DNA from: an uncultured Pseudomonadota bacterium
GTDB lineage: Bacteria; Myxococcota_A; Polyangia; Fen-1088
DNA: 64,000 bases
NCBI GenBank assembly: GCA_963847705.1
Contig: CAWKBC010000030.1
Location: forward strand, 480,001-544,000
Direction: 5' to 3'
Shown: one piece after another, positions 1 through 64,000 of the stretch
How the letters are laid out: the number at the start of each line of letters is the position of its first letter
How positions within the stretch are numbered: the stretch's first letter is position 1
Program-made: the position numbers and the translations under genes
Notes under the pieces: model-generated
Told to the model about the DNA's origin: nothing
The model's database searches: none
What the model saw: only the letters and a program-made list of their open reading frames with translations

Positions 1-376
1 CCGAGAGGATCAAGACCTGAAGGTCCGCCTCCCGCCGACCGAGCTTGCGGAAGTCGCGCGCCACCTGCGTGCAGAGCTCGCGCGTGGGACAGAGGACCAG
101 CGCCTGCGGGTGGCGCTTGCCCCGTTTCAGCTTCTGCAAGATCGCCAGCGCGAAGGCCGCCGTCTTCCCGCTGCCGGTGGTCGACTGCCCGATCAGATCG
201 CGGCCCGCCAGCAAGAGAGGAATGGCGCGCGCCTGGACCGGCGTCGGCGCGGCGAAGCCCAGCTCCGCCACCACCTGACAGAGGGTGGGGGCAAGGCCGA
301 GCGCGGCGAACCCGCCGTCAGCCGGGGGCGGAGGCGCCGAGTGGTTCACCGTGCGGTTCATCGGCGTGCGGTTCAT
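1..376 (-). CDS. DEAD-box ATP-dependent RNA helicase, DbpA-like (N-terminal part, runs off the window edge)
   Basis: Not in the ORF track. Manual minus-strand translation gives FAALGL...GFAAPTPVQARAIP (Q motif), GQSTTGSGKT (motif I) and LVLCPTREL (motif Ia). Confidence 0.9.
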   Translation of the reverse strand, partial: MNRTPMNRTVNHSAPPPPADGGFAALGLAPTLCQVVAELGFAAPTPVQARAIPLLLAGRDLIGQSTTGSGKTAAFALAILQKLKRGKRHPQALVLCPTRELCTQVARDFRKLGRREADLQVLILS

Positions 377-500
377 CGGATCGCTGGCAGATAGCAACTA
401 CGCCAGGAAAGTCCACGTATTTGCACGCCGCGCCTCGCCTTTCTCTGATCGTGGGACCTGGCGTATGGTCCGACCTCACCCCCCAGCTCGGAGGTTTACG

Positions 501-1241
501 ATGAACCCGAAGTCGACCGACCCGAAGTTGCTCAGCCGAAAAGAGTTCTTCGTCTTGACCGTGACCTTGGTCGGCGCAGCCGCCCTCGAGTCGAACTGTA
601 CATCGAGTGACGGCGGCGACATGGGCACGGGGGGCACCGGTGCGACGGGCAGCGGTGGAAGTGGCACCGGCGGAACGGGCACCGGTGGAACGGCAACTGG
701 TGGAACGACGGGCACGGGTGGAACGACCGGCACGGGTGGAACGGCAACGGGTGGAACGACGGGCACTGGTGGAACGGGCACCGGCGGAACGACCGGCACC
801 GGTGGCGCGGCTGGCGGCTCCGGGGGCAGCGGGACTGGCGGCGCCGCCGGCAAGGGCGGAAGCGGGGGCGGGGGAACGACGGGGGGCGCTGGGCACGCCG
901 GTGGAACCGGCGGGAATGCCGGCACGTCCGGTGGTGGCGGCGTGGGCGGACCCGGCGGAAGCAGCGGGTCTTCCTGCACGCTCCCCCTCCCCGAGAAGCA
1001 GCTCGCCGTCACCGCTTCGGACTCCAATCTCCACACTCACACGGTGGTGGTCAACGCGACCACCCTCAACGCCACCACCTCGCAGACGCTGACCACGAGC
1101 AGCGCCGGGACTCCGGCGCACACACACATGATCACGTTGACGCCGGCCAATCTCACCACCCTGCGCGGCGGTGGGATGGTGCAGATCGAGTCGACCAACG
1201 ACAGCAACCACACCCACACCTATCAGATCAGCTGCACCTAG
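501..1241 (+). CDS. Exported protein with Tat-like signal, Gly/Thr linker and C-terminal triple-HTH (His-Thr-His) domain
   Basis: GGAGG at 490-494 before the ATG; SRKEFF then a hydrophobic stretch and Cys; GTGG repeats; three HTH tripeptides in the last ~70 aa. Confidence 0.75.
   Translation: MNPKSTDPKLLSRKEFFVLTVTLVGAAALESNCTSSDGGDMGTGGTGATGSGGSGTGGTGTGGTATGGTTGTGGTTGTGGTATGGTTGTGGTGTGGTTGTGGAAGGSGGSGTGGAAGKGGSGGGGTTGGAGHAGGTGGNAGTSGGGGVGGPGGSSGSSCTLPLPEKQLAVTASDSNLHTHTVVVNATTLNATTSQTLTTSSAGTPAHTHMITLTPANLTTLRGGGMVQIESTNDSNHTHTYQISCT
621..960 (+). repeat. Imperfect coding repeat (GTGGT units) forming a low-complexity linker
   Basis: Repeated ggcac(c/g)ggtggaacg units inside CDS 501..1241. 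Confidence 0.8.
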
Positions 1242-1287
1242 GCCGCCGACCCTCGGCGTTCGTCAACGCAGGTCTGCGATGGCGCGC

Positions 1288-1326
1288 AAAAAAGAACGCG
1301 CCGAGAGGCAAGGCCGCTCGGCGCGT
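1288..1326 (-). terminator. Rho-independent terminator for the YbhB-like gene
   Basis: Minus strand has stem ACGCGCCGAG/CTCGGCGCGT followed by TCTTTTTT, about 40 nt past the stop at 1367. Confidence 0.75.
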
Positions 1327-1366
1327 GCGAGACGTTGGAAGGACCAGAGGCCTTCGACGAGGCCGG

Positions 1367-2296
1367 CTACAGGCCGCCCTTGCCGGCGTAGCCGTGCAAG
1401 ACCGCCGTTCCCAGCACCTTGCCCGAGCTCATCGCAGTCGCCAGCGCGGTCCTCGCGTTGTCGACGCTCGTGCCGGTGATCGAGAGCGTCGCCGTCGACA
1501 GCGCGTAGATCGTGAACTCGTACTCGTCGCCCATGGTGCCGTTCATCGTGGTCGCGCAGGGCGCCAGGAAGGTTCCGCTCTGTTTGGCCCCGGCGAGCCC
1601 CCCGCTCAAAGTCATGGTCAACCCTTCCGGCAGACCCATGACGGTGGGGGAGATATTCCAGATGGCCCAGTGCTCGCCAAACATGACCATGCTGCCGCCC
1701 ATGTTGATGAGCGTCGTGTCCAGGAAGGTCATGGCGAACGACATGGTTCCCGCCGGTGGATTTGTCCAGTCGAGCTCGGGATTGATGCCGTTTCCGATGT
1801 TGCCGACCGTCTTTCCCGACAGAGCAGGGCTCTCGGCGCAGGTGTACTTCGAAGCGAAGTGCGCGTTGTCCGCGAGCTCCGTGCTGGTCAGCGAGAAAGC
1901 GGTGCCCGAGCTCCCCCCCCGCCGCTGATCCCGGCCGTGCCGCCGGTGCCGTTCGAATCCGCCGCCAGCGTGACCGGCGCCGCCGGCCGTGCCGCCGGTC
2001 CCAGTGATGCCGCCGGTGGCCGTGCCACCCGTGCCAGTGACGCCGCCGGTGGCGGTGCCGCCGGTGCCGGTGATACCGCCGGTGGCGGTGCCGCCGGTGC
2101 CGGTGATGCCCCCGGTGCCGGGCACGCCGCCGGTGGCGGTCGTACCGCCCGTCGCCGATCCGCCCGTGCCACTGCTTTGGCCCCCCGTCCCCGGCGAGCC
2201 GCCGGTGCCTCCTCCTCCATCGCTGGAAGTGCAGCCGAAGCCGACAGCGAGACCGAGGAATGCCAGTGCCAACCGGGGGAATTTGACAGGGTGCAT
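1367..2296 (-). CDS. YbhB/YbcL (PEBP-like) family lipoprotein with Gly/Thr linker
   Basis: Lipobox-like GFGC; PELDWTNPPAGTMSFAMTFLD, HWAIWNI and YEFTIYAL are PEBP/YbhB-type motifs. Confidence 0.8.
   Translation of the reverse strand: MHPVKFPRLALAFLGLAVGFGCTSSDGGGGTGGSPGTGGQSSGTGGSATGGTTATGGVPGTGGITGTGGTATGGITGTGGTATGGVTGTGGTATGGITGTGGTAGGAGHAGGGFERHRRHGRDQRRGGSSGTAFSLTSTELADNAHFASKYTCAESPALSGKTVGNIGNGINPELDWTNPPAGTMSFAMTFLDTTLINMGGSMVMFGEHWAIWNISPTVMGLPEGLTMTLSGGLAGAKQSGTFLAPCATTMNGTMGDEYEFTIYALSTATLSITGTSVDNARTALATAMSSGKVLGTAVLHGYAGKGGL
1980..2220 (-). repeat. Imperfect coding repeat (TGTGGTATGG units)
   Basis: Repeated gccgccggtggcggtgccgccggtgccggtgat-like units on the plus strand. Confidence 0.8.
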
Positions 2297-2410
2297 CCTG
2301 TCAAATGGGTGATCGACGACCAAACCTTCAGCCATTGGCCGAAAATTGCCCGTGGAGCTCCCGATTCGTGGCGCCCCGCGCCAGGTCCGCCCGAAGGCCG
2401 GCGCGTTCGT

Positions 2411-2854
2411 TCACTTCCCCAGACCGGCGAGGCCGCTCTTCTTCGGGTGCTTATCCAGCCATTTCTTCAGGGCCCGGAAGGCCTTCGCGCCGCCGGTCAG
2501 GAAGACGTCGCCGAACCGATCGAGATCGGCGCGAAGATGACGAAATCCGGCGGCCGGATCGTCGGAGAAGCCAGGGTATTGGCCCTCCGCCGGTATTCGA
2601 TCGAGCGCCCGGACACCGCGAACGAGGTCCTCGTGGGAGAGCGACTCGTCCCCGAAGTGGTACCGGACGAGGACGAGCGAGCGGCGAACGTGGAGCTCGA
2701 GGCGCCGATCGCCGCGTCGAAACTCGCCCAGCGCCAACCCGCCGCCGCTGCCATCATCGTCGTCCACGGCGCTGAACACGAAGCCGGCGGGGCCCAGCGC
2801 CTCTGCCAGCTCCGCCGCGCCCTGGTCGAGCAGCTGCCTCGGAGTCATCGTCAT
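2411..2854 (-). CDS. Hypothetical protein
   Basis: 147-aa ORF with normal composition; CATACT lies 6 nt upstream of the ATG. Confidence 0.7.
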   Translation of the reverse strand: MTMTPRQLLDQGAAELAEALGPAGFVFSAVDDDDGSGGGLALGEFRRGDRRLELHVRRSLVLVRYHFGDESLSHEDLVRGVRALDRIPAEGQYPGFSDDPAAGFRHLRADLDRFGDVFLTGGAKAFRALKKWLDKHPKKSGLAGLGK

Positions 2855-2910
2855 CGCCGCAGTATGGCGCGGCGACGAGGCGCGATGGTCACTCTCGCGC
2901 GATCAATCGT

Positions 2911-3093
2911 TCAGTCGGTCGCCGCGCCGATCACCGAATCCCAGTGCGGCTCCGGCGATCTGGCCGGCGCGCTCTCGGTGCCGGACCGGGAAGGCGGCAT
3001 CCCGCCTTCGATGTCTTCGAGGTCTTCATTGTCCTGAAATTTGGAGGCGATGGGGACGACCGGCGTCGGGGCGCCAGACGGATCGGGGAACAT
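2911..3093 (-). CDS. Small acidic hypothetical protein (60 aa)
   Basis: Strong RBS AAAGGAG upstream of the ATG at 3093; ends HWDSVIGAATD. Confidence 0.6.
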   Translation of the reverse strand: MFPDPSGAPTPVVPIASKFQDNEDLEDIEGGMPPSRSGTESAPARSPEPHWDSVIGAATD

Positions 3094-3367
3094 GGATCGG
3101 ACTCCTTTCGAGTGACGGCGAGCTGAGCAAACGCCGAGCCACCCGGCCGGCCGCGATTTCCTGCGGCCTTCGCCGGCCTTCTGCGGCGTTCCGTCCGAAA
3201 AGGCGCGCAGCCGCGGTGGCATCGCGAAGCCGCCCACGCACCCGGGCGGCGGCCTCTAGGTGTCGTCACCTGATTCCTCGGCTCGGGGCTACGGTATTTC
3301 CACCCGCGCTGCACATTCAACATCGAGGTACCAGGTCGCCGTGGAGAGACGATGAAGGGGCGAGGCC

Positions 3368-4045
3368 ATGAACCTGAGACGTCGGATGACCTTGGCGGTG
3401 GCAGCGATGACGATTGTCGCTGCCGGGGGGGGAGCCTTCGCCGCTTCGGCCGATTCTGCCGATGCCGGCGCTGCGCCGGACAGCGGCGAGAAGCGGGTGT
3501 CGGACGGGACGCCGGTCAGCAAGATCGGTTTGACCATCCTGGCGGGCGGCGGCGTCACCGACTTTACCCAGGGGGCCACCCGTGACGAGACGAGCCTGGG
3601 CGGCTCTTGGGACGTCCGGGTCCTCATCGCCACCCGCCACTGGCTCGGTTTCGAGGCGTCGTACATCGGCAGCGCCAACCCGATCAAAGGGCTCGGGTTC
3701 TCCAGCAACAGCAAGCTGGTGCGCAACGGGATCGAGGGGGCTCTCCGGGTGCAGGCCCCGCTGCGTCACCACTGCCTGCTGCTCGAGCCTTACATCCTGG
3801 GCGGCGCCGGCTGGAATGCCTACCGGGTGACGAACGTCGACCCGACCACCGCGAGCGCCACCACGAACAACGACAACACCCTGGTGCTGCCGTTCGCCGT
3901 CGGATTCATGTTCGGCTACAAGGGCTTCGTGGGCGACGTGCGGTACACGATTCGTCCGACCTACCAGCAGACCCTGCTGGCCAACCAGGGGGCGAACGGT
4001 CTCACCAACTGGGACGCGGGCGTGATGATCGGCTTCGAATTCTAG
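3368..4045 (+). CDS. Outer-membrane beta-barrel protein (OmpA-like transmembrane domain)
   Basis: Signal peptide, amphipathic strands (WLGFEASYIG, LEPYILGGAGW), C-terminal Phe (IGFEF). Confidence 0.8.
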   Translation: MNLRRRMTLAVAAMTIVAAGGGAFAASADSADAGAAPDSGEKRVSDGTPVSKIGLTILAGGGVTDFTQGATRDETSLGGSWDVRVLIATRHWLGFEASYIGSANPIKGLGFSSNSKLVRNGIEGALRVQAPLRHHCLLLEPYILGGAGWNAYRVTNVDPTTASATTNNDNTLVLPFAVGFMFGYKGFVGDVRYTIRPTYQQTLLANQGANGLTNWDAGVMIGFEF

Positions 4046-5556
4046 AACACCAGGAAGATCGAGCCGATGCCTCGCCATTCGTCCGAGCGGACCCGGTAGC
4101 CCAGGAGGCTGCTGTCTCGAGCGTCGTCGTCGAATTCGAAGGCCAGCCGGACCGGTCCGCCCAGGGGCTGCCACGACGCCACCGCCGCCAGGAACAGCCG
4201 CGTGTCGTGAAGCGAGAAGTTGTTCTGGATCGTGCTCTGACGTTCGTCGTCGGTGTTGAAAGACCAGAAGCTCTGGCTGCGGCCATCGAGCGTGAGGCGC
4301 ACGTCGCCCAGCTCGGCCTCGACGGTCGCCAAGGCGAGCAGGCCCTGCGCGAAGTAATAGCCCTCCTCCTGAAGCTCGGTCTTGATGGTCACGTTCGCGA
4401 ACGTTGGCGCCGCCTGCGGGTAGGCCAGGGAGGTCACCTGGGCAAATCCGTAGCTGGCAGCGAACGTGGCGCGCAGGGCGAGCTGGCCGCGCCGGGCCGC
4501 GAGCTCGACCATCGGACCGAGCAGGCCCACGGCCAGGGTTCGATCCCAGATGGAGGGGAGGCTTCGGGCGTCGTAGTCGAAGGAGCTGCCGACGCCGAGG
4601 AGGAGACCGTGACCATCCGGCTCGCCCGACGGACCGAGGACGTCGCCGTAGTTGCGCAGGTAGCGCCCCCAGACGAGTGAATCGGCGTGGACGAAGGCCC
4701 CCCGGATCGAGCCGTCCTCGAGGAACCAGCGCCCGCCGAAACTGGTCCACTGTCCGGGCCGCGCGCTGGAGGCGCCGAACCCCGGCTGCCGGTAGAGCGC
4801 GTGGGTGGTGATCCGATCGCCCAGCCCCAGCACGGTCTCGTCTCTCGTCTCGTCGTCGCCGAAGGAGGTGTGCGCCGCCCCGAACTCGAAGTAGACCCGG
4901 TGCCAGATCCGCCTGGAGAACCCCTGCCCGTCGAAGCTCTGGTCCCGCCGTCTGCCGTGGCAGACGGGCGCCTCATTCAGCGTTGCCACCGGCGAAAAGA
5001 GGGAGGCGCCAATGCAGTTCGCCAGGCTGGGCTCTCCGTCGGCGAACAGGCGGCCCAGGCGGTAGGTCGCCTCGCCGATCACCCATCCTGCCGCGGGCGT
5101 GACGATGAGATCGTTGGTCGACAGCTTCTGGTTCGGCTCACCGAAGAACTTCCAGAGCGTGGAGGCAGCGACCGTCGTCAGGAACGAGGCGCCCACGCCG
5201 AAGCCGTTGCCGCGCGCGATCTGGTAGTAGACGGTCCCGGCGAACGGATGACCGATGGCGTTCGTGTTGAAGCGGTCGTGGTCGAAGACCACGTAACGAT
5301 ACGAGAACAGCTCCGTTCGCCAGGTCGACCAGGTAAAGGCGGAGACTTGCGATTCAGAGGGCTCCTGGTGGCCCCAGTACCAGGCGGATTGGAGCCCGAG
5401 GAAGGCAAGCTCTCCCAGCACGACCCGGAGAAAGGGATGCTCTGGGCGGGCGGTCTCCGATTCGCTGTCGGTGTTCCGCAGCTCTGCTCCACGGGCGGGA
5501 AGCACCGACAGGAACGTCGCGAGTCCCCAGGCCAGGATGATCGCTCTGCTACGCAC
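4042..5556 (-). CDS. DUF3943-like outer-membrane protein
   Basis: DRFNTNAIGHPFAGTVYYQIARGNG...STNDLIVTPAAG motif, beta-rich C-terminus ending in Phe; start uncertain. Confidence 0.7.
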   Translation of the reverse strand: MRSRAIILAWGLATFLSVLPARGAELRNTDSESETARPEHPFLRVVLGELAFLGLQSAWYWGHQEPSESQVSAFTWSTWRTELFSYRYVVFDHDRFNTNAIGHPFAGTVYYQIARGNGFGVGASFLTTVAASTLWKFFGEPNQKLSTNDLIVTPAAGWVIGEATYRLGRLFADGEPSLANCIGASLFSPVATLNEAPVCHGRRRDQSFDGQGFSRRIWHRVYFEFGAAHTSFGDDETRDETVLGLGDRITTHALYRQPGFGASSARPGQWTSFGGRWFLEDGSIRGAFVHADSLVWGRYLRNYGDVLGPSGEPDGHGLLLGVGSSFDYDARSLPSIWDRTLAVGLLGPMVELAARRGQLALRATFAASYGFAQVTSLAYPQAAPTFANVTIKTELQEEGYYFAQGLLALATVEAELGDVRLTLDGRSQSFWSFNTDDERQSTIQNNFSLHDTRLFLAAVASWQPLGGPVRLAFEFDDDARDSSLLGYRVRSDEWRGIGSIFLVF

Positions 5557-5727
5557 CCCTCGCGTGGCCTCTCGACGACGGTTCTCACGATTCCCCCAGC
5601 GGCAATACGCTGTGGCTCCTAGAAGCGCGGTGCGCAAACGCGAATTGCGAGAACGTAGGGAAGGTCCCGTATTCGATCCCGAGATCCTCGGAAGCGACCT
5701 CAGGTTAGTCCCAAAGGGGGACCAACC

Positions 5728-6897
5728 ATGCGGATGAGGTCATTGGGATGGTTTGTGGGGTCGCTGGGTTTGCTGTTAGGGGCGGGCTCGGCGCGGGCGG
5801 AGGATCAGCCAATCTCGGGTCCCGACGCCATCAATCAGCTGGAAGGCAAGCCCGAGTGCCGTGATGCCGGGGTCACCGTGAGCTTCTCGACGGGTTCGAT
5901 CGTGCTCGACACGAACGCGCAGGGGGCGCTCAATGGCGTGGCGACCTGGATGAAGGCGGACAGCAAACGCACGCTTCACCTGCACGGCTACGCCGACACC
6001 ACTGGCAACAGTGAGGCGAACCTCGTGCTGAGCGAGAAGCGGGCCGATGCGGTCAAGACCTACCTCGTCGGACAGGGGGTCGACGCCACGCAGATCACCA
6101 CGATCGGTCGTGGCGAGGACGTCGCTGACCAGCTGCCGGCGAACGGTCGTACGGTGACCTTCCTGGCCTGCAAGCCGTCTGCTGCATCGGCGGAGGCTGA
6201 AGCGCCGGCGGCGGCCGAACCGGCTGCGCCGGCGGCGCCGCCCGCGCCGGAAGAAACGCCCCCGCCGCCCACGGTCGCCGTGGTGCCCGCGGTGGTCGAG
6301 CCGGTGCCGGCCGAGACACCGCCCGCGTCCGCACCACCCAAGTACGAGCCGCCCTCGAGGTTCGGCCTCGCGCTCCTGGCCGGCGGCGGTTACCAGGACT
6401 TCTCCAACAGCAACATGAGAAGTCTCACCAACGGGGGCGGCGCCTGGGACATCAGGTTCGTCGCCGGGACCCGGTCGATCCTCGGTTTCGAGGGCGCCTA
6501 CGTCGGCTCGGCCCGCGGCTTCCAGTCGCTGGGCGTGACAGCCAACAACCCGACGCTGATCTCCAACGGCGTCGAAGGGAACCTGCGCCTCAACGCCCCC
6601 ATCACCAGGGGCGACTCGCTGTTCGAGCCGTACGCCGTCGCCGGCGTCGGGTGGTCGCAGTACCACATCACCAACTACAACACGAACACGCAGGCGTTGT
6701 CGGACTTCAGCGCCACGAACGACAACGTGATGACCGTTCCCTTGGGCGTGGGATTTACCTACGGGTACAAGGCGCTGCTGCTGGACGTGCGGGGGACCTA
6801 TTCCCCGACGTACTACAACAACCTGCTCGAGGGGACCAGCGGCAACGGCACGCTGAACACCTGGGGCGTGGGCGGCTCGGTCGGGTTCGGGTTCTGA
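5728..6897 (+). CDS. OmpA-family protein: N-terminal peptidoglycan-binding domain, Pro/Ala linker, C-terminal beta-barrel
   Basis: GYADTTGNSEANLVLSEKRADAVKTYL (OmpA-C motif); the C-terminal barrel resembles 3368..4045 and ends VGFGF. Confidence 0.85.
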   Translation: MRMRSLGWFVGSLGLLLGAGSARAEDQPISGPDAINQLEGKPECRDAGVTVSFSTGSIVLDTNAQGALNGVATWMKADSKRTLHLHGYADTTGNSEANLVLSEKRADAVKTYLVGQGVDATQITTIGRGEDVADQLPANGRTVTFLACKPSAASAEAEAPAAAEPAAPAAPPAPEETPPPPTVAVVPAVVEPVPAETPPASAPPKYEPPSRFGLALLAGGGYQDFSNSNMRSLTNGGGAWDIRFVAGTRSILGFEGAYVGSARGFQSLGVTANNPTLISNGVEGNLRLNAPITRGDSLFEPYAVAGVGWSQYHITNYNTNTQALSDFSATNDNVMTVPLGVGFTYGYKALLLDVRGTYSPTYYNNLLEGTSGNGTLNTWGVGGSVGFGF

Positions 6898-7121
6898 GCA
6901 CCGTCTGACCGACGAGAGGCAACGTACGGGCCGCGGCTCGCTCCTTGGGGGCGGGCCGCGGTCGCATGTTCGTATCCCTTGACGCCGTCCGCACGCTTCG
7001 GCTTCAGGGTCACGGAGGACGCGGGCGGCAGCTCGAAGCGGACGGAGACGTTCATCCCGAAGTTTCCGCGCACCTCTTCAGCCTCGTAGGCATCCCACCC
7101 CCGATTCTGTATCGTCGGTAC

Positions 7122-7532
7122 GTGCTGTCCCTCGCGCGGACAATCGGCGTCTTGGGGCTGGCGGCCGGGCTGACCGCACCGGGTGCCGGGTGCGGAGGCG
7201 GCAGCACGTACACCGGCCTGATCTCCTGCACGCGGTCCACCAACGTCCAGGGCCTCGGGCTTCTCGAGGCGTGCGAGGAGGCTCCGGCCAGCGCGCGCTC
7301 GCAATTTCAGCAAGGCTGCACCGCGGCGACGACCGTCGACGGCGGAAGCCCCACCGTCGCGAACGCCCCCTGCCCGCGGGTGGACACCCTCGGTGGTTGC
7401 CAGATCACCAGCGGCGGGTTCGAGGAGTCCTTCTGGTACTACGGGGCCGGTGGCGACGGGGAGGTCGGGGCCATGCCGAGCGACATCCAGAGGCTCTGCT
7501 CGGCGTCGGGCGGAACCTACTTCGCGCCCTGA
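7122..7532 (+). CDS. Cys-rich lipoprotein
   Basis: GTG start, hydrophobic signal ending GAGC, six further Cys (CPRVDTLGGC). Confidence 0.65.
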   Translation: MLSLARTIGVLGLAAGLTAPGAGCGGGSTYTGLISCTRSTNVQGLGLLEACEEAPASARSQFQQGCTAATTVDGGSPTVANAPCPRVDTLGGCQITSGGFEESFWYYGAGGDGEVGAMPSDIQRLCSASGGTYFAP

Positions 7533-7663
7533 ACGAAGCCGCCCGCTCCCGGCCGGTCGATGACGTTGCCGTGCATGAGACGATGAGCGTCACCGAGCGG
7601 CTCGAGCTGGCGCACCACCACCGGGTGACCCGCGAGACCTCCACCTCGTCGTGAACGCGCCTG

Positions 7664-8068
7664 TCAGTTGCCGGCGAAGTGTCCCGACTCCGGAACGGGC
7701 GGCCGCCGTTCGAGGAGCCCCCGGGCCACCAGGCTGGCGATGGCTTCGAAGGCGCAGGGCTTGGGCAGGAAATAGGGCGTTCCCACCGTCTCTGCGACCT
7801 CGGGCAGGTTGGTGACGCCAGAGAGCAAGACCAGGGGAATCTCCTCTTGCCCGACGTCGTGGATGAACATCCGATACGACATCTCCGGTCCCGTGAGGAC
7901 CGGCATCTCGACGTCGAGCAGGACGAGATCCGGTTGGCGCTCGGCAACGAGCTCCAACCCTTCCTGCCCGTTCCGCGCCGTTCGCACCTCGTGACCCTCC
8001 GCCTCGAGGAGGGCCGCCAGACTCTCCGCCAGGTCGGGGTCATCGTCGACAACCAGCAGATTCGCCAC
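7664..8068 (-). CDS. Single-domain response regulator
   Basis: LVVDDD, DLVLLDVEMP, LSG and KP receiver motifs. Confidence 0.92.
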   Translation of the reverse strand: MANLLVVDDDPDLAESLAALLEAEGHEVRTARNGQEGLELVAERQPDLVLLDVEMPVLTGPEMSYRMFIHDVGQEEIPLVLLSGVTNLPEVAETVGTPYFLPKPCAFEAIASLVARGLLERRPPVPESGHFAGN

Positions 8069-8090
8069 CGCCGTGCACTCCCCGCGTCAG

Positions 8091-9545
8091 TTACGTCCGG
8101 ACTTCTGCTGGCTGCTCATCTGCCGCGCGCGTGGGCACGAGCGGCAGGTGCAGGATGAAGGTGGAGCCCTGCCCGAGCTCGGTCTTCACCGATACGGTTC
8201 CGCTGCTTGCCTGGGCGACCCGGTTGACGATCGACAGCCCGAGGCCGGTTCCTGGGAGGCTCTGCGTGCGCGACGCGCGATAGAACGGCTCGAACACGTG
8301 ACCCGCTTCCTCCGCCGCCATCCCCAGGCCATTGTCGGAGACCCGCAGCTCGTACGCGTCGTCGAGCGCTGTCCCGGAGATTTCGACCTCGGGCCCCACG
8401 TCGGGACGCCGGTACTTGACCGCGTTCTCGGTCAAGTTCGTCAGCGCCTGCCGGAGCAGCCCCTCGCTGCACGAGACGACCGCATGGTCGACCGCCACCC
8501 GAAGGTTCCCCCTTTCGCCCTTCACCCGGGCGGCGAAGTCCTGTTGAACCTGAACCGCGACCTCCGCGGGATCGCAAACTCCATTCACCTGGGTCTCGAC
8601 CCGCGCCAGCGTCAGGAGATCGTCGATCAACGTCTCCATCCTCTGCACGCCCCGCTGGAGCAGGTCCGCGGCCCGCGTCTCCTCGGGGACCTTCCGCGTC
8701 AGCTGCGTCGCAGCGACGTTGATGGCCATCAGCGGGTTTCGGATGTCGTGTGCGACTCTGCCCGCAAAGGCGTCGAGCTCGCGGTTTTGTTCTTCCAGGA
8801 TCTTGGCCTCCCGCGCTGTCTCCTCCTCCCGACGCCCGACCTGCCGCGCCGCCCAGCGCCAGGCGATCACGACGCCTGCCAGGGAGAGCACGCCCATCCC
8901 GAGGAGGGTCAGCATCAATCGCAGCTGGATGCTGGAGAATTGGGCCAGGGTCGCTGCGGCGCCCTGATCGTTGATGGAGATGAGCCTGTCGAACTGGGCT
9001 CCCACCGCCGCGAACTGTCCCGCCACGAGCTGCATCACCTGCCGCGCCTCGAAGTCCCGGTTCACCCGGGAGAGCGCCAGGGCACGTGCAATCGGGGCGT
9101 CGAGCGCCCGCAGGTCGGCGCGGGTCTCATCCCAGGCGGCGCGTTCGCCCGGCAGAGTGGCCCAGGGTTCGTAGCTCTGGGTGGTGACCGCGATCTGCCT
9201 GTCCAGCAGCGCCATTGTCGCCTCCAGCTTCGCCATCTCACCGAAATCCTTGGCGAGGATGTGCTCGTCGATCAGGGTCTGCTTCTTCTCCACCTCGTTC
9301 TCCAGCTGTCCCACCAGGCGGACGCTGGTCAGCACGGTGTCGGCGATCTCGTCGGTCCTCCTCTGGAGCGACCGTGCCTGGAGGACCGCGGACAGCGTGA
9401 TGATTGGCACCCAGGCGGTGACGAGGGCGAAGGCGACGGCCACGAACCGGCGGCTCGGACCTGTCGGTCCCGTCGGTCCTGTCAGCCCTGTGCCGGGCGC
9501 CCGCTTGGCGCCGCGTTTCGTGATTGCGCCGACATCTTTGTTCAT
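8091..9545 (-). CDS. Sensor histidine kinase with helical extracytoplasmic sensor domain
   Basis: Two TM segments; H-box VAHDIRNPL, N-box NLTENAVKY, DNGLG, GTGLGLSI; upstream of the receiver gene. Confidence 0.9.
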   Translation of the reverse strand: MNKDVGAITKRGAKRAPGTGLTGPTGPTGPSRRFVAVAFALVTAWVPIITLSAVLQARSLQRRTDEIADTVLTSVRLVGQLENEVEKKQTLIDEHILAKDFGEMAKLEATMALLDRQIAVTTQSYEPWATLPGERAAWDETRADLRALDAPIARALALSRVNRDFEARQVMQLVAGQFAAVGAQFDRLISINDQGAAATLAQFSSIQLRLMLTLLGMGVLSLAGVVIAWRWAARQVGRREEETAREAKILEEQNRELDAFAGRVAHDIRNPLMAINVAATQLTRKVPEETRAADLLQRGVQRMETLIDDLLTLARVETQVNGVCDPAEVAVQVQQDFAARVKGERGNLRVAVDHAVVSCSEGLLRQALTNLTENAVKYRRPDVGPEVEISGTALDDAYELRVSDNGLGMAAEEAGHVFEPFYRASRTQSLPGTGLGLSIVNRVAQASSGTVSVKTELGQGSTFILHLPLVPTRAADEQPAEVRT

Positions 9546-9773
9546 CCGTCGCCTCCCCCTGGTCACGTGGGCTTCAACCGTGAGTATGTGCACCGCCAAC
9601 ATCACGGTCGCTGTGAGCTCATGGGCAGGCGCACCTCGAAGTGTGTCCAGGCAGCTACACGACACCGGCGGGCGAAGATCGTTAGGAGATCGTTGGTTAA
9701 GATCATGGCCGAGCGGCTCCCGGTGCGACGTCACTTCGTCAGGTTCATGCTCAGCAGCGAGACCAGCCCAGCC

Positions 9774-10949
9774 ATGGTCAGAATCGGGCCCAGCGTCCGG
9801 CCCGTTTGGCCGGTCTCGCTCGTCTTGCTCAGCCTGGGTTGGTCCTGGGGAGCCGCGCTCGCCAGCGGCGGTCCGGCCACAGACGCCTATGACGACGTCA
9901 GCAAGACCACCGCCGTCGATCTGCATCTCTTCGGCGATCTGTATGCGCTGCGCAACTTCAACGACCCTGCCTCGCGCCTGAACCAGCTCAGAGAATTCGA
10001 CTTCAATTCGGACCAGGCCTCGCTGAGCTTCGCGAGGATCACGGTCGCGCATCGGCCCGAGCTCATCGGCTTCCGCCTCGACCTCGGCCTGGGTGACACC
10101 ACCCAGATTTACGAGCAGCAGGACCCGGCGGCCACGGCCCATCCCGAGCTGGCGCGCGCTCTCTCTCACCTCGAGCAGGCCTTCGTGACCGTGATGGTGC
10201 CGGTCAAACCCGGGATCGAAATCGACGTCGGCAGGTTCGGCACGCCGATGGGATTCGAAGACAACGAGAGCCTGTCGAACTGGCTCTACTCGCGCTCACT
10301 CCTTTACAGCTGGGCCGAGCCGTCGCTTCACACAGGGCTGCGCCTCTCATGCCGGGCCACCGACACGCTGGCGTTCTCCGCGTTCTGGGTCAACGGCTGG
10401 AACAGCATCGTCGTCGACGGAAACGACATGCGCACCGTTGCCGGCGCCGGATCGTGGGCGCCGGCCCCGGGGCTGGCGCTGATCGTGGTGGACATGGCCG
10501 GACCGGAGCATCCGCCCACCCAGCTGACCGGCGCGCTCTCCTTCCGCAACCTGCTCGCCGCGTACGTGACCTACGACGCAACGAAGCAGCTCTCTTTCGC
10601 GCTGGCCCTCGACCACGGGAACGACCGGGCGAACGGCGGTGTCGACTGGTGGGGGACGGCCGGCTACGCCCGGCTCCAGGCTCGTCCGTGGCTCGCCGCC
10701 GCGCTTCGCGCCGAGTATTTCGCCGATCCGAGCGGCTTCATGACCGGGACACCCCAGCGCGTCGGCGAAGTCACCACCACCCTCGAGGCCCAGCGGGTGA
10801 CCGAGCGGCTGCGGCTGGTGGCCCGGCTCGAGTACCGGCACGATCAGTCGAGCGCGTTCGTCTTCGACGGTGCGGAGCCAGACGTTCGGGAGAGCCGCCA
10901 GGACACCCTCACCTTGGCCCTGCTCGCCGCGTTTCGCTCGAGCGACTAG
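9774..10949 (+). CDS. Putative outer-membrane beta-barrel porin (BBP2/DUF1597-like)
   Basis: C-terminal part of ORF 8073..10949; signal peptide; LEQAFV, DVGRFGTPMGFE, NWLYSRSLL, NGWN, RLEYRHD motifs. Confidence 0.8.
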   Translation: MVRIGPSVRPVWPVSLVLLSLGWSWGAALASGGPATDAYDDVSKTTAVDLHLFGDLYALRNFNDPASRLNQLREFDFNSDQASLSFARITVAHRPELIGFRLDLGLGDTTQIYEQQDPAATAHPELARALSHLEQAFVTVMVPVKPGIEIDVGRFGTPMGFEDNESLSNWLYSRSLLYSWAEPSLHTGLRLSCRATDTLAFSAFWVNGWNSIVVDGNDMRTVAGAGSWAPAPGLALIVVDMAGPEHPPTQLTGALSFRNLLAAYVTYDATKQLSFALALDHGNDRANGGVDWWGTAGYARLQARPWLAAALRAEYFADPSGFMTGTPQRVGEVTTTLEAQRVTERLRLVARLEYRHDQSSAFVFDGAEPDVRESRQDTLTLALLAAFRSSD

Positions 10950-10973
10950 GAGGGCGCGCGGGGGAGCTCGCCG

Positions 10974-11756
10974 TCAGCGCGGGGGCGCCCTGTCAATCGC
11001 GGGCGCGGGCTGGACGCGCTTCGTCCCGTCCCAGGTCAACACCCGCGGTTGTTTCTCGCGCCCGACCGGCGTGTCGAGCAGGCCGGTGCAGGCCTGGCCG
11101 TTGCTGCCGTCGAACAGCTGGCAGCGCTGCTCGAAGAAGCCGGAGGCTGCGAAGTCCGCCGGGCTGGTGCAGGCGTCGTTCGCCGTCTTGTTGACGTCGA
11201 GGAGATTGCCCGGAGCTGCGTTGCGGTAGCAAAGCGAGACGAACTCCGAGCAGAACAGGCTGTCCGGCGTGGCGTGCGCGTCCTTGGGGTTGAGGGCCCG
11301 GCCCAGCATGATGCGCAGGCCGAGCTCGGCGAGTCTCAAGTACGCATACTTGACCCCGAGCAGCGTGAGCGCGGTGTCGAAGAGCTCGTCCTCGTCGAAG
11401 GGGCCCTCGCGCAGGTCGCGCCGGAGCGACCACCAGTCCACCTTGCCGCTGTACTTGCAGACCATGGTGCTCGCCGGCAGCACCTCGACGCCGCGCAGGT
11501 CGGCCTGGAAGGCGACGACGCGGTCGCGCCAGCGCGCCACGATCGCCACGTGGGAGTAGGGGGAGTCGGAGAGCCGCTCGATCACCCCCGACAGCAGGCG
11601 GTTGCCCCGGAACAGCAGCAGGTCCCCCGTCTTCATCTGTTCGCGCAGGTCCTGATAGCTCTTGCCCTCGTGCGGCCTGGGCGCGAGCGACACCTTCCAG
11701 CGCGGGTGATGCTCTCGCGGCGCGTGTCCGTCGGTGCCCGGGGCGTTGGCGTTCAC
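10974..11756 (-). CDS. Permuted papain-like amidase, YiiX/YaeF (NlpC/P60-related)
   Basis: TGDLLLFRG, YSHVAIV (His), LFCSEFV (Cys), SPADF; His precedes Cys. Confidence 0.85.
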   Translation of the reverse strand: MNANAPGTDGHAPREHHPRWKVSLAPRPHEGKSYQDLREQMKTGDLLLFRGNRLLSGVIERLSDSPYSHVAIVARWRDRVVAFQADLRGVEVLPASTMVCKYSGKVDWWSLRRDLREGPFDEDELFDTALTLLGVKYAYLRLAELGLRIMLGRALNPKDAHATPDSLFCSEFVSLCYRNAAPGNLLDVNKTANDACTSPADFAASGFFEQRCQLFDGSNGQACTGLLDTPVGREKQPRVLTWDGTKRVQPAPAIDRAPPR

Positions 11757-11838
11757 GGGCTCCGACGTTATCTCAACTCGGACCTGCCCGGGGAGGGCGC
11801 CCTTCGGGTGCCACCTCCTGGGGAATCGTCCGCTGCGC

Positions 11839-13185
11839 TCACAGTCGCAACGGGGGGCCGTAGAGCGTCGGCCGCCAGTTCGAGTAGCCGAAGCGCGACG
11901 AGAAGGTCTGCACCTCGTTCCAGCTCGCGTCGAGCTCGACGATCGTTCCGTCGGTCGTGTAGGTCACCAGGGTGTTGCCGCCTGGCAAACGCTGCACGTC
12001 CCCCATGATGGTGCTGGCGCCCGTGCCCGCGTAGTCCTCGACCACCGTGGCCGCGAACGAGCTCGCGGTGACGTTCAGCTGGAACTCGAAGATGTCGGCG
12101 TTCGTCCCGTAGCTGTTGTTGAACGCCAGGAAGGTCCAATCCTCCAGCAGATGGTGACCGTGAACGACCTGCCAGTCCTGCGGGACGCACATGTTGCCGG
12201 CGGGCGCCTGGTCGCACACCCCGCCCAGCTGCCATTGCACGGTCCCGGTCGCGCTCACCTTCACGAACACGCTCGGATTGCGATCCGCGATCGTGAAGCT
12301 GTCGTCGAACGGAAGATAGTGGATCGCGCAGGCGTGGTAGGTGTCCGAGAGGTAGAGGTTGCTCCCGATCGTGAAGGGGCTGCTGACCGTGCCGTTCGCC
12401 GCGCGAATCACCAGGTTGCTCGGCGGATCGACCCCCGCGACGCTCCAGACCAGCGCGGCGACCTTGCCCCCAGGCATCACCGTGAAATCGTGGTGCGCGT
12501 TCTCCAGTCCCGGGACGTTCTGCTGCGCTTCTTCCCCGTCCATCGAGACGTAGCGCATCTCCCCGCCGTCGTTGTCGAGGTTGAGCCCGACCATCCACAT
12601 GTTCTCCCCCTCGTAGTCCATCTGCGCGCGCGTGGTGTTCAGCGGGCCGTCGGCGTACCAGACGATCTCCCCGTCGGCGTCGACGATGAAGGCGCTGTCC
12701 GGCACGCTGATCCCCGAGCTGGTGACGATGAACCCAGGCTCCCGTTTGTCGGGTTGAGCCACCTGCACGGTGACGGGGCGGGCGTTCGGGAAGCTGCCCG
12801 TCGTGGGGAGGGTGTAGTCGGGGCTGGTGCAGGTCGCTCCATCACGGGTCGCCTCGATGTGGAACGCGTAGTCCTTGGACTGCTTGAGGCCGAGGAGCAG
12901 GGTTCGATAGTTGGTTTTGCTCAGGTCGACCGGCGCCTCGCCCCCCTGGTTCAGAAGTGAGCTCGGAGCGTTCTTCAGCTTGTAGACGATCTTGGCGCTG
13001 GACGGCGCGGCGCCCGTCGAGGACCACTCGACGATGCCGACCGTCGGGATCTGGGAGCTCACTTCGTTCGTGCTGACGGTGAACTCCAAACCGCTGCAGA
13101 CGCCCCCACCATCGCCGCAACCGGGTGAGGCGAGCAGAAGCAGAGGGACCACCAGGCCGATTGCAGCAACGTCGATGGCGGCCAT
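11839..13185 (-). CDS. Aryl-sulfate sulfotransferase (ASST)-like lipoprotein
   Basis: Lipobox SPGC; HHDF, WQLGG and GDVQRLPGGNTLVT motifs of ASST-like propellers. Confidence 0.7.
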   Translation of the reverse strand: MAAIDVAAIGLVVPLLLLASPGCGDGGGVCSGLEFTVSTNEVSSQIPTVGIVEWSSTGAAPSSAKIVYKLKNAPSSLLNQGGEAPVDLSKTNYRTLLLGLKQSKDYAFHIEATRDGATCTSPDYTLPTTGSFPNARPVTVQVAQPDKREPGFIVTSSGISVPDSAFIVDADGEIVWYADGPLNTTRAQMDYEGENMWMVGLNLDNDGGEMRYVSMDGEEAQQNVPGLENAHHDFTVMPGGKVAALVWSVAGVDPPSNLVIRAANGTVSSPFTIGSNLYLSDTYHACAIHYLPFDDSFTIADRNPSVFVKVSATGTVQWQLGGVCDQAPAGNMCVPQDWQVVHGHHLLEDWTFLAFNNSYGTNADIFEFQLNVTASSFAATVVEDYAGTGASTIMGDVQRLPGGNTLVTYTTDGTIVELDASWNEVQTFSSRFGYSNWRPTLYGPPLRL

Positions 13186-13404
13186 GGTCGAGACCCGGTG
13201 AGCGGAGAAGCCATCCTGCCAGGTTCGAGCAGCGTCCTTCCTCTCATTTGTGGCGGTGCGACGCGCCGGCGATCGCCGGTGGCGCAGCGGTGGCAGCGCG
13301 CGCTCCCGGGGGCCGCGGTCATGAACCCTTCGAGCGTTCGCATCCGCCGAGGCGCAGGGTCCGAGGGCCCGTCTGTTCCGTCCACCGCCTGCTCTCCTTG
13401 CCCT

Positions 13405-13433
13405 TTGACGCTGGCCCTCCGGGGCGCTATCTC
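13405..13433 (+). promoter_or_regulatory. Sigma70-type promoter of the OYE gene (leaderless geometry)
   Basis: TTGACG, 17 nt, TATCTC, then 6 nt to the ATG at 13440; no SD. Confidence 0.6.
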
Positions 13434-13439
13434 CCGCGG

Positions 13440-14501
13440 ATGCTCTTCGATCCGCTCACGCTGCGCGGGGTGACGTTTCGCAATCGCATCGGCGTCTCGC
13501 CGATGTGTCAATACTCCAGCGTCGACGGACTCGCCGACGATTGGCATCTGGTGCACCTGGGCAGTCGGGCCGTCGGCGGGGCAGGGCTGGTCCTCACCGA
13601 GGCGACCTCCGTCGAGGCCCGCGGTCGGATCAGCCCGCAGGATCTGGGGCTCTGGAACGACGCGCAGATCGAGCCGCTGGCCCGCGTGACGCGCTTCCTG
13701 CGCGCGCAGGGCGCAGCCTCCGGCGTCCAGCTGGCGCACGCCGGTCGCAAGGCCTCGACGGCGCGACCGTGGGAGGGGGGCAAGCCGCTCGCGCCCCCGG
13801 CGGGCTGGAGCCCCATCGTGGCACCCGCCGCGCTCGCGTTCGACGACGGGTACCAGACGCCCGCGGCGCTGGCGGTCGGCGAGATCGCGACGCTGGTCGA
13901 GGCCTTCTCCGCCGCCGCGGGGCGGGCGGCGCGCGCCGGCTTCGACGTCATCGAGATTCACGCGGCCCACGGCTATTTGATCCACGAGTTCCTCTCGCCG
14001 GTCTCCAACCGCCGCGACGACCAGTGGGGCGGCAGCTTCGACGGCCGGGTCCGGTTCTTGCTCGAGATCGTCCGGGCCGTTCGCCGCGTCTGGTCGGACG
14101 CGCGGCCGCTGCTGGTGCGTCTCTCCACCACCGACTGGTTGGGGGCGAACGGATGGACGGTCGAGGACTCCATCGCGCTCGCGCGTCGGCTGGGCGCCGA
14201 GGGGGTCGACCTGGTGGACTGTTCGTCCGGTGGCATCGCGCCCCGGGTGGCGATCGACGCCGGTCCCGGCTACCAGACGGCCAACGCCGCCCGCATCCGG
14301 GCCGAAGCGGCGCTCCCCACCGCCGCCATCGGCCTCATCACCACCGCGTCGCAAGCCGAGCACATCTTGCGCACGGGGCAGGCCGACATGGTCTTTCTTG
14401 CGCGCGAGCTTCTGCGGGATCCCTACTGGCCGCTGCGCGCGGCGCGCGAGCTGGGCGCCTCTGTCCCGTCGCCCGCGCAGTACGATCGCGCCTGGCGCTG
14501 A
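13440..14501 (+). CDS. namA: NADH:flavin oxidoreductase, Old Yellow Enzyme YqjM/NamA type
   Basis: SPMCQYS, QLAHAGRKAS, EIHAAHGYL, ARELLRDPYWP. Confidence 0.9.
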   Translation: MLFDPLTLRGVTFRNRIGVSPMCQYSSVDGLADDWHLVHLGSRAVGGAGLVLTEATSVEARGRISPQDLGLWNDAQIEPLARVTRFLRAQGAASGVQLAHAGRKASTARPWEGGKPLAPPAGWSPIVAPAALAFDDGYQTPAALAVGEIATLVEAFSAAAGRAARAGFDVIEIHAAHGYLIHEFLSPVSNRRDDQWGGSFDGRVRFLLEIVRAVRRVWSDARPLLVRLSTTDWLGANGWTVEDSIALARRLGAEGVDLVDCSSGGIAPRVAIDAGPGYQTANAARIRAEAALPTAAIGLITTASQAEHILRTGQADMVFLARELLRDPYWPLRAARELGASVPSPAQYDRAWR

Positions 14502-14567
14502 GCGTTCGATTGGTCGCCCGGGAGGCTGGGTTTAGAATCGCGGCCGGGCGTTCCAAGGAGAGGCAGC

Positions 14568-14837
14568 ATGCTATTCGCAGTGATCGGCAGCAGCGCGGGG
14601 AAGAGCCGCCAGGAGATCATGTCGGTCTATCCCCGGCACAAGGCGTTCCTCGACCAGTTCGTCGCGCGCGGCGAGGTGGCGGGGGTGGGCCCTTTCACCG
14701 ACCCCGGTGGCGGCAACATGGCCCTCTTCCGCAGCCGCGCGGCAGCCGAGGCGTTCGTCGAGGGAGACCCGTTCCTCCTGGAGGGCGTCGTGCAGGCGTA
14801 TCAGATCAAAGACTGGGGCGACCAGATGCTGGCGTAG
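14568..14837 (+). CDS. YciI family protein
   Basis: RBS GGAGAGG; RHKAFL, GPF and DPF motifs; 89 aa. Confidence 0.85.
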   Translation: MLFAVIGSSAGKSRQEIMSVYPRHKAFLDQFVARGEVAGVGPFTDPGGGNMALFRSRAAAEAFVEGDPFLLEGVVQAYQIKDWGDQMLA

Positions 14838-14928
14838 CGGGAGCGGACCGATCGTCGGCGGAGGTTGCCCCGGTCCGTGAGGCGGTCGGGGAGCCCGGCG
14901 CATGTACAATGGCCGCCGCCCGAGCTTC

Positions 14929-15375
14929 ATGTCCCTCGCCAGCATCGCCGCCGTCGCCTTCATCGGAACGATCTTTTGGGTCGCCAGCCCGGAGGCCGCC
15001 AGCGCGCTGGCCGGCGCGCAGCACCGGTGGTCGCCTCTGGCGATCGGGCTGGTCGCCGCGGGCGGGCAGTCCGTCGCGCTGGTGGGCCTCTATTTTTTCG
15101 GCGGCCAGCTCCGCCGCCACTGGCGCTGGTTCGACCGACAGTGCGCACGCGCGCGATCGCGTTCCCCCCTCGGCAACAGCCAGCGCTACGCAACCGGCGT
15201 CGTCGCGACGGCCAGCCTCCTCGGCTTCCCGCCCGTCTCGGTCACCGCCACGCTGCTCTCGGGCGTCGCGCCCCGCCCGCTGCCGTTGCTCCCTCTGATG
15301 CTGCTCCTGCGCCTGGTGCGGTTCATCGCCCTCGGCTGGGCGGGGTCACGTTTCGGGTGGCGGCTCCCCTGGTAG
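14929..15375 (+). CDS. Hypothetical membrane protein (VTT/DedA-like topology possible)
   Basis: Several hydrophobic segments; TACAAT upstream favours the ATG at 14929 over 14902. Confidence 0.6.
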   Translation: MSLASIAAVAFIGTIFWVASPEAASALAGAQHRWSPLAIGLVAAGGQSVALVGLYFFGGQLRRHWRWFDRQCARARSRSPLGNSQRYATGVVATASLLGFPPVSVTATLLSGVAPRPLPLLPLMLLLRLVRFIALGWAGSRFGWRLPW

Positions 15376-15460
15376 GGGCGGTTTTCCAGCGTTCCTCGCG
15401 GGGCGGCGGCGGCGCCGGAAAACCGAGCGTCACCACCGCGCGGTCGGGTAGAAGGGTCAG

Positions 15461-17107
15461 ATGAGCACGAAGGTCTCCGACCCTCCCGTGTTGCAGGTCG
15501 GCCGGCTGCAACGGTCCGTCGGCTTCTACGGGCTGATGATGGTCTCGCTGGGATCGATCATCGGATCGGGCTGGCTGCTGGGCGCGCTCAACGCCGCGGA
15601 GCGGGCCGGCCCGGCGTCGGTTCTGTCCTGGATCCTCGCGGCCGGGATGCTGTCGCTGCTCGCGCTGGTGTACGCAGAGCTGGGCGCGACCTATCCGGTG
15701 GCCGGCGGCGCCGCGCGGTTCCCCTATTACTCACACGGCTCGGTGGCCGGGTTCACGGCGGGATGGGCGTCCTGGCTGCAGGCCGTGTTCATCGCGCCGC
15801 TCGAAGTCCTGGCGGCGATCACCTACGTCAACAGCGTCGGCTGGGTCAACCAGCACTTCGGCATGATCTCCAAGGTTGGGGCGAACGCCGGCCTGCTGAA
15901 CGGCACCGGGCTTTGTGTCGCGATCGTCCTGATGGTGGCGTTCACCGCGATCAATCTGGCGGGCGCCAAGTTCCTCTCCGACAGCAACGTCATCGTCGTC
16001 ATCTGGAAGACAGCCGTGCCGGTGCTGGCGGTCGGCGTGGTGGCCGCGCTGCAGTTCAAGCCGTCGAACTTCCAGGCGGGGGGCGGGTTCATGCCGTTCG
16101 GCTTTCACGGCGTCTTCGCCGCGTTGACCGGCGGCGTCGTGTTCGGGCTGCAAGGTTTTGAACAGGCGGTCCATCTGGCCGGGGAGGCGCGCGACCCCAA
16201 GCGAGATCTGTCGCGCGCGATTCTGGCCGCCATGGCGATCGGGGCGGTGCTCTATGCGCTGTTGCAGATCGTCATGATTGGCGCGCTCGACCCCGCCCAC
16301 ATCGCCAAGGGCTGGTCGATGCCGCTCGGCAGCGATCCGTCTGATTACGGCGTCTGGTACACCCTGGCGCTGGCGCTGGGCGCGGGATGGCTCGCCAAGG
16401 TGCTGCTCATCGACGCGGTCATCTCACCGGCGGGCACGGGCGTGGTCTACCTCGGGACCACGGCCCGGCTCTCGTACGCCCTCGGCGAGGAGCCCGAGAT
16501 GCCGACCGCGCTGGCCACGACCAGGAAGGGCGTGCCGGTCGTCTCCATCGTCACGGCGGCTGTGGTCGGCCTGGCGGCGTTTGGGCCGTTCAAGAGCTGG
16601 AATGACCTGGTCAGCGTGGTGACCGCCGCGACGGCCATCATGTACGCCTTCGCTCCGCTGTCGCTGGCGGCGCTGCACAAGCTCGACGCGGGTCGGAGCC
16701 GGTCGTATCGGGTGCCGATGCCGAAGCTGGCGCTGCCTGCGGCCTTCTGCTCGGCCAACCTGATCATGTACTGGGGCGGGTTCGAGACGAACTGGAAGCT
16801 CGCGCTCGCCATGCTCGCCGGCCTCGCGCTCTTCGCGATCGGCGCCTGGCGGAGGCGCACCGCCGCCTGGCGCACGATCGGAAACGCAGTCTGGATGGGA
16901 CCGTGGCTGGGCGGCCACGTGGTCCTCGGATGGCTCGGGCGCTACGGCGGCGGCCGGAACATCCTTCCGAACTGGGTCGATGTCGGCGTGGTGATCGGCT
17001 TTTCGCTGGCGATCTTCCATTGGGCCACCGCGCTCAGGTTGAGCGGGGAAGAATCGGCCCTGGAGGTTGCCAAGGACGCGCGGCAGATCGACTACGAGGC
17101 GGCTTGA
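15461..17107 (+). CDS. APC family amino-acid permease
   Basis: GSIIGSGWL, YAELG, GFE...AGEARDP; many TM helices. Confidence 0.92.
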   Translation: MSTKVSDPPVLQVGRLQRSVGFYGLMMVSLGSIIGSGWLLGALNAAERAGPASVLSWILAAGMLSLLALVYAELGATYPVAGGAARFPYYSHGSVAGFTAGWASWLQAVFIAPLEVLAAITYVNSVGWVNQHFGMISKVGANAGLLNGTGLCVAIVLMVAFTAINLAGAKFLSDSNVIVVIWKTAVPVLAVGVVAALQFKPSNFQAGGGFMPFGFHGVFAALTGGVVFGLQGFEQAVHLAGEARDPKRDLSRAILAAMAIGAVLYALLQIVMIGALDPAHIAKGWSMPLGSDPSDYGVWYTLALALGAGWLAKVLLIDAVISPAGTGVVYLGTTARLSYALGEEPEMPTALATTRKGVPVVSIVTAAVVGLAAFGPFKSWNDLVSVVTAATAIMYAFAPLSLAALHKLDAGRSRSYRVPMPKLALPAAFCSANLIMYWGGFETNWKLALAMLAGLALFAIGAWRRRTAAWRTIGNAVWMGPWLGGHVVLGWLGRYGGGRNILPNWVDVGVVIGFSLAIFHWATALRLSGEESALEVAKDARQIDYEAA

Positions 17108-17309
17108 CCTTCGGCTCGGCCGCCGTCGATCTGGCGTCCGCGCGCGGCTGCCCCGTCCACTGAACGGTGATGCCGGAGACGAACTGGTTGATGTCCGCGC
17201 TGGCGAGATCCGTGGGCGAGGAAGCACCACCCAGAGAATGCCCGATTCTCCGGAATCTGAGCTGCGCTCGCCCCTGTTCGACCCGCTCGCGGCGCGTCTC
17301 CCTTTCTCT

Positions 17310-18257
17310 CTAAAATCGCAGCTCGAGCCCCAGCGCGCCGCGGGAAGCGTTGGCCGGGACCTGATAAATGGCAATCGAGTACTGATTGAAGAAGGTCCTC
17401 CGCCCGGTCGGGACGACGACCTCGGCTCGCCCGAAGACGGCGACCGCCGGAGAGATGCTCAATACGGCCATTGCCGAGCCGACCAGTGAGAACCAGTCGT
17501 GCGTGCGGTCCTGAAAGCCCGCGCCCGAGCCCCGCATGATGGCCAGCTCGCCGCCGGCGCAGGGGCCGATCTCGAACCGATCGCTGACGATGGTCGCGCA
17601 TCCGCGGGCCGAGACGTCGAACAGCAGGAAATCGGCCTGGTCAACGCCCGTCGCTGGCGTGCGCCGGTTCGGAAAGAAGCTCAAACCACCGAGCGCGCGG
17701 AGACGCCAGTCGGGGAACGTCCAGATTGGTCCGGCCGACGCTTCCATGCCGCCCGCGGGCGAGTCGGGCATGGTGCCCCAGTCGAGGAGCCCGTTCAGCA
17801 TCACCACGAACGTCGCAGGCGGGGGCTCGATGGCGGATGCGAGAGGAGGTTTCTCTGGGGCCGGCGCCGTCGCGGTGGCGGGCGGGGTGTCGGGTCCCCC
17901 CTCCACCCAGAGGGTGATGATGAGCGCGGCGGCCGAGGCGATCGCCTCGCAGCTCTCCGCCTCGAACCGGCGCTCCGCCCGCGTGTAACCCGCCTGGAAC
18001 AACAAGCTGGCCTGCCAGCGCCCGGCGGTTGGTCCGCGCACGCTCACCATCGCCACGACGGGGACCAGCACAGTCCCCGACCGCGCCAGGTTTTCTTCCA
18101 CCTTGGCCTCGACACGCTCCGCGCTCGGACACCCCGCCGGCGCCTGCCAGAGCACCATGATCGCCTTCGACTGCGCCGCCGCGAGGCGTGCGCTGCCGAC
18201 CGCCATCACCGCCGCCACCAGCGCCACGGTCCGCGATGCGATCGCCGGTCTCCTCAC
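17310..18257 (-). CDS. Hypothetical secreted/outer-membrane protein
   Basis: Signal-like N-terminus, PAGCP...ESCEA domain, Pro linker, beta-rich C-terminus ending ELRF; start uncertain. Confidence 0.65.
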   Translation of the reverse strand: MRRPAIASRTVALVAAVMAVGSARLAAAQSKAIMVLWQAPAGCPSAERVEAKVEENLARSGTVLVPVVAMVSVRGPTAGRWQASLLFQAGYTRAERRFEAESCEAIASAAALIITLWVEGGPDTPPATATAPAPEKPPLASAIEPPPATFVVMLNGLLDWGTMPDSPAGGMEASAGPIWTFPDWRLRALGGLSFFPNRRTPATGVDQADFLLFDVSARGCATIVSDRFEIGPCAGGELAIMRGSGAGFQDRTHDWFSLVGSAMAVLSISPAVAVFGRAEVVVPTGRRTFFNQYSIAIYQVPANASRGALGLELRF

Positions 18258-18519
18258 GGTCCCCCGAACATAACGCAACTCGACAGCCGGATCGCCGTCC
18301 CGGGCGCTCTCAGCGCCCAGGAGGGCGTCGCCGAAAGGCGACGGTGAGCGAAGCGAACCATGCCCGACGACGTGCCGCCCGGTAGGCGGCCTCAGGCGGT
18401 CCAAGGCGGCCTGGCGGGTTTTGCCTGCTTCGTATCCCGCCTTGCGCCTGCTTCCAGCCTGGACCTTGTCCGGCGACCGGCGGACTTCAGGTTGAAGCTC
18501 GCTGCGCTCGGGGAGGTTC

Positions 18520-19413
18520 GTGGTGGAAAACGAAGTGATTCACATCGTGTTTGCCAGTGACGCCGAGGGCGTGGAGGGGATGGCGGTCGCGGGGTTTTCA
18601 GCGCTGGAGCTCTGCAGCCGGCCTGTCCACGTGTGGGTGATCGACGACGGGATCCCGCGACCCGCCCAGCAACGATTGCAGGCAACCTGGCGCCGCTGCC
18701 CGGCCTATTCGGGGTCGACGTTCATCCCGATGTCGAGCCTCCCGATCTCCATGCCGTCTCAGTGGGAGCGAAAGGTGTGGCCCCTGATCTCGGCCGCCCG
18801 TTTCCAGGTTGCCGACGTGCTGCCGAAACAGGTCAACCGGTGCGTCTATCTGGACATCGATATCCTGGCGGGCGCCGACCTGGCCGAGCTGTTCGACCTC
18901 GATCTCGCGGGCAATCCGCTGGGGATGGTGCGGGCCACCTACATCCCCGATCATGACAAGGCCTACCTCAGAACCATCGATCTGGATCCAGATGTCTATT
19001 GCAACGCCGGGGTGCTGCTCATCGATCTGGAGGCCTGGCGGCGCGAAGGGGCCGGCAGCGGGCTCATCAGCACCGGACGTGCGATGCCACCGAACATCTG
19101 GTTCTTCGACCAGGACATGCTCAACACCTACTTCAAAGGTCGCTGCCTGCTGCTGGAGAGCCGGTGGAACTGTCAGGATGCGGGCGTCACCCCGCAGGGA
19201 AGGCTCCAGCATTTCGCCGGTTCGACCAAACCCTGGAAAATGCCACCCGCCGCGGCCACGCTGGTCGGCCATGTCGCCTGGCACGGCGCCAAGCGGCGAA
19301 GTGGGTTCGAACCTTTGCAGGTGCCGACCTATCTCAGATTGAAAAAGCAGCTCCGCGTCCTGGCGGCCAAGGTCCAGCGCCGCCTCACCTGGCCCGAGAG
19401 GCCTTCGAGCTAG
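18520..19413 (+). CDS. Glycosyltransferase family 8
   Basis: VYLDID (DxD), NAGVLLIDL, DQDMLN, HFAGSTKPW. Confidence 0.9.
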   Translation: MVENEVIHIVFASDAEGVEGMAVAGFSALELCSRPVHVWVIDDGIPRPAQQRLQATWRRCPAYSGSTFIPMSSLPISMPSQWERKVWPLISAARFQVADVLPKQVNRCVYLDIDILAGADLAELFDLDLAGNPLGMVRATYIPDHDKAYLRTIDLDPDVYCNAGVLLIDLEAWRREGAGSGLISTGRAMPPNIWFFDQDMLNTYFKGRCLLLESRWNCQDAGVTPQGRLQHFAGSTKPWKMPPAAATLVGHVAWHGAKRRSGFEPLQVPTYLRLKKQLRVLAAKVQRRLTWPERPSS

Positions 19414-19432
19414 AACGCAAGAGGCGGCCGCC

Positions 19433-20515
19433 TCAGGTCCGCAGAGGCGGAAGCATTCGAATCGCCGGGGGGGAGCCCCCGACCGGGCGGTGAAGCTCGA
19501 CCCGTCCGCCGGCCGCGCGCCCCTGTTCGTAGGCGGCGGTCCGCAGGATCGCGCTGGCGCTGCGGGTCGTGCGGCGCGGGTACCTGCGCCGGAGGTAGGC
19601 GTCGCGTTGGGCGTCGGCGTGGCGGACCAGACCCTGGCTCTGGCTGACCCGCTCGCCCGCGCGCAGCTTCTCGTCGAAGCCGCTCATCACGCCCGCGCAG
19701 AAGCGCCGCCGGTCCATGTCGGAGCGGATGCCGAGCGCGCGTTTGTGCTCGCGCCAGAGCCGCTCCGCGGTGTCGGTCAGGAAGGCATGCACGTACACGG
19801 CGACTTCCAGATTGGCCGGGGTCCCGCAGAGCTCCAGCACGTGGCCGCGCCGGCCCGACTCGGCGAGGTAGGACGGGATCCAGATGACGCTCACGAAGAA
19901 GTGGCGGCCGAGGATTCCGGCCAGGATGCGTTCGCTGGTTTCGGTGCGCGCTTTCACCGGGCCGACGTGCCGGTAACCGTAGCCGTCCGTGCTGGCCGTG
20001 GCGGCCGCGTCGACGTTGTGCAGGAGCATGAGCCGGCGCGCTTCGTTCATGGCCGCTTCCGCCTCGTGCAAGTTGGGGCTTTCGGCCAGCGCGAGGAGCC
20101 GCGTGATCCGGCGCAGGACAGGGTGCGGTCCGCCCTCCGGGCCCCCGGCGGGCATCCCGGCGGCCTTGGCGTCGATCCCATGCTCGCGACAGACCCGCGC
20201 GAACGCCGGTCCGTGCGCCGTCTCGTCGTGGATCTGCAGCGCCTCGTCGACGTACTGGTGCGCGATCTCGTGCTTGAGCACCTCGCGGACCAGCCCCCAG
20301 GGATGGCCGAAGACCAGCCCGCGGGCGAGCGAGATGGTCCGCTGCAGGCGATGCCAGCTCCCGAGGCGGTGCGGCCCGTCCGACAGCGCGAGGACGGGCG
20401 CGCGGAGGGCGCCGCGGAAGTGGGTCTCGGAGATCTCGCGCCAGGTCAGGGCCAGCTCGCGGAGCAGGGCGGCCTCCAGGAAGATCCGATCGCGGGGCGA
20501 GCTGGCGCGCGGCAC
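19433..20515 (-). CDS. SprT-like zinc metalloprotease fused to a DUF2786-like domain
   Basis: LKHEIAH...AHGPAF (SprT type); RITRLLALAESPNLHEAEAA (DUF2786 type); start estimated. Confidence 0.75.
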   Translation of the reverse strand: MPRASSPRDRIFLEAALLRELALTWREISETHFRGALRAPVLALSDGPHRLGSWHRLQRTISLARGLVFGHPWGLVREVLKHEIAHQYVDEALQIHDETAHGPAFARVCREHGIDAKAAGMPAGGPEGGPHPVLRRITRLLALAESPNLHEAEAAMNEARRLMLLHNVDAAATASTDGYGYRHVGPVKARTETSERILAGILGRHFFVSVIWIPSYLAESGRRGHVLELCGTPANLEVAVYVHAFLTDTAERLWREHKRALGIRSDMDRRRFCAGVMSGFDEKLRAGERVSQSQGLVRHADAQRDAYLRRRYPRRTTRSASAILRTAAYEQGRAAGGRVELHRPVGGSPPAIRMLPPLRT

Positions 20516-20576
20516 GCCTTTTCCTATACCCGATCCGGTGCTGGCTCCCCAGTCGTCTTCCGAGCGAGCGCCTCGC

Positions 20577-20945
20577 TCAGCGTCCGGGCTGGGCGAGGAG
20601 CCGCTCGACCTCGTCGGCGATCTCGCCGAGGGTGAGCGGGCGCTGAAGAAACTTGGCCCAGCCGCGCGGCCGCCGGCGCTCATCCTCTGCCTCCGTGGAC
20701 CCACCGATCGCCACGACCGGGATCCCGGCGGAGAGAAGCCCAACGAGCTCTCCCTCTTTCAATTCCTGCCCGCGCAGGTCGACCACAGCCAGCGCAGGGC
20801 GCACAGCCGAGCGCGAGAGCCGCGACACAAGGTCGGTCACCCTGACGAAGCCCTCCGCGTCATACCCCCTCTCGAGCAGCTCGGCCCGGAGATAGGCGCG
20901 CGGCCAATGATCGGAATCCACGATCCAGACAGGCATCCGTGCCAT
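20577..20945 (-). CDS. Atypical receiver-domain protein
   Basis: WIVDSD, AVVDL; FLQRP has Arg where the conserved Lys is expected. Confidence 0.65.
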
Positions 20946-21058
20946 GGCTCAAAGGTGCGACGAATACGCGGCAGCGGCAGGTCCGGATCGCTCAGTTTGA
21001 CGAAGGAATCGAACAGGCGGGGGAGGTGGTTGTTTGTCATGCTGAGGCAAGAGGTCAC

Positions 21059-21595
21059 ATGCTGAAGACGCGGTGGTGGTCGATGGTCCTTTTTGCAGCC
21101 GGCTGCGCGGGGCAAATGGCCAAGCCGGCGGCGACTTACGTCAAGCCGTCTGATTCGGAGCTGCGTCAGCGGCTGACGCCGATGCAGTATGCGGTCACTC
21201 AGCAGGACGGGACCGAACCGCCCTACCACAACGAATACTGGGACAACCACGCAGCGGGGCTCTACGTGGACGTCGTCACCGGTCAGCCTCTCTTCCTGTC
21301 GGTCGACAAGTTCGATTCCCACACCGGTTGGCCGAGCTTCACGCGGCCGATCGCGCCAGGAAGCGTGGTCGAGCGTCCAGACTACAAGCTCGGGTACCTT
21401 CGGCGAGAGGTGCGCTCGACGAGCGGGGACTCGCACCTTGGACACATCTTCGAGGATGGTCCGAGGCCGACCGGTCTGCGCTACTGCATCAACTCGGCGG
21501 CGCTCCGGTTCATCCCTCTCGGCGATCTCGAAGCGCAGGGCTACGGCAGCTATCGCTCGCGATTCACCCAGGGGTTCAGCGACGTGCCGCGCTGA
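21059..21595 (+). CDS. msrB: Peptide-methionine (R)-S-oxide reductase MsrB with lipoprotein signal
   Basis: [27 protein letters not shown]; N-terminal FAAGC lipobox. Confidence 0.93.
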
Positions 21596-21628
21596 GCTGG
21601 CCAGCCCACCTGACCCACCGCGCCTGAT

Positions 21629-22432
21629 TCACCAGAGCGGCTTGATTCCGTTCTTCTCGACGATGACCGACGAGGCGGCCCATTTGCCGTTGGCCCCCGC
21701 GGAGACGATGGCGAACACGGCGAGTCCGGGCTTGGCGTCGGCGAGCTTGGCGGGAACGATGGCCACGATGGGCGTCGAGGGTGGAACGACCACGGTCGCC
21801 ACGCCGCTGCAGGGCTTGCCGCCGGCCTTTGCCGCGTGGCCGACGCACTTGCCCCGCACGATCGCCGAGCCTTGGTAGGAGACGGTCAGCTGGCCGCCGG
21901 TCGACGCTGTCACGCTGGCGTTGGTCATGGTGTACGCCGCCGCCGCGTCGTGGGCGACGGCGACGGTACCGCTGGTGAGGCTGCTCGCCGCGGCGGGCGC
22001 GACCCCCTCGGGTTGATGGTCCCACGGGTAAGAGCCCTCGGCGAGGCCCTTCCAAGGAATGATGTGAATCTCTCGAGCCATCAGCAGGCCGGCCGGTCCA
22101 GGTACGGTGGTCACCCCCACGAAGTCGGTGTCCCTGATCTGGTCGAAGCGCCGGGATTCGACCGTGGCGAAGGGGACCGTGGGCGCGATCGACGCCGTGA
22201 CGATGGTGCCGTCCGGCCGGCCGATCGAGATCGACTTCGAATCGATGCTCGCGATCTTGCCGCGGACCACCGAGGGCGCCGGAAGGTCGGAGGCAAGCGC
22301 CAGGGCCGCTGCGAGCACGAACCCACCAACGACGGTGAGCGAAAGCAGGGGCGTGTACAGCCGTTTGACGGAGGGAACCGCCACTGTCGCGGCAAGGTCG
22401 TCTGGCAGAATTCTGTGACCCCAGATGCCCAC
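21629..22432 (-). CDS. Secreted hypothetical protein (DUF5666-like beta-rich)
   Basis: Hydrophobic signal; RGKIASID, AREIHI, EGSYPWD, MTNA; true start is probably inside the ORF. Confidence 0.6.
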   Translation of the reverse strand: MGIWGHRILPDDLAATVAVPSVKRLYTPLLSLTVVGGFVLAAALALASDLPAPSVVRGKIASIDSKSISIGRPDGTIVTASIAPTVPFATVESRRFDQIRDTDFVGVTTVPGPAGLLMAREIHIIPWKGLAEGSYPWDHQPEGVAPAAASSLTSGTVAVAHDAAAAYTMTNASVTASTGGQLTVSYQGSAIVRGKCVGHAAKAGGKPCSGVATVVVPPSTPIVAIVPAKLADAKPGLAVFAIVSAGANGKWAASSVIVEKNGIKPLW

Positions 22433-22454
22433 GCCGGAGTCTACCGTACCCTTC

Positions 22455-22609
22455 GGAGAACGGCGGCGAGTTCGTCATCGGCGAGACTACCGATTGCGGA
22501 TTCACCTTCCACGACTGGTGCGAGGAGGGGGGTGCAAAAGAGCTGCTTCGAGGACGGCACGCCTGCGTACGAGTTCGAGGTGGACGGCTCGCGCAAGATC
22601 GAGCACTGA
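22455..22609 (+). pseudogene. 3' remnant of an unknown gene with a +1 frameshift in a G6 run
   Basis: GC3-biased frames join as ENGGEFVIGETTDCGFTFHDWCEEG/VQKSCFEDGTPAYEFEVDGSRKIEH* if one G at 22527-22532 is removed. Confidence 0.35.
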
Positions 22610-22675
22610 GCCGCCGGCCGCAAACCGCGCTGATGGGCCCTACGAAACGGCGTGAGATTTCGTTAGTCTGTGCCC

Positions 22676-24115
22676 ATGGCCCACGGGAGTGAGCGGGTGA
22701 TCGACGTCCACGCCAAGGCGCTGCGGATCAACCTCGACAAGCGGCGCTACGGCACCTTCGCCGAGATCGGGGCCGGGCAGGAGGTCGTCCGCTGGTTCTT
22801 CCGCGTCGGCGGCGCCGCCGGCACCGTCGCCAAGAGCATGTCGGCCTACGACATGACGGTGAGCGACGCCATCTACGGCAAGGCGGAGCGCTACGTCTGT
22901 CGGCCGCGCCTCGAGGCGATGCTCGAGCACGAGCACCGGTTGAACCTGGACCGCCTCTCGGAGAGCCGCGGCGAGACCACCGCCTTCTTCGCCTTCGCCG
23001 ACACGGTGTCGGCCCGCAACTACCGCGGCACCAACGAGTGCCACGGCTGGATGGGGGTCCGCTTCCAGTCGCGGCCGCACGATCGCGACAGCCAGATCGT
23101 CATCCACGTCCGCATGCTCGACGGGGAGAACGCGCTCCAACAGGAGGCGCTGGGGATCGTGGGGGTCAACCTCCTCTACGGCGCGTTCTATCACGATGAA
23201 GATCCCGAGCTCCTCATCGAATCGCTGCTGGACGGTCTCACCACCCAGCGCATCGCCATCGACATGATCGAGCTGTCCGGGATCGCCTTCCGCGAGGTCG
23301 ACAACCGCCTCATGAGCATGAAGCTGGTCCAGCTGGGGCTCTCGGGCGCGGCGATGTTCGATCCCAGCGGCGCGGTGCTGCAACCGTCGGAGGTCCTCTA
23401 CAAGAAGAACGTACTGGTCGAGCGGGGGAGCTTTCGCCCCGTCTGTCACGTCAACATGGACATGCTGCGCAGCGCCCGTGAGAACTTCGAGCGCGATCTG
23501 GGGCTGCCGGCTGCCTCCGGCGACGTCGTCGAGCTGATGGAGCTGACCATGCGCAACCTCCGCGAGGAGGGGGGCGAGGTCGATCGGGCGGACTTTCTGG
23601 CGCGCGCCGACATGCTGGCCGCCTCGGGCAAGACGGTGCTGATCTCCGACTACTTCGAGTACTACCGCCTGGCCGCCTATCTCTCGCACTACAGCAACCA
23701 GCGGGTCGCCATCACCATGGGGGCGTCGAGCCTGCGTGACCTCTTCGACGAGAAGTACTACGGCGCGCTGGAGGGGGGAATTCTCGAGTCGTTCGGCCGC
23801 CTGTTCAAGAACGAGCTGCGCCTCTACATCTACCCCCTGCTCGATCAGGCGACCGGCAAGCTCGTCACCGTCGACAACCTCGAGGTGGCGCCGCACCTGC
23901 ACAAGCTCTACGGCTACCTGGTCGACAGCGGCTCCATCAAACAGCTGGAGAACGTCAACCGGGACTACCTGCACATCTTCTCGCGAGACGCCCTGCGGAA
24001 GATCCGCGCCGGGGACCTCAGCTGGGAGGCGATGGTGCCGCCCCAGGTCGCCGAGGTGATCAAGACCCGCCGCTTTCTCGGCTATCTCCCGCCCAAGGCG
24101 CCGCCGCTCGAATAG
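22676..24115 (+). CDS. Conserved cytoplasmic protein with a nucleotidyltransferase-like C-terminal half
   Basis: KALRINLD...YGTFAEIGAGQEV; ERGSFRPVCHVN resembles the GSFxPxHxGH motif; no signal peptide or barrel; TAGTCT 6 nt before the ATG. Confidence 0.75.
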   Translation: MAHGSERVIDVHAKALRINLDKRRYGTFAEIGAGQEVVRWFFRVGGAAGTVAKSMSAYDMTVSDAIYGKAERYVCRPRLEAMLEHEHRLNLDRLSESRGETTAFFAFADTVSARNYRGTNECHGWMGVRFQSRPHDRDSQIVIHVRMLDGENALQQEALGIVGVNLLYGAFYHDEDPELLIESLLDGLTTQRIAIDMIELSGIAFREVDNRLMSMKLVQLGLSGAAMFDPSGAVLQPSEVLYKKNVLVERGSFRPVCHVNMDMLRSARENFERDLGLPAASGDVVELMELTMRNLREEGGEVDRADFLARADMLAASGKTVLISDYFEYYRLAAYLSHYSNQRVAITMGASSLRDLFDEKYYGALEGGILESFGRLFKNELRLYIYPLLDQATGKLVTVDNLEVAPHLHKLYGYLVDSGSIKQLENVNRDYLHIFSRDALRKIRAGDLSWEAMVPPQVAEVIKTRRFLGYLPPKAPPLE

Positions 24116-24175
24116 GCGTGCACTCCCGTGCTGGGAGCGCCGACGTGCGATAGCCTCACCGCCCAGGGAACGCGC

Positions 24176-24439
24176 ATGGACTCGTCACCGTCGAGCGGAA
24201 CACCAATCACCGCACCCCTCGCGCTGGTGCTGGAGCTGCTCTCGTGGGTGGCGGCGCGACCGCGCAGCTACGGTGAGACGATGGAGGCCTGGCGGACCTC
24301 GTGCCCCCGGATGCCTGTCTGGGAGGACGCCACCGCGAACGGCCTGGTGACCGTGGTGCCGGGCGAGGGCGGCATGCGCGACAATGCTGTCTGTCTGACC
24401 GCGGAGGGCCGCTCTTTTCTCGAGGGCCATGGGCGATGA
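24176..24439 (+). CDS. Small hypothetical protein (WRTSCPR motif, winged-helix-like)
   Basis: 87 aa; stop overlaps the next start (ATGA). Confidence 0.7.
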
Positions 24440-25434
24440 GGGTCACGATCCTCGACGATTACTTCGACACCCTCCGCACCCTGCGGTGCTTCGAAAAACT
24501 GGCGCCGTTCGAGGTCACCGTCTTCAACGACCATCTCGAGGAGGTCGACGCGCTGGCGGAGCGCCTGAAGGACACGGAGGCGCTCATCCTCATTCGCGAG
24601 CGCACCAGGATCAGTGCCCCCCTGCTCTCGCGCCTGCCGCGTCTGCGGCTGATCAGCCAACGGAGCGTCTATCCTCACATCGACATCGAGGCCTGCTCAA
24701 GGCTCGGGGTGATCGTCTCGTCCAGCCTGCACGAAGGGACTCCGTCGTACGCGGCCGCCGAGTTGACGTGGGGGCTCGTTCTTGCGGCCATGCGCCAGAT
24801 TCCTCAGCAAGCCGCCGCACTCCGCGGCGGCCGCTGGCAGATCGGCGTCGGGCACTCGCTGCGGGGCAAGACCCTCGGCGTTTACGGCTACGGTCGCATC
24901 GGAAGAGTCGTCGCCGGCTACGGCAGCGCCTTCGGAATGAACGTTCGGGTGTGGGCACGCGAAGCGTCGCGGACGCGCGCGAGGATGGAGGGCTATACGG
25001 TTTCGGAGAGCAAGGAGGCCTTCTTCGAGGAGTCGGACGTGCTTTCGCTCCACATGCGGCTCGTCGAGGCGACACGGGGCATCGTCAGCGCGGCCGATCT
25101 CGCGCGCATGCAGCCGAGCGCGCTTCTCGTCAACACCAGCCGAGCCGGCCTGATCGAGGCGGGTGCGTTGTTGCCCGCGCTGCAGGCCGGCCGCCCGGGC
25201 ATGGCCGCCCTGGATGTCTACGAGCAGGAGCCTCTGCGCGATCCCGCTCATCCACTGCTCGCGATGGAGAACGTCATCTGCACGCCGCACATCGGCTACG
25301 TCACGCAGGACGAATACGAGATCCAGTTCAGCGACATCTTCGACCAGATCGTCGCCTATGCCTCCGGCTCGCCCATCAACGTGGTCAACCCCGAGGCGCT
25401 GGTGGTCGGTGCATCGTCCCTTCGCTCGATTTGA
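24436..25434 (+). CDS. D-2-hydroxyacid dehydrogenase family protein
   Basis: GYGRIG, LVNTSRA, DVYEQEP, TPHIG. Confidence 0.92.
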
Positions 25435-25681
25435 ATCCGAGAGCTCATTCTCTTCAAACGCTGGTCGTTTGCCCGCGTCGGATCCGGCTTGACGCCGAGC
25501 GGTGGACCGGAATTGTGAAGGGGATGTCGCGGAGCCGTTGCCCCTGCCCGGCGCCGTCCGTGCGAGTGTCCATTCGGCCCGTGAGACATAGGAAGGGGAT
25601 GGGCGTGATGGGGGAGTCGAGGGTTGAGGGAGAGCGGTGCCCGGCCATCGGGCCAGTCGGGCACCGCTCGGACAAGGCACA

Positions 25682-26212
25682 ATGATCAAGAAGCTCGTTC
25701 TCCACTTTCCCGACGGCAGCGTGCGCACGTTCGATTCGGCGACCCATCAGATCAGGGTCACCGACACCAAGGTCATCGTGAAGAGCGAAAGCGGCGAAGA
25801 GGAAGAGTTTGCCGGCACGCCGGTCGCGGTTCCGCACCGCCTGGCGTTCGAGCGGCCAGCCGAACCCGCCGTCGCCGCGCTGGTGGCGCGGATGCCGCAG
25901 CACCAGCGATCACCGCTCCGCCTCTACCTGTCCGCTGAGGCAGAGCTGATGCATTCGACCTCCGGCGGACGCCCGCCCGCGCTGGGCTTGTCCGAGCTGC
26001 TCGAGGCGCCGCACCGGGGTCGTTGGGCGGCTCGCCATGTGGGGGGCCGCGCCGGCCGGCGGCGGGCATTAGGTTTCGTGGGGGAAGGAAGGTGCGAAGA
26101 TGTGGACTCGCAAGATGAAGGGCGTGGCGATGGCCGCGACGGTGGTGTGGGCGACGCTCGGGCTGGTGCGGATGGGCTACGCGACGACGAACGACGCTCA
26201 GCTGGTCAGTGA
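25682..26212 (+). CDS. Hypothetical protein; only the first ~50 aa look coding
   Basis: MIKKLVLHFPDGSVRTFD... has GC3 bias; the 3' part overlaps the next gene and looks non-coding. Confidence 0.35.
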   Translation: MIKKLVLHFPDGSVRTFDSATHQIRVTDTKVIVKSESGEEEEFAGTPVAVPHRLAFERPAEPAVAALVARMPQHQRSPLRLYLSAEAELMHSTSGGRPPALGLSELLEAPHRGRWAARHVGGRAGRRRALGFVGEGRCEDVDSQDEGRGDGRDGGVGDARAGADGLRDDERRSAGQ

Positions 26213-26657
26213 CGCTCGGCAGACGATCGGCCTCTACAAGAAGGCCGATCCGAGCATCGATGCCTTCTTCAGGCGCTCGGTCGGGTACGTCGTGTTCCCC
26301 GGAATCGGGAAAGGCGGCCTCGGCATCGGTGGCGCGCACGGCACGGGCGTGCTGTTCGAGAACGGCGCCCCGGTCGGGAAGGTCACGATGAATCAGGTCA
26401 CCATCGGGGCCCAGGCCGGCGGCCAGGAATTCTCGCAGATCATCTTCTACGAGGTCCCCGGTCCGCTGCACGAGCTGAAGGGGGGCCACGCCTCGTTCTC
26501 GGCCGGGGTCAGCGCGGTCGCCTTGAGCTCGGGAGCTGCCTCGAGCGCGCGGTTCAACAACGGTATCGCCGTGTTCACCGCCACCAAGGGCGGCCTCATG
26601 CTCGAGGCGAGCGTCGGCGGTCAGAAGTTCAGCTACGAACCGTTCCCGGCGCTCTGA
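26100..26657 (+). CDS. Lipid-binding SYLF/YSC84 domain protein
   Basis: GYVVFPGIGKGGLGIGGAHGTGVL, IGAQAGGQ, KGGLMLEASVGGQKF. Confidence 0.88.
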   Translation: MWTRKMKGVAMAATVVWATLGLVRMGYATTNDAQLVSDARQTIGLYKKADPSIDAFFRRSVGYVVFPGIGKGGLGIGGAHGTGVLFENGAPVGKVTMNQVTIGAQAGGQEFSQIIFYEVPGPLHELKGGHASFSAGVSAVALSSGAASSARFNNGIAVFTATKGGLMLEASVGGQKFSYEPFPAL

Positions 26658-26677
26658 GCCGCGGGCACGCTTGCCAG

Positions 26678-28096
26678 CTAGAGGTCAGCGGTCGTGAAGG
26701 TGACCGTTGCCCCTGCTGGCAACGTCGCGACGAAGGCCCCCTGACCGGTCCAGTCGACGGAGAACCGCGCCGGCACGCCACCCGGGTTGAACACCACCAG
26801 CGTGTCTGTCTCATCCGGGTTGCGGAAGGCCTGCGCCACGACGCCATTGCCGTCCGAGCTGGCCACACGCGTCGCTCCCGGGACGACGAACTTCGAGAAC
26901 TGACCCAGCTCATAGTAGTTGAGGGTCAGCTGGACCTGCCCGGTCGTCGTATCGATCGTCGCCAGACCGCTGCAGCCGACGCACCCTTCGCCCATCTTGG
27001 GGCCCCCGTCCTGATCCAGCGCCAGGTTCCAGAGGACCACCCCGCTGGCCCAGTTCGCCGTGCTGGAGAGGATCTGCTGGGTGGCGTCGCCCGCGATGCC
27101 CGTCGGTCCCGTCGAGCACTCGGTCATGTAAACGGGCCGGCCCGGCTGATCCGTGTGAATCAACGTCATCTCGTCCAGCCCCTGGTAGCAATGCCAGGCG
27201 GTGCCATAGAGCTCGTCGCCCGCACCCCCGTAGAGGGCCGTCGCGAAGTCGCGCGAGGCGCCGATGTCGTCGCCGCCCAGGATCTTCACGTTCGACAGCC
27301 CGGCGGCGCTCAACGCTGGAGCCAGGTCGACCGCGATCAGCTGGGCCTCGTCCGCGGCGGGGAGCAGCATCCCTGAGTACGAGGATGGCGCGAACGACGG
27401 CTCGTTCTGCGGTGTGATGGCCCAGACCGGGACGCCCTTGGCCTGGTAGTCCTGCAGGAAACGCACGAAATACTGCGCCAGCGCGCTGTGGGCGTCGTCG
27501 CGCAGGGCGCCGTCTCCGCCGCCCAACATGCTCCCGTTGGTCTTCATCCAGGCGGGCGGGCTCCAGGGATTCGCGAACAGCTTCATCTGCGGGTTGATCG
27601 CCTGCGCCTGCAGGATCAGCGGGACGACGTTGGCATCATCATGCGCCGTGCTGAACCCGGACAGCGTCGGGTCCGGATCGCCCTCGGCGTCGCCGTCATC
27701 GTAAGAATAGGTGCAGCCGCAGGCGGTGAAGTCGGAAGAGGCCATCGGGACGCGCATGAAGGAGAGGCCGATGCCCGAAGGCCGCGAGAACAGCTCTGCC
27801 ATCAAGTCGTCGCGCTCGGCCTCCGCCAGAGCGCCCCAGATCAAGGAGGCCGAGCTGTCGGTGAACGCCGCGCCGAAGCCGTCGATGCTCTGGAGCGTGA
27901 CGGTGTCGTCGAAGGTGACGTCCGCTGGTCCGCCCCCGGCGGGCGTGACGTCGGCCTGGCGCGAGAGCGCGTGGCCCAGGTCCGGTGTGGTCAGCCAGAC
28001 GTGAACCGCGGGGCCCGGGCGAACGATCTCGCTTCCGCAGGAAGCCAGGACCACCGTGGCGAGGAAGGTGAAGAGTGCGTGAGACAGGCGGCGCAT
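26678..28096 (-). CDS. Glycoside hydrolase family 30 lipoprotein
   Basis: Lipobox LASC; GFGAAFTD, PWSPPAWMK, QNEP (acid/base), MTEC (nucleophile), WNLALD. Confidence 0.9.
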   Translation of the reverse strand: MRRLSHALFTFLATVVLASCGSEIVRPGPAVHVWLTTPDLGHALSRQADVTPAGGGPADVTFDDTVTLQSIDGFGAAFTDSSASLIWGALAEAERDDLMAELFSRPSGIGLSFMRVPMASSDFTACGCTYSYDDGDAEGDPDPTLSGFSTAHDDANVVPLILQAQAINPQMKLFANPWSPPAWMKTNGSMLGGGDGALRDDAHSALAQYFVRFLQDYQAKGVPVWAITPQNEPSFAPSSYSGMLLPAADEAQLIAVDLAPALSAAGLSNVKILGGDDIGASRDFATALYGGAGDELYGTAWHCYQGLDEMTLIHTDQPGRPVYMTECSTGPTGIAGDATQQILSSTANWASGVVLWNLALDQDGGPKMGEGCVGCSGLATIDTTTGQVQLTLNYYELGQFSKFVVPGATRVASSDGNGVVAQAFRNPDETDTLVVFNPGGVPARFSVDWTGQGAFVATLPAGATVTFTTADL

Positions 28097-28244
28097 GGCG
28101 GTCGTCGACAGGGGACGATGCCGCGGCGAGCTTGACCTTGTCCAGCGGCCGCGCGGCCACGATCGAAGACGGCGGGTGAGCGCGGGGGCCGTCGCGGCGC
28201 CCGTGGCCCGCGTGAGGGCGGCTGGTGGGTCGGTCCCGTCGAGC

Positions 28245-29624
28245 TCAGGCCGGCTTCAGGTCTCCCAGCAGGGTCGGGATCAGCTCCGAGACCGTGGGGT
28301 GGATGGGGACAGCGCGCATGTAGGCGTCGATCGTGGCGCGCGCGTTCATCATGTCGATCACGCCATGGATCGCCTCGTCGCCGCCGACGCCCAGGATCGA
28401 CGCGCCGAGGATCTGACGTGTCGCCGCGTCGGCGATGACCTTCATGAACCCCTGGGTCTCGCCCTTCTCGACGGCGCGCCCGACGCGCGTCATGGGACGG
28501 CTGCCCACGAGCAGCGGCCGCCCACTCGCGCGCGCCGCGGTTTCGGTCATTCCCACCCGCCCGAGCGGCGGGTCGATATAGAGAGCATAGGCGGGGATGC
28601 GGTCGCTCACGCGCCGGCTGGCGCCGTCCAGCAGGTTGGCTGCCACGATCTCGAAGTCGTTGTACGAGGTGTGGGTGAAGGCTCCGCGCCCGTTGCAGTC
28701 GCCCAGCGCCCAGATGCCGGGCATGTTCGTGGCCAGCCCGTCGTCGACGGTGATGAACCCGCGCGCATTGGTGGCGACGCCTGCGCGCTCGAGGCCCAGA
28801 TCGTCCGTGTTGGGGCGCCGCCCCACGGCCAGCAACAGATGCGAGCCCACCACCGCGGGCTCCCCCTCCGTGCAGACGAGGCGGACGACCACGCCATCCC
28901 TGTGCGGCCCGAAGCCGACGCACCTGGCGTTGGTCCGCACCGCGATCCCTTCGCCCCGCAAGATCTCCTCGATGGCGGTCGAGACGTCCGCGTCCTCCCG
29001 GGCGATCAGGTGCGGTTGCATCTCGACCACGGTGACCGCGGCCCCCAGGCGCCGGAACACCTGCGCGAACTCGAGCCCGACGTACGAGCCGCCCACCACC
29101 ACCAGATGTTCGGGCACCCGCTCGAGCACCAGGATCGAGCTGTTGTCGAGATGCGGGACCTCGCCCACGCCCGGCATGTTCGGCACCGAGGCGCGTCCCC
29201 CCACATTGATGAAGACGCGCGGCGCCGACAGCAGGCCGTCCCCCACGCGCACCTGCGTGGGGGATTCGAAGGTGGCCTGCCCGCGCAGCACCGTGCAGCC
29301 CCGCATCCCGCGCAACCAGTCTTCGAGGCGGCCACGCTCGGCGGCCACGACGGCCTGGGCGCGCGCCTTGACGCGTGCCATGTCCACGGTGACGGCGCCG
29401 TCGATGACCACGCCGTAGTCCCGGGCGCGACGCGCCAGATGCGCGGCCTGGGCGCTGGCGACCAGCGTCTTCGTGGGCGTGCAGCCGGTGTTGACGCAGG
29501 TGCCCCCGAACTGCGCCCGCTCGACCAGCGCCACCTTCATGCCGGCGCCCGTGAGCCGGTCGGCCAGCGGCGGCCCGGCCTGCCCCGCCCCGATGACGAT
29601 CGCGTCGAAAACAGATCCGTTCAT
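28245..29624 (-). CDS. Pyridine nucleotide-disulfide oxidoreductase (MerA/RclA-like, not MerA)
   Basis: GAGQAG, GGTCVNTGC, GGSYVGLE, HPTVSE; no C-terminal Cys-Cys. Confidence 0.9.
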   Translation of the reverse strand: MNGSVFDAIVIGAGQAGPPLADRLTGAGMKVALVERAQFGGTCVNTGCTPTKTLVASAQAAHLARRARDYGVVIDGAVTVDMARVKARAQAVVAAERGRLEDWLRGMRGCTVLRGQATFESPTQVRVGDGLLSAPRVFINVGGRASVPNMPGVGEVPHLDNSSILVLERVPEHLVVVGGSYVGLEFAQVFRRLGAAVTVVEMQPHLIAREDADVSTAIEEILRGEGIAVRTNARCVGFGPHRDGVVVRLVCTEGEPAVVGSHLLLAVGRRPNTDDLGLERAGVATNARGFITVDDGLATNMPGIWALGDCNGRGAFTHTSYNDFEIVAANLLDGASRRVSDRIPAYALYIDPPLGRVGMTETAARASGRPLLVGSRPMTRVGRAVEKGETQGFMKVIADAATRQILGASILGVGGDEAIHGVIDMMNARATIDAYMRAVPIHPTVSELIPTLLGDLKPA

Positions 29625-29777
29625 GTGATGCGCTCCGGTTCGCTCACCTGCGTCGCGATGAACGATGTCCACGCGCCGGAGGTCCGCAAGCGGCTCGCTG
29701 CCCACCGTGGATCCTGGAAGGGGTCCCCCGACCTTGACGCACTTCGATCACTGCCCAGATTCGGATCCTCGCGACGC

Positions 29778-30485
29778 ATGCCAACGGCAATCATCACCGG
29801 AGCATCCCAGGGGATCGGCGCTGGATTCGTCGAGCGGTTTCTCGGCGAGGGCTACGACGTCGTCGCGACCGCACTGCAGGCGACCCGAAAGCTCACCCCC
29901 TCGTCCCGCTTGTTGCTGGTCGACGGCGACATCGGCAAGCGCGAGACAGCCGCCGAGGTCGTTCGAACGGCGATCGACCGCTTCGGCGCCATCGACGTCC
30001 TGGTCAACAACGTCGGGATCTTCCTCTCCAAGCCCTTCACGGAATACACGGCGGACGACGTCGACGCTCTGGTGTCGGTCAACGTGCTTGGTTTCGTGTA
30101 CATCACCCAGCTCGCCGTGAAGCAGATGCTCGTCCAGAGCTCGGGCGTGGTCATCAGCATCTCCGCGTCGCTGGCCGATCACCCGATCGCGGGCGTCGAC
30201 GCAGCGGTCTCCATGATGACGAAGGGCGGAATCAACACCATCACCCGGAGCCTGGCCATCGAGTATGCGAAGGCAGGGCTTCGCTTCAACGCCGTCGCCC
30301 CCGGCGTCGTGAACACGCCCCTGCACGCGGACGAACCCAAGGATGACCTCAAGGCGCAGCAGCCCATGGGCAGCCTCGCCGAGGTGAAGGACGTCGTCGA
30401 CGCGGTTCTCTACCTGTCGCGCGCGCGTCAGGTCACCGGCCAGGTCCTCTACGTCGACGGCGGGGCGCACGTGGGGCGCTGGTAG
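29778..30485 (+). CDS. SDR family oxidoreductase
   Basis: TGASQGIG, LVNNVG, NAVAPG, GQVLYVDGG; MMTK replaces YxxxK (atypical). Confidence 0.9.
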   Translation: MPTAIITGASQGIGAGFVERFLGEGYDVVATALQATRKLTPSSRLLLVDGDIGKRETAAEVVRTAIDRFGAIDVLVNNVGIFLSKPFTEYTADDVDALVSVNVLGFVYITQLAVKQMLVQSSGVVISISASLADHPIAGVDAAVSMMTKGGINTITRSLAIEYAKAGLRFNAVAPGVVNTPLHADEPKDDLKAQQPMGSLAEVKDVVDAVLYLSRARQVTGQVLYVDGGAHVGRW

Positions 30486-30499
30486 GCAAGTCCAGATGG

Positions 30500-30604
30500 C
30501 TGCCAGGCAATGGGGCTCGCCGATCGGCTTGCCCGACGCCAGCAGGAAGCGCGCCGGCTCGCCCTCGCTGGCCACGATCGTGACGAACGCGCCGTCCTCG
30601 CCGG
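30500..30604 (-). pseudogene. Pirin C-terminal remnant
   Basis: VTIVASEGEPARFLLASGKPIGEP, then IAWQ after a 1-nt shift in CCCC; resembles pirin RFLLxxGxPIxEPIAW; no N-terminal part. Confidence 0.55.
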
Positions 30605-30755
30605 AGCTCGCGCTCGCCTGGCAGAGCTACCCGACCTGATTCCCCCGGGCCCGTCGAAACCAGAACCGCCCACCAGCATCTGACATGTGGCGCCGCGGAG
30701 GCACCGCTCGGGGTGGCCACCACGGCCGCCCGCTGTGGTCTCCGGCCGCCGGAGC

Positions 30756-31031
30756 ATGAATCAAATGAGCACGTCCAGGGTGTTGGTCTATTCCACGACG
30801 TATTGCGGCTTCTGCCGCCGGGCGGAGGATCTCCTCCGGCGCGAGGGCATCGCTTTCGAGGCCATCGACGTCACGGATGATGTGCATGCCCGCGCCGAGT
30901 TGGTCGAGCGCGCTGGCGGCCGGCGGACCGTCCCCGTGATCTTCGTCGACGGGCAGGCCATCGGCGGGTACCAGGAGCTGGCGGCCATGGTCCGGGGCGG
31001 CGGGCTGAAGCACCTCTCGGCCGCGGCCTGA
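30756..31031 (+). CDS. grxC: Glutaredoxin (GrxC-like)
   Basis: CGFC active site, TVPVIF, IGGY. Confidence 0.88.
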   Translation: MNQMSTSRVLVYSTTYCGFCRRAEDLLRREGIAFEAIDVTDDVHARAELVERAGGRRTVPVIFVDGQAIGGYQELAAMVRGGGLKHLSAAA

Positions 31032-31094
31032 CCTCGTTCGCGCAGTTGCGGGGGCAGGCCCGACCGTCGAGCGGGAACCGATCGGGCGTCTTGC

Positions 31095-32420
31095 TCAGCT
31101 CGCCGCGGGTGGCTCCTCGATGTAGAGCTTCCGTCGCTCGACATCGTGGTCGAACAGGTCCGCGTAGCGGCCCCAGGCGACCAGGGTCTGAAACACCCGA
31201 TCGGTGTTTTCGTAGGGGAGATGGAGCGCGATCGAGCCGAGGACGACGTCCTCGTCGAGCTCTTGCCGCTCCGCCTTCCTGATCTGCTCCAGCACGTCCC
31301 GGAACAGCCGGAGCTCGACGACCTGGCGCTGGAAGAGCTGCTTGCGCTCCGGCGCGCCGCCCGCCAGAAATTGACGGCCCACCGGGGTGAGGTCGACGTC
31401 CTGGCGAGGCGTGTCGACCAGGTCCAAGAGCTCGCCGGCCTTCACCACCGAGAGAACCTTCCCGAACTCCCAGCCCAGATCGTCGACCAGCGAGAACACG
31501 TTCTCCCGCCCGCCGCGGTCGTCGAGCATCTCCAGGAGGCCGGAGATCTCGCTCGGGCCCGCGTCGGGGAGAGGCTCCCAGATCGGGGTCCGCGGCGGCG
31601 CCTTGGCCCCTGCATGCGCCGGAGCGCTCGCCGGCGCATCCGGGATCTCGGCCTCGGTGATGACGCCGTGGATCTCATCGACGAGCCGCTGAAACGCCGG
31701 CGCGCGGTAGTCGCGCGGGTAGGGGAGCTTGTTCTCGAAGATCCGACGCACGCGTCCTGGTCGCGCCGCCATGACGACGATCCGGGTCGCCATGAAGACG
31801 ACCTCCTTGACGTCGTGGCTCACCATGAAGATCGTCTTCGGGTTGGAGGCGTGATCGCTCCAGAATCGGACCACCTCGCTGCGCAGGTTCTCCGCGGTCA
31901 GCGCGTCGACCTGGCTGAAGGGCTCGTCCATGCACAGGATCTCCGGCTCGACGGCCAGCGCCCGGGCGATCCCCACCCGCTGCTTCATTCCGCCGGAGAG
32001 CTCGCGCGGGTAGGCGTCCTCGAAGCCCTCGAGGCCCACCAGGCGGATGACCCGCTCGCTGGTGGAGCCGCACCTCGTCGAGTCGTTGCCCCGCGCCGCC
32101 AGCGGCTCGACGATGTTCTGGCGCACCGTCAACCAGGGGTAGAGCGCGAAGCTCTGAAAGACGATGGCCACGCCGGGATTGAGGCCGGCCAGCGCCTGCC
32201 CGCGATACTTCACCCCGCCGCCGACGGGTTGAATCAGGCCGGCCAGGATGCGCATCAGCGTCGATTTGCCGCAGCCGGACGGCCCCAGGATCGCCAGGAT
32301 CTCCTCCTCCCGGACGTCGAGAGACACATCGTCGAGGACCCTGACCTCGGCCCCGCTCGGCAGCAGGAAGGTCTTGGTGACTCCGCTCAGCTCGCAAAGC
32401 ACAGGCGATGAATCGGACAC
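31095..32420 (-). CDS. NitT/TauT-type ABC ATP-binding protein with C-terminal extension
   Basis: RBS AGGAG; GPSGCGKS, LSGGMKQR, MDEPF, SH; C-terminal extension ending WGRYADLF. Confidence 0.9.
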   Translation of the reverse strand: MSDSSPVLCELSGVTKTFLLPSGAEVRVLDDVSLDVREEEILAILGPSGCGKSTLMRILAGLIQPVGGGVKYRGQALAGLNPGVAIVFQSFALYPWLTVRQNIVEPLAARGNDSTRCGSTSERVIRLVGLEGFEDAYPRELSGGMKQRVGIARALAVEPEILCMDEPFSQVDALTAENLRSEVVRFWSDHASNPKTIFMVSHDVKEVVFMATRIVVMAARPGRVRRIFENKLPYPRDYRAPAFQRLVDEIHGVITEAEIPDAPASAPAHAGAKAPPRTPIWEPLPDAGPSEISGLLEMLDDRGGRENVFSLVDDLGWEFGKVLSVVKAGELLDLVDTPRQDVDLTPVGRQFLAGGAPERKQLFQRQVVELRLFRDVLEQIRKAERQELDEDVVLGSIALHLPYENTDRVFQTLVAWGRYADLFDHDVERRKLYIEEPPAAS

Positions 32421-32428
32421 GACAGCTC

Positions 32429-34192
32429 CTATCTCGACAGCGCGTAGCGCCGTTCGGCGAGTTGGTAGAGACGCTTCCAGAACAGCCGATTGACCGTCAC
32501 CACGGTGGCGGCCATGGTGAGGACCCCCGCGGTGAGGACCGGGAAGTCCCCGTGGGCCGCCGAGACGCTGATGAGCGAGCCCAGCCCCGGCGTCATCCGG
32601 ATGGTGCCGGAGGCCTGGATGAACTCCGCCACGATGCTGGCGTTCCAGGCGCCGCCCGCGGCCGTCACCCACCCCGTGACGAGCTGGGGAAAGATCCCGG
32701 GCAGATAGAGGCGGCGCCATCGCTGGGCCCGACTGAATCGATAGACCCGCGCGGCCTCCTGCAGCTCGTTGGGGATCGACATCGCGCCGGCGATGACGTT
32801 GAAGAGGATGTACCACTGGGTGCCCAGCATCATCAGCACCACCGAGCCGACGCCGAGCGGGAGCGCCGCCGAGGCCATGACCGCCAGGACCAGCGGAAAC
32901 AGCATCGGCGCCGGGAACGAGGCGGCGATCTGGACCAGCGGCTGGAGGACCCCGGCCGCGCGCGGGTGCGTGCCGATGTAGACGCCCGCCGGGATGGCCC
33001 AGAGGGATCCCAGGATCACGGCGGCAGAGGTGCGCAGAAACGTGAAGGCCGTGTCCCGGCCGATCTCGCGCCAGGCAGCGCCATGAACCTTGGCCAGCAG
33101 GAGGGCGAGCTTGACGGTCCCCCAGATCGAAGCCGCCGCCAGCGCGGCCAGAACCGCGAGCACCAGCGTGAAGACGATGACGCTGCGGCCGCGCGGCCCC
33201 AGCCTCTCCAGCACGGGCTCGCGCCGGCGGGCCGCCTGCCTCGCTTCTCCCTCCCGCTGGCGCCGCTCGAAGAAGCGCTGGACCGCCGCATAGAGCTGGC
33301 TCCGCCGCAGCAGCTTCAGGACCCAGGAGGTGTTCACCGACGCGCCCCCCACGTCCTCGAGCTTGAAGCGCTCGGCCCAGGCGACCAGCGGACGCCAGAA
33401 CAGCTGGTCGACGACCACGATCATCACCGTCATCGCCACCACCGCGGCGACCATGGCGCCGCGATCACCGCGGTCGATGGCCACGCTCATGTAGGCGCCG
33501 ACGCCAGGAAGGCGGAAGTCGTGGTCCCCCAGGCGAAAGGCCTCATTGATGGTCAGGAAGAACCACCCGCCGGCCATGCTCATCATTCCGTTCCAGACCA
33601 GGCCCACGGTCGACGACGGCAGCTCGATGCGCCTGAATCGGCGCCACCAGCCGAAGCGGTAGATGCGGCCCGCCTCCATCAGGTCCTCCGGGATGGCCCG
33701 CAGCGAGTGATAGAAGCTGAAGGTCATGTTCCAGACCTGGGCGGTGAAGATCATCAGGATCGCCGCCAGCTCGAGGCCGGTGTTGGTGTGGGGGAAGAGC
33801 GTGGCCAGCGCCAGCACGATCCCGGGCATGAATCCCAGAACCGGGATGCTCTGCAGAATGTCGATCAGCGGCAGCATCACGCGATCGGCGTGGCGGACCC
33901 GGGCGGCCACGTATCCGTAGACGAGCGTGAAGAGCAGCGAGACGGCGAACGCAATCATCCCGCGGCAGAGCGAGAAGAAGGTGTAGAGGGGGAGGGTGCG
34001 CAGCTTGAGGCTGATGTCCACCTGTGCCCGCAGCGGCGCGTGCCACTCGACCCCGACCTTCGCCACGCCGTAGAGCGCCAGACCGAGGAGCAGCAGCGCG
34101 GCCAGGTCAGGCCACCCCGTGCGCCAGCGGATCGCGCGCGTGAGCGCGATGATCCTCGGTTGCGCGCGTTCGGTTCCGGCAGAGGCCGTCAT
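32429..34192 (-). CDS. ABC transporter permease with two fused TM domains (NitT/TauT type)
   Basis: DILQSIPVLGF; two EAA-like loops (EAGRIYRF, EAARVYRF). Confidence 0.9.
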   Translation of the reverse strand: MTASAGTERAQPRIIALTRAIRWRTGWPDLAALLLLGLALYGVAKVGVEWHAPLRAQVDISLKLRTLPLYTFFSLCRGMIAFAVSLLFTLVYGYVAARVRHADRVMLPLIDILQSIPVLGFMPGIVLALATLFPHTNTGLELAAILMIFTAQVWNMTFSFYHSLRAIPEDLMEAGRIYRFGWWRRFRRIELPSSTVGLVWNGMMSMAGGWFFLTINEAFRLGDHDFRLPGVGAYMSVAIDRGDRGAMVAAVVAMTVMIVVVDQLFWRPLVAWAERFKLEDVGGASVNTSWVLKLLRRSQLYAAVQRFFERRQREGEARQAARRREPVLERLGPRGRSVIVFTLVLAVLAALAAASIWGTVKLALLLAKVHGAAWREIGRDTAFTFLRTSAAVILGSLWAIPAGVYIGTHPRAAGVLQPLVQIAASFPAPMLFPLVLAVMASAALPLGVGSVVLMMLGTQWYILFNVIAGAMSIPNELQEAARVYRFSRAQRWRRLYLPGIFPQLVTGWVTAAGGAWNASIVAEFIQASGTIRMTPGLGSLISVSAAHGDFPVLTAGVLTMAATVVTVNRLFWKRLYQLAERRYALSR

Positions 34193-34362
34193 CGGGCCAG
34201 ACCTTAGCAACACGCCCTTCTCGCTGGCCGGTCGATTCTCAGAATATGGCGGGGGACCTTTCGCGATCCAGGTCACGGACCTCCAGGTCAACGTCGGATA
34301 TCGGATCGACGTGACTGAAAAGTCACGCGCCCGGGAACAGCCAGGAGATACCCTCCGGCGCC

Positions 34363-35481
34363 ATGGCGAGAAAAAATCTGTGGGGATTTTGTGGTGTGAC
34401 GGCCCTGGCCCTGGTCGCTCCGGCCGCACAGGCGGATCCGATTCGCTACGGGTATGTGGCGCTCGATCAGGTGCCGCTCCCCGCGCCCTATACGTCTTTC
34501 TCGCCGGCGGCGATCGTCGACGGCCGGGTGTACGGGACGGTCTTCGACGACACATACACCATCGCCAGCGTCGCCGTGTACAGCCGCGGAGCCATCACGA
34601 TCGGTCCTCCGGGAATTGCGACCGTCGCCAACGCCCGCGGGTCGATCGGCGGGCAGAGCACGTCCGGGCAGGCGGCCCTCTTCGAGCGGGGCGCGACCAC
34701 CCTCGTCCCGGCGCTGCCGGCACAGGCCTTCGCCAACGTGGTCTCGCTGGGCGACGACGAGCTCGCGCTCATCCAGTCGACGGACAGCTCCTTCACCAAT
34801 TCGTTCGCCTATTTTCGCGGGGGAAACGAATCGGTCATCGACTTCGGTCTGCCCGATCCGGCCGCCAACGCCTTCATGAACGGCGCCGGTGTGATTGGCC
34901 TGACCAAGAACCAGAGCCCGACGGACCATTTCGACCACGGGTACCGCTACGACCCGCGCACGCAGACGAGCACGCTCTTGCCCCCCTCGCCGGACCCCAC
35001 CGACGTCAACGTCCTCATCCAGGGGATCAACGCCGGGGGAGACGTTCTCGGCTACTCGTTCACGGACTTCGCCAGCCCCGACTACCACGAGCGGGTGGGG
35101 ATCTGGGACCGTCGCGGGGTCTTCCAGACCTACTTCTTCGAGACGCTGAACACGAGCACGCTGGTCTTCAACGATCGGGACGAAATCGTCATCACCAACA
35201 GCTCCGACGGGAACAGCTATCTCGTGCCCACCCCGGGGACGCGCCTCGATCTGGCCAGCCTCACCGCGAACGTCCCGGCCGGGCTCCAGCTCTCGCTGGT
35301 CGTCTCCCTCGACAACGGGGGGAACATCACCGGCTTCGCCGTCGACGAGAGCTTCGACTTCTTCCCCTTCCTGCTCGTCCCGCTCGGACACGGCGACCCG
35401 GATCCGGGCCCGGTCCACGTCCGGTGCGCGGTGCCGGCCTCGATCGCGCACGCCTCCGACCGGACGCACCCCCACAAGTAA
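34363..35481 (+). CDS. Secreted beta-propeller-like protein
   Basis: RBS AGGAG; signal ending AQA; repeated N-x-x-G blade motifs (ANARGSI, MNGAGVI, INAGGDV, DNGGNI). Confidence 0.7.
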   Translation: MARKNLWGFCGVTALALVAPAAQADPIRYGYVALDQVPLPAPYTSFSPAAIVDGRVYGTVFDDTYTIASVAVYSRGAITIGPPGIATVANARGSIGGQSTSGQAALFERGATTLVPALPAQAFANVVSLGDDELALIQSTDSSFTNSFAYFRGGNESVIDFGLPDPAANAFMNGAGVIGLTKNQSPTDHFDHGYRYDPRTQTSTLLPPSPDPTDVNVLIQGINAGGDVLGYSFTDFASPDYHERVGIWDRRGVFQTYFFETLNTSTLVFNDRDEIVITNSSDGNSYLVPTPGTRLDLASLTANVPAGLQLSLVVSLDNGGNITGFAVDESFDFFPFLLVPLGHGDPDPGPVHVRCAVPASIAHASDRTHPHK

Positions 35482-35578
35482 CGGGGACGCCGCCCGCCGC
35501 CGTCGCCGCCCGTTCCCACCCCCCCACGTGACCGAGGTCAAGACGGACGCGCCCGGGTCCTGTTATGGTGGCGTCCGC

Positions 35579-36994
35579 ATGAGCGCACGCGCATTCGGAC
35601 TGGTTCTGCTGGGCGGCCTGTTATCGGCGACCCTTCCCAGCACCGCGGTCGCCAAGAAGTACACGCTCGACGAGCTGCTGGAGCTGGCACGCACGCAGAA
35701 TCCGGGGCTGCGCGCGGGCGACGCCGCGACGCGCGCCATGCGGGCGCAGGTGCGGGAGGCCAAGCGCAACTGGTACCCGCAGGGGGACCTGACCTCGTTC
35801 GTCGCGCCGGTGCCGCGGGTCGAGTGCGAGGGCCCGGGCCTCATGGCCTACCCCGCGCAGGATCAGAACATCCGCGAGCAGAATTGCGTCACCACCAACG
35901 CCAGCCCCTCGCACGGGGCGCTGCAGTACCTGACCAACTTCGCGGGCGCCTATACGCGAACGGACGTGAAGCTGGTCCAGCCGCTCTGGGACTTCGGCAA
36001 GATCTCGGCGGGCGTCAGCGCGGCCGAGGCCGGGGTGACGGTCACCACCGGACGCCAGGCGGGCGCCCGCGCCGACGTGGAGCTCAACGTGCGTAAGGCC
36101 TACTGGGGGCTCAAGCTGGCGCGCGAGCTGCGCTCGATGCTGGAGGAGGGGGAGGGGTACCTCGACAGCGCGCAGAAGAAGATCGACAAGCAGCTGGCCG
36201 ACGGCAGCGGCAACGCGACGGTCAGCGATCGCCTGCGCCTGCGCACGGTGCGGACCGAGATCGAGGTGCGGTTGCTCGAGGCCAAACGCCAGGAGGCGAT
36301 CGCGCTCAGTGGGCTGCGGGCGCTGCTGAACCTGGATCCGGGCGAAGATCTGGACGTGGACGACGCAGACTTCGAACCCCTCGAGGTCCCGGCCCATCCT
36401 CTGGCCTACTACGAGGAGGAGGCGCGGATGTCACGGCCCGAGGTGCGGACCCTGGAGTACGCCGTCAAGGCCAAGCGCGCGCTGGCCACCCTCGAGCACC
36501 GCAAGCTCTATCCGGATCTGGTGCTGATCGGGCAGCTCTCCTTCGCCTACGCGCCCACCATCGACGCGCCCCAGAACGCCTTCGCCAGCAACCCCTTCAA
36601 CGGGTACGGCGGCGGGATCGCGGCGGCGCTGCGCCTGCCGCTCGACTTCGGGCCCAAGCTGGCCCGTGGCGATCGCACCGGCGCCGAGGCCGACGAGATC
36701 GAGGCCCGTCGCGAGGAGATGCTGGGCGGCGTCGGCTTCGAGGTCAGCAAGGCCTTCCTCGAGCTGTCGGAGGCCCAGACGCGACTCGATGAGACCCGCA
36801 AGGGCGAGAAGGCCGGCAAGTCGTGGGTGGCGGCGGTTACGCAGAACTTCGCGCTCGGGCTGGCCGACTCGCGCGACTTTTCGGACGCGCTGCTGCAGTC
36901 GTTCAAGATGCGGACCTTCGCGCTCCAGGCGGTGTACGACCTCAACGTCTCGACGGCGACTCTCTCGCGAGCGACGGGGACCACCGTTCCCTGA
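35579..36994 (+). CDS. TolC family outer-membrane efflux protein
   Basis: TLDELLELARTQNP, QPLWDFG, RPEV, LPLDFG; helical repeats. Confidence 0.88.
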   Translation: MSARAFGLVLLGGLLSATLPSTAVAKKYTLDELLELARTQNPGLRAGDAATRAMRAQVREAKRNWYPQGDLTSFVAPVPRVECEGPGLMAYPAQDQNIREQNCVTTNASPSHGALQYLTNFAGAYTRTDVKLVQPLWDFGKISAGVSAAEAGVTVTTGRQAGARADVELNVRKAYWGLKLARELRSMLEEGEGYLDSAQKKIDKQLADGSGNATVSDRLRLRTVRTEIEVRLLEAKRQEAIALSGLRALLNLDPGEDLDVDDADFEPLEVPAHPLAYYEEEARMSRPEVRTLEYAVKAKRALATLEHRKLYPDLVLIGQLSFAYAPTIDAPQNAFASNPFNGYGGGIAAALRLPLDFGPKLARGDRTGAEADEIEARREEMLGGVGFEVSKAFLELSEAQTRLDETRKGEKAGKSWVAAVTQNFALGLADSRDFSDALLQSFKMRTFALQAVYDLNVSTATLSRATGTTVP

Positions 36995-37016
36995 GGCCGG
37001 CTCCCGCCGGCAGCGG

Positions 37017-37361
37017 TCAGGGCTCCGGACAGTCAGGTGCGCCCGACGGCAGCGCCGGAGTGGTGGTCACGACGGCGACCGCCGTGGCGCTGTCTCCGAC
37101 AGCCACCACCGGCGTGAGCTGTTTGGCGACCGTCTCGCAATTGGAAGCATCCTGCTCCGCCCTTTGTATGTTGCCCGTCTTGTAGAGAACACCGCCCTGC
37201 AATCGGTACTTGTCCGCGAGCTCCCGGTAATGGTCGGCTCGCGACTGCGCGTCCGCAGCCGTGGTCGGTTGTTCCGCCCGCGCCGCCAGCGGCGCTCCTG
37301 AGAGCAACCCTCCCAGCGCCAGCGCGGACAGCTTGGAAACCATGCTTCTGTTGGCCTTCAT
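37017..37361 (-). CDS. Small secreted hypothetical protein
   Basis: Signal peptide ending ARA; 114 aa. Confidence 0.6.
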   Translation of the reverse strand: MKANRSMVSKLSALALGGLLSGAPLAARAEQPTTAADAQSRADHYRELADKYRLQGGVLYKTGNIQRAEQDASNCETVAKQLTPVVAVGDSATAVAVVTTTPALPSGAPDCPEP

Positions 37362-37632
37362 CGCGCGCCATCCTTTCGGTGGCTGAGCCCGCATTCGATT
37401 TGCGGGCCGCCCCCCATTGCAAATCTGGCCGTCGGATCGGCGTCGGCAAGACCGCCCGCTCCGGGGCAGTCTGCAGAGCTTCAAGGGTTCAGGTCCTCCT
37501 TGGTCGTGCGCCGGGGCTGAATCCAGGCTCGCGCCGACGATCGGCGAACGCTCGTTGGACGGTCGCCGATCGGCGCGACGCGATGGAGCCGAGCGGCCAC
37601 TCTCAACCTGGGCCGGGAGCGTCGATTCTGCT

Positions 37633-38097
37633 CTACGTCAGGGGCGCGGCCGCGGCCGAGGGGGCCTGCCCGCGCCGACGGGTCACCGCCTGCGTGGCGA
37701 GCATGCCGAGCGCCATCGACGAGACCGCCACGACCGGAGCGATACGCCCCGCGCCGAGCGCCACCAAAGCAGGGCCGGGGCAATACCCGGTCAGTCCCCA
37801 GCCGATGCCGAAGATCGCCGCTCCCGCCAGCAGCTGGGCGTCGATGCGCGTCGCGCGCGGCCAACCGAAGTCGCCGCCCAGGAAGGGATGCGCGCGGCGT
37901 TTGGCGGCACGAAAGGTCCAGTACCCGACCGCGATTCCCCCGCCCATCACGAACATCAGGCTGGGATCCCAGTTCCCCAGCACGTCGAGGAACGCCTGCA
38001 CCTTGAGCGGATTGGTCATTCCGCCCAGCCCCAGCCCGAGGGCGAAGAGAAGACCGCAGAGCGCCGCGACGGCGTTCTTCTTGCTCGCGTTGCTCAC
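37633..38097 (-). CDS. YeeE/YedE family sulfur-compound transporter subunit (PmpB-like)
   Basis: GMTNPLKVQAFLD, WDPSL, GWGLTGYCPGP; GTGA overlap with the upstream gene. Confidence 0.9.
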   Translation of the reverse strand: MSNASKKNAVAALCGLLFALGLGLGGMTNPLKVQAFLDVLGNWDPSLMFVMGGGIAVGYWTFRAAKRRAHPFLGGDFGWPRATRIDAQLLAGAAIFGIGWGLTGYCPGPALVALGAGRIAPVVAVSSMALGMLATQAVTRRRGQAPSAAAAPLT

Positions 38098-38513
38098 AGC
38101 CGGCCTCGCGTCACGGCCACGGTCAGCATCCCGGTCGCGACGAAGACCAGCGTCGCCACGATGGACCGGGACGACAGACGGCTGATCCCGCAGAGCCCGT
38201 GTCCGGAGGTGCACCCGTTGCCGAGGGTGGTGCCCACGCCGACCAGGAATCCACCGACGGCCATGGTGGCGAGCCCGGTCGAGCTGCCCGGGCCGAAGAC
38301 CCCCGGCGAGCCGAGGCGCCAGAGCAGGCCGCCGACCACCAGTCCCCCCAGAAAATACAGGCGCCAAGAGAGCTCGGCGCCCCGCGCGCCAAAGCTCCGT
38401 CCGAGGATTCCCGCGATCCCCGCGATGCGCCCGTCGAAGAGGATCAGGAGCGAGATCGCGACGCCCAGCACCAACCCGCCGAGGGTCGAGCCAAGTGGTG
38501 TGAAGCCCATCAT
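38094..38513 (-). CDS. YeeE/YedE family sulfur-compound transporter subunit (PmpA-like)
   Basis: GRIAGIAG, GNGCTSGHGLCG. Confidence 0.9.
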   Translation of the reverse strand: MMGFTPLGSTLGGLVLGVAISLLILFDGRIAGIAGILGRSFGARGAELSWRLYFLGGLVVGGLLWRLGSPGVFGPGSSTGLATMAVGGFLVGVGTTLGNGCTSGHGLCGISRLSSRSIVATLVFVATGMLTVAVTRGRL

Positions 38514-38600
38514 CGATGGAGTATAGGGGCGGGACTCGAAGGCGACCCGTCGGCTGGGCCTCGAGGTGCGCCCGGAGAAACCCGCTGACCAGAAGCGGGG

Positions 38601-38915
38601 CTAATCGCGGACGAGAGGAAGGCCGGCGTTCGCCCACCCGCGGGTGCCGCCGCTGAGGTTGTAGACGTTGGTGCGGCCTTCGGCCTCCGCGACCCTCGCC
38701 GCCGTCTGGCTGCGGACGCCAGCCGCGCAGACGAAGAGGATTCCGTCGCGCGGCAAGGTGTCCTTGGGCCTGGCCCTCAGCTCACCGAGAGGGACGAGGC
38801 GAGAGCCAGGGAGGTGTCCGCTCGACCACTCTCCAGGTTCCCGCACGTCGACCACGTCGAAGTCGCCATGCGCAATCAACTCCCGAGCCTGCTCCGGACC
38901 GATGGAGTGAATCAT
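38601..38915 (-). CDS. Single-domain rhodanese (sulfurtransferase)
   Basis: VDVREPGEW, GHLPGS, active-site loop CAAGVRS, LSGGTRGW. Confidence 0.92.
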   Translation of the reverse strand: MIHSIGPEQARELIAHGDFDVVDVREPGEWSSGHLPGSRLVPLGELRARPKDTLPRDGILFVCAAGVRSQTAARVAEAEGRTNVYNLSGGTRGWANAGLPLVRD

Positions 38916-38917
38916 GT

Positions 38918-38951
38918 TGTCTACTATAACGGATGAAATGCTCGCATGCAA
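38918..38951 (-). promoter_or_regulatory. Rhodanese promoter overlapped by an 18-bp operator-like pseudo-palindrome
   Basis: Minus strand TTGCAT, 17 nt, TATAGT, 7 nt, ATG; plus strand 38918-38935 reads TGTCTACTATAACGGATG. Confidence 0.7.
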
Positions 38952-39015
38952 GACCATCCGTCGGTGCGGCCCCACGATCGCGGGCGGGCTGAGCTGGCAA
39001 GAGGGCCGGCGCGCG

Positions 39016-40912
39016 TCAGAGGCCCGGCACGCGGCCGGACTGGATGCGGAGCAGCGCGGCCACCAGCGCGTCGATGTCCTGGCAGGTGTTGTAGGGGGCC
39101 AGCGAGGCGCGGACCGTGCTCTCCAGGCCGAAGCGGCGCAGGATCGGTTGGGCGCAGTGGTGACCAGAGCGCACGGCGATCCCTTCCTGATCGAGGGCCT
39201 TGCCGACGTCCTCGGTCCGCGCACCGTCGAGGACGAACGAGAGCACGCCGGCCTTTTCGGGCGCGGTCCCGATCAGGTGAAGCCCGGGGACACGCGCCAG
39301 CTCTCCCGTCGCATACTCGAGCAGCTCGTGCTCGTAGGCGCCGATCCGCTCGCGGCCGATGGCGTTGACGTAGTCGAGCGCGGCGCCCAGGCCGACGGCG
39401 TCGGCGATGTTGCCGGTGCCCGCCTCGAACCGCAGGGGCGGCGCTTGATAGGTCGTCTTCTCGAACCGCACGTCGCTGATCATGTTCCCCCCACCTTGCC
39501 AGGGGGGCATGGCTTCCAGGACATCTGTCTTTCCGAACAGAGCCCCGATGCCGGTCGGCCCGAAGATCTTGTGGCCGGAGAAGCAGTAAAAGTCGCAGTC
39601 CAAGGCCTGGACGTCGACGGGCAGGTGCGAGACCGCCTGAGCTCCGTCGATCAAGACGCGCGCGCCATAGCGATGGGCGATCTCGATCATCTGCTTGACC
39701 GGAACGATGGTCCCGAGCGCGTTCGAGACCTGCGAGACCGAGACCAGCCGCGTGCGCGGCCCCAGCAGCTTCTCGTACTCCTCGAGAATGACCTGGCCCC
39801 GATCGTCGACCGGCGCCACCCGCAGGCGCGCGCCCGTCGCGGCGGTGAGCTGCTGCCAGGGGACGATGTTGGCGTGGTGCTCGAGCCAGGAGATCACGAT
39901 CTCGTCCCCTTCGGCGACGTGGCGACGGCCCCAGCTCTGGGCCACGAGGTTGATCGCCTCCGTCGTTCCGCGCACGAAGACGATGTTCTTGGACGAAGGG
40001 GCGTTCAAGAAGCGTGCGGTCTTGTCCCGCGCAGACTCGTAGGCGTCGGTGGCGCGGGCCGCCAGCTCGTGCGCCGCGCGATGGACGTTGGAGTTCTCGT
40101 GCTCATAGAAGTACGAGAGGCGTTCGATGACCGCGCGCGGTTTCTGCGTGGTGGCCGCGTTGTCCAGCCAGACCAGCCGCCGCCCGTGGACGCGCTCCTC
40201 CAGGATGGGGAAGTCGCGCTTGATGCTGAGGGGATTGAAGAATCCCGCCGGCGGCGGGGAGATCGGGGACCAGCTCGGGCTGGAACTCGCTGACGAGCGA
40301 GAGCCCAGGCGAGAGCTCCGGCGCCGTGGCCGGAACGGCGGTCGCGGGCACCGGCGTGGCGGGCGAAGCCGGGAACGCGGGCGACGTCGGGAACGCAGGC
40401 GCGGTGGACCACCCGGGCAAGGCGAGCGGTGCGGTCGACAGCGGCGAGGCGGGCGTCGCGGGCAGCGAGGGTGTCGCCGGCGAACCCGGCAGGGAAGGCG
40501 AACCCGGCAGGGGGGGCGAACCCGACGACGCAGGCGTAGCCGACGACGCAGGCGAACCCGGCAACGCAGGCGAACCCCACGACGCCGGCGAACCCGACGA
40601 TGCAGGTGACGGGTGCCCCGCGATCTGGAGAAAATATGGCGTCGGTGACGCCGCGGCGGGCGGCGTCTCGACCAGTGCCAGGGGCGCCGACCCCCCCAGG
40701 AAGTTGGCCATCGTCAACGGGAGCGTGCGAAGGTCGCTCTCGGTGGGCGGCGGGGCGACCGCCCAGAGGGGCGGCGTCGTTGCGGCGCCCGGCACCGGCG
40801 GCAGATGCCCCGCCGACCCGGGGGCCTGCGCAAACAGCTCCCCCGCCAGCCGGGTGATGGCAGCGGTCAGGTCGCCTTCCGGCAATCTGGCCGGTGGATC
40901 ACTTGTACTCAT
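39016..40912 (-). CDS. Family 2A encapsulin cargo cysteine desulfurase (SufS-like), interrupted by a +1 frameshift near 40240-40262
   Basis: N-terminal disordered region with ITRLAGELF and YFL; the shifted frame reads RDFPIL, WLDNAATTQKP, EHHAN, FSGHK (PLP Lys), RSGHHCA (catalytic Cys). Confidence 0.9.
40479..40604. repeat. Seven tandem 18-bp units encoding SPAxxG-like hexapeptides
   Basis: Units like ggcgaacccgacgacgca start at 40479, 40497, 40515, 40533, 40551, 40569 and 40587. Confidence 0.85.
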
Positions 40913-41855
40913 GGTAGCTGCCGACCTCGACGTCTTCGAGCACGCCGAGCGCGTCGTCCGTCAGGACCGCCGCCGAGCAGTAGAGCGACACCAGGTAAGA
41001 GGCCGCCCCCTTCTGGTCGATGCCCCGCAGGCGAACCGACAGGCTGGGGCTCACCTCTCCCGGCAGCCCGGGCTGGAACAGCCCGACGACGCCGCGTTTC
41101 TTCTCACCGGTCCGGAGCAGGAGGATGCTGGTGGTCCCGCGGCCGTCCTTCTTGCCAGCGGCGCCGGCGTGCCCCGTGATGCCGACCTTGTCCGAGGGGA
41201 TGATGGGGATTCCACGCCAGGTGATGAAGGGCGAGCCGAACAGCGACACCGTCGCCGGCGGAACGCCGCGACGGGTGCACTCCCGCCCGAACGCCGCGAT
41301 GGCCCTGGGGTGGGCCAGGAAGAACGCCGGCTCCTTCCAGACGCGGGTGATCAACTCGTCGAGATCATCCGGCGTCGGCGCACCGGCCCGCGTCGCCACC
41401 CGCGACGCCTTGCTGGCGTTGCTCAGCAGACCGTAGTTCGCGTTGTTGACCAGCTCGTGCTCCTGCCGCTCCTTCAACATCTCGATGAGGACGCCGAGCT
41501 GTTCGCGCACCTGGTCCATCGGGCTGCGATAGAGATCGGAGATCCGCGTCTGCACGTCGATGGTGGTGGTGACCGTGCTGAGCGTGTACTCGCGCGGCTG
41601 CTCTTCGTAGTCGATGAAGGCCGTCGGCAGCTCGTCGCCATCACCGGGACTGCAGGCCAGCGCGATCCCCGAGTCGGTCGCCTCTTTGACCTTGTTCACC
41701 CGGTAGGTGCCGGACTCGACCGGCACCCAGGGGAGAAGATTGACCAGCCACCGCGGCGTGACACCGATCCACTGGGGCGGTGTCTTGGTCGTGTTGGCGA
41801 GGTTGCGGGCGGCGGTTGCGCCCAGGGTGGGGTGAGATCTGTTGGCGTCGGGCAT
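40899..41855 (-). CDS. Family 2A encapsulin shell protein (SrpI / major membrane protein I type)
   Basis: AARNLANTTKTPPQ, TPRWLVNLLPWVPVESGTYRVN, GAPTPDDLDEL, YLVSLYCSAAVL; 318 aa with no cNMP insertion; stop overlaps the desulfurase start. Confidence 0.95.
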   Translation of the reverse strand: MPDANRSHPTLGATAARNLANTTKTPPQWIGVTPRWLVNLLPWVPVESGTYRVNKVKEATDSGIALACSPGDGDELPTAFIDYEEQPREYTLSTVTTTIDVQTRISDLYRSPMDQVREQLGVLIEMLKERQEHELVNNANYGLLSNASKASRVATRAGAPTPDDLDELITRVWKEPAFFLAHPRAIAAFGRECTRRGVPPATVSLFGSPFITWRGIPIIPSDKVGITGHAGAAGKKDGRGTTSILLLRTGEKKRGVVGLFQPGLPGEVSPSLSVRLRGIDQKGAASYLVSLYCSAAVLTDDALGVLEDVEVGSYHEYK

Positions 41856-42017
41856 GTCCGTCTCTTTCTGTAATCTGATCCGTGATGCGCTGGGGCGAAG
41901 CTATCGGCGCGGCGGTCGGGGGTACAAGATCCAGTTGTTGGCCGGGGCGACCCCCCAGGCTTTCTCTCCGTCAACGCGGAGCGACTTCCGCAATCGTGGA
42001 AGTGGGGGTGGAGAGGG

Positions 42018-42629
42018 TCACCTGGCGCCCTCGACGTAGGTCATCACCAGATACATCACGGCCTCGGCAGCGCCGGGATTCCGATAGCGGTGGGGCACGT
42101 CGGCGCTGAACAGGATCGCGTCTCCGACCTCCAGGCGGTGAGCGACGTTGTCGACTTCGATCTCGACGGCGCCGGCCGTCACCACCAGGTTCTCGGTCGT
42201 TCCGGGGGGGTGAGGGGGCGCTTGCTCTTCGCCCGCGGACTTGAGCCGCAGCTCGTAGAACTCCGTCCGGTTGCGGCGTTCGTCGAAGGGAAACAGGGCG
42301 CGGGAGGTGAAGGTCCCGTCTTGATTGGACAGCAACTTCCCGGAGCGCGCAGGCAAGACGATCGCAGCGCTGTTGGTCCGATCGATGAGACTGGAGAAGG
42401 GGACCTCCAGTGCCCGTGCGACCTTCCAGAGGACGTTGATGGTCGGCGCGCTCTGACCGAGCTCGACCTGGCTCAGCATCGCCCGGCTCACCCCGGAGCG
42501 GCGTGCCAGTCTTTCCAGCGACAGGCCCCGTTTGCTGCGCAATCTCCGGAGGTTCGGACCGAGGGCCGGCAGAACCTCGTCGGCAGGTCTCGACTCCAAG
42601 GCGCCGCCCCCCTTCGTCCGCTGTGGCAT
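42018..42629 (-). CDS. XRE-family HTH-cupin transcriptional regulator (SutR/PuuR-like)
   Basis: LSLERLARRSGVSRAMLSQVE...PTINVLWK; cupin HPPGTTE...DVPHRY. Confidence 0.92.
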   Translation of the reverse strand: MPQRTKGGGALESRPADEVLPALGPNLRRLRSKRGLSLERLARRSGVSRAMLSQVELGQSAPTINVLWKVARALEVPFSSLIDRTNSAAIVLPARSGKLLSNQDGTFTSRALFPFDERRNRTEFYELRLKSAGEEQAPPHPPGTTENLVVTAGAVEIEVDNVAHRLEVGDAILFSADVPHRYRNPGAAEAVMYLVMTYVEGAR

Positions 42630-42632
42630 TAA

Positions 42633-42666
42633 AACGGACTATTGTCCGTTATGATGGACGAGTCAA
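42633..42666 (-). promoter_or_regulatory. Promoter of the first regulator, with an operator-like site in the -35/-10 spacer
   Basis: Minus strand TTGACT, 17 nt, AATAGT; plus 42643-42660 reads TGTCCGTTATGATGGACG; extra inverted repeat AACGGAC-TATT-GTCCGTT at 42633-42650. Confidence 0.65.
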
Positions 42667-42700
42667 GCGCGCTGTGCGCGTCCGCGGCCCAGACCGATCG

Positions 42701-43321
42701 CTACCGTCCGTAGACGATGACGTTGTGGTAACGGGCCTCCGAGCCGCCGGAGTTCTCGTAGACGTGGGGCTTGTTGGCGTCGAACACCACCGAGTCTCCG
42801 GGGCCCAGCTCGTCGCTGTGATCTCCGACGGTCATTCGCATCGACCCGCTCAGCACCACCACGATCTCGCGTGTTCCCGGCCCGTGCGGCTCGGAGACGT
42901 GGCGCGCGCGGGCGGCCAGCCGGAGCTCGTACATCTCGATCTGGGGGATTCCCGAGGCGGGCATGAGCGGTCGGCTGTCGAACTTCCCGTCGAGCGACCG
43001 CAGAAGCTGGGCCTCTCCGCGTCTCAGGACCGACAGTCCCGTGCGCGCCTCGCCGATCAGGTCGGAGAACGTGACGCCCAGGCCGGAGGCGATCTTCCAG
43101 AGCACCCCGATCGTCGGATTGGTCTTCCGCGTCTCGATCTGGGAAAGGGCCGCCCGGCTGACGCCGGTGAGCTGCGCCAGCTGGTCGAGGGACATCTCGC
43201 GGCGCTTCCGCTGCTCGCGCAGGTGATCCGCGACGCGACCGGCCAGCTCCGCGGCCCCGATCTCGTCGCCCGAGGGGATGGGCGCACCTCGAAGACCAGC
43301 CGCCGCCTTTTTCCTGGGCAT
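42701..43321 (-). CDS. Second XRE-family HTH-cupin transcriptional regulator
   Basis: SLDQLAQLTGVSRAALSQIE...PTIGVLWK; HGPGTRE...NKPHVY. Confidence 0.92.
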   Translation of the reverse strand: MPRKKAAAGLRGAPIPSGDEIGAAELAGRVADHLREQRKRREMSLDQLAQLTGVSRAALSQIETRKTNPTIGVLWKIASGLGVTFSDLIGEARTGLSVLRRGEAQLLRSLDGKFDSRPLMPASGIPQIEMYELRLAARARHVSEPHGPGTREIVVVLSGSMRMTVGDHSDELGPGDSVVFDANKPHVYENSGGSEARYHNVIVYGR

Positions 43322-43447
43322 GGCGGGACGGTATCACGCGATGGCCTGGTCCAATATGGGCAGGGATGTCCGCGGCCCAAGGGAGAGGGCTCCAGGGACT
43401 CCTGCGGGGCAGCGGCCCGGCCCGGCCCGTCTCGCGTTGTAAACTGA

Positions 43448-43465
43448 AGTCCCGTATAGTAGACA
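43448..43465 (+). promoter_or_regulatory. Operator-like site overlapping the -10 box of the serine acetyltransferase gene
   Basis: AGTCCCGTATAGTAGACA is directly followed by the ATG at 43466. Confidence 0.7.
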
Positions 43466-44425
43466 ATGGCCACCATGCTGCGCACAGCCGATTCGCAGGC
43501 CGCCGCGTTCGACTCTTTTGCGGACGTCGTCGATGACATCTGCGCCGCCAACGAAGATCTCCTGCGCGGCCGTCGCAAGCAGCGGGGACGTCACGCGCTG
43601 CCCTCCCGGGCCGCTGTGGCCGCGGTGGTCGACGATCTGCGGTCGGTGCTGTTTCCCGGGCACTTCGGCGCGACCGACCTGGCGCCGACCAGCATCCGCT
43701 ACTACGTGGGCGCGCAGCTCGACAAATTGCAGGTCGCGCTCACCGAGCAGGTGCGCCGCGGGCTCTCCCTGGTCTGCGATCATGACGACGTCACCGGCGC
43801 GGGCGAATGCCGCCGGTGCGACCAGGAGGCCTCCGACGCCACGGAGGCTCTGGTCATTCATCTTCCGACGATCCGGAGAATGCTGGAGACCGACCTCAAG
43901 GCGGCGTTCGCCAGCGATCCCGCGGCCACCTTCCTGGACGAGACGCTCTATTGCTACCCGGGGGTCCTGGCGATCACGCAGCACCGGATCGCGCACGAGC
44001 TCTACAGTCTCTCGGTCCCCCTGATCCCGCGCATCATCTCCGAGCTGGCGCACGCGGCCACCGGGATCGACATTCACCCGGGCGCCAAGATCGGACCGTA
44101 CTTCTTCATCGATCACGGGACCGGGGTGGTCATCGGCGAGACCTGCGAGATCGGCGCGCGGGTTCGCCTCTATCAGGGGGTGACCTTGGGCGCGCGCGGA
44201 TTTCCGATCGATCCGGACGGTCAACTGTTCAAGGGCCCGCGACACCCGATCATCGGGGACGACGTCGTCGTCTACGCGGGCGCCACGGTGCTTGGCCGCG
44301 TGACGATCGGGGAGGGTGCCGTCATCGGGGGGAACGTCTGGCTCACCCGGGACGTGCCGCCCGGCGGCCGCGTCACCCAGGCCCGCCTTCAGCAGGACAC
44401 CTTCGAGGGCGGCTCGGGGATCTAG
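43466..44425 (+). CDS. cysE: Serine O-acetyltransferase (CysE/EpsC/SrpH type)
   Basis: DPAA, YPG, TGIDIHPGA, FIDHGTGVVIGET, YQGVTLG, RHP. Confidence 0.93.
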   Translation: MATMLRTADSQAAAFDSFADVVDDICAANEDLLRGRRKQRGRHALPSRAAVAAVVDDLRSVLFPGHFGATDLAPTSIRYYVGAQLDKLQVALTEQVRRGLSLVCDHDDVTGAGECRRCDQEASDATEALVIHLPTIRRMLETDLKAAFASDPAATFLDETLYCYPGVLAITQHRIAHELYSLSVPLIPRIISELAHAATGIDIHPGAKIGPYFFIDHGTGVVIGETCEIGARVRLYQGVTLGARGFPIDPDGQLFKGPRHPIIGDDVVVYAGATVLGRVTIGEGAVIGGNVWLTRDVPPGGRVTQARLQQDTFEGGSGI

Positions 44426-44443
44426 CCTCTTGCGCCGGCACCG

Positions 44444-44463
44444 CTGTCTAGTATAGTAGACAG
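44444..44463 (+). promoter_or_regulatory. Near-perfect 20-bp palindromic operator-like site upstream of the peroxiredoxin gene
   Basis: CTGTCTAGTATAGTAGACAG; contains TATAGT, with TTGCGC 16 nt upstream of it. Confidence 0.75.
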
Positions 44464-44650
44464 TATTGTGGCTCGGAACGAGGGGAGGGCGGGGAGCCTG
44501 TTTGCAGGGAAGGGTCAGGGAGGAGCGGGCCGAGCGGTGGCGGGGCGGGAGCCACCCGCGCGAGAAACGGGGCTTGCGCGGGTGGCCACGGGGCGGCAGC
44601 GCGCCGCGCGGGGATCGCGCGAACAACAACGGTAGACCCAGGAGGACAAC

Positions 44651-45289
44651 ATGGCTCTTCACATCGGAAGCATCGCGCCCGACTTCGAGCAGGATTCGAC
44701 GGAGGGAAAAATCAAGCTCCACCAGTGGCTGGGAGACAGCTGGGGCGTTCTCTTCTCCCATCCGGCCGACTTCACCCCCGTCTGCACCACCGAGCTCGGC
44801 CGGGTGGCCAAGCTGAAACCGGAGTTCGACAGGCGAAAAACCAAGGTGATCGCGCTGTCGGTCGATACGGGCGCCTCGCACAAGAACTGGATCCGCGACA
44901 TCGAGGAGACGCAGGCGACCAGGATCAACTTTCCGATCCTCGCCGACGCGGATCGCAAGGTCTCCACGCTCTACGACATGATCCATCCGGAGGCGAACGA
45001 CACCCTGACGGTGCGCTCGGTCTTCATCATCGACCCCAAGAAGAAGATCCGTCTCATCATCACCTATCCCGCCAGCACGGGCCGGAACTTCGACGAGATC
45101 CTGCGGGTCATCGATTCGCTGCAGCTCACCGAGTATCACTCGGTCGCCACCCCCGTCGACTGGAAGAACGGCGACGACGTGGTGATCGTCCCATCGCTCA
45201 AGGATCCGGACGTCCTCCGGCAGAGGTTTCCCAAGGGCTGGCGGGAGATCAAGCCGTACCTCCGCCTGACCCCGCAACCGGATCGGTAG
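44651..45289 (+). CDS. 1-Cys peroxiredoxin (Prx6 subfamily)
   Basis: RBS AGGAGG; FSHPADFTPVCTTE, YPASTGRNFDE, ATPVDW. Confidence 0.95.
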   Translation: MALHIGSIAPDFEQDSTEGKIKLHQWLGDSWGVLFSHPADFTPVCTTELGRVAKLKPEFDRRKTKVIALSVDTGASHKNWIRDIEETQATRINFPILADADRKVSTLYDMIHPEANDTLTVRSVFIIDPKKKIRLIITYPASTGRNFDEILRVIDSLQLTEYHSVATPVDWKNGDDVVIVPSLKDPDVLRQRFPKGWREIKPYLRLTPQPDR

Positions 45290-45531
45290 GGCGGCGATCC
45301 CGGTGGGTCGGGTGGTCCATCACCTCCAGCGCCGCGATCCCCCACTTTCGCTTCCCCGGCGCCGCCGCCACGCGCTCGGGCGTCATGTCGAGCTTGTGCG
45401 TGATCCAGTGGGGGGAGGTGGCGTTGTTCCGGATCGTCTGGTCGACCTCGCGCTGACGTCGACGTCGTGGGAAGCCGTCCTTCGCGTGAGCTGGTCGTGT
45501 TACTTTCCAAGCTCGTCTGGCGGAAGACCGC

Positions 45532-45765
45532 ATGGAACCACCATCGACCGAGACCGCCGATGTAGACGCGCAGTCGGAAGAGTGGTTCGCGTCCTACGCG
45601 GAGCCCTCGAACCAATCTTCGAACCGACATCGCCGCCTCCGTCACCGTCGCAGTCGCGATCCGAGGCGCCAGCGACGCGACCGGCTGATCGCGGTGCTGA
45701 TGGTCGCGTCGGTGGTGTTCGTCGGCGCGATGACGGCCTTCTTCTACGCTGTACTGGTTCGCTGA
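45532..45765 (+). CDS. Small membrane protein (acidic, Arg-rich, C-terminal TM helix)
   Basis: 77 aa with a clear hydrophobic C-terminus. Confidence 0.5.
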   Translation: MEPPSTETADVDAQSEEWFASYAEPSNQSSNRHRRLRHRRSRDPRRQRRDRLIAVLMVASVVFVGAMTAFFYAVLVR

Positions 45766-46118
45766 CGGTCGGGTTCCAGTCGGGCGCCGCCGGGCAGACG
45801 GGCACCGCGAGAATCTAGGGACCGTTCCCCCGTTTCGTCTCGACAAGCACGAGGTCAGCGTGGCGAGGTCTCGCGCGTTCATGAACGCCGCCCCAGCCTG
45901 GCAGGCCGCCGGGAACCCCGCCGAGCCAACGAGCGGCTCCGTTTTCGACTTCATCGGGTCCACCCCGGAGGCGGTTACAGCGAGAACCTGATCCACAGGC
46001 GGGTCGAACGGACGCCGGCCGAGCAGAAGCTAAGCTCACGCGGACGCCGCGCCGCTGCGGGCAGGCCATGAGCGCCGGCTTGCGCCCTTGAACATGGTCG
46101 CCATGTTCAAGTGGCGAC

Positions 46119-46445
46119 ATGGGTGGCCGCGCAATCAATGCAATTTTGGGCCTATGGCTTTTTGTTTCGTTATTCCTGTGGCCACACACCAGGGCTCAGC
46201 GCGTGACAGGGTGGACGATCGGGATGTTGGCCGTGACGGCGGCACTCGCTGGAGTGTGTGGGAGAGCTTGGGGCCGCTTGCTGAACGCAGCTCTGGGGCT
46301 ATGGTTGGTCGTCTCCGGACTTCTCGTTCCCCGGCTCGGGGTCGCCACCTTCTGGACGGACTACGTCGTGGGTTTTGGGTTGGTGTTCTTCGCCATACTG
46401 CCCAGCTGCATGACGTCTCTGCCAGATCACAGAGCCGACGCATAA
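46119..46445 (+). CDS. SPW-repeat-like membrane protein
   Basis: Two repeats: NAILGLWLFVS and NAALGLWLVVS. Confidence 0.65.
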   Translation: MGGRAINAILGLWLFVSLFLWPHTRAQRVTGWTIGMLAVTAALAGVCGRAWGRLLNAALGLWLVVSGLLVPRLGVATFWTDYVVGFGLVFFAILPSCMTSLPDHRADA

Positions 46446-46498
46446 ACGCCTCCCGGCACGATTCCTTGTCGATCAGCGTCCGCGCTCCCAAGCTTGTG

Positions 46499-46684
46499 CT
46501 AGCGATGACCGCGGCCGCCAAGGTGGTGTCGGCGGTCTCCCGAGGTCACCACACCGCCCGCAAGCAACAGGATCGCCGCCACCAGCGCCACGTTGACCAC
46601 GGGGCCGAGTCCCGGCACCCCCGAGAGTCCCAATAGCAACGTCGCAATCGCCAATAGCGCGAAACCGAATCCCCAATAGAGCAT
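46499..46684 (-). CDS. DUF1328 (YtjA)-like small membrane protein
   Basis: MLYWGFGFALLAIATLLLGLSG; purine-rich RBS. Confidence 0.65.
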   Translation of the reverse strand: MLYWGFGFALLAIATLLLGLSGVPGLGPVVNVALVAAILLLAGGVVTSGDRRHHLGGRGHR

Positions 46685-46789
46685 GATCTCGCCCCCCTTC
46701 CAGTCTTTGGATGAATATCGAGCAAGGGTGGTTACGAGACTGGTCGGCCTCAAACCAACACCGGGCGATCGCCGTCGGTCATCAAGGGG

Positions 46790-47677
46790 TCAGCTCACGC
46801 ACGCGTCGGACGAGCGCTGGGGGCCATTCAGCACCTTGGTTGCATCGAGGGCCGGGCGGGACCTGGGAAACCGCTCGACGAGATTGCGGAGCAGGGCGCG
46901 TTCATCCTTGCAGAAGGACATCTGACCAAACACCCGAGCCAGCTGCCACATCGCTTCCGGCGCGTCTGGCGAGTTGGGGTAGGTTGAGAGCAGGCTCTGA
47001 AAAGCTGCCGCCGCGTTCGCATACCTCGCCTCGGTGGCGTACGACAGACCGACCGCTAGGTAGGCTTGCGACGCGCGAGCGTCTTGCGGGAAGCGCTGAA
47101 TGAAGACCTGGCAGTAGTGGCGTCCTTTCTCCCTTTGCTCGGAGGCGAGCATTGCCATCGCCTGCCGCCAGAGCTGGTCCTTGTCCTCCGGTAAGGAAAG
47201 CGCGATCTTCTCGGCAAGGTGGGCATCGGTCTGTTCAAGTGCCGCCAGTCGCTTTGCGACCCGGTCTCTCGCTTCGGTGCGCTCCCGGATTCCGCACGCG
47301 ACCGTTTCGGTCACCTTGTCCAGCCGTGTCTGAACATCGGCGATGTTCGCGTCGAGCTTGTCCTCCTTGGCGGCAGTGTCATCGGCAGTGGCCATCAAAA
47401 GCGCCTGAGCCTCCGCGAGGGTTCGGTTCAACTCGGGGATCTGTTTGGCGTGCTCGCCGTCGACATTCTCGAGTGCGTCCAGTCGAGCGCGAACATCCGC
47501 GACGCCGGTTTTCGTTCTCTGTGCCTCGAACGTCGTCATGCAGGCGGGCGTCCCGGTGGCGAGGACTGTCAGACAGAACGCCGCTCGAGCGAGCAGGACG
47601 AAAGGGCGCGATCGGTATGGGGACCACCCCTGATGCTTCAGTGGTCTCGGGTATGTTTCGGTCTCTCTGACGGCCAA
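46790..47677 (-). CDS. YbgF/CpoB-like TPR lipoprotein
   Basis: Lipobox-like TPAC, coiled coil, TPR units ending RFPQD, YPNS and RFPRS; start uncertain. Confidence 0.8.
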   Translation of the reverse strand: MAVRETETYPRPLKHQGWSPYRSRPFVLLARAAFCLTVLATGTPACMTTFEAQRTKTGVADVRARLDALENVDGEHAKQIPELNRTLAEAQALLMATADDTAAKEDKLDANIADVQTRLDKVTETVACGIRERTEARDRVAKRLAALEQTDAHLAEKIALSLPEDKDQLWRQAMAMLASEQREKGRHYCQVFIQRFPQDARASQAYLAVGLSYATEARYANAAAAFQSLLSTYPNSPDAPEAMWQLARVFGQMSFCKDERALLRNLVERFPRSRPALDATKVLNGPQRSSDACVS

Positions 47678-47921
47678 GATGAACCTCGCTCTAAGGGAAG
47701 ACCGTATGCATCCTCCGTACCTCTGCGGTGCGAGTAGGAGCGCCCGTCAGGATCACTTGGACGTCAAGAGAACGCTCAGTCCGCGCCGACTCCGTTAAGT
47801 CTTTTGAAGCGGCGTCGGACAACGACAGACCCGGACCGGTCGCTGACGGGCGAGTGGTCTGGAAGAGAGGACGGCCTGGTGGCAAGGCCGAGTTGGATCG
47901 TCCCTTGCTCGAATGCCAGAC

Positions 47922-48488
47922 ATGCGGCTGTTCCTTGTTCTTTGCGCCACCTGTCTGTACGCCGCGAGGGCGTGGGCCGCACCGGGGGCACCCGCACCGT
48001 CCGTTCCGCCTCGCGGGTCGTTGGTCGACCCGACCTTCCCTCAGAGCCGATGGTTCCCGGGCCGACAATCGACCATCAGCCCGTCGCGCGACACCCGCCC
48101 GGCCGCGGCCGATCCTCCCGCGACGTTGACAGAAGCCGACTTCAACTCGTGCAGAAAGCCCGCCTCTGAAAAGCGGGTCGTCCAGGTGCCCCTCAAGCCT
48201 GACACCGACGTGGAGCATCTCGTCGTCTGGATCTCGTCCATCACCTGCAAGGCCTTCGTGTGGTCCGGGGCGATCGATGCAAGCAGGAAGCGGGTCACCG
48301 TCTCTGTGCCCAGCCTCGTCACGCCCAAGCAAGCATTCCGGCTGTTCTTGGACGCGCTCAATTCCGTCGGACTGACCGTCCTACCGTCGGGCAGCTTCTA
48401 TCAAGTCATCGAGTCCGTCAGGGCGAAGACGAAGCCGATTCCGCTTTACGGCTGGAACGGTCATCCTCTCACTGCGACACGCCCTTAG
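47922..48488 (+). CDS. Secreted protein with a stand-alone secretin (GspD) N0-like domain
   Basis: Signal ending AWA; DVEHLVVWISSITCKAF...VTVSVPSLVTPKQAFRLFLDALNSVGLTV...YQVIES; stops right after this domain. Confidence 0.7.
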   Translation: MRLFLVLCATCLYAARAWAAPGAPAPSVPPRGSLVDPTFPQSRWFPGRQSTISPSRDTRPAAADPPATLTEADFNSCRKPASEKRVVQVPLKPDTDVEHLVVWISSITCKAFVWSGAIDASRKRVTVSVPSLVTPKQAFRLFLDALNSVGLTVLPSGSFYQVIESVRAKTKPIPLYGWNGHPLTATRP

Positions 48489-48517
48489 CGCCAACGGTCG
48501 GCCTGTCCCGGCCGTCA

Positions 48518-50401
48518 TCAGCCCATTGAGCCGACGGTTGCGATGCCGCCTGGAAGCTGGTCGGGCAGGCGCCGGGGAATCGTGGCGTCCCCGAACTGTT
48601 GAGGGGGAGCTTCAAGGGCGTGTTGCGGTCCCAGCTGTTGCATCCAGAGGCCCGCGTAGAGACCGCCTCGCGCCAACAGCTCCTGGTGACGTCCCCTTTC
48701 GACGATGCGGCCACCCTTGAGGACGACGATGAGGTCCGCGTCGCAAATGGTCGACAAGCGGTGCGCGATGACCAGCGTGGTGCGCCCCTGCATGAGCGGG
48801 CGCAAAGCCTCCTGGACCAGCGCTTCGTTCTCAGCGTCGAGGGCGCTGGTTGCCTCGTCCAGGATCAGGATGCGAGGGTCCTTCAGGATTGCACGCGCGA
48901 TCGCCATACGCTGGCGTTCGCCCCCGGAGAAGCGCTGTCCACGCTCACCGACGACGGTCTGGTAGCCGTCCGGCAGCGCGGCGATGACGTCGTGAATGCG
49001 GGCGGCGCGCGCGGCGGCCGAGATCTCCGCGAAGGAGGCGCTCGCTCGGCCGTAGCGCAAATTCTCCTCGATCGTGGCGTGAAGGAGGAACGTTTCTTGG
49101 GTCACGACGGCAATGTGCGATCGAAGCGAATCCAGCTGTAGGTCGCGCAGGTCGTACCCGTCGATCAGGATCTGGCCTGCGCTCGGATCGTGCAGGCGCG
49201 GCACCAGCGCCGCCAGCGTGCTCTTCCCGGCGCCCGACGGTCCGACGATGCCCACCGTTTGTCCTGATGCCACGACCAGATCGATGCCGTCGAGGCAAGC
49301 GGCCCGCCGGTGGGCGAAGGTCACGCCGCGGAAGACGATCTCCCCGCGGGGTCTGGCGAGAGGGAGCGCCCCGCGCCGGTCGACGATCTCGGGCACGACA
49401 TCAAGCAGTTCGAAGACGCGCTCGAAGTAGGCGTACGAAGTCACGACGTCGACGTGCACACCGGCCAGCTGCGAAAGTGAGCCATAGAGTCGCTTGAGGA
49501 TCGTGACGAACGCCACGACCGTCCCGAGCTTCAGGTGATCGTGCATGATCAACCAGCCGCCGACCGCGAAGACCAAGGCGGGCCCCGCGCTCTCGAACAG
49601 CCCCAGCACCATCTGGAACCAGCGCCCCAACAAGGTCTGGCGGATGGAGAGCTCGCGCAGCTGGCGCCCCTTGTCGGCCACGCGCTCCGCCTCGCGCGCT
49701 TCCCCCCCGAACACCTTGAGCAGGAGCGCGCCGGAGACGGACAATGTTTCCGTCAGGATGCCGGTGAGCTCTGCCAGGGCCCGCTGCGTGAGGCGTTTGA
49801 TGGCTTTGCGCCGCCTCCCCACCCGCCGGGTGGGAATGATGAACAGAGGCAGAAGGCACAGAGCCACCAGCCCGAGGCGCCAGTCCAGCGCCAGCACCAG
49901 GATCGCGCTGCTACAGAAGATCACGGCGCTCTCGACCATCCGGACCAACGTTCCCGATATGGTCGAGCCAACCCCCTGGACGTCATTGAGCGCGTGCGAA
50001 ATCAGCTCCCCCGGGGGGGCGTCGGTGAAGTATCGGAGTGGTTGCCGCTGCAGGTGCCGGAAGAGCGCCACCCGGAGATCGAGCATCACTCCCTCGCCCA
50101 CGGTCGCCGAGAGATAGCGCTGTCCCACCTGGAGCGTGCCGGCCAGCAAGGGGCCCAGGATCATCCCCACGCACAAGATCATGAGCAGTCCAAACCGCCG
50201 ATCGGGGAGCGCCACGTCGACGACCCGCTTCACGAGAAGAGGCGGTGCCAGATTCAACACCGCCCCGGCGACGATGCAGGACACCACCAGCGTCGCGCGG
50301 CGGCGGTAGGGGCGAAGGGCCGCCACGATCCGCCGCAGCGTGACCATCTGGAGCGCTGACAGGTCGCTCGACTTCGGTTCGATCCGCCCCGCGGCCCCCA
50401 C
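48518..50401 (-). CDS. ABC exporter with fused permease and ATPase (MdlA/MsbA-like)
   Basis: TM domain plus GPSGAGKS, FSGGERQR, LDEATSALD, IAHRLST. Confidence 0.93.
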   Translation of the reverse strand: MGAAGRIEPKSSDLSALQMVTLRRIVAALRPYRRRATLVVSCIVAGAVLNLAPPLLVKRVVDVALPDRRFGLLMILCVGMILGPLLAGTLQVGQRYLSATVGEGVMLDLRVALFRHLQRQPLRYFTDAPPGELISHALNDVQGVGSTISGTLVRMVESAVIFCSSAILVLALDWRLGLVALCLLPLFIIPTRRVGRRRKAIKRLTQRALAELTGILTETLSVSGALLLKVFGGEAREAERVADKGRQLRELSIRQTLLGRWFQMVLGLFESAGPALVFAVGGWLIMHDHLKLGTVVAFVTILKRLYGSLSQLAGVHVDVVTSYAYFERVFELLDVVPEIVDRRGALPLARPRGEIVFRGVTFAHRRAACLDGIDLVVASGQTVGIVGPSGAGKSTLAALVPRLHDPSAGQILIDGYDLRDLQLDSLRSHIAVVTQETFLLHATIEENLRYGRASASFAEISAAARAARIHDVIAALPDGYQTVVGERGQRFSGGERQRMAIARAILKDPRILILDEATSALDAENEALVQEALRPLMQGRTTLVIAHRLSTICDADLIVVLKGGRIVERGRHQELLARGGLYAGLWMQQLGPQHALEAPPQQFGDATIPRRLPDQLPGGIATVGSMG

Positions 50402-50730
50402 CTCTACAAGGTAAGGTCTGCGGACCGCTCGCGACCTGGGGGGACGACCCGACCTTGCCCGCTACCAGAAGCGATCATTCTGAAGGACGGGTAGGGCGGG
50501 CATAGCGCCCGATCGTGCGCCGCCGTCGGCGGCCGACCTGATGGGGCCAGCGGTGGACGGGCAGGTGTCGTTTACAAATTGCCCGATACATATGGCGGCG
50601 AACAGAATCCTTCCACCTCGTCGCGACGAAAGTGGCAATCGCGGGCCCCGGCAGCACGGCGCGGAACATGCAGCGGGCCAGGCCACCCATCCGCACGACG
50701 CGAGGTGGTGTGAGACCAGGGAGAGCATCC

Positions 50731-51027
50731 ATGAAAACGATGATGTGTTTGGGAGTCTTGGCCATGCTCGTCGGCTGCGTTGCTTCCAAGGCGGAGCTCG
50801 ATTCGACCAAAGCGACACTGACCAACGTCACCCGGGAACGAGACGAGCTGAAAGCTCAGGTCGCCACGCTGCAACAGCAGCTCACGATCACGCAGGGGGA
50901 TCTCGCGAAAGAGAAAGCGGCTGAAACCGCCTCTCCTGACAAGTCCGGGAAAGCGGCGATGGCCTCCAAGACCACGACAAGTGGAGCCTCAACGACTTCC
51001 AAAAATAAGCGCGCCCACAAGTCGTAG
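50731..51027 (+). CDS. Small coiled-coil lipoprotein
   Basis: RBS GGGAGAG; lipobox LVGC; heptad pattern; basic tail. Confidence 0.7.
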   Translation: MKTMMCLGVLAMLVGCVASKAELDSTKATLTNVTRERDELKAQVATLQQQLTITQGDLAKEKAAETASPDKSGKAAMASKTTTSGASTTSKNKRAHKS

Positions 51028-51324
51028 GTGGGCATTGCGGCTGTTCGCAGAAGTCGCAGCCCGCGGCTGGGGGAAAGCGAATCGGGCTCGGCAGGGGTGC
51101 TCCAGCAGCGACTCGCCGCTCCGCAGGAAGACGGACAAAGGAGCCTGACGGGATGCTCAGGGTGTTGCGCCTGCCTCCGCGGCTCGAGGGGGCCAGGCGC
51201 TGGTCGACGACGTCAAGGTGGCCGAGGAGCAGGCGCCGGGCACCCAGAGCGGCGTCGAAATCAATGCGCGACCGTTCAAGGAACAAGCAGGCGAAGCTCG
51301 ACAGATCGGAGGTGAGACTGCAGC

Positions 51325-51951
51325 TCACCGCGCAAACAGCGACGTGAGCATCGCCGCGATCTCCAGATCGTCGCGCGCGACGAGAGCGACGGGGACGGTC
51401 AACGTCACCGGTTCAAGGTGGGCGCCGCAGGTGACGGAGCCCTGGTAGCTTCCGGAGATGAGCGGGAGACTGTACGAACAGGGTCCGATCTGAGCCTGGA
51501 TGCCGGTTGGGCGCACCTCCATCGCGACCGATCGCTCGCCGAAGGTCCCGACGACCTCGAGACCATTGTGTGAGCGCAACACATCCAGCGCGATCTGACG
51601 GTCCCCGAGCTGCCCTTCGAGTCGTTGTGGTTCAAACCGAAAATCGACCGACGCGACCCCGACGACTCCCTGCATGTGGCCCGGAAACAGCCTGAGCGAG
51701 ACGTCCTTGGTCGAGAGACCCTCTCGCGTGACATCGGCTATTCGCACCCGGTCGCCTACCGTGAATGTCAGCGTTTGCCCGGGGGAAGACGCCAAAACGG
51801 CTCCGTTGGCTACCGTCGAAGAGCTGAGGCTGGCTGCTCGCGATAGGCCGGGGCTCGTCGTTGCGCCGATCATGACGGAAAGAGTGACCGTCAGCGCCCA
51901 GCGCTTGAAACGCCCCGGGCCATTCTGCGTGATGCTGGAGTCTCTGCTCAC
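51325..51951 (-). CDS. Secreted beta-rich hypothetical protein
   Basis: Hydrophobic signal; repeated G-x-(V/L/F)-G strands; Cys pair; start estimated. Confidence 0.6.
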   Translation of the reverse strand: MSRDSSITQNGPGRFKRWALTVTLSVMIGATTSPGLSRAASLSSSTVANGAVLASSPGQTLTFTVGDRVRIADVTREGLSTKDVSLRLFPGHMQGVVGVASVDFRFEPQRLEGQLGDRQIALDVLRSHNGLEVVGTFGERSVAMEVRPTGIQAQIGPCSYSLPLISGSYQGSVTCGAHLEPVTLTVPVALVARDDLEIAAMLTSLFAR

Positions 51952-52001
51952 ATTGCAAGGCTCGCGCGGAGCGGACGGTGGCCGAGAGGATGGGGGGACG
52001 C

Positions 52002-52310
52002 TCACGAGAACGCTGCCCGTCTCGGCCCGCTGGCGTGGATACCCACGACGATTCCGACGGCGCATATGACGTTGCTCCAGAGCGTCATCTCCTGGATCGA
52101 CAGAGTGAACACCGCCGAAACGAATAGCCAAAGCGCCAGCGCTGCCGATATGGAACGGGCACGCGGAGCGTAGAGGTCGAAGATCGCGATGCCGATGGCA
52201 AGGAGACCGCAGACAATGGCGTTGACCTTTTGGAACGGTGAGTGTCTCCACATGAATGCGGAAGCCAGGAGCCAGGTCCCCGCCAGGATGCTGATTAGCC
52301 GCTCTTTCAT
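52002..52310 (-). CDS. SPW-repeat-like membrane protein
   Basis: GTWLLASAF and ALWLFVSAVF repeats; similar to 46119..46445. Confidence 0.7.
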   Translation of the reverse strand: MKERLISILAGTWLLASAFMWRHSPFQKVNAIVCGLLAIGIAIFDLYAPRARSISAALALWLFVSAVFTLSIQEMTLWSNVICAVGIVVGIHASGPRRAAFS

Positions 52311-52556
52311 CGCACACTAAAACTGGCGACGAGAAGTCCGCCGCACAAGAAGTCACGTCTGCGACAAGCGCCACGCCCAAGCTCAGGGAGAGGTCGCGAA
52401 GCGAAGTGGGAACGGCACCCCGGCCGACCTTGGTTTCGACGAGAGTCGCAGCCGGGGCGGACGGACGTCAGGTGGCCAGGATGCTGGGCTTGCACCTCGA
52501 AGCGTGAGTGTCATGTTGGAGGTGTGGCGTGAGCGCCCGTGGGGATGGCACTGCCT

Positions 52557-52690
52557 GGCCCGCACCAGATCGGCAAGAGAAGCGATACCGATCGGGCGAC
52601 CTTCCTCATCGAGGATGGGACCCGCCAAACCTGATGGCGACACATCAGTTCCTCGGCGGCGCCGAGGATCGACTGCGGGTCGTCGTGGAG
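52557..52690 (-). pseudogene. CBS-domain gene remnant with a frameshift
   Basis: AAEELMCRHQVWRVP and ILDEEGRPIGIASLADL lie in adjacent frames and join into a CBS motif if one C is added near 52618. Confidence 0.6.
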
Positions 52691-52930
52691 GCGCGCGTTG
52701 CCACACCGGTACGGGGGTGGCGAGAGAAAAGAAGATGGCGAGCAAAGGCCAGCGAAGGCAGTCGTTGAGTGGGGTGTCGGATCCCCGGTCCCCCGGGTCC
52801 TGCGGACCCCACCCGGGGTCGAGAAAGCGAGGCCGGCAGAGAGAATGTGCACGTCGGAATTGAACGGGACCCCTCTATCTCTCATGTTGGAACGGTGTGT
52901 TCATCGAGCAGGGCTTCCGGCCGAGGTGGA

Positions 52931-55153
52931 ATGGCACTGTCACGGACCTGGCGGCTCCCCGCAATCCTCGCTCTCACCCTGCTCACGTCACTGACCGTCG
53001 TCGGGGCTCCCGCGCCGCCCTCCCAGCGCGACACCGAGGCCAACATCACCCGGGTGACCACTTCGCTGCTGGCCAGCTCGCAGCTCGCACACCACCCGCT
53101 CGACACGCAGCTGGCCGGAAAGCTGCTCGACCGCTACATGGACGCGCTCGACGGGCCGCGTTCGCTGTTCTTGGGCACCGACGTCGACGAGTGGCGGCCA
53201 ATGCGTGCCAACCTGGCCCAGGCGACGCGCGCCAACGGCGACACCCAGCCGGCGCACCTCATCTTCGCGCGCTACCTCGAGCGGCTGCGCCAGCAGGTGG
53301 CGTTCGACACCCAGTTGCTGCGCGCGGGCCACTTCCAATTTCGGGGCGACGACCGCTTGCAGATCGACCGCGAGCACGCTGAGCGGCCGCGCGATCTGGC
53401 GGCCGCGCACGAGCTGTGGCGGCAACAGCTGCGCGCCGAGTTCCTGGACGACAAGCTGGGCGACAAGCCGCCGCACGACATCGGAGCTGCGCTGATCCGA
53501 CGTCACGAGCAGCAGCTCAAGACGATGAGCGAGCTCGGCAATGAGGAGGTGCTGGAAATGTACCTGGACGCCCTCACCCACGTCTACGATCCGCACTCGG
53601 ATTACCTGGACAAGGAGTCGATGGAGTCGCTCTCGATCGCGATGAACCTGTCGTTGTTCGGCATCGGGGCGACGCTGGAGATCGAAGACGGCTTGTGCAC
53701 GATTCGCGAGCTGGTCCCGGGCGGGCCGGCGGCGTCGAGCGAGGCGCTCAAGCCCGGCGATCGCATCGTCGCGGTCGCGCAGGGTGCGGCGGCGCCGGTC
53801 GACGTGACCAGCATGCCGCTCACGCGGATCGTCGAGCTGATTCGAGGGCCCAAGGGGTCGAACGTGACGCTGACTGTCCTGCCGCCGACGGGCGCCGGCA
53901 AGACCGTCCGCCTCACGCGTGCCGAGGTGAAGCTGGAAGAGCAGCAGGCCAAGGCCCGCGTGGTCGACCTTCCGCGCTCTGGCGCCGAGCCGCTGCGTCT
54001 GGGGGTGATCGACCTGCCGTCGTTCTATTCGGGCGCCGATGAGAGCGGGAGCCACGGCTGCACCGCCGATGTCGTGCGCCTGCTGGCCAAGCTGCAGGCC
54101 GAGAAGGTGCAGGGTGTGGTGCTGGACCTGCGTCAGAACGGTGGCGGCTCGCTGCAGGAGGCGATCGATCTGGCGTCGCTCTTCGTCGGCGGAGGGCCGA
54201 TCGTGCAGACCCGCGGCGCCGACAACACCATCGAAGTCGACGCCGACGAAGGCGCGACCCTGCGCTACACGGGTCCGCTGGTGGTCCTCATCAGCCGGTT
54301 CAGCGCCTCGGCGTCCGAGATCGTGGCCGGTGCGCTGAAAGACTACGGCCGGGCGGTGGTGGTGGGCGATCCGTCGACCTTCGGCAAGGGTACGGTGCAG
54401 ACCATCACGCCGCTCGCTCCGATCATGGACCATGCGGGCCTGAGCCATGCGTTCGATCCGGGCGCGCTCAAGCTGACGATCAGCAAGTTCTACCGACCGA
54501 GCGGCGCTTCGACGGAGCTGCGCGGCGTCGCCTCCGACATCGTGATCCCCTCGGCGAGCGGCGTGGTGCCGATCGGCGAATCCAAGCTCACCGACCCGCT
54601 GCCCTGGGACACCATCCCCGCCTCTCGCTATCACCCCTTCGGCGAGACGGCGCCCTATTTGACGGAGTTGCGCGACGCCTCGGCGGCGCGTCTGGCGGCC
54701 GATCCCGCGTTCGCCGAGCTTCGGCAGCAGCTCGTACGCCTCGAGTCCCGCGTCAACGACGGTTCACTCTCGCTCAACGAGGCTCAGCGCCGCCACGAGC
54801 TGGCCCGGGACAGGGCACTCGACAAGGCGGTCTTCGTCAAAGCCGAGTCCGAGGAGGCCGGCGTCCCGGCCTACGAGATCACCGTCAAGAATTCCAGCGC
54901 GCCGGGCTTGCCGCCGCGCATGGCGAGCACGGCGAAGCCGCGCCCCGAGACCGCGGCCCCCAAGTCCGGCGACTCACTCGACGAGTCCGAGTCCAACGCC
55001 ACCCACGCCGCCGACGACCTGGTTCTCGACGAATCGCTGCGCATTCTGGCCGACTACGTCCGGCTGCTCGCCGGCCCGGCGCGTCCGGGAGGGTCGCCCA
55101 GCCGGCCGGGGGAAGTCGTCGGCCCACGCGAGGTCGGAAAAGCGGGCGGTTGA
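52931..55153 (+). CDS. prc: Carboxy-terminal processing protease, S41 family (Prc/Tsp)
   Basis: DPHSDY, GIGA (PDZ), DLRQNGGG, SASASE (Ser), TFGKG (Lys), KFYRPSG. Confidence 0.93.
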   Translation: MALSRTWRLPAILALTLLTSLTVVGAPAPPSQRDTEANITRVTTSLLASSQLAHHPLDTQLAGKLLDRYMDALDGPRSLFLGTDVDEWRPMRANLAQATRANGDTQPAHLIFARYLERLRQQVAFDTQLLRAGHFQFRGDDRLQIDREHAERPRDLAAAHELWRQQLRAEFLDDKLGDKPPHDIGAALIRRHEQQLKTMSELGNEEVLEMYLDALTHVYDPHSDYLDKESMESLSIAMNLSLFGIGATLEIEDGLCTIRELVPGGPAASSEALKPGDRIVAVAQGAAAPVDVTSMPLTRIVELIRGPKGSNVTLTVLPPTGAGKTVRLTRAEVKLEEQQAKARVVDLPRSGAEPLRLGVIDLPSFYSGADESGSHGCTADVVRLLAKLQAEKVQGVVLDLRQNGGGSLQEAIDLASLFVGGGPIVQTRGADNTIEVDADEGATLRYTGPLVVLISRFSASASEIVAGALKDYGRAVVVGDPSTFGKGTVQTITPLAPIMDHAGLSHAFDPGALKLTISKFYRPSGASTELRGVASDIVIPSASGVVPIGESKLTDPLPWDTIPASRYHPFGETAPYLTELRDASAARLAADPAFAELRQQLVRLESRVNDGSLSLNEAQRRHELARDRALDKAVFVKAESEEAGVPAYEITVKNSSAPGLPPRMASTAKPRPETAAPKSGDSLDESESNATHAADDLVLDESLRILADYVRLLAGPARPGGSPSRPGEVVGPREVGKAGG

Positions 55154-55323
55154 CCTCTTCACCCGCCGGGCGGGCGTGCCTCGGCGCGAGCATCCACGAC
55201 GCCGGAATAGTGACGCTCGCTCCACACCCAAGGCCGGGCAGCCGCCGATAGGGGCGGCGCCAGGGATGGCCCGCGATGGCAATCGTCTCACGCCCAGCTG
55301 AGGACGCTGGGAGGAGTCTGGCT

Positions 55324-57441
55324 TCACCAGACGCGGCAGCGATGGACTGGGGCCAGCGACGCGCCTGTCGGGCAAGAAAAGGCGCGCCCAAAGGCCTCCA
55401 GGCTGGAGACGGCCCCATTGACGCGATCTTCCGGCGGCGAATGCGGGTCGATGGTGGCGAGTGTCCGCGCGTACGCTTCGCGTCTGTTTGTGCACCAGGA
55501 TTGTCCGAAGGCCACGAAGAACCGCTGGTCGAGCGTGAGCCCGCCTGGGCTCGCGGCGGCCTCTTTTCCATCCCCCGCGTGAAACGCCTCATAGGCCAGG
55601 CGCAGGCCGCCCATGTCGGCGATGTTCTCGCCCGCGGTCAGGCGGCCGTTGACGTGCAGCCCGCCGGTGACCGGATAGCCGTCGTACTGAGCGACCACGC
55701 AGGCCACCCGCTCGTCGAAGGCTTTGGCGACCGCCGGGGTCCACCAGTCTCGCAGGTCGCCCTGCCCATCGAACTTCCGTCCCTGATCGTCGAACCCATG
55801 GGTCAGCTCGTGGCCCATGATCACCCCTATCCCCCCATCGTTCAGCGCGGCCGGGGCGAGGCGGCCGAAGAACGGCGGCTGCAGGATTCCGGCCGGAAAG
55901 ACCATCTCGTTCCTGGAGGGATCGTAGTAGGCATTCACGGTCTGCGGCGACATGTCCCAGTCGCTGCGATCGACGGGGTTGCCGATCTTGCCGAGATCCC
56001 GCTCCAGCTCGAAGGCCGCTGCATTCATCCGGTTGCCGAGGTCGCTCTGTCGATCGATGAAGAGCGCGCCGTAATCACGCCAACGGGCCGGGTAGCCGAT
56101 CTGGTTGTAGACGAGAGCAAGCTTGCGCAGTGCCTCGGCGCGCGTCGGGGCGTCCATCCAGGTGAGCTGTCTGAGCGTCGCTTGAAAGGCCCCTTCGATC
56201 GTCGTCATCTGAGCGTCGGCCCGAGCCTTCCCATCGGCGCCGAAGGTGGCAGCCACGAACTGCCGGCCCAGCGCCTGTCCCATGCCCAGCTCGACCGCCG
56301 CCAGGCAGCGCTTCCAGCGCGGCAGGAGCTGGGCCTCGCCGGTGAGCGCATGGGAACGAAATCGAAAGCTCTCGTCCACGAAGGCTTGCCCCAGGGCGGG
56401 AGCGGCGGCATCGATGAGGTGCCAGGCGAGGTAGCTCTCCAGATCGTTGGGCCGAGTCCTGGCCAACAGGTCGTTGAACGCCGCGAAGAAGTCGGGGACC
56501 AACACGTTGATCGCCTGGATCTCGGGGTGCCCCAGCAGCTGAAAATACGCGTCCCAATCGAAGTTCGGCGCCAGGCGTGTCAGTCCGGATCGATCGAGTC
56601 GGTGGTAGACCCGGGTCGGATCGCGGTGATCGACGCGGGCCATCGAGGCGCGCGCCAGCGTGGTCTCGGTCGCCAGCACCACGTTCGCCCGCGCGCCAGC
56701 CTCGGCAGCCGGCACACCCTCGAGCTCGAACATCCGGGCCACGTGGGCCCGATAGGCCCCGCGAATTTCGACCGACCGGGGATCGGTCTCGAGGTAGTAG
56801 TCGCGATCGGGCAGGCCCAGCCCCCCCTGATCGGCGGCGCCGATGACCAGGCGCGCGTCGCGGAAATCCTGCTGCGATCCGAAATCGAACAGCCCCTGCG
56901 CCCCCGCGAGCTGCAGCTCGGCGACCAGCCGGGCCAGAACCGGCCGGGTGTCCGGCGCCGACAGTGAGGACCAGCGCGAAAGCGCCGTGAGCGGGCGCAT
57001 CCGCTCGGCGAGCGTGGCCGCCGAGGCGGTCTCCGCCTTCGCCTCGTTCATGCACGTGTCGTAGAAGTCTCCCAGCTTCCGCTCTTCGATCTGCCCCGGG
57101 GGAACGCCGGCGGCGTCGGCGTCGAGGATGTCGCGCAGGCGGGCCAGGTTGCGTTCGTTGATCTCGGAGAAGCTGCGGCTCCAGGCCGGGCGATCGGGCG
57201 GAATGGGCGTCGCGGCCAACCAGCCTCCGCAGGCGAACCGGTAGAAGTCGGTGCAGGGATCGACGGCGCGGTCGAGGATGCGAAGGTCGATCGTCAGAGG
57301 CGCCGCCGGTGGGGCGGGCGTCGGGGCGGGCCCCGTTGGGACGGCGCTCGACGTCGTTGAATGCGAGGCGCAGCCCGAGACCCCGGCCGCCAAGGCCGCA
57401 CCCAGCGCCAGCGCGAACGAACGGTCCTTCCGGGCGGCCAT
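55324..57441 (-). CDS. M13 family metallopeptidase lipoprotein
   Basis: Lipobox VSGC; PCTDFYRFACG, VNAYY, HELTH, GENIAD, HSP. Confidence 0.95.
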   Translation of the reverse strand: MAARKDRSFALALGAALAAGVSGCASHSTTSSAVPTGPAPTPAPPAAPLTIDLRILDRAVDPCTDFYRFACGGWLAATPIPPDRPAWSRSFSEINERNLARLRDILDADAAGVPPGQIEERKLGDFYDTCMNEAKAETASAATLAERMRPLTALSRWSSLSAPDTRPVLARLVAELQLAGAQGLFDFGSQQDFRDARLVIGAADQGGLGLPDRDYYLETDPRSVEIRGAYRAHVARMFELEGVPAAEAGARANVVLATETTLARASMARVDHRDPTRVYHRLDRSGLTRLAPNFDWDAYFQLLGHPEIQAINVLVPDFFAAFNDLLARTRPNDLESYLAWHLIDAAAPALGQAFVDESFRFRSHALTGEAQLLPRWKRCLAAVELGMGQALGRQFVAATFGADGKARADAQMTTIEGAFQATLRQLTWMDAPTRAEALRKLALVYNQIGYPARWRDYGALFIDRQSDLGNRMNAAAFELERDLGKIGNPVDRSDWDMSPQTVNAYYDPSRNEMVFPAGILQPPFFGRLAPAALNDGGIGVIMGHELTHGFDDQGRKFDGQGDLRDWWTPAVAKAFDERVACVVAQYDGYPVTGGLHVNGRLTAGENIADMGGLRLAYEAFHAGDGKEAAASPGGLTLDQRFFVAFGQSWCTNRREAYARTLATIDPHSPPEDRVNGAVSSLEAFGRAFSCPTGASLAPVHRCRVW

Positions 57442-57581
57442 CTCAACCTCTACCCGTGGGAATCGGCCTGATGGCTGTCAACCCCTGGGCCCGAGGCCGC
57501 GACAGATGAAAGCCGTTGACCACGTCCAGACTGGCCGCAAGTTAGGCCATGACGGGATCATGAAGACAAGGAGGAGCAGGA

Positions 57582-58043
57582 GTGTTCGATCACCTCGAGC
57601 TGATTCTGGTACCTACGGACTTTTCGCCAGCTTCCGCGGGAGCGCTGCGAGTCGCCATCCACCTGGCCAAAACGTTCCATGCCGGTATCGAGCTCTTCCA
57701 CGTCGACGCCGATCCGTCCATCGAGGGTCTTTCTCCTGAGAACGCCTTCCCGATCAGGTTCATCTTCGAGAGTGTGCACGTGGAGTCTCGCGAACGCCTC
57801 GAGCGAATGGCGGACGAGGTGTGTCATGCGGGAGTTCCATGCAAGAGCGTCTCGGAGTTCGGACGTTCATCACGGGCGATCGTCGAGCAGGCTCGTGCCA
57901 GTCACGCGGGGCTCATCGTCATCGGCCGTCACCAAACACATCACCTCGGCCACTCCTGGCTCGGCGGGGTGGCGGGAAAGGTGGTCGAGCATGCGGCGTG
58001 CGCCGTCCTCGCCGTTCCCTTCGAGGCGGCCGAAGGGACGTAG
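57582..58043 (+). CDS. Universal stress protein
   Basis: ILVPTDFS, LIVIGRH, GGVAGKVVEHAACAVLAV; RBS AGGAG. Confidence 0.88.
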   Translation: MFDHLELILVPTDFSPASAGALRVAIHLAKTFHAGIELFHVDADPSIEGLSPENAFPIRFIFESVHVESRERLERMADEVCHAGVPCKSVSEFGRSSRAIVEQARASHAGLIVIGRHQTHHLGHSWLGGVAGKVVEHAACAVLAVPFEAAEGT

Positions 58044-58089
58044 CGCTCCTCGCAGCGATCCTGGAAACTCCGCCCATCCGCGGGCAATC

Positions 58090-61000
58090 TCAGCGGGCGT
58101 ACGCCTCTTGCGGTGATGCGGGAGCCGGCTGCTCGTCCTCTGCGGGCGGGATTGGTCTGGCGAGCATCGTGAAGATGGACGGCACCAAGAAAAGAGACAG
58201 GAAGGTCGACGACGTGAGGCCTCCGACGACTGCCAGGGCCAGCGCCTGATTCGCCTCCGTTCCCGCCTCCAGCCCGAGCGCGGTCGGAAGCAGCCCAATG
58301 ACCGTGGCGAGGCTGGTCATCACGATGGGCGTAAAGCGCGTGCGAGCTGCCGCGACGATTGCATCCTCCTTGGTCCCGCCATGATTCAGGTTCACGCTGG
58401 CCTCTGCGACCAGCAGAATCCCGTTCGAGACGGCGATCCCGATGACCATGAGCACCCCCATGAGCGCCGTCACGGAGAACCCCTGGCCCGCGGCCAAGAG
58501 GGCGAGCGTGATCCCCACCAGGCAGACGGGAATGGCGAACAGCATGACCAGGGGCAAGCGCAGCGATTTGAACTGGATCGTCATCACCATGAAGACGACC
58601 ATGACCGCGAGAGCGACAGCGACACCCAGCCCGGAGAAGGTCGTCCGCATCAGGTCCATCTCGCCCACGTAGCTCCACTTGATGCGGTTCGTTCTGGGAT
58701 CGGCGGCCAACCTCTCGTCGAGCTCCTTGGCGACGCTGCCGACGTCGCGCCCTTCGGTCTGCATGTAGACCTCGGTGACGCGCTTCATGTGATCGCGTTC
58801 GATGGCGATTGGGCCCGCCGCACGCTCGATGTCGGCGTAGGCCGATAGAGTGATCGGCTTGGCGTCGCTCGTCACCCGCACCGGCAGCTGGGCCAGCGCG
58901 CCGGTGTCGGGGACGTCCTTCTCATCGTAATAGGTGACGACGTAGTAGGCCTGACCGTTCTGTGGATCGATCCAGACGCTCGGCGCGTTGATGTTCCCCA
59001 GCGTCGCATCCAGGGTCACCTGCGCGGCCTGGCGGGCCGTCACGTCGACGAATCCGGCCTGCGACCTCAGGGTGTTGACGTGCAGCTCGGGATACGTGGT
59101 TTGCAGCTGCACGCGGATGTCCCGGACGCCGCCGATCGTGCGCGCGACCTCGGCCACCGCGTGGGCCTGGTCCTCGAGCACGGTGAGGTTGTCGTTCTGG
59201 ATCTCGATTGCAATCGGAGCCACGTAGCCGTTCGAGAACACACTCGCCACCAATCCGCCCGGCCACTGCAGGAACTCGACGCCCGGATAATGTGCAATGA
59301 GCAGGGAGCGCATCTGGTCGGCGATCTGGCGTTGGGTGTGCTTGCGGTGCTCCGGATCGACGAGGGCCACCCGGATGAAGCCCATGTGTGGGCCGTCGTT
59401 CGGGCTGGTCATCGCGCTGCGCGCGTTCTCGGGCGACCCTTGGTTGGTCAGGACCAGCTCGACCTCGCCGCTGGGAAGCTGCTCGTGAAGCATCTTCGCC
59501 ATCTCGCGCACCCGCCGCGAGGCTTCGTCGAGCGAGATCCCCGGCGAAAAGCGCACGTAGACCCGCTCCATCGACTCGTCGATCTCCGGGAAGAAGGCGC
59601 TGGGGAGGCGGGTGGCCGCCCACCCCGCGCCAGCGGTGAGCAAGACACAGGCCACGATGATCCAGACGCGCACGCCCAGCGCCCTCCGCAGAATACGGGA
59701 GTATCCCTCGGCCAGCCGGTCGATTGCCTCTCCCAGCCTCTTCCCGATGCCCTGCGGTTCCTTGGTGCCCAGGACGAATCGGCAGGCCACCGGCGTCACG
59801 AACATGCTGACGAGATAGGAGACGATCATCGCGACGGCGACGGTGAGCGCCAGTGGCGCGAAGAGCCTCTTGGCCAGGCCCGCCAGCAGCAACACCGGCA
59901 AGAGGACAGCGATCGTGGTCAGCGTCGAGGCCAGCACCGGCAACGCCACCGCGTTCGTCCCCTCGAGTGCCGCGCGGTAAGGGGACAAGCCCCGGCGCTG
60001 GTGCCGATGGATCGATTCCAGGACGACCACGGCGTCGTCGACCAGGCGACCCATGGCCAACGTCAATCCGCCCAGCGTGAAGGAGTTCAGCGTCTGGCCG
60101 GTCGCGTAGAGAACGATCAAGGTCACCGCGAAGGAGAGCGGGATCGCGACGGCGACGATGAGGGTGCCCCGGAAGCTCTGAAGAAAGATGAGGATGACGA
60201 GTGAGATCAGGACCAGGGCCTGAAGCACCTCCCGTTTGAGCCCGGAGTAGGAGGTCTTGACGAACGTCGACTGATCGAAGACCGGCTTCACGACCATGCC
60301 CGGCGGAAGGTTGGCCAGACCACCCACGACCTTCTTGACCGCGTCGACGATCTTGATGGTGTTCCCGCCCGGGATCCGCAGAACATTCAGGTAGACGGCA
60401 TTCTGGCCGTTCACCGAGACGGCCTGAGTGGGCGCCGCACCGCCATCTTCGACCCGGGCCACGTCCGAGATGTACACTGGCCGCCCCCCGACCAACTTCA
60501 CCATCGCGTCGCCGATCTGCCCGACACGCCTGGGGACCGCGTCGGTGTAGACGTTGGCATCGAAGGTCGGCGCGATGAATTCGCCCGACGGCAGGAGCGC
60601 GTTGGCTTGCGCCACTGCGGCCGAGACGTCCTCGGCCGTCAGGCCACGGGATTGGGCCTCGGCCCGGTGGACGATCACGTTGATCTGGCGCTGCCGTCCG
60701 CCGTTGGGCGAAGCGCTGGCGACGCCGGGAATCCCTTCCAGAAGGGGCTCGATGTTGTTGAGCGCGTAGTCGTAGAGCTGCGGCCCAGAGAGCCCGCCGC
60801 CGGAGACGGTCACCTGCACGACCGGGGCATTGGTGGGGTCGAACTGCAGCACGAAAGGGGGAATCACGCCCAAGGACTTGGGGACGGCGGACATCGCGAA
60901 CTGGACCTGCTGCTGGACCAAGGTCTGCGCGGCGTTGAGATCGGTACCCCACTCGAGCCAGACGTAGGCGATGCTGAGGTTGTTGCGCGACTCGCTCTGC

Positions 61001-61233
61001 ACGTGCTCGACCCCGGGCGTCGCACTCACATACTTTTCGATTCGCCAGGTCAGCGTCTTTTCAACGTCTTTGGCAGCCAGGCCAGGGGCCAGAGTCCCGA
61101 CCACCAGCACGGGCGGTGTCAGGTTTGGAAACGTGTCGATCGCCATGCGCGGCGTCACGACCCAGGCGAAAATGAGCGCCCCGATGCCGAGCATCAGGCT
61201 GGCGAGCGGATTCCGTAGAGAAAGATGGGTCAC
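58090..61233 (-). CDS. RND efflux transporter permease (AcrB/AcrF-like)
   Basis: 1047 aa; GRLVDDAVVVLE, SNGILLV, RFTPIVMT, AVVGGL. Confidence 0.95.
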   Translation of the reverse strand: MTHLSLRNPLASLMLGIGALIFAWVVTPRMAIDTFPNLTPPVLVVGTLAPGLAAKDVEKTLTWRIEKYVSATPGVEHVQSESRNNLSIAYVWLEWGTDLNAAQTLVQQQVQFAMSAVPKSLGVIPPFVLQFDPTNAPVVQVTVSGGGLSGPQLYDYALNNIEPLLEGIPGVASASPNGGRQRQINVIVHRAEAQSRGLTAEDVSAAVAQANALLPSGEFIAPTFDANVYTDAVPRRVGQIGDAMVKLVGGRPVYISDVARVEDGGAAPTQAVSVNGQNAVYLNVLRIPGGNTIKIVDAVKKVVGGLANLPPGMVVKPVFDQSTFVKTSYSGLKREVLQALVLISLVILIFLQSFRGTLIVAVAIPLSFAVTLIVLYATGQTLNSFTLGGLTLAMGRLVDDAVVVLESIHRHQRRGLSPYRAALEGTNAVALPVLASTLTTIAVLLPVLLLAGLAKRLFAPLALTVAVAMIVSYLVSMFVTPVACRFVLGTKEPQGIGKRLGEAIDRLAEGYSRILRRALGVRVWIIVACVLLTAGAGWAATRLPSAFFPEIDESMERVYVRFSPGISLDEASRRVREMAKMLHEQLPSGEVELVLTNQGSPENARSAMTSPNDGPHMGFIRVALVDPEHRKHTQRQIADQMRSLLIAHYPGVEFLQWPGGLVASVFSNGYVAPIAIEIQNDNLTVLEDQAHAVAEVARTIGGVRDIRVQLQTTYPELHVNTLRSQAGFVDVTARQAAQVTLDATLGNINAPSVWIDPQNGQAYYVVTYYDEKDVPDTGALAQLPVRVTSDAKPITLSAYADIERAAGPIAIERDHMKRVTEVYMQTEGRDVGSVAKELDERLAADPRTNRIKWSYVGEMDLMRTTFSGLGVAVALAVMVVFMVMTIQFKSLRLPLVMLFAIPVCLVGITLALLAAGQGFSVTALMGVLMVIGIAVSNGILLVAEASVNLNHGGTKEDAIVAAARTRFTPIVMTSLATVIGLLPTALGLEAGTEANQALALAVVGGLTSSTFLSLFLVPSIFTMLARPIPPAEDEQPAPASPQEAYAR

Positions 61234-62459
61234 AGGGGTCTTCCGAAGCCCCCGCCACGGGTTCCGCCGTCGCTTTCCGTGGGCGCCTCCGCCGGCTCGA
61301 GGTGTGGCGTGACCGCGTCCCCGTCCGAGAGTAAGGATCGCCCTTCGGTCACGATCTGGGTATTCACGGGTAGCGTCCTGGGATCGAAGTAGAGCCCGTC
61401 GGCGCGCTCGCCCAGCAGAGCCAACTGCCGCAGATGGGCGACGTTGTTCTCCACCACGAAGATCTTGGCCTTGCCATGTTCTTGCGTGGCGGAATCCAGC
61501 GGGATTCTGCTGGCAGGAACCGGTTTGCCGACGTTCATGTGAACCGTCGCGGTGGTGCTGGTCGGAATCTGGCGGTGCGGATCTGCGACGTCGATCTCGA
61601 AGTGGATGGTGCGGGTCGCCGGGTCGGCCTTGGGAGCTCGCCGGGTGACGGCAGCGAACAGGGTGGCTCCCGTGGCGAGGACATCAATGCGGACCGGCGC
61701 GCCCACGGTCGCGACGTTGAAATCCTTCTCCGGCGCGTCGACGACGATCCGAACGGTGTTCCGATCGACGATGGAGACGATCGTCGCGCCTGGGTGAACG
61801 AACGCGCCCGGATCAATGGACCGGGTGGCGATCTCACCGTCGAACGGGGCCTTGAGCGCGCAGTCGTTGACTTCCAGCGAGGCGGCCAGGCCCTTGGCCT
61901 TGCTTTCGAGGACGTGCGACTGTTCCGCAGAGCTCTGCGCCGAGGTCTGCTCCACCTGATTGGGCGCGATGAAGCCACCCTTGAGCATCGATGCCTCGCG
62001 CGCGGCCTCATCCGCGGTGGCCCGTTGCTGCTGTCCGATCGCCTGCGCCTGCAGCTGGACGGCCCGGCTCACGGCGTTGGGGTGGGCGCAGTCGAGCGTT
62101 GCCACGACCTGACCGCGCGTCACGGGATCGCCGGGCCGTACCAGAACCGTCGTCACGTAAGCCGATATGTACTGAGGGCCGACGCTGGCCTCTATCCACG
62201 AATCGATGGCTCCGACGTAGGTTCGGCTGTCGGAAAAAGGCGCCGCCTCGGCGCCGACGACCGAGACAGGCCGCGGGGCCTCCGAGAGCGCCACGCGGTT
62301 GATCTTCCCTTCGGCGTGGTGAACCAAAAGAACGCCGGAAACGACGAGAAGGGCCGTGACCCCACCGATCGTGATGAGCTCGCGCCGATGACCAACTCGG
62401 CGCTCACGCTTTGCGTTCCGTTCCTGCGACCGCTCACTCTCTTCGACATCAGCGGTCAT
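61230..62459 (-). CDS. RND membrane-fusion (periplasmic adaptor) protein
   Basis: N-terminal TM, VRPGDPV, KAPFDG, DPATRT; overlaps the RND start. Confidence 0.92.
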   Translation of the reverse strand: MTADVEESERSQERNAKRERRVGHRRELITIGGVTALLVVSGVLLVHHAEGKINRVALSEAPRPVSVVGAEAAPFSDSRTYVGAIDSWIEASVGPQYISAYVTTVLVRPGDPVTRGQVVATLDCAHPNAVSRAVQLQAQAIGQQQRATADEAAREASMLKGGFIAPNQVEQTSAQSSAEQSHVLESKAKGLAASLEVNDCALKAPFDGEIATRSIDPGAFVHPGATIVSIVDRNTVRIVVDAPEKDFNVATVGAPVRIDVLATGATLFAAVTRRAPKADPATRTIHFEIDVADPHRQIPTSTTATVHMNVGKPVPASRIPLDSATQEHGKAKIFVVENNVAHLRQLALLGERADGLYFDPRTLPVNTQIVTEGRSLLSDGDAVTPHLEPAEAPTESDGGTRGGGFGRPL

Positions 62460-62691
62460 GCGTGCCCTCGGCTCCTACCTGTCGATGATCTGATCGAACG
62501 TAAGCATGAGCTTGGCGATGGCAATCTGACCGGCCCCCTCGGACCGGCGCGCCGGCGCTGCTTCGGGTGACGCGGGATTCGAAGCGGGCGGCGTCCGGCA
62601 ACCCAGCGCGGGCGCGCGCCGATTCGTCGCGGCGACGTCCGGCCGGATGCGAGCAAACCGGCCGAACGTCAAGATTCAGAGCGGAACTGTT

Positions 62692-63084
62692 CTATTTGGG
62701 GTCGGGCTTGGCGGCGGACAGCGCCTTCTTGGCCTTGACGCCGGACTTCTCCGAATCGTTGCCAGAGCTCTTCATTTGCTTGGCCTCGTCGCCCATGGCT
62801 TCGCCTGCCTTCTCGACGGCGTGCCCCTTCTTCTTCTTCTTCTCACCGGCCATCTCCTCGGCTTTGTCGCCGTTCTTTTTGCCGGCCTTCTCTTCGGCCT
62901 TGCCGCTCTTCTCCATCTTGGCGCCCTTGCTCTTCTTCACATCGGCGGCCTTCTCTTCGGCACCGCCCTTCTCCTCCATGGTGTTGCCGGCCTTTTCGGC
63001 CGCGGTGTCGGCGCGCGCGACCGCACCGGTGAGATAGGCGGTGGCGGCGAGAGTCAGAGAGAGCCTAATCAATGAGCGAACCAT
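62692..63084 (-). CDS. Secreted Lys/Glu/Ala/Gly-rich hydrophilic repeat protein
   Basis: RBS GGAGG; signal ending ARA; repeats such as EKAG, EEKA and EKSG. Confidence 0.8.
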   Translation of the reverse strand: MVRSLIRLSLTLAATAYLTGAVARADTAAEKAGNTMEEKGGAEEKAADVKKSKGAKMEKSGKAEEKAGKKNGDKAEEMAGEKKKKKGHAVEKAGEAMGDEAKQMKSSGNDSEKSGVKAKKALSAAKPDPK

Positions 63085-63199
63085 GTGGAGACCTCCGTGT
63101 GATTGCGAGCTGAGAAGCGCAGAGAGCGATTCACAGGCCGCCACAACATGGGTCCTGGATCCTCGGGGCGCTAGGGCCTGCTTCGAATCGGTCACACAT

Positions 63200-63384
63200 G
63201 CGTCGACCGCCTCAGCGGCCGCGAGAATTCCTATCCAGGGCTCGGTGGCCGGCTCCAGGCGAACCACGCAGGCCACGTCGGAGGCGAGCGCACCCAGGGC
63301 GCTCAGCTCGCTTCGCGCCTCTTGCAGGAGATAACCTGACAGGTCGATCTCGTTCTTGCCCCCTGCGGGCGTGAAGTCGCCCAA
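63200..63384 (-). pseudogene. Possible universal stress protein remnant
   Basis: QEARSEL...EPWIGILAAAEAVDA resembles the USP PxxxIxxxAxxxxAD segment; both ends are missing. Confidence 0.35.
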
Positions 63385-63390
63385 GAGAGG

Positions 63391-63609
63391 GTGAAGCGCT
63401 TCACGCTCGGTTACACACGCCTACAGTCGACCAAAGGCAGCTGGATTGTCGTCCCGAACAGCGTGATGCTGGCGAGCGTCCTCATCAAAGCCGCTTCCAC
63501 GGAGAAGGATTCGATCAGCGAGGCCGCTCCCTCGGAGCCCCTCTCGCGTACGCCGCCCGCGGGGGCGGAGCCCGGACCGCGCGGCAGCGAGAGGCCGGAT
63601 AGCGGGTAA
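63391..63609 (+). pseudogene. Possible MscS beta-domain remnant
   Basis: VKRFTLGYTRLQSTKGSWIVVPNSVM resembles the MscS VxxIxLxxTx...VPNS segment; no TM region upstream. Confidence 0.45.
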
Positions 63610-64000
63610 CGTACGCGGGTCCATTCCCGCCGGAGAAGCAGGGCCTCTCGAGCAAGCGTCCCTTCAGGTCCACCGTCTACGAAAAGGTGAGCTCACCAGG
63701 GGATCTTGACGCTGTTCGTGACGGCAAAAATGTTTCCGCCTCGGATGTCACCCGGTTAGAAACGCAACACCGAGCTCCCTTGGATTGCCGGAATCGGCGG
63801 GCACGAGGTCTGCACCACCAGGATGGGTCGTGTCCTGCAAGCGGGCAATCTCCGGGGGGCTCGTGCTCTTGCTCTGCGCCTTACCGACGGCGGCCGGGGC
63901 GGCGGTCGACACATCTCGGGATGACGGGTGCCTCCAGCGACGGTGTAGGAGGGCGGAGCTTCCTTCCAATCCCCTCAACGAGCTCGAACGTGCCGACCGG

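Follow-up and report, generated by a model that had tools for sequence, protein, structure and literature searches.

A family 2A desulfurase encapsulin as a likely member of a predicted XRE-cupin sulfur-starvation regulon in a myxobacterium

In Synechococcus elongatus (SrpI; PMC8049743) and Acinetobacter baumannii 118362 (PMC10836720), the family 2A encapsulin shell is, in the parts of these papers covered here, accompanied by a desulfurase with a low-complexity N-terminus, a rhodanese and a serine acetyltransferase. The same parts describe a rise of family 2A operons under sulfur starvation, and name neither an operator nor an XRE-cupin protein for such an operon. An HTH_3 neighbor is tabulated for 287 of 1273 family 2A shells (supplementary file 2 of PMC8049743). 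XRE-cupin proteins repress by occluding promoters, and one of them, 1Y9Q, binds D-methionine (PMC7901475).

The window analyzed here, i.e., the whole 64-kb stretch of DNA, comes from the genome of a soil myxobacterium (hereafter G000). Judged from its predicted genes, the locus combines a family 2A desulfurase encapsulin operon of the ordinary kind with a cysE/xreB unit; the core of shell, desulfurase, rhodanese and serine acetyltransferase is already known. All nine genes listed in a preliminary description were confirmed at the coordinates in Table 1: the core was recovered by profile matches, and the YeeE/YedE pair, the 1-Cys peroxiredoxin, the two XRE-cupin genes and the divergent orientation of cysE were likewise found. 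In contrast to the known family 2A operons, the rhodanese gene follows the desulfurase gene under a predicted leaderless, boxed promoter of its own, cysE is transcribed divergently, and two XRE-cupin genes and a predicted operator are included. By analogy with the systems described in the covered parts of PMC10836720 and PMC8049743, the shell may self-assemble, load cargo and store sulfur. The preliminary description contained neither the palindrome nor the frameshift described below.

Table 1. Genes and predicted operator boxes of the encapsulin module in the window.
Feature	Position	Strand	Evidence or location
PmpB-like half-size YeeE/YedE membrane protein, DUF6691	37633..38097	-	Pfam DUF6691 140 bits
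PmpA-like half-size YeeE/YedE membrane protein	38094..38513	-	PF04143 positions 224-309; Cys in GCTSGH
Single-domain rhodanese	38601..38915	-	PF00581 64 bits; one Cys (Cys63)
Operator box 1 (predicted)	38919..38934	.	matrix score 24.2; upstream of rhodanese
Cargo cysteine desulfurase, Pro/Ala-rich N-terminal region and SufS-type PLP domain	39016..40912	-	NF041166
Family 2A encapsulin shell protein	40899..41855	-	NF041162 486 bits (cut-off 380)
Two tandem variant boxes (predicted), NTCCG-N6-CGGAN	41965-41982 and 41985-42002	.	upstream of shell gene
XreA, encapsulin-linked type of XRE-cupin regulator	42018..42629	-	HTH_3 and Cupin_2
Operator box 2 (predicted)	42644..42659	.	score 23.6; upstream of xreA
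XreB, family-wide type of XRE-cupin regulator	42701..43321	-	HTH_3 and Cupin_2
Operator box 3 (predicted)	43449..43464	.	score 22.3; xreB/cysE divergent gap
Serine O-acetyltransferase CysE, EpsC type, divergent	43466..44425	+	NF041874 156 bits (cut-off 150)
Operator box 4 (predicted)	44446..44461	.	score 30.1; 189 nt before prx6
1-Cys peroxiredoxin, Prx6 type	44651..45289	+	AhpC-TSA and 1-cysPrx_C; NF009668 over cut-off

The shell protein has PF19307 as its sole Pfam domain and no cNMP-binding insertion. CysE matches TIGR01172 with 169 bits, which is below the cut-off of 211, and Cys45 of the peroxiredoxin (in PVCTTE) is its sole cysteine, so that no resolving cysteine is present. The PmpB-like protein matches PF04143 at positions 56-105 under the cut-off and has a cysteine in GYCPGP, and the GTG start codon of its gene overlaps the stop codon of the gene before it. 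The pair shares with the short PmpA/PmpB pair (PMC11582611) two genes of ~140-150 aa that match the C- and N-terminal halves of YeeE and a conserved cysteine motif in each protein, and no structural difference was found in the window's pair; on these sequence features, the "split" YeeE/YedE is the normal form of the PmpA/PmpB subfamily, and sulfur-compound transport by the pair is putative. No Rfam family scored over threshold between 36500 and 46500, the terminator scan returned 5 candidates versus 3.7 by chance, which is no excess, and the hairpin 3' of the rhodanese gene was not significant (z -1.07). A 14-bp GC hairpin is found at 44551-44586, between box 4 and prx6 (z of the hairpin region, -3.15).

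The desulfurase gene is present, as the preliminary description had it, but is not one open reading frame in the assembly: an extra base at 40241 splits it over two frames, and the cargo-loading N-terminal region is out of frame with the catalytic domain by one base. The PLP frame matches NF041166 with 834.7 bits (cut-off 800) and contains the motifs of the PLP lysine (SGHK) and of the catalytic cysteine (RSGHHCAQP). In 10 of 12 relatives the gene is one open frame, and in contigs of related strains the extra base is absent and the cargo-loading region is in frame. A programmed frameshift was rejected because the relatives and the related contigs lack the extra base, and the frameshift is probably an assembly error. 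Among the sequencing runs listed, none with RNA contained the sequence and the best DNA share was 0.17; a same-strain contig across 40241 was not found. Frameshift-rate estimates for G000 gave one candidate in 72 kb, and one in 125 kb with a detector that missed the desulfurase shift itself; they are compatible with an error and with a real lesion alike. If the frameshift were real, this strain would make no loadable cargo.

A 16-bp palindrome, GTCYRYYATANYRGAC, marks four promoters, those of the rhodanese gene, xreA, cysE and prx6, and its four copies in the window all lie within the module (seven strand matches; chance expectation, 0.06). The seed pattern was derived from these four sites, and their scores are therefore not independent. 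The boxes are placed over -10-like hexamers or in a promoter spacer. Box 1 is centered on a TATAGT hexamer 7 nt before the rhodanese ATG (a predicted leaderless promoter), and its position 2-3 nt before the start codon is kept in many relatives; box 2 fills the 17-nt spacer of a promoter-like TTGACT/AATAGT site of xreA found by promoter scan; and at box 3 a TATAGT is found 5 nt before the cysE ATG. The divergent, boxed cysE/xreB unit also occurs in two genomes (G018 and G025) in which a shell was not found. In another relative (G001), a box lies 188 nt before prx6 despite different upstream genes. The tandem variant boxes before the shell gene were identified by an unseeded palindrome search run on relatives only; in the held-out window they scored 13.7 and 14.9, compared to a background 99th percentile of 11.9, and they form conserved columns in the alignment. 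The PmpA-like gene has its own predicted leaderless promoter, with a TATACT hexamer 7 nt before the ATG that is conserved in three orthologues of 92-93% identity, and no operator was found in its upstream gap (best score, -8). Shared control of the module, which had been supposed previously, is supported by these predicted sites for four promoters and the shell upstream region.

Throughout G000, 12 sites scored at least 19 and the next one 15.6; they are distributed over four contigs, and all are outside called genes. Column-shuffled matrices gave 0-15 matches at a score of at least 18, with at least 10 matches in 3 of 15 matrices. Because this control was noisy, Markov sequences (eight runs) and intergenic shuffles (10) were added, and each gave 0-1 strong sites. 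Of the eight sites that are not in the module, most adjoin sulfonate, sulfate-ester, sulfate and homocysteine genes; downstream of five of them are carbonic anhydrase-metY-metA, ribBA-ssuE/GST, a sigma54-SsuA gene, ssuC/SsuA-like genes and an arylsulfotransferase gene, and the top-scoring site is 3' of an sbp gene, between convergent genes. In genomes of the family the box had 107 strand matches versus 12 with the reversed control, and in Sorangium 14 versus 0. The genes behind the boxes in Sorangium and other genomes include ssuE, an SsuA-like gene, a sulfatase gene, metY (2), TauD (2), a MoeZ-like gene, cysH and an arylsulfotransferase gene, and several boxes in the other genomes adjoin genes without a sulfur link. 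In a 150-genome sample of the phylum, the strict pattern was not in excess in the 14 genomes with the regulator (56 vs. 58), and its count outside G000 was at chance level; the genome-wide reach is therefore limited to this family and the Polyangiaceae.

Regulons of CysB and CymR, which belong to protein families other than XRE-cupin, cover sulfate binding, sulfonate and sulfate-ester use and sulfhydrylase, and the target set of the box resembles theirs. A CysB orthologue was not found: in G000, which is 85% complete, the best LysR matches had 22-25% identity, and in five further genomes they did not exceed 31%. The cysteine synthase and sulfate reduction genes of G000, including cysK and cysH, lie outside the module without a box, cysK and cysH being beside an Rrf2 gene; the "complete circuit" proposed earlier is overstated for this reason. 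The boxless, Rrf2-linked cysH-sir-cysA-cysK and sbp-cysUW clusters suggest a second tier of control.

Several observations tie the box to the XRE-cupin proteins. Of 40 independent XRE genes, 11 have a box of at least 17 upstream, compared to 0.3% of 4,898 genes, and the remaining 29 have no strong upstream box; a variant box precedes 8 of 9 XreA-type genes outside the family. At non-myxobacterial shell loci, a box of at least 10 accompanies 6 of 7 regulators with an intact SRxML helix and none of the four with a degenerate helix, and it is found at 3 of 39 loci without a neighboring XRE gene. The box thus tracks XRE-cupins that have an intact recognition helix. XreB (best PDB match, 1Y9Q, E 8e-24) has a paralogue of 89% identity on contig C25, and neither XreA nor XreB contains cysteine.

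Escherichia coli SutR (YdcN) and V. cholerae 1Y9Q have the same HTH_3 and cupin architecture and a similar recognition helix, and SutR shares 34-35% identity (35% with XreA), the conserved cupin His/Glu/His and a similar 16-bp palindrome beside its own gene. The ydcO-sutR gap contains box matches of 19.9 and 11.0; the stronger one adjoins the dominant SutR ChIP-exo peak among those listed (S/N 1345; PMC8464067 Dataset S4), and the peak covers the weaker one, with coordinates shifted between genome versions. SutR is not placed as an orthologue of either regulator, as in a quick, unrooted tree its long branch falls outside both clades and no ydcO is found in the module. In the 27 ChIP-exo rows listed, a single site dominates for SutR, whereas the window's box occurs at sulfur genes in ~12 strong copies per genome. 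Palindromic operators beside the regulator's own gene and over a promoter are also known for ErfA, PsdR and PauR of Pseudomonas (PMC7901475), and the predicted boxes at 42644 and 43449 are likewise adjacent to regulator genes. The Pseudomonas XRE-cupins mostly act locally on one or two targets (PauR, with 12 locations, excepted; PMC7901475), in contrast to 12 strong sites here, and the word "sulfur" does not occur in the main text of that paper for these repressors.

Given that the same box lies beside sulfur-scavenging genes in the host and its relatives, the regulators are likely a sulfur-starvation switch. We consider it likely that the SutR-like XreA and XreB bind the shared box as repressors and that the shell belongs to a predicted genome-wide sulfur-starvation regulon. 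From the position of the boxes and the promoter occlusion described in PMC7901475, we infer that XreA and XreB dimers would cover the boxed promoters when sulfur is plentiful and release them upon starvation, so that shell, desulfurase, rhodanese, CysE, Prx6 and the products of metY and of the genes for sulfonate and sulfate-ester scavenging would be co-produced. XreB would be the family-wide regulator and XreA a copy that travels with the shell, while the PmpA/B pair may be a looser member that would here be transcribed, at most, by read-through from the promoter of the rhodanese gene. Because both regulators lack cysteine, the signal would be a small molecule bound in the cupin pocket. Co-repression by a sulfur amino acid ranks first, with roughly even chances, followed by induction by O-acetylserine, which is possible but doubtful, and by a rhodanese-delivered signal, which is unlikely.

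The module could be read instead as a dedicated, conserved encapsulin circuit of nine genes in which the YeeE pair feeds the shell and Prx6 protects it. Among the shell loci of the family, 5 of 11 have a YeeE-type pair and 2 of 11 have Prx6, and all five accessory types occur together in G001, but the pairs at these loci are only 30-48% identical to that of the window, the orthologues of 92-93% identity are located away from any shell, and the YeeE-type pair and the peroxiredoxin recur beside the regulator without any shell. Boxed pairs were found in G002, G013 and G022, where a shell was not found, and in the stretch of G159 that was examined a boxed prx6-xreA unit occurs without a shell. Across the 80 closest family 2A loci, the pair is present at three and Prx6 at four. 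The neighborhood survey that the preliminary description had called for thus bears out the link of the regulator to the shell, the XreA type being present in 10 of 11 encapsulin-bearing genomes of the family versus 2 of the 25 others, and not that of the other two accessories. A dedicated circuit is accordingly very improbable, and the accessory genes are predicted to belong to the genome-wide regulon, of which the shell is one member.

Alternatively, the box and regulon could be real and the XRE-cupin genes mere targets of another binder, such as an Rrf2/CymR-like protein, the sigma54-SsuA activator or an alternative sigma factor. An upstream box marks a gene as a target, not as the binder; boxes are present in three genomes in which an XRE-cupin was not found (G002, which is 91% complete, G009 and G023); and two of the three Rrf2 genes of G000 lie within the sulfate-uptake and cysK clusters. 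The stretches around these two genes have no box (best scores, 6.0 and 3.7), and Rrf2 was rejected as the binder for that reason. A palindrome also suits a dimeric HTH protein and less so a sigma factor, and across phyla the box varies with the state of the XRE recognition helix and, in E. coli, matches the DNA beside the SutR peak, which leaves another binder with a small probability. We regard as similarly improbable a reading in which the XRE-cupins do bind the box but excess (cysteine, sulfane sulfur or oxidative stress), and not starvation, induces the module for detoxification and storage of sulfur. Prx6, GST, rhodanese and PmpA/B-type proteins would suit sulfane-sulfur handling, rhodanese and XRE-cupin share a single open frame at six myxobacterial loci, the signals of Pseudomonas XRE-cupins are pathway metabolites (PMC7901475), and a detoxification role has been proposed for such shells (PMC10836720, in the parts covered). 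The boxed genes, however, include those for scavenging (ssuE, ssuABC-like, TauD, sulfatase and arylsulfotransferase), both regulators lack a cysteine with which to sense persulfide, and the Acinetobacter operon is induced by starvation, not by sulfide, in the covered parts of the same paper.

The locus is thus best read as a storage compartment that is likely wired into an XRE-cupin sulfur-starvation regulon. More broadly, we give about even odds to the proposal that Polyangia-type myxobacteria, in which a CysB was not found, respond to sulfur starvation via a two-paralogue XRE-cupin repressor system, in which XreB is global and XreA and its box travel with family 2A operons, even into Magnetospirillum, Azospirillum, Bradyrhizobium and Afipia. 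In the parts of the literature covered, no regulator is named for sulfur-starvation-induced desulfurase encapsulins outside cyanobacteria, and our literature search found no sulfur-control system described for this myxobacterial group, to which the box and the candidate regulators would add one. The box also predicts sulfur roles for a DUF2325 gene and a macro-domain gene. The concrete predicted operator and candidate repressor are testable in cultured organisms, namely Sorangium sp. So ce375, Labilithrix luteola, Magnetospirillum fulvum and Azospirillum lipoferum, and the identity of the ligand would tell storage from detoxification as the purpose of the shell. If the proposal is true, sulfur-storage encapsulins outside cyanobacteria would, with XreA, XreB and their box, have a named regulator and operator for the first time, and the sensor that decides when cells fill or use the store would work by binding a ligand and not through a thiol.

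All nine genes of the module lie where the preliminary description had placed them. Along the minus strand, xreB is followed by xreA, shell, desulfurase, rhodanese, pmpA-like and pmpB-like, and on the plus strand cysE and prx6 diverge from xreB. The split YeeE-type pair corresponds to the known PmpA/PmpB form (PMC11582611, in the part available). Among the 80 top-ranked loci, out of at least 581, the closest public shells (72-79% identity) belong to Myxococcales, Polyangia or Polyangiaceae records. The window's genome (G000) comprises 6.1 Mb in 48 contigs and is 85% complete. In six myxobacterial loci (L050, L064, L079, L093, L098, and L106), the rhodanese and an XRE-cupin share a single stop-free frame that closes the shell operon; in most of these loci the recognition helix is altered (e.g., GRQTLGQ).

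Reading of the intergenic gaps revealed a 16-bp palindrome, GTCYRYYATANYRGAC, that occurs four times in the module (chance expectation, 0.06 per window). The TATAGT hexamer at the center of this box lies 7 nt before the rhodanese ATG and 5 nt before the cysE ATG, which suggests leaderless promoters for both genes, and the xreA box occupies the spacer of the sole sigma70-like site that a promoter scan found in the region. The scoring matrix was trained on 33 sites in relatives, which were chosen with a window-derived seed pattern. With it, 12 sites in G000 scored at least 19, all of them outside called genes, and the next best scored 15.6. Order-5 Markov genomes (8 runs) and shuffled intergenic DNA (10 runs) each gave 0-1 sites, while column-shuffled matrices, a noisier control, gave 0-15 matches at ≥18, with at least 10 matches in 3 of 15. 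Eight of the 12 strong boxes are outside the module, and five of these precede sulfur-type genes (see table). A DUF2325 gene and a macro-domain gene also have strong boxes upstream; given that in G005, a related genome, these two genes flank xreB and boxes are present, and that DUF2325 adjoins sbp in Sorangium, G034 and G036, a sulfur-related role is suggested for both. The top-scoring box lies after sbp, between convergent genes. Weaker sites precede a further sulfonate-type operon (15.6) and lie between two divergent sbp genes (15.0 and 13.7).

Coordinates of features in the window and in its genome (G000; C, contig; L, fetched locus)
Feature	Location	Remark
Glutaredoxin, NitT/TauT-type ABC pair, unassigned 372-aa protein, TolC-family gene	window 30687-36994	upstream of module; box absent
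Four boxes	window 38919, 42644, 43449, 44446	
Desulfurase frameshift	window 40241	
Tandem variant boxes	window 41965-42002	before shell
xreA	window 42018-42629	
xreB	window 42701-43321	
14-bp GC-rich hairpin	window 44551-44586	between box 4 and prx6; no U tract
Second xreB	G000:C25:60258-60878	89% identity; only weak box (10.5)
Second prx6	G000:C30:248603-249241	83% identity; without box
sbp-cysUW (L243)	G000:C8:97751-102485	Rrf2 gene
cysH-sir-cysA-cysK (L244)	G000:C45:8875-15559	Rrf2 gene
DUF2325 gene	G000:C1:95035-95361	strong box upstream
Macro-domain gene	G000:C30:236971-237645	strong box upstream
Top-scoring box	G000:C1:102347-102560	ATG directly after it opens a 64-codon frame, possibly a leaderless small gene or RNA
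Organosulfur-scavenging island (L111, L112)	G000:C11:30001-64000	large; four boxes; ssuE, ssuABC-like, SsuD-like monooxygenase, TonB-ExbBD, D-cysteine desulfhydrase-like, ribBA
SsuA-like gene in island	C11:36937-37308	apparently truncated
Sigma54 activator-SsuA-type sulfonate-binding domain fusion	L111:11844-13949	701 aa
Carbonic anhydrase-metY-metA		box upstream
ribBA-ssuE and divergent GST		box upstream
Sigma54 activator fused to SsuA domain		box upstream
ssuC-ssuB and divergent SsuA-like gene		box upstream
Arylsulfotransferase		box upstream

The sigma54-SsuA fusion may be peculiar to G000, because its homologues in the fetched loci match the activator part only. The cysK, cysDN, cysUW and cysH-sir clusters of G000 carry no box. 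Rrf2 genes (CymR-like, under the cut-off) are found in two unboxed clusters, sbp-cysUW and cysH-sir-cysA-cysK, and are probably a second tier of sulfur control. No CysB orthologue was found: the best matches reach 22-25% identity in G000 and, in five other genomes, no more than 31%.

The strict box pattern occurs in 20 of the 36 family genomes, compared with 1 for the reversed control, and in 4/24 genomes outside the family (control, 3/24); with one mismatch allowed, the family genomes gave 107 strand matches vs. 12. Sorangium has 14 matches (control, 0) and Labilithrix 5 (control, 2). At 30 site loci of other genomes, where 44 of 86 called genes were scanned, the sulfur-type genes included ssuE with a sigma54 activator, an SsuA-like gene, a sulfatase, metY (twice), TauD (twice), a MoeZ-like gene, cysH with a 2-thiouracil desulfurase, and an arylsulfotransferase; rsmG, MscS, a kinase and an amidase were among the genes without a sulfur link. 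In a phylum sample of 150 genomes the pattern was at chance level, and the 14 regulator-holding genomes of that sample had 56 matches vs. 58 for the control, so the genome-wide regulon, as predicted from the motif, appears to be limited to the window's family and Polyangiaceae.

The YeeE-type pair and Prx6 had been proposed as encapsulin accessories. We surveyed the 80 top-ranked shell loci, out of at least 581, a sample that therefore leans to near relatives and includes many short contigs; by record title, 30 of them are myxobacterial and 50 are not. An XRE-cupin was near the shell in 13/30 and 11/50, a YeeE-type pair in 2/30 and 1/50, and Prx6 in 4/30 and 0/50, respectively; where at least 5 kb flanked each side (14 and 36 of these 80 loci), the counts were 6/14 and 8/36, 1/14 and 1/36, and 2/14 and 0/36. 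All 11 fetched stretches of the family shell loci held a rhodanese, while 10 had an XRE-cupin, 5 a YeeE-type pair, 4 cysE and 2 Prx6; the pairs are just 30-48% identical to that of the window, whose 92-93% orthologues (G003, G005, and G024) are not at a shell. The XreA-type gene (>55% identity) occurs in 10/11 shell-bearing vs. 2/25 other family genomes, and any XRE-cupin in 31/36. Because kin are not independent, all of these counts are descriptive. Boxes of ≥17 lie within 400 nt of 4/28 PmpA-like genes (8/28 within 1.4 kb) and before 4/27 prx6 genes, each set including the window locus and one training site, and no shell was found in the genomes of three of the four pairs with a direct box. 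The window's own pair has a -10-like hexamer and no box upstream. With 3/80 and 4/80 of these best loci and with orthologous pairs off the shell, the proposal is not supported: the YeeE-type pair and Prx6 recur as members of the predicted regulon rather than as parts of the shell.

As to the protein that binds the box, several observations point to the XRE-cupins. At loci outside training, boxes of ≥17 lie upstream of 11/40 XRE genes, compared with 0.3% of 4,898 G000 genes. An unseeded search of 300 nt upstream of the shell in 36 myxobacterial loci, with the window and G001 left out, recovered a variant palindrome of the same geometry (score 449 vs. ~307 for three shuffles, which had fewer starts). 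The window's shell promoter carries this variant twice in tandem, with scores of 13.7 and 14.9 against a background 99th percentile of 11.9. The variant also precedes 8/9 XreA-type genes outside the family, among them those of an xreA-DUF2325-sbp-cysUW cluster in Sorangium and of a prx6-xreA unit. At non-myxobacterial shell loci, variants of ≥10 occur in 6/7 where the neighboring XRE keeps the SRxML helix, 0/4 with a degenerate helix and 3/39 without a neighboring XRE. Escherichia coli SutR shares 34-35% identity with XreA and with XreB, and the box matrix matches the ydcO-sutR gap at 19.9 and 11.0; that gap holds the dominant listed SutR ChIP-exo peak (S/N 1345; the other 26 listed rows, ≤20; PMC8464067 Dataset S4, in the part available). 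Against the XRE-cupins as binders count the 29/40 XRE genes without a strong box and the boxes of G002, G009 and G023, genomes in which no XRE-cupin was found.

The desulfurase gene is split over two frames in the window. Contigs from four runs, X1 (one contig) and X3, X4 and X5 (one study, one 327-nt contig), lack one base at the frameshift, although they represent related strains rather than that of the window. A single open frame runs from the shell stop through the desulfurase in 10/12 relatives' loci, and the remaining two carry different frameshifts within the same locus. G000 has few other frameshifts (1 in 72 kb, or 1 in 125 kb by a second estimate). The extra base is probably an assembly error; a recent private lesion is less likely.

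The compartment and the regulator family are known, while the operator and its regulon are likely new. No literature match was found for a sulfur-starvation regulon in myxobacteria, in a search of the open literature, and the available part of PMC11659603 names no regulator for encapsulin under sulfur starvation. YeeE and peroxiredoxin do not occur in the main texts of PMC10836720, PMC8346489 and PMC8049743. HTH_3 stands beside 287/1273 shells (PMC8049743 supplementary file 2), and XRE-cupin neighbors may be among the gene tables of PMC8346489.

In the available parts of the sources, XRE-cupins are described as repressing by promoter occlusion, with D-methionine bound in the cupin of 1Y9Q (PMC7901475), and 2A operons as induced on sulfur starvation and storing sulfur (PMC10836720; PMC8049743). 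Neither XreA nor XreB contains a cysteine, and both retain the His/Glu/His set of the cupin, which points to a bound small ligand as their likely signal. In the scheme we propose, XreA and XreB would repress the boxed promoters when sulfur is plentiful and would release them under sulfur starvation. Cysteine or homocysteine could come from CysE acting together with MetY, the sulfhydrylase whose promoter has a box.

Follow-up and report, generated by a model that had tools for sequence, protein, structure and literature searches.

A palindrome shared by encapsulin and sulfur genes of an uncultured Polyangia bacterium is a candidate operator of two SutR-like XRE-cupin regulators

Results

A family 2A encapsulin cluster in search of a regulator

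Which regulator and operator control the desulfurase encapsulins of family 2A? Reports on two such operons, those of S. elongatus (SrpI) and A. baumannii, name neither in their accessible text (PMC8049743, PMC10836720). We addressed the question in a window of 64,000 nucleotides (positions 480,001 to 544,000 of contig CAWKBC010000030.1) from an uncultured soil myxobacterium of the class Polyangia. Here, the shell protein (40899-41855, minus strand; NF041162, 486 bits against a cutoff of 380, and PF19307) is followed by its cargo cysteine desulfurase (39016-40912, minus strand), with a Pro-rich N-terminal part, and by a single-domain rhodanese (38601-38915, minus strand; PF00581, one Cys), downstream of which lies a two-gene YeeE/YedE-type sulfur transporter pair (37633-38513, minus strand; PF04143 and DUF6691). 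The desulfurase frame is broken near 40241 in the assembly, where relatives' contigs have one base fewer; this frameshift splits the N- and C-terminal parts, and the C-terminal part scores 662 bits against the NF041166 cutoff of 800. On the other side are a serine O-acetyltransferase of the cysE/EpsC type (43466-44425, plus strand; NF041874, 156 bits, cutoff 150) and a 1-Cys peroxiredoxin (44651-45289, plus strand), so that rhodanese and serine acetyltransferase, the accessories of the family 2A system, are both present. As far as those reports describe them, the S. elongatus and A. baumannii operons share the shell, the desulfurase with its Pro-rich leader, the rhodanese and the serine acetyltransferase with this cluster (PMC8049743, PMC10836720). 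Our main reading, to which we give a probability of about 0.7 from sequence comparison, is that a palindrome in the cluster is the operator of two SutR-like XRE-cupin proteins, which would repress sulfur scavenging when sulfur is abundant and likely activate transcription of shell and desulfurase.

Four palindromes at promoter cores

The initial annotation had described 18-bp pseudo-palindromes at four promoters, three overlapping the -10 box and one filling the -35/-10 spacer, with no further full copy in the window. All of this held. The 18-mers begin at 38918, 42643, 43448 and 44445, have the geometry described and are the only consensus matches in the window at three or fewer mismatches; 0.33 such matches would be expected, and none of 100 shuffles reached 4. 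This count is circular, so independent tests were added.

Candidate operator 1 (38918-38935) is centred on the rhodanese -10 TATAGT (38923-38928, minus strand; -35 TTGCAT at 38946-38951) and lies 2 bases before the ATG of the rhodanese, whose mRNA is likely leaderless. Candidate operator 2 (42643-42660) occupies the spacer of the regulator A promoter (TTGACT-17-AATAGT) and is a putative autoregulation site. The third (43448-43465) covers the cysE -10 TATAGT (43455-43460) directly before the ATG and has a weak partner copy 20 bp upstream (43428-43445), while the fourth (44445-44462) lies over the -10 TATAGT of the 1-Cys peroxiredoxin (44452-44457; -35 TTGCGC at 44430-44435). A matrix of 177 sites, from which loci L114-L126, L130-L136 and L148-L150 were left out as distant, low-GC or likely chance matches, refined the consensus to YGTCY-N2-TATA-N2-RGACR, with positions 6-7 and 12-13 weak. 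This matrix is palindromic, and the predicted operator type matches the core-promoter palindromes of XRE-cupins. Among 108 oriented sites, 12 had a -35-like hexamer at -16 (0 anti-oriented) and 15 had TTGAC at -9 to -6 (1 anti-oriented). The left half of the palindrome also resembles what we take to be the Tn5 mosaic end; a transposon-end or adapter artefact was rejected, the window sites standing at conserved positions in independent assemblies.

A genome-wide set of sulfur genes

We scanned the genome with a matrix built from the four window sites, using as controls 25 matrices with permuted flanks and an intact TATA centre. At 19 bits or more, there were 12 matches (four training and eight new) versus a control mean of 1.1 and maximum of 3, and among 191 intergenic TATANT hexamers the flanks were present in only nine strand matches (six loci), indicating enrichment beyond generic -10 context. 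That AT-rich -10 boxes in a genome of 69% GC yield the pattern by chance could be argued from the TATA centre and from the cut-off of 16 bits, where one of the 25 permuted matrices gave 20 matches versus 15 real ones. We consider this chance negligible: it is refuted by the permuted-matrix controls at 19 bits and by the conserved position of the site in orthologues, and the targets are sulfur genes.

Sites of at least 19 bits were spread over four contigs (C1, C11, C30 and C44), and sulfur genes, comprising sbp, ssu, metY-metA and arylsulfotransferase, followed 8 of the 11 matches of at least 16 bits outside the window. The encapsulin-sulfur regulon first proposed is genome-wide rather than confined to the encapsulin cluster. 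Matches had been expected at cys and ssu genes; ssu and sbp were indeed matched, whereas cysH, cysI, cysD, cysK and an Rrf2-led sbp-cysTW operon of the source genome had no strong site (best, 4.2 bits). Sites before such assimilation genes do occur in other genomes of the same class. The first genes behind sites encode proteins poor in sulfur amino acids (median Cys+Met 1.01% versus 2.35% for the genome, p = 2e-4, n = 16). Cys+Met make up 0.95% of the 1-Cys peroxiredoxin and 1.9% of a paralogue, 83% identical, that has no site. Membership in this set would also assign the uncharacterised DUF2325, macro-domain and beta-carbonic anhydrase proteins to the sulfur-starvation response.

The motif was matched in all 24 same-genus genomes (109 versus 20 control matches), although genome counts overstate independence because the genomes are kin. 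Phylogenetic footprinting, as the initial annotation had suggested, showed the site conserved before orthologues of the rhodanese (11 of 13; in 10 of the 11 it lies 20 bp before the start), the 1-Cys peroxiredoxin (4 of 4) and cysE (5 of 10), and for the clade-A regulator 10 of 30 orthologues had, in the 300 bp upstream, a site scoring 14 bits or more. Across the class, sites precede cysK, sulfite reductase, PAPS reductase, TauE, TauD and sbp-cysT.

Two clades of SutR-like regulators

The candidate regulators are encoded by adjacent paralogues that are 40% identical, A (42018-42629, minus strand) and B (42701-43321, minus strand), and both pass the cut-offs for PF01381 (HTH_3, N-terminal) and PF07883 (Cupin_2, C-terminal). 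B has an 89% identical paralogue on contig C25. Their best PDB match is 1Y9Q (E 8e-24), a template structure for XRE-cupins that the available sections of its source report with bound D-methionine (PMC7901475); a single-sequence fold of B was set aside (mean pLDDT 42.6).

Judged by their sequences, the XRE-cupin genes form two old clades, in a tree built without SutR, and their presence tracks two motif variants. The strict B pattern occurred in 8 of 14 clade-B-bearing family genomes versus 0 of 16 genomes of family f15 with only a clade-A-level match, while the A pattern was found in 11 of 12 f15 genomes and 7 of 8 f28 genomes. The A pattern was also present in 6 of 14 clade-B-only family genomes, always with an AAAA centre and sometimes inside genes. 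Five family genomes without a regulator had no excess of sites (7 matches versus 9 controls), and two incomplete same-genus genomes, G009 (74% complete) and G023 (80%), had sites and no regulator match. Clade-B-like proteins of family f11 have a different recognition helix, and a strict pattern scan of three f11 genomes carrying them gave no match. Among four Rhizobium/Mesorhizobium loci, clade-A-like genes lay near tau/msu genes in two, and no site exceeded 10.5 bits.

Dimers of these proteins would very probably bind the palindrome, with a preference of clade B for TGTCT-N8-AGACA cores and of clade A for TCCG-N6-CGGA cores. A dimer occupying the -10 or spacer would then probably block RNA polymerase, and its release once sulfur becomes scarce would induce the Cys/Met-poor target proteins. 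The repression proposed earlier agrees with the geometry, all four sites covering -10 or spacer. Autoregulation fits regulator A, which has a site at its own promoter, and mostly not regulator B: clade B orthologues share an extended -10 (here TGATACCGT at 43328-43336), a leaderless start and no adjacent site. The cupin pocket likely holds a sulfur amino acid or O-acetylserine, with the D-methionine in 1Y9Q and the Cys/Met-poor targets as indirect pointers to sulfur-metabolite sensing.

The closest characterized relative is SutR (YdcN, b1434), the E. coli XRE-cupin regulator of sulfur utilisation, which is annotated as a dual regulator. It is 35% identical to A and 34% to B over the whole protein, versus 24% for PuuR, and has the cupin His, Glu and His residues in common with both. 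As at targets in the window genome, the palindrome is present in the ydcO-sutR intergenic region, and twice: across the E. coli genome the A consensus fits best at 1506121 (one mismatch), and a second copy stands at 1506089 (two mismatches), both upstream of sutR. Peak and motif positions were matched with an offset between E. coli genome versions that we take to be about 1976. The top SutR ChIP-exo peak is nearest ydcN, with a signal-to-noise ratio of 1344.75 versus 140.56 for the next of 62 peaks (PMC8464067 supplement). A motif that tracks regulator clade and recurs at the sutR promoter under the strongest SutR peak supports the earlier prediction of an operator for the adjacent XRE-cupins. 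The two systems differ in scope, however. Only the sutR/ydcO promoter of E. coli pairs a good motif with a strong peak, and a genome-wide pattern scan gave 15 matches there versus 48 controls, whereas the window genome has two paralogous clades and a genome-wide regulon of sbp, ssu, metY-metA, arylsulfotransferase, cysE and encapsulin genes. Tandem copies stand 20 bp apart in the window lineage and 32 bp apart in E. coli, and the genes annotated in the window cluster do not include ydcO. The comparison links SutR, apparently close to single-target by ChIP-exo, to a lineage in which its relatives appear to be master sulfur regulators.

Might an unrelated factor (Rrf2/CymR-like, MarR or TetR) bind these sites, with the XRE-cupin genes mere regulon members or neighbours? 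An Rrf2 gene does head the porin-sbp-cysTW operon of the source genome and another precedes the shell gene in genome G015; in G178, B-like palindromes lie inside genes or beside a MarR-like gene, so similar words can arise from other factors. We nevertheless hold this to be highly improbable, because the Rrf2-led operon has no site (the best score before its Rrf2 gene, on C8, is 3.8 bits), the Rrf2 genes of G015 and G024 have no called site in front of them either, the variant of the motif goes with the XRE clade, family genomes without an XRE gene show no site excess, and the same motif recurs at the SutR-bound E. coli promoter and beside Azospirillum clade-A genes. Heterodimers of A and B reading hybrid sites (a TGTCT half joined to an ACGGA half) are improbable too. 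They would suit adjacent paralogues and the three hybrid sites of the source genome (rhodanese, arylsulfotransferase and a sigma-54 activator), but hybrid sites are also found in clade-A-only genomes G044, G138, G145, G186 and G203 and in G004, which yielded clade B alone; homodimers therefore tolerate them.

A different geometry at the shell promoter

The shell gene had been thought to lack an obvious site and perhaps to be read through from the regulator promoter. We found instead two degenerate copies 20 bp apart, a predicted proximal clade-A-type site (41965-41982; core TCCG-N6-CGGA at 41967-41980, predicted centre about -82.5) and a predicted distal one (41985-42002; core TCCA-N6-CGGA at 41987-42000), phased upstream of a promoter-like element on the minus strand (41898-41927; -35 TTGTAC, 18 bp, -10 TAGCTT), an arrangement that recurs in orthologous loci. 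Read-through is thus not needed and, with a promoter-like element belonging to the gene itself, unlikely as the sole source of shell transcription; some may occur, as the stretch from regulator A to the shell gene has no called terminator.

The core occurred in 11 of 15 shell upstream regions (0.21 expected) and, in a new set, in 8 of 24 (0.38 expected); 25 of 49 shell loci had no core site. Seventeen loci from three phyla were scored, with a promoter score threshold (11) and an additional core pattern that were chosen after the data were seen; in 16 of them the core start lay 64-66 or 76-77 bp from the -10 start, which puts the site centres at -71.5 or -82.5 if the -10 is taken as -12 to -7. 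These same 16 loci fall on the class I positions of the polymerase face (about -61.5, -71.5, -82.5 and -92.5). Conservation of the phased pair extends from Myxococcota to Acidobacteriota and Azospirillum, the last with the same motif beside clade-A genes. No core site was found upstream of the shell gene in the S. elongatus pANL, Ralstonia, Variovorax, Burkholderia, A. baumannii and Methylosinus loci, and a Paraburkholderia locus had one coding-edge core; the S. elongatus and A. baumannii loci examined had no XRE-cupin upstream of the shell gene either. For CRP, the accessible text of one study places peaks of class I activation at -71.5 and -82.5, one helical turn apart and like the centres found here (PMC4132738). 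The CRP fold is unrelated to that of XRE-cupins, and contact with the alpha C-terminal domain at the shell promoter is putative. It may well be, if with less assurance than repression, that dimers at about -82.5 and -102.5 (or -71.5 and -91.5) recruit polymerase through that domain.

A tentative extension is a fill-and-empty switch. DNA-bound SutR-like regulator would, in plenty, activate shell and desulfurase through the phased tandem sites and repress rhodanese, cysE and scavenging genes; on starvation, release would stop filling and allow the sulfur-remobilising rhodanese to be made. The opposite is seen in S. elongatus and A. baumannii, where shell genes rise under sulfur starvation in the portions of the reports at hand (PMC8049743, PMC10836720). 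With the same regulators and operator, all sites might instead repress, the tandem pair acting as a polymerase trap, through a DNA loop or as a block to read-through out of the regulator gene, with shell, desulfurase and scavenging genes rising together on starvation. Induction of family 2A operons by starvation in those two taxa points that way, as do the Pseudomonas XRE-cupins, all inhibitors where their source describes them (PMC7901475), and some shell loci whose site falls within the core promoter (L277, at -44, and L111). We judge repression throughout unlikely, given the strict helical phasing at class I positions and the rhodanese gene, which directly follows that of the desulfurase and in 11 of 13 loci has kept its own promoter under an operator; co-regulation would not need one. 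Activation of the shell promoter thus stays the preferred reading.

Relation to other regulators

In the accessible text on Pseudomonas, XRE-cupins such as ErfA, PsdR and PauR bind core-promoter palindromes as dimers and repress, some of them autoregulating, and their HTH_3 and Cupin_2 domains are those of the window regulators (PMC7901475). The regulators described there are local, act by repression only and serve other pathways, whereas the window system has sites on four contigs, unlike the local regulon of that model, and a promoter of class I activator geometry. Family 2A genes of S. elongatus and A. baumannii are described as co-induced by starvation, while the rhodanese, cysE and shell genes of the window each have a separate promoter and site (PMC8049743, PMC10836720). 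An HTH_3 neighbour was counted for 287 of 1,273 shells; in the Variovorax locus checked, this neighbour was short, consisted of the HTH alone and had no motif close by. The window supplies a named candidate regulator, operator and target list for family 2A desulfurase encapsulins, and when the compartment fills or empties becomes testable in Azospirillum, a cultured soil bacterium with the same arrangement. A literature search found no sulfur regulon for myxobacteria. CysB/Cbl (LysR), CymR (Rrf2) and McbR (TetR) control regulons of similar content and belong to other protein families than the window XRE-cupins. The McbR box presumably has the same five-letter half-sites as the palindrome, in the opposite orientation.

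Motif specificity and placement at promoters

The four 18-bp palindromes that the initial annotation had placed at the promoters of rhodanese, regulator A, cysE and 1-Cys peroxiredoxin were all confirmed, with no other match in the window at three or fewer mismatches. A matrix built from these four sites, as the annotation had proposed, gave 15 matches scoring 16 bits or more, 12 of them reaching 19 bits, across the source genome (GC content, 69%; nearest relatives, Polyangia/Myxococcota MAGs), in which the window occupies positions 480001-544000 of contig C30. For 25 control matrices in which the flanks were permuted around an unchanged TATA centre, the corresponding numbers were a mean of 6.6 (maximum, 20) and 1.1 (maximum, 3). 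Because these controls give fewer matches on average and few of the 191 intergenic TATANT hexamers carry the flanks (9 strand matches, equal to 6 loci), generic -10 context was excluded as the source of the motif. In the set of 108 oriented sites, the peak of -35-like hexamers at -16 (12 versus 0 anti-oriented) places the site on the -10 box, while TTGAC at -9 to -6 (15 versus 1) places it in the spacer. Weaker second copies are most frequent at a distance of 20 bp (27/354 versus 0-6 at other offsets in the range 12 to 60), suggesting that dimers bind as cooperative pairs.

The minus strand carries regulator B (42701-43321), regulator A (42018-42629), the gene for the family 2A encapsulin shell (40899-41855), its cargo cysteine desulfurase (39016-40912), rhodanese (38601-38915) and, last in order, a YeeE/YedE pair; cysE (43466-44425) and the 1-Cys peroxiredoxin (44651-45289) lie on the plus strand. 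The -10 boxes stand only 5-7 bases ahead of the starts of rhodanese (38915), cysE (43466) and regulator B (43321), which are therefore likely to be translated from leaderless mRNAs. The desulfurase is split into two minus-strand frames (40103-40912 and 39016-40260), with a break near 40241 that divides a Pro-rich leader from the catalytic part. Since a G run adjoins position 40241 and relatives' contigs from three of four runs are one base shorter there, the frameshift is likely a long-read assembly error.

A predicted sulfur regulon in the source genome and its relatives

Outside the window, sulfur genes lie behind 8 of the 11 matches of at least 16 bits: two sites at beta-carbonic anhydrase-metY-metA with a divergent DUF2325 gene, two sites 20 bp apart at two divergent sulfate-binding proteins, and one each in front of GST/ribBA-ssuE, a sigma-54 activator fused to SsuA, ssuC/ssuA and an arylsulfotransferase. 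Of the other three, the first follows closely on an sbp stop codon, the second precedes a macro-domain gene and the third is within a gene; an additional ssuA-like gene has a site scoring 15.4. No site above 4.2 bits was found at cysH, cysI, cysD, cysK or the Rrf2-porin-sbp-cysTW operon of this genome. Proteins produced when sulfur is scarce are expected to be low in Cys+Met, and the 16 first genes behind sites have a median of 1.01%, versus 2.35% for 4571 genes called by our own codon model (p = 2e-4).

Several of these loci have features of their own. The strongest site in the genome (C1:102347-102364; L001:12348-12365 in the fetched locus) lies just behind sbp, and after it come an ATG and a fragment of a short-chain dehydrogenase in place of an intact gene; it appears to be an orphaned operator left by deletion or misjoin. 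The macro-domain gene, O-acetyl-ADP-ribose deacetylase-like (C30:236971-237682; L002:6972-7683), encodes 0.45% Cys+Met. The sigma-54 activator joined to an SsuA-type sulfonate-binding domain (L003:8845-10950), also present in another genome (G197), is likely a second-tier regulator. The beta-carbonic anhydrase heading metY-metA (L001:5580-6161; L289:991-1569), which shares 68% identity with the enzyme encoded near srpI on S. elongatus pANL, may be a carbonyl sulfide hydrolase.

Footprinting upheld the proposed pattern, which matched in 24/24 same-genus genomes (109 matches versus 20 control matches). Sites of at least 14 bits occur upstream of orthologues of rhodanese (11/13), peroxiredoxin (4/4), cysE (5/10), DUF2325 (13/13) and the macro-domain gene (5/5), counts obtained with a matrix refined on the same loci and, for many DUF2325 and macro loci, with loci fetched because they bore a site; the rhodanese loci, first reached via the regulator or shell gene, are the fairer test of conservation. 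In other families, the motif stands ahead of cysK, sulfite reductase, PAPS reductase, TauE, TauD and sbp-cysT. The 13/13 site-bearing loci of DUF2325 (PF10087; L001:5036-5329) and its relatives span several families, and DUF2325 may be a sulfur-starvation protein. Small hydrophobic ORFs of 56-83 aa start right behind strong sites in several genomes (L059, L079, L081, L058 and L075, near position 1500); a Pfam search of three of them returned no match.

Probable assignment of the motif to XRE-cupin regulators

A quick tree of 110 proteins separated clade A (39 rows; SH-aLRT, 87), clade B (54 rows; 90) and a small group from family f10, with nearly identical recognition helices in clades A and B. 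Most genomes of the family carry clade B, generally with no site at the start of the gene itself; the distribution of clade A is patchier. A paralogue of regulator B, 89% identical (C25:60261-60903), carries, over its own -10 box, a weak site that is conserved in G001 and G021. The strict B word was found in 8/14 clade-B-bearing genomes of the family versus 0/16 genomes of family f15 with only a clade-A-level match, and the A word, RTCYNNYAWAACGGAY, in 11/12 f15 and 7/8 f28 genomes. At 13 loci with the A word (L237-L249), 11 copies precede sulfur genes, one DUF2325, and one lies within a gene. Five genomes of the family without a regulator had no motif excess (7 versus 9 controls). Against this assignment, 6/14 clade-B-only genomes contain the A word, there with AAAA at its centre, two incomplete genomes have sites yet no regulator match, and G178 has similar words inside genes and by a MarR-like gene. 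In G002, the end of a contig truncates the regulator gene.

E. coli SutR is 34-35% identical to regulators A and B, compared with 24% for PuuR (to B). Across the whole MG1655 chromosome, the A consensus is matched best between ydcO and sutR, where a second copy lies 32 bp off. We assumed an offset of ~1976 bases between genome versions, which, when applied, centres SutR's top ChIP-exo peak on this second copy. According to the supplement of PMC8464067, the strongest of 62 SutR peaks falls in the ydcO-sutR region, and this peak is the sole experimental link between the motif and XRE-cupin regulators. From sequence comparison, we interpret the motif as a SutR-type operator, expanded to a genome-wide sulfur regulon with two paralogous regulators. 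In the openly accessible literature searched, we found no XRE-cupin regulator of encapsulins, no myxobacterial sulfur regulon and no mention of the motif, although the motif table of PMC12565409 may list it.

Shell-gene promoter and proposed mechanism

The shell gene had been annotated as lacking an obvious site, and the general matrix gives only 0.7 bits upstream of it, but the short A-type core TCC[AG]-N6-[CT]GGA occurs there twice, 20 bp apart (41965-42002). This core is present in 11/15 orthologous shell upstream regions (0.21 expected; background, 82/5009 genes of the source genome) and in 8/24 further shell loci, none used in defining it (0.38 expected). Downstream of the pair lies a promoter-like element, TTGTAC-18-TAGCTT (41927-41898). 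Of 49 shell loci, 24 have the core, accompanied in 17 by a promoter scoring at least 11; in 16 of the 17, the distance from the start of the proximal core to the -10 box is 64-66 or 76-77 bp, with the cut-off and one added core pattern chosen post hoc and many loci being kin. The phased loci include one Acidobacteriota MAG and three Azospirillum plasmids, where the clade-A gene is transcribed away from the shell gene. If the -10 box spans -12 to -7, the predicted core centres are -71.5 and -82.5, equal to the peak positions reported for CRP class I activation (PMC4132738). The encapsulin promoter arrangement appears activator-like.

Most likely, dimers would occupy DNA in sulfur plenty and leave it on starvation, via a cupin ligand; the regulator's best PDB match, 1Y9Q, is listed with D-methionine and zinc. 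Over the -10 box or spacer, dimers would act as repressors of rhodanese, cysE, peroxiredoxin, regulator A and the scavenging operons, while upstream of the promoter they would likely activate the shell and desulfurase genes. This scheme would fit proposals that the compartment stores sulfur and rhodanese remobilises it (PMC10836720). It does not fit measurements in S. elongatus and A. baumannii, where sulfur starvation induced the shell genes (PMC8049743, PMC10836720). The S. elongatus and A. baumannii loci that we fetched have neither an XRE-cupin regulator nor a core site upstream of the shell gene. A cascade may also operate, in which regulator B releases A, and A activates the shell gene on starvation. 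Separately, the Azospirillum clade-A regulator (L288:3762-4361) keeps the DNA-binding helix and may sense no ligand, because its cupin His residues are absent.
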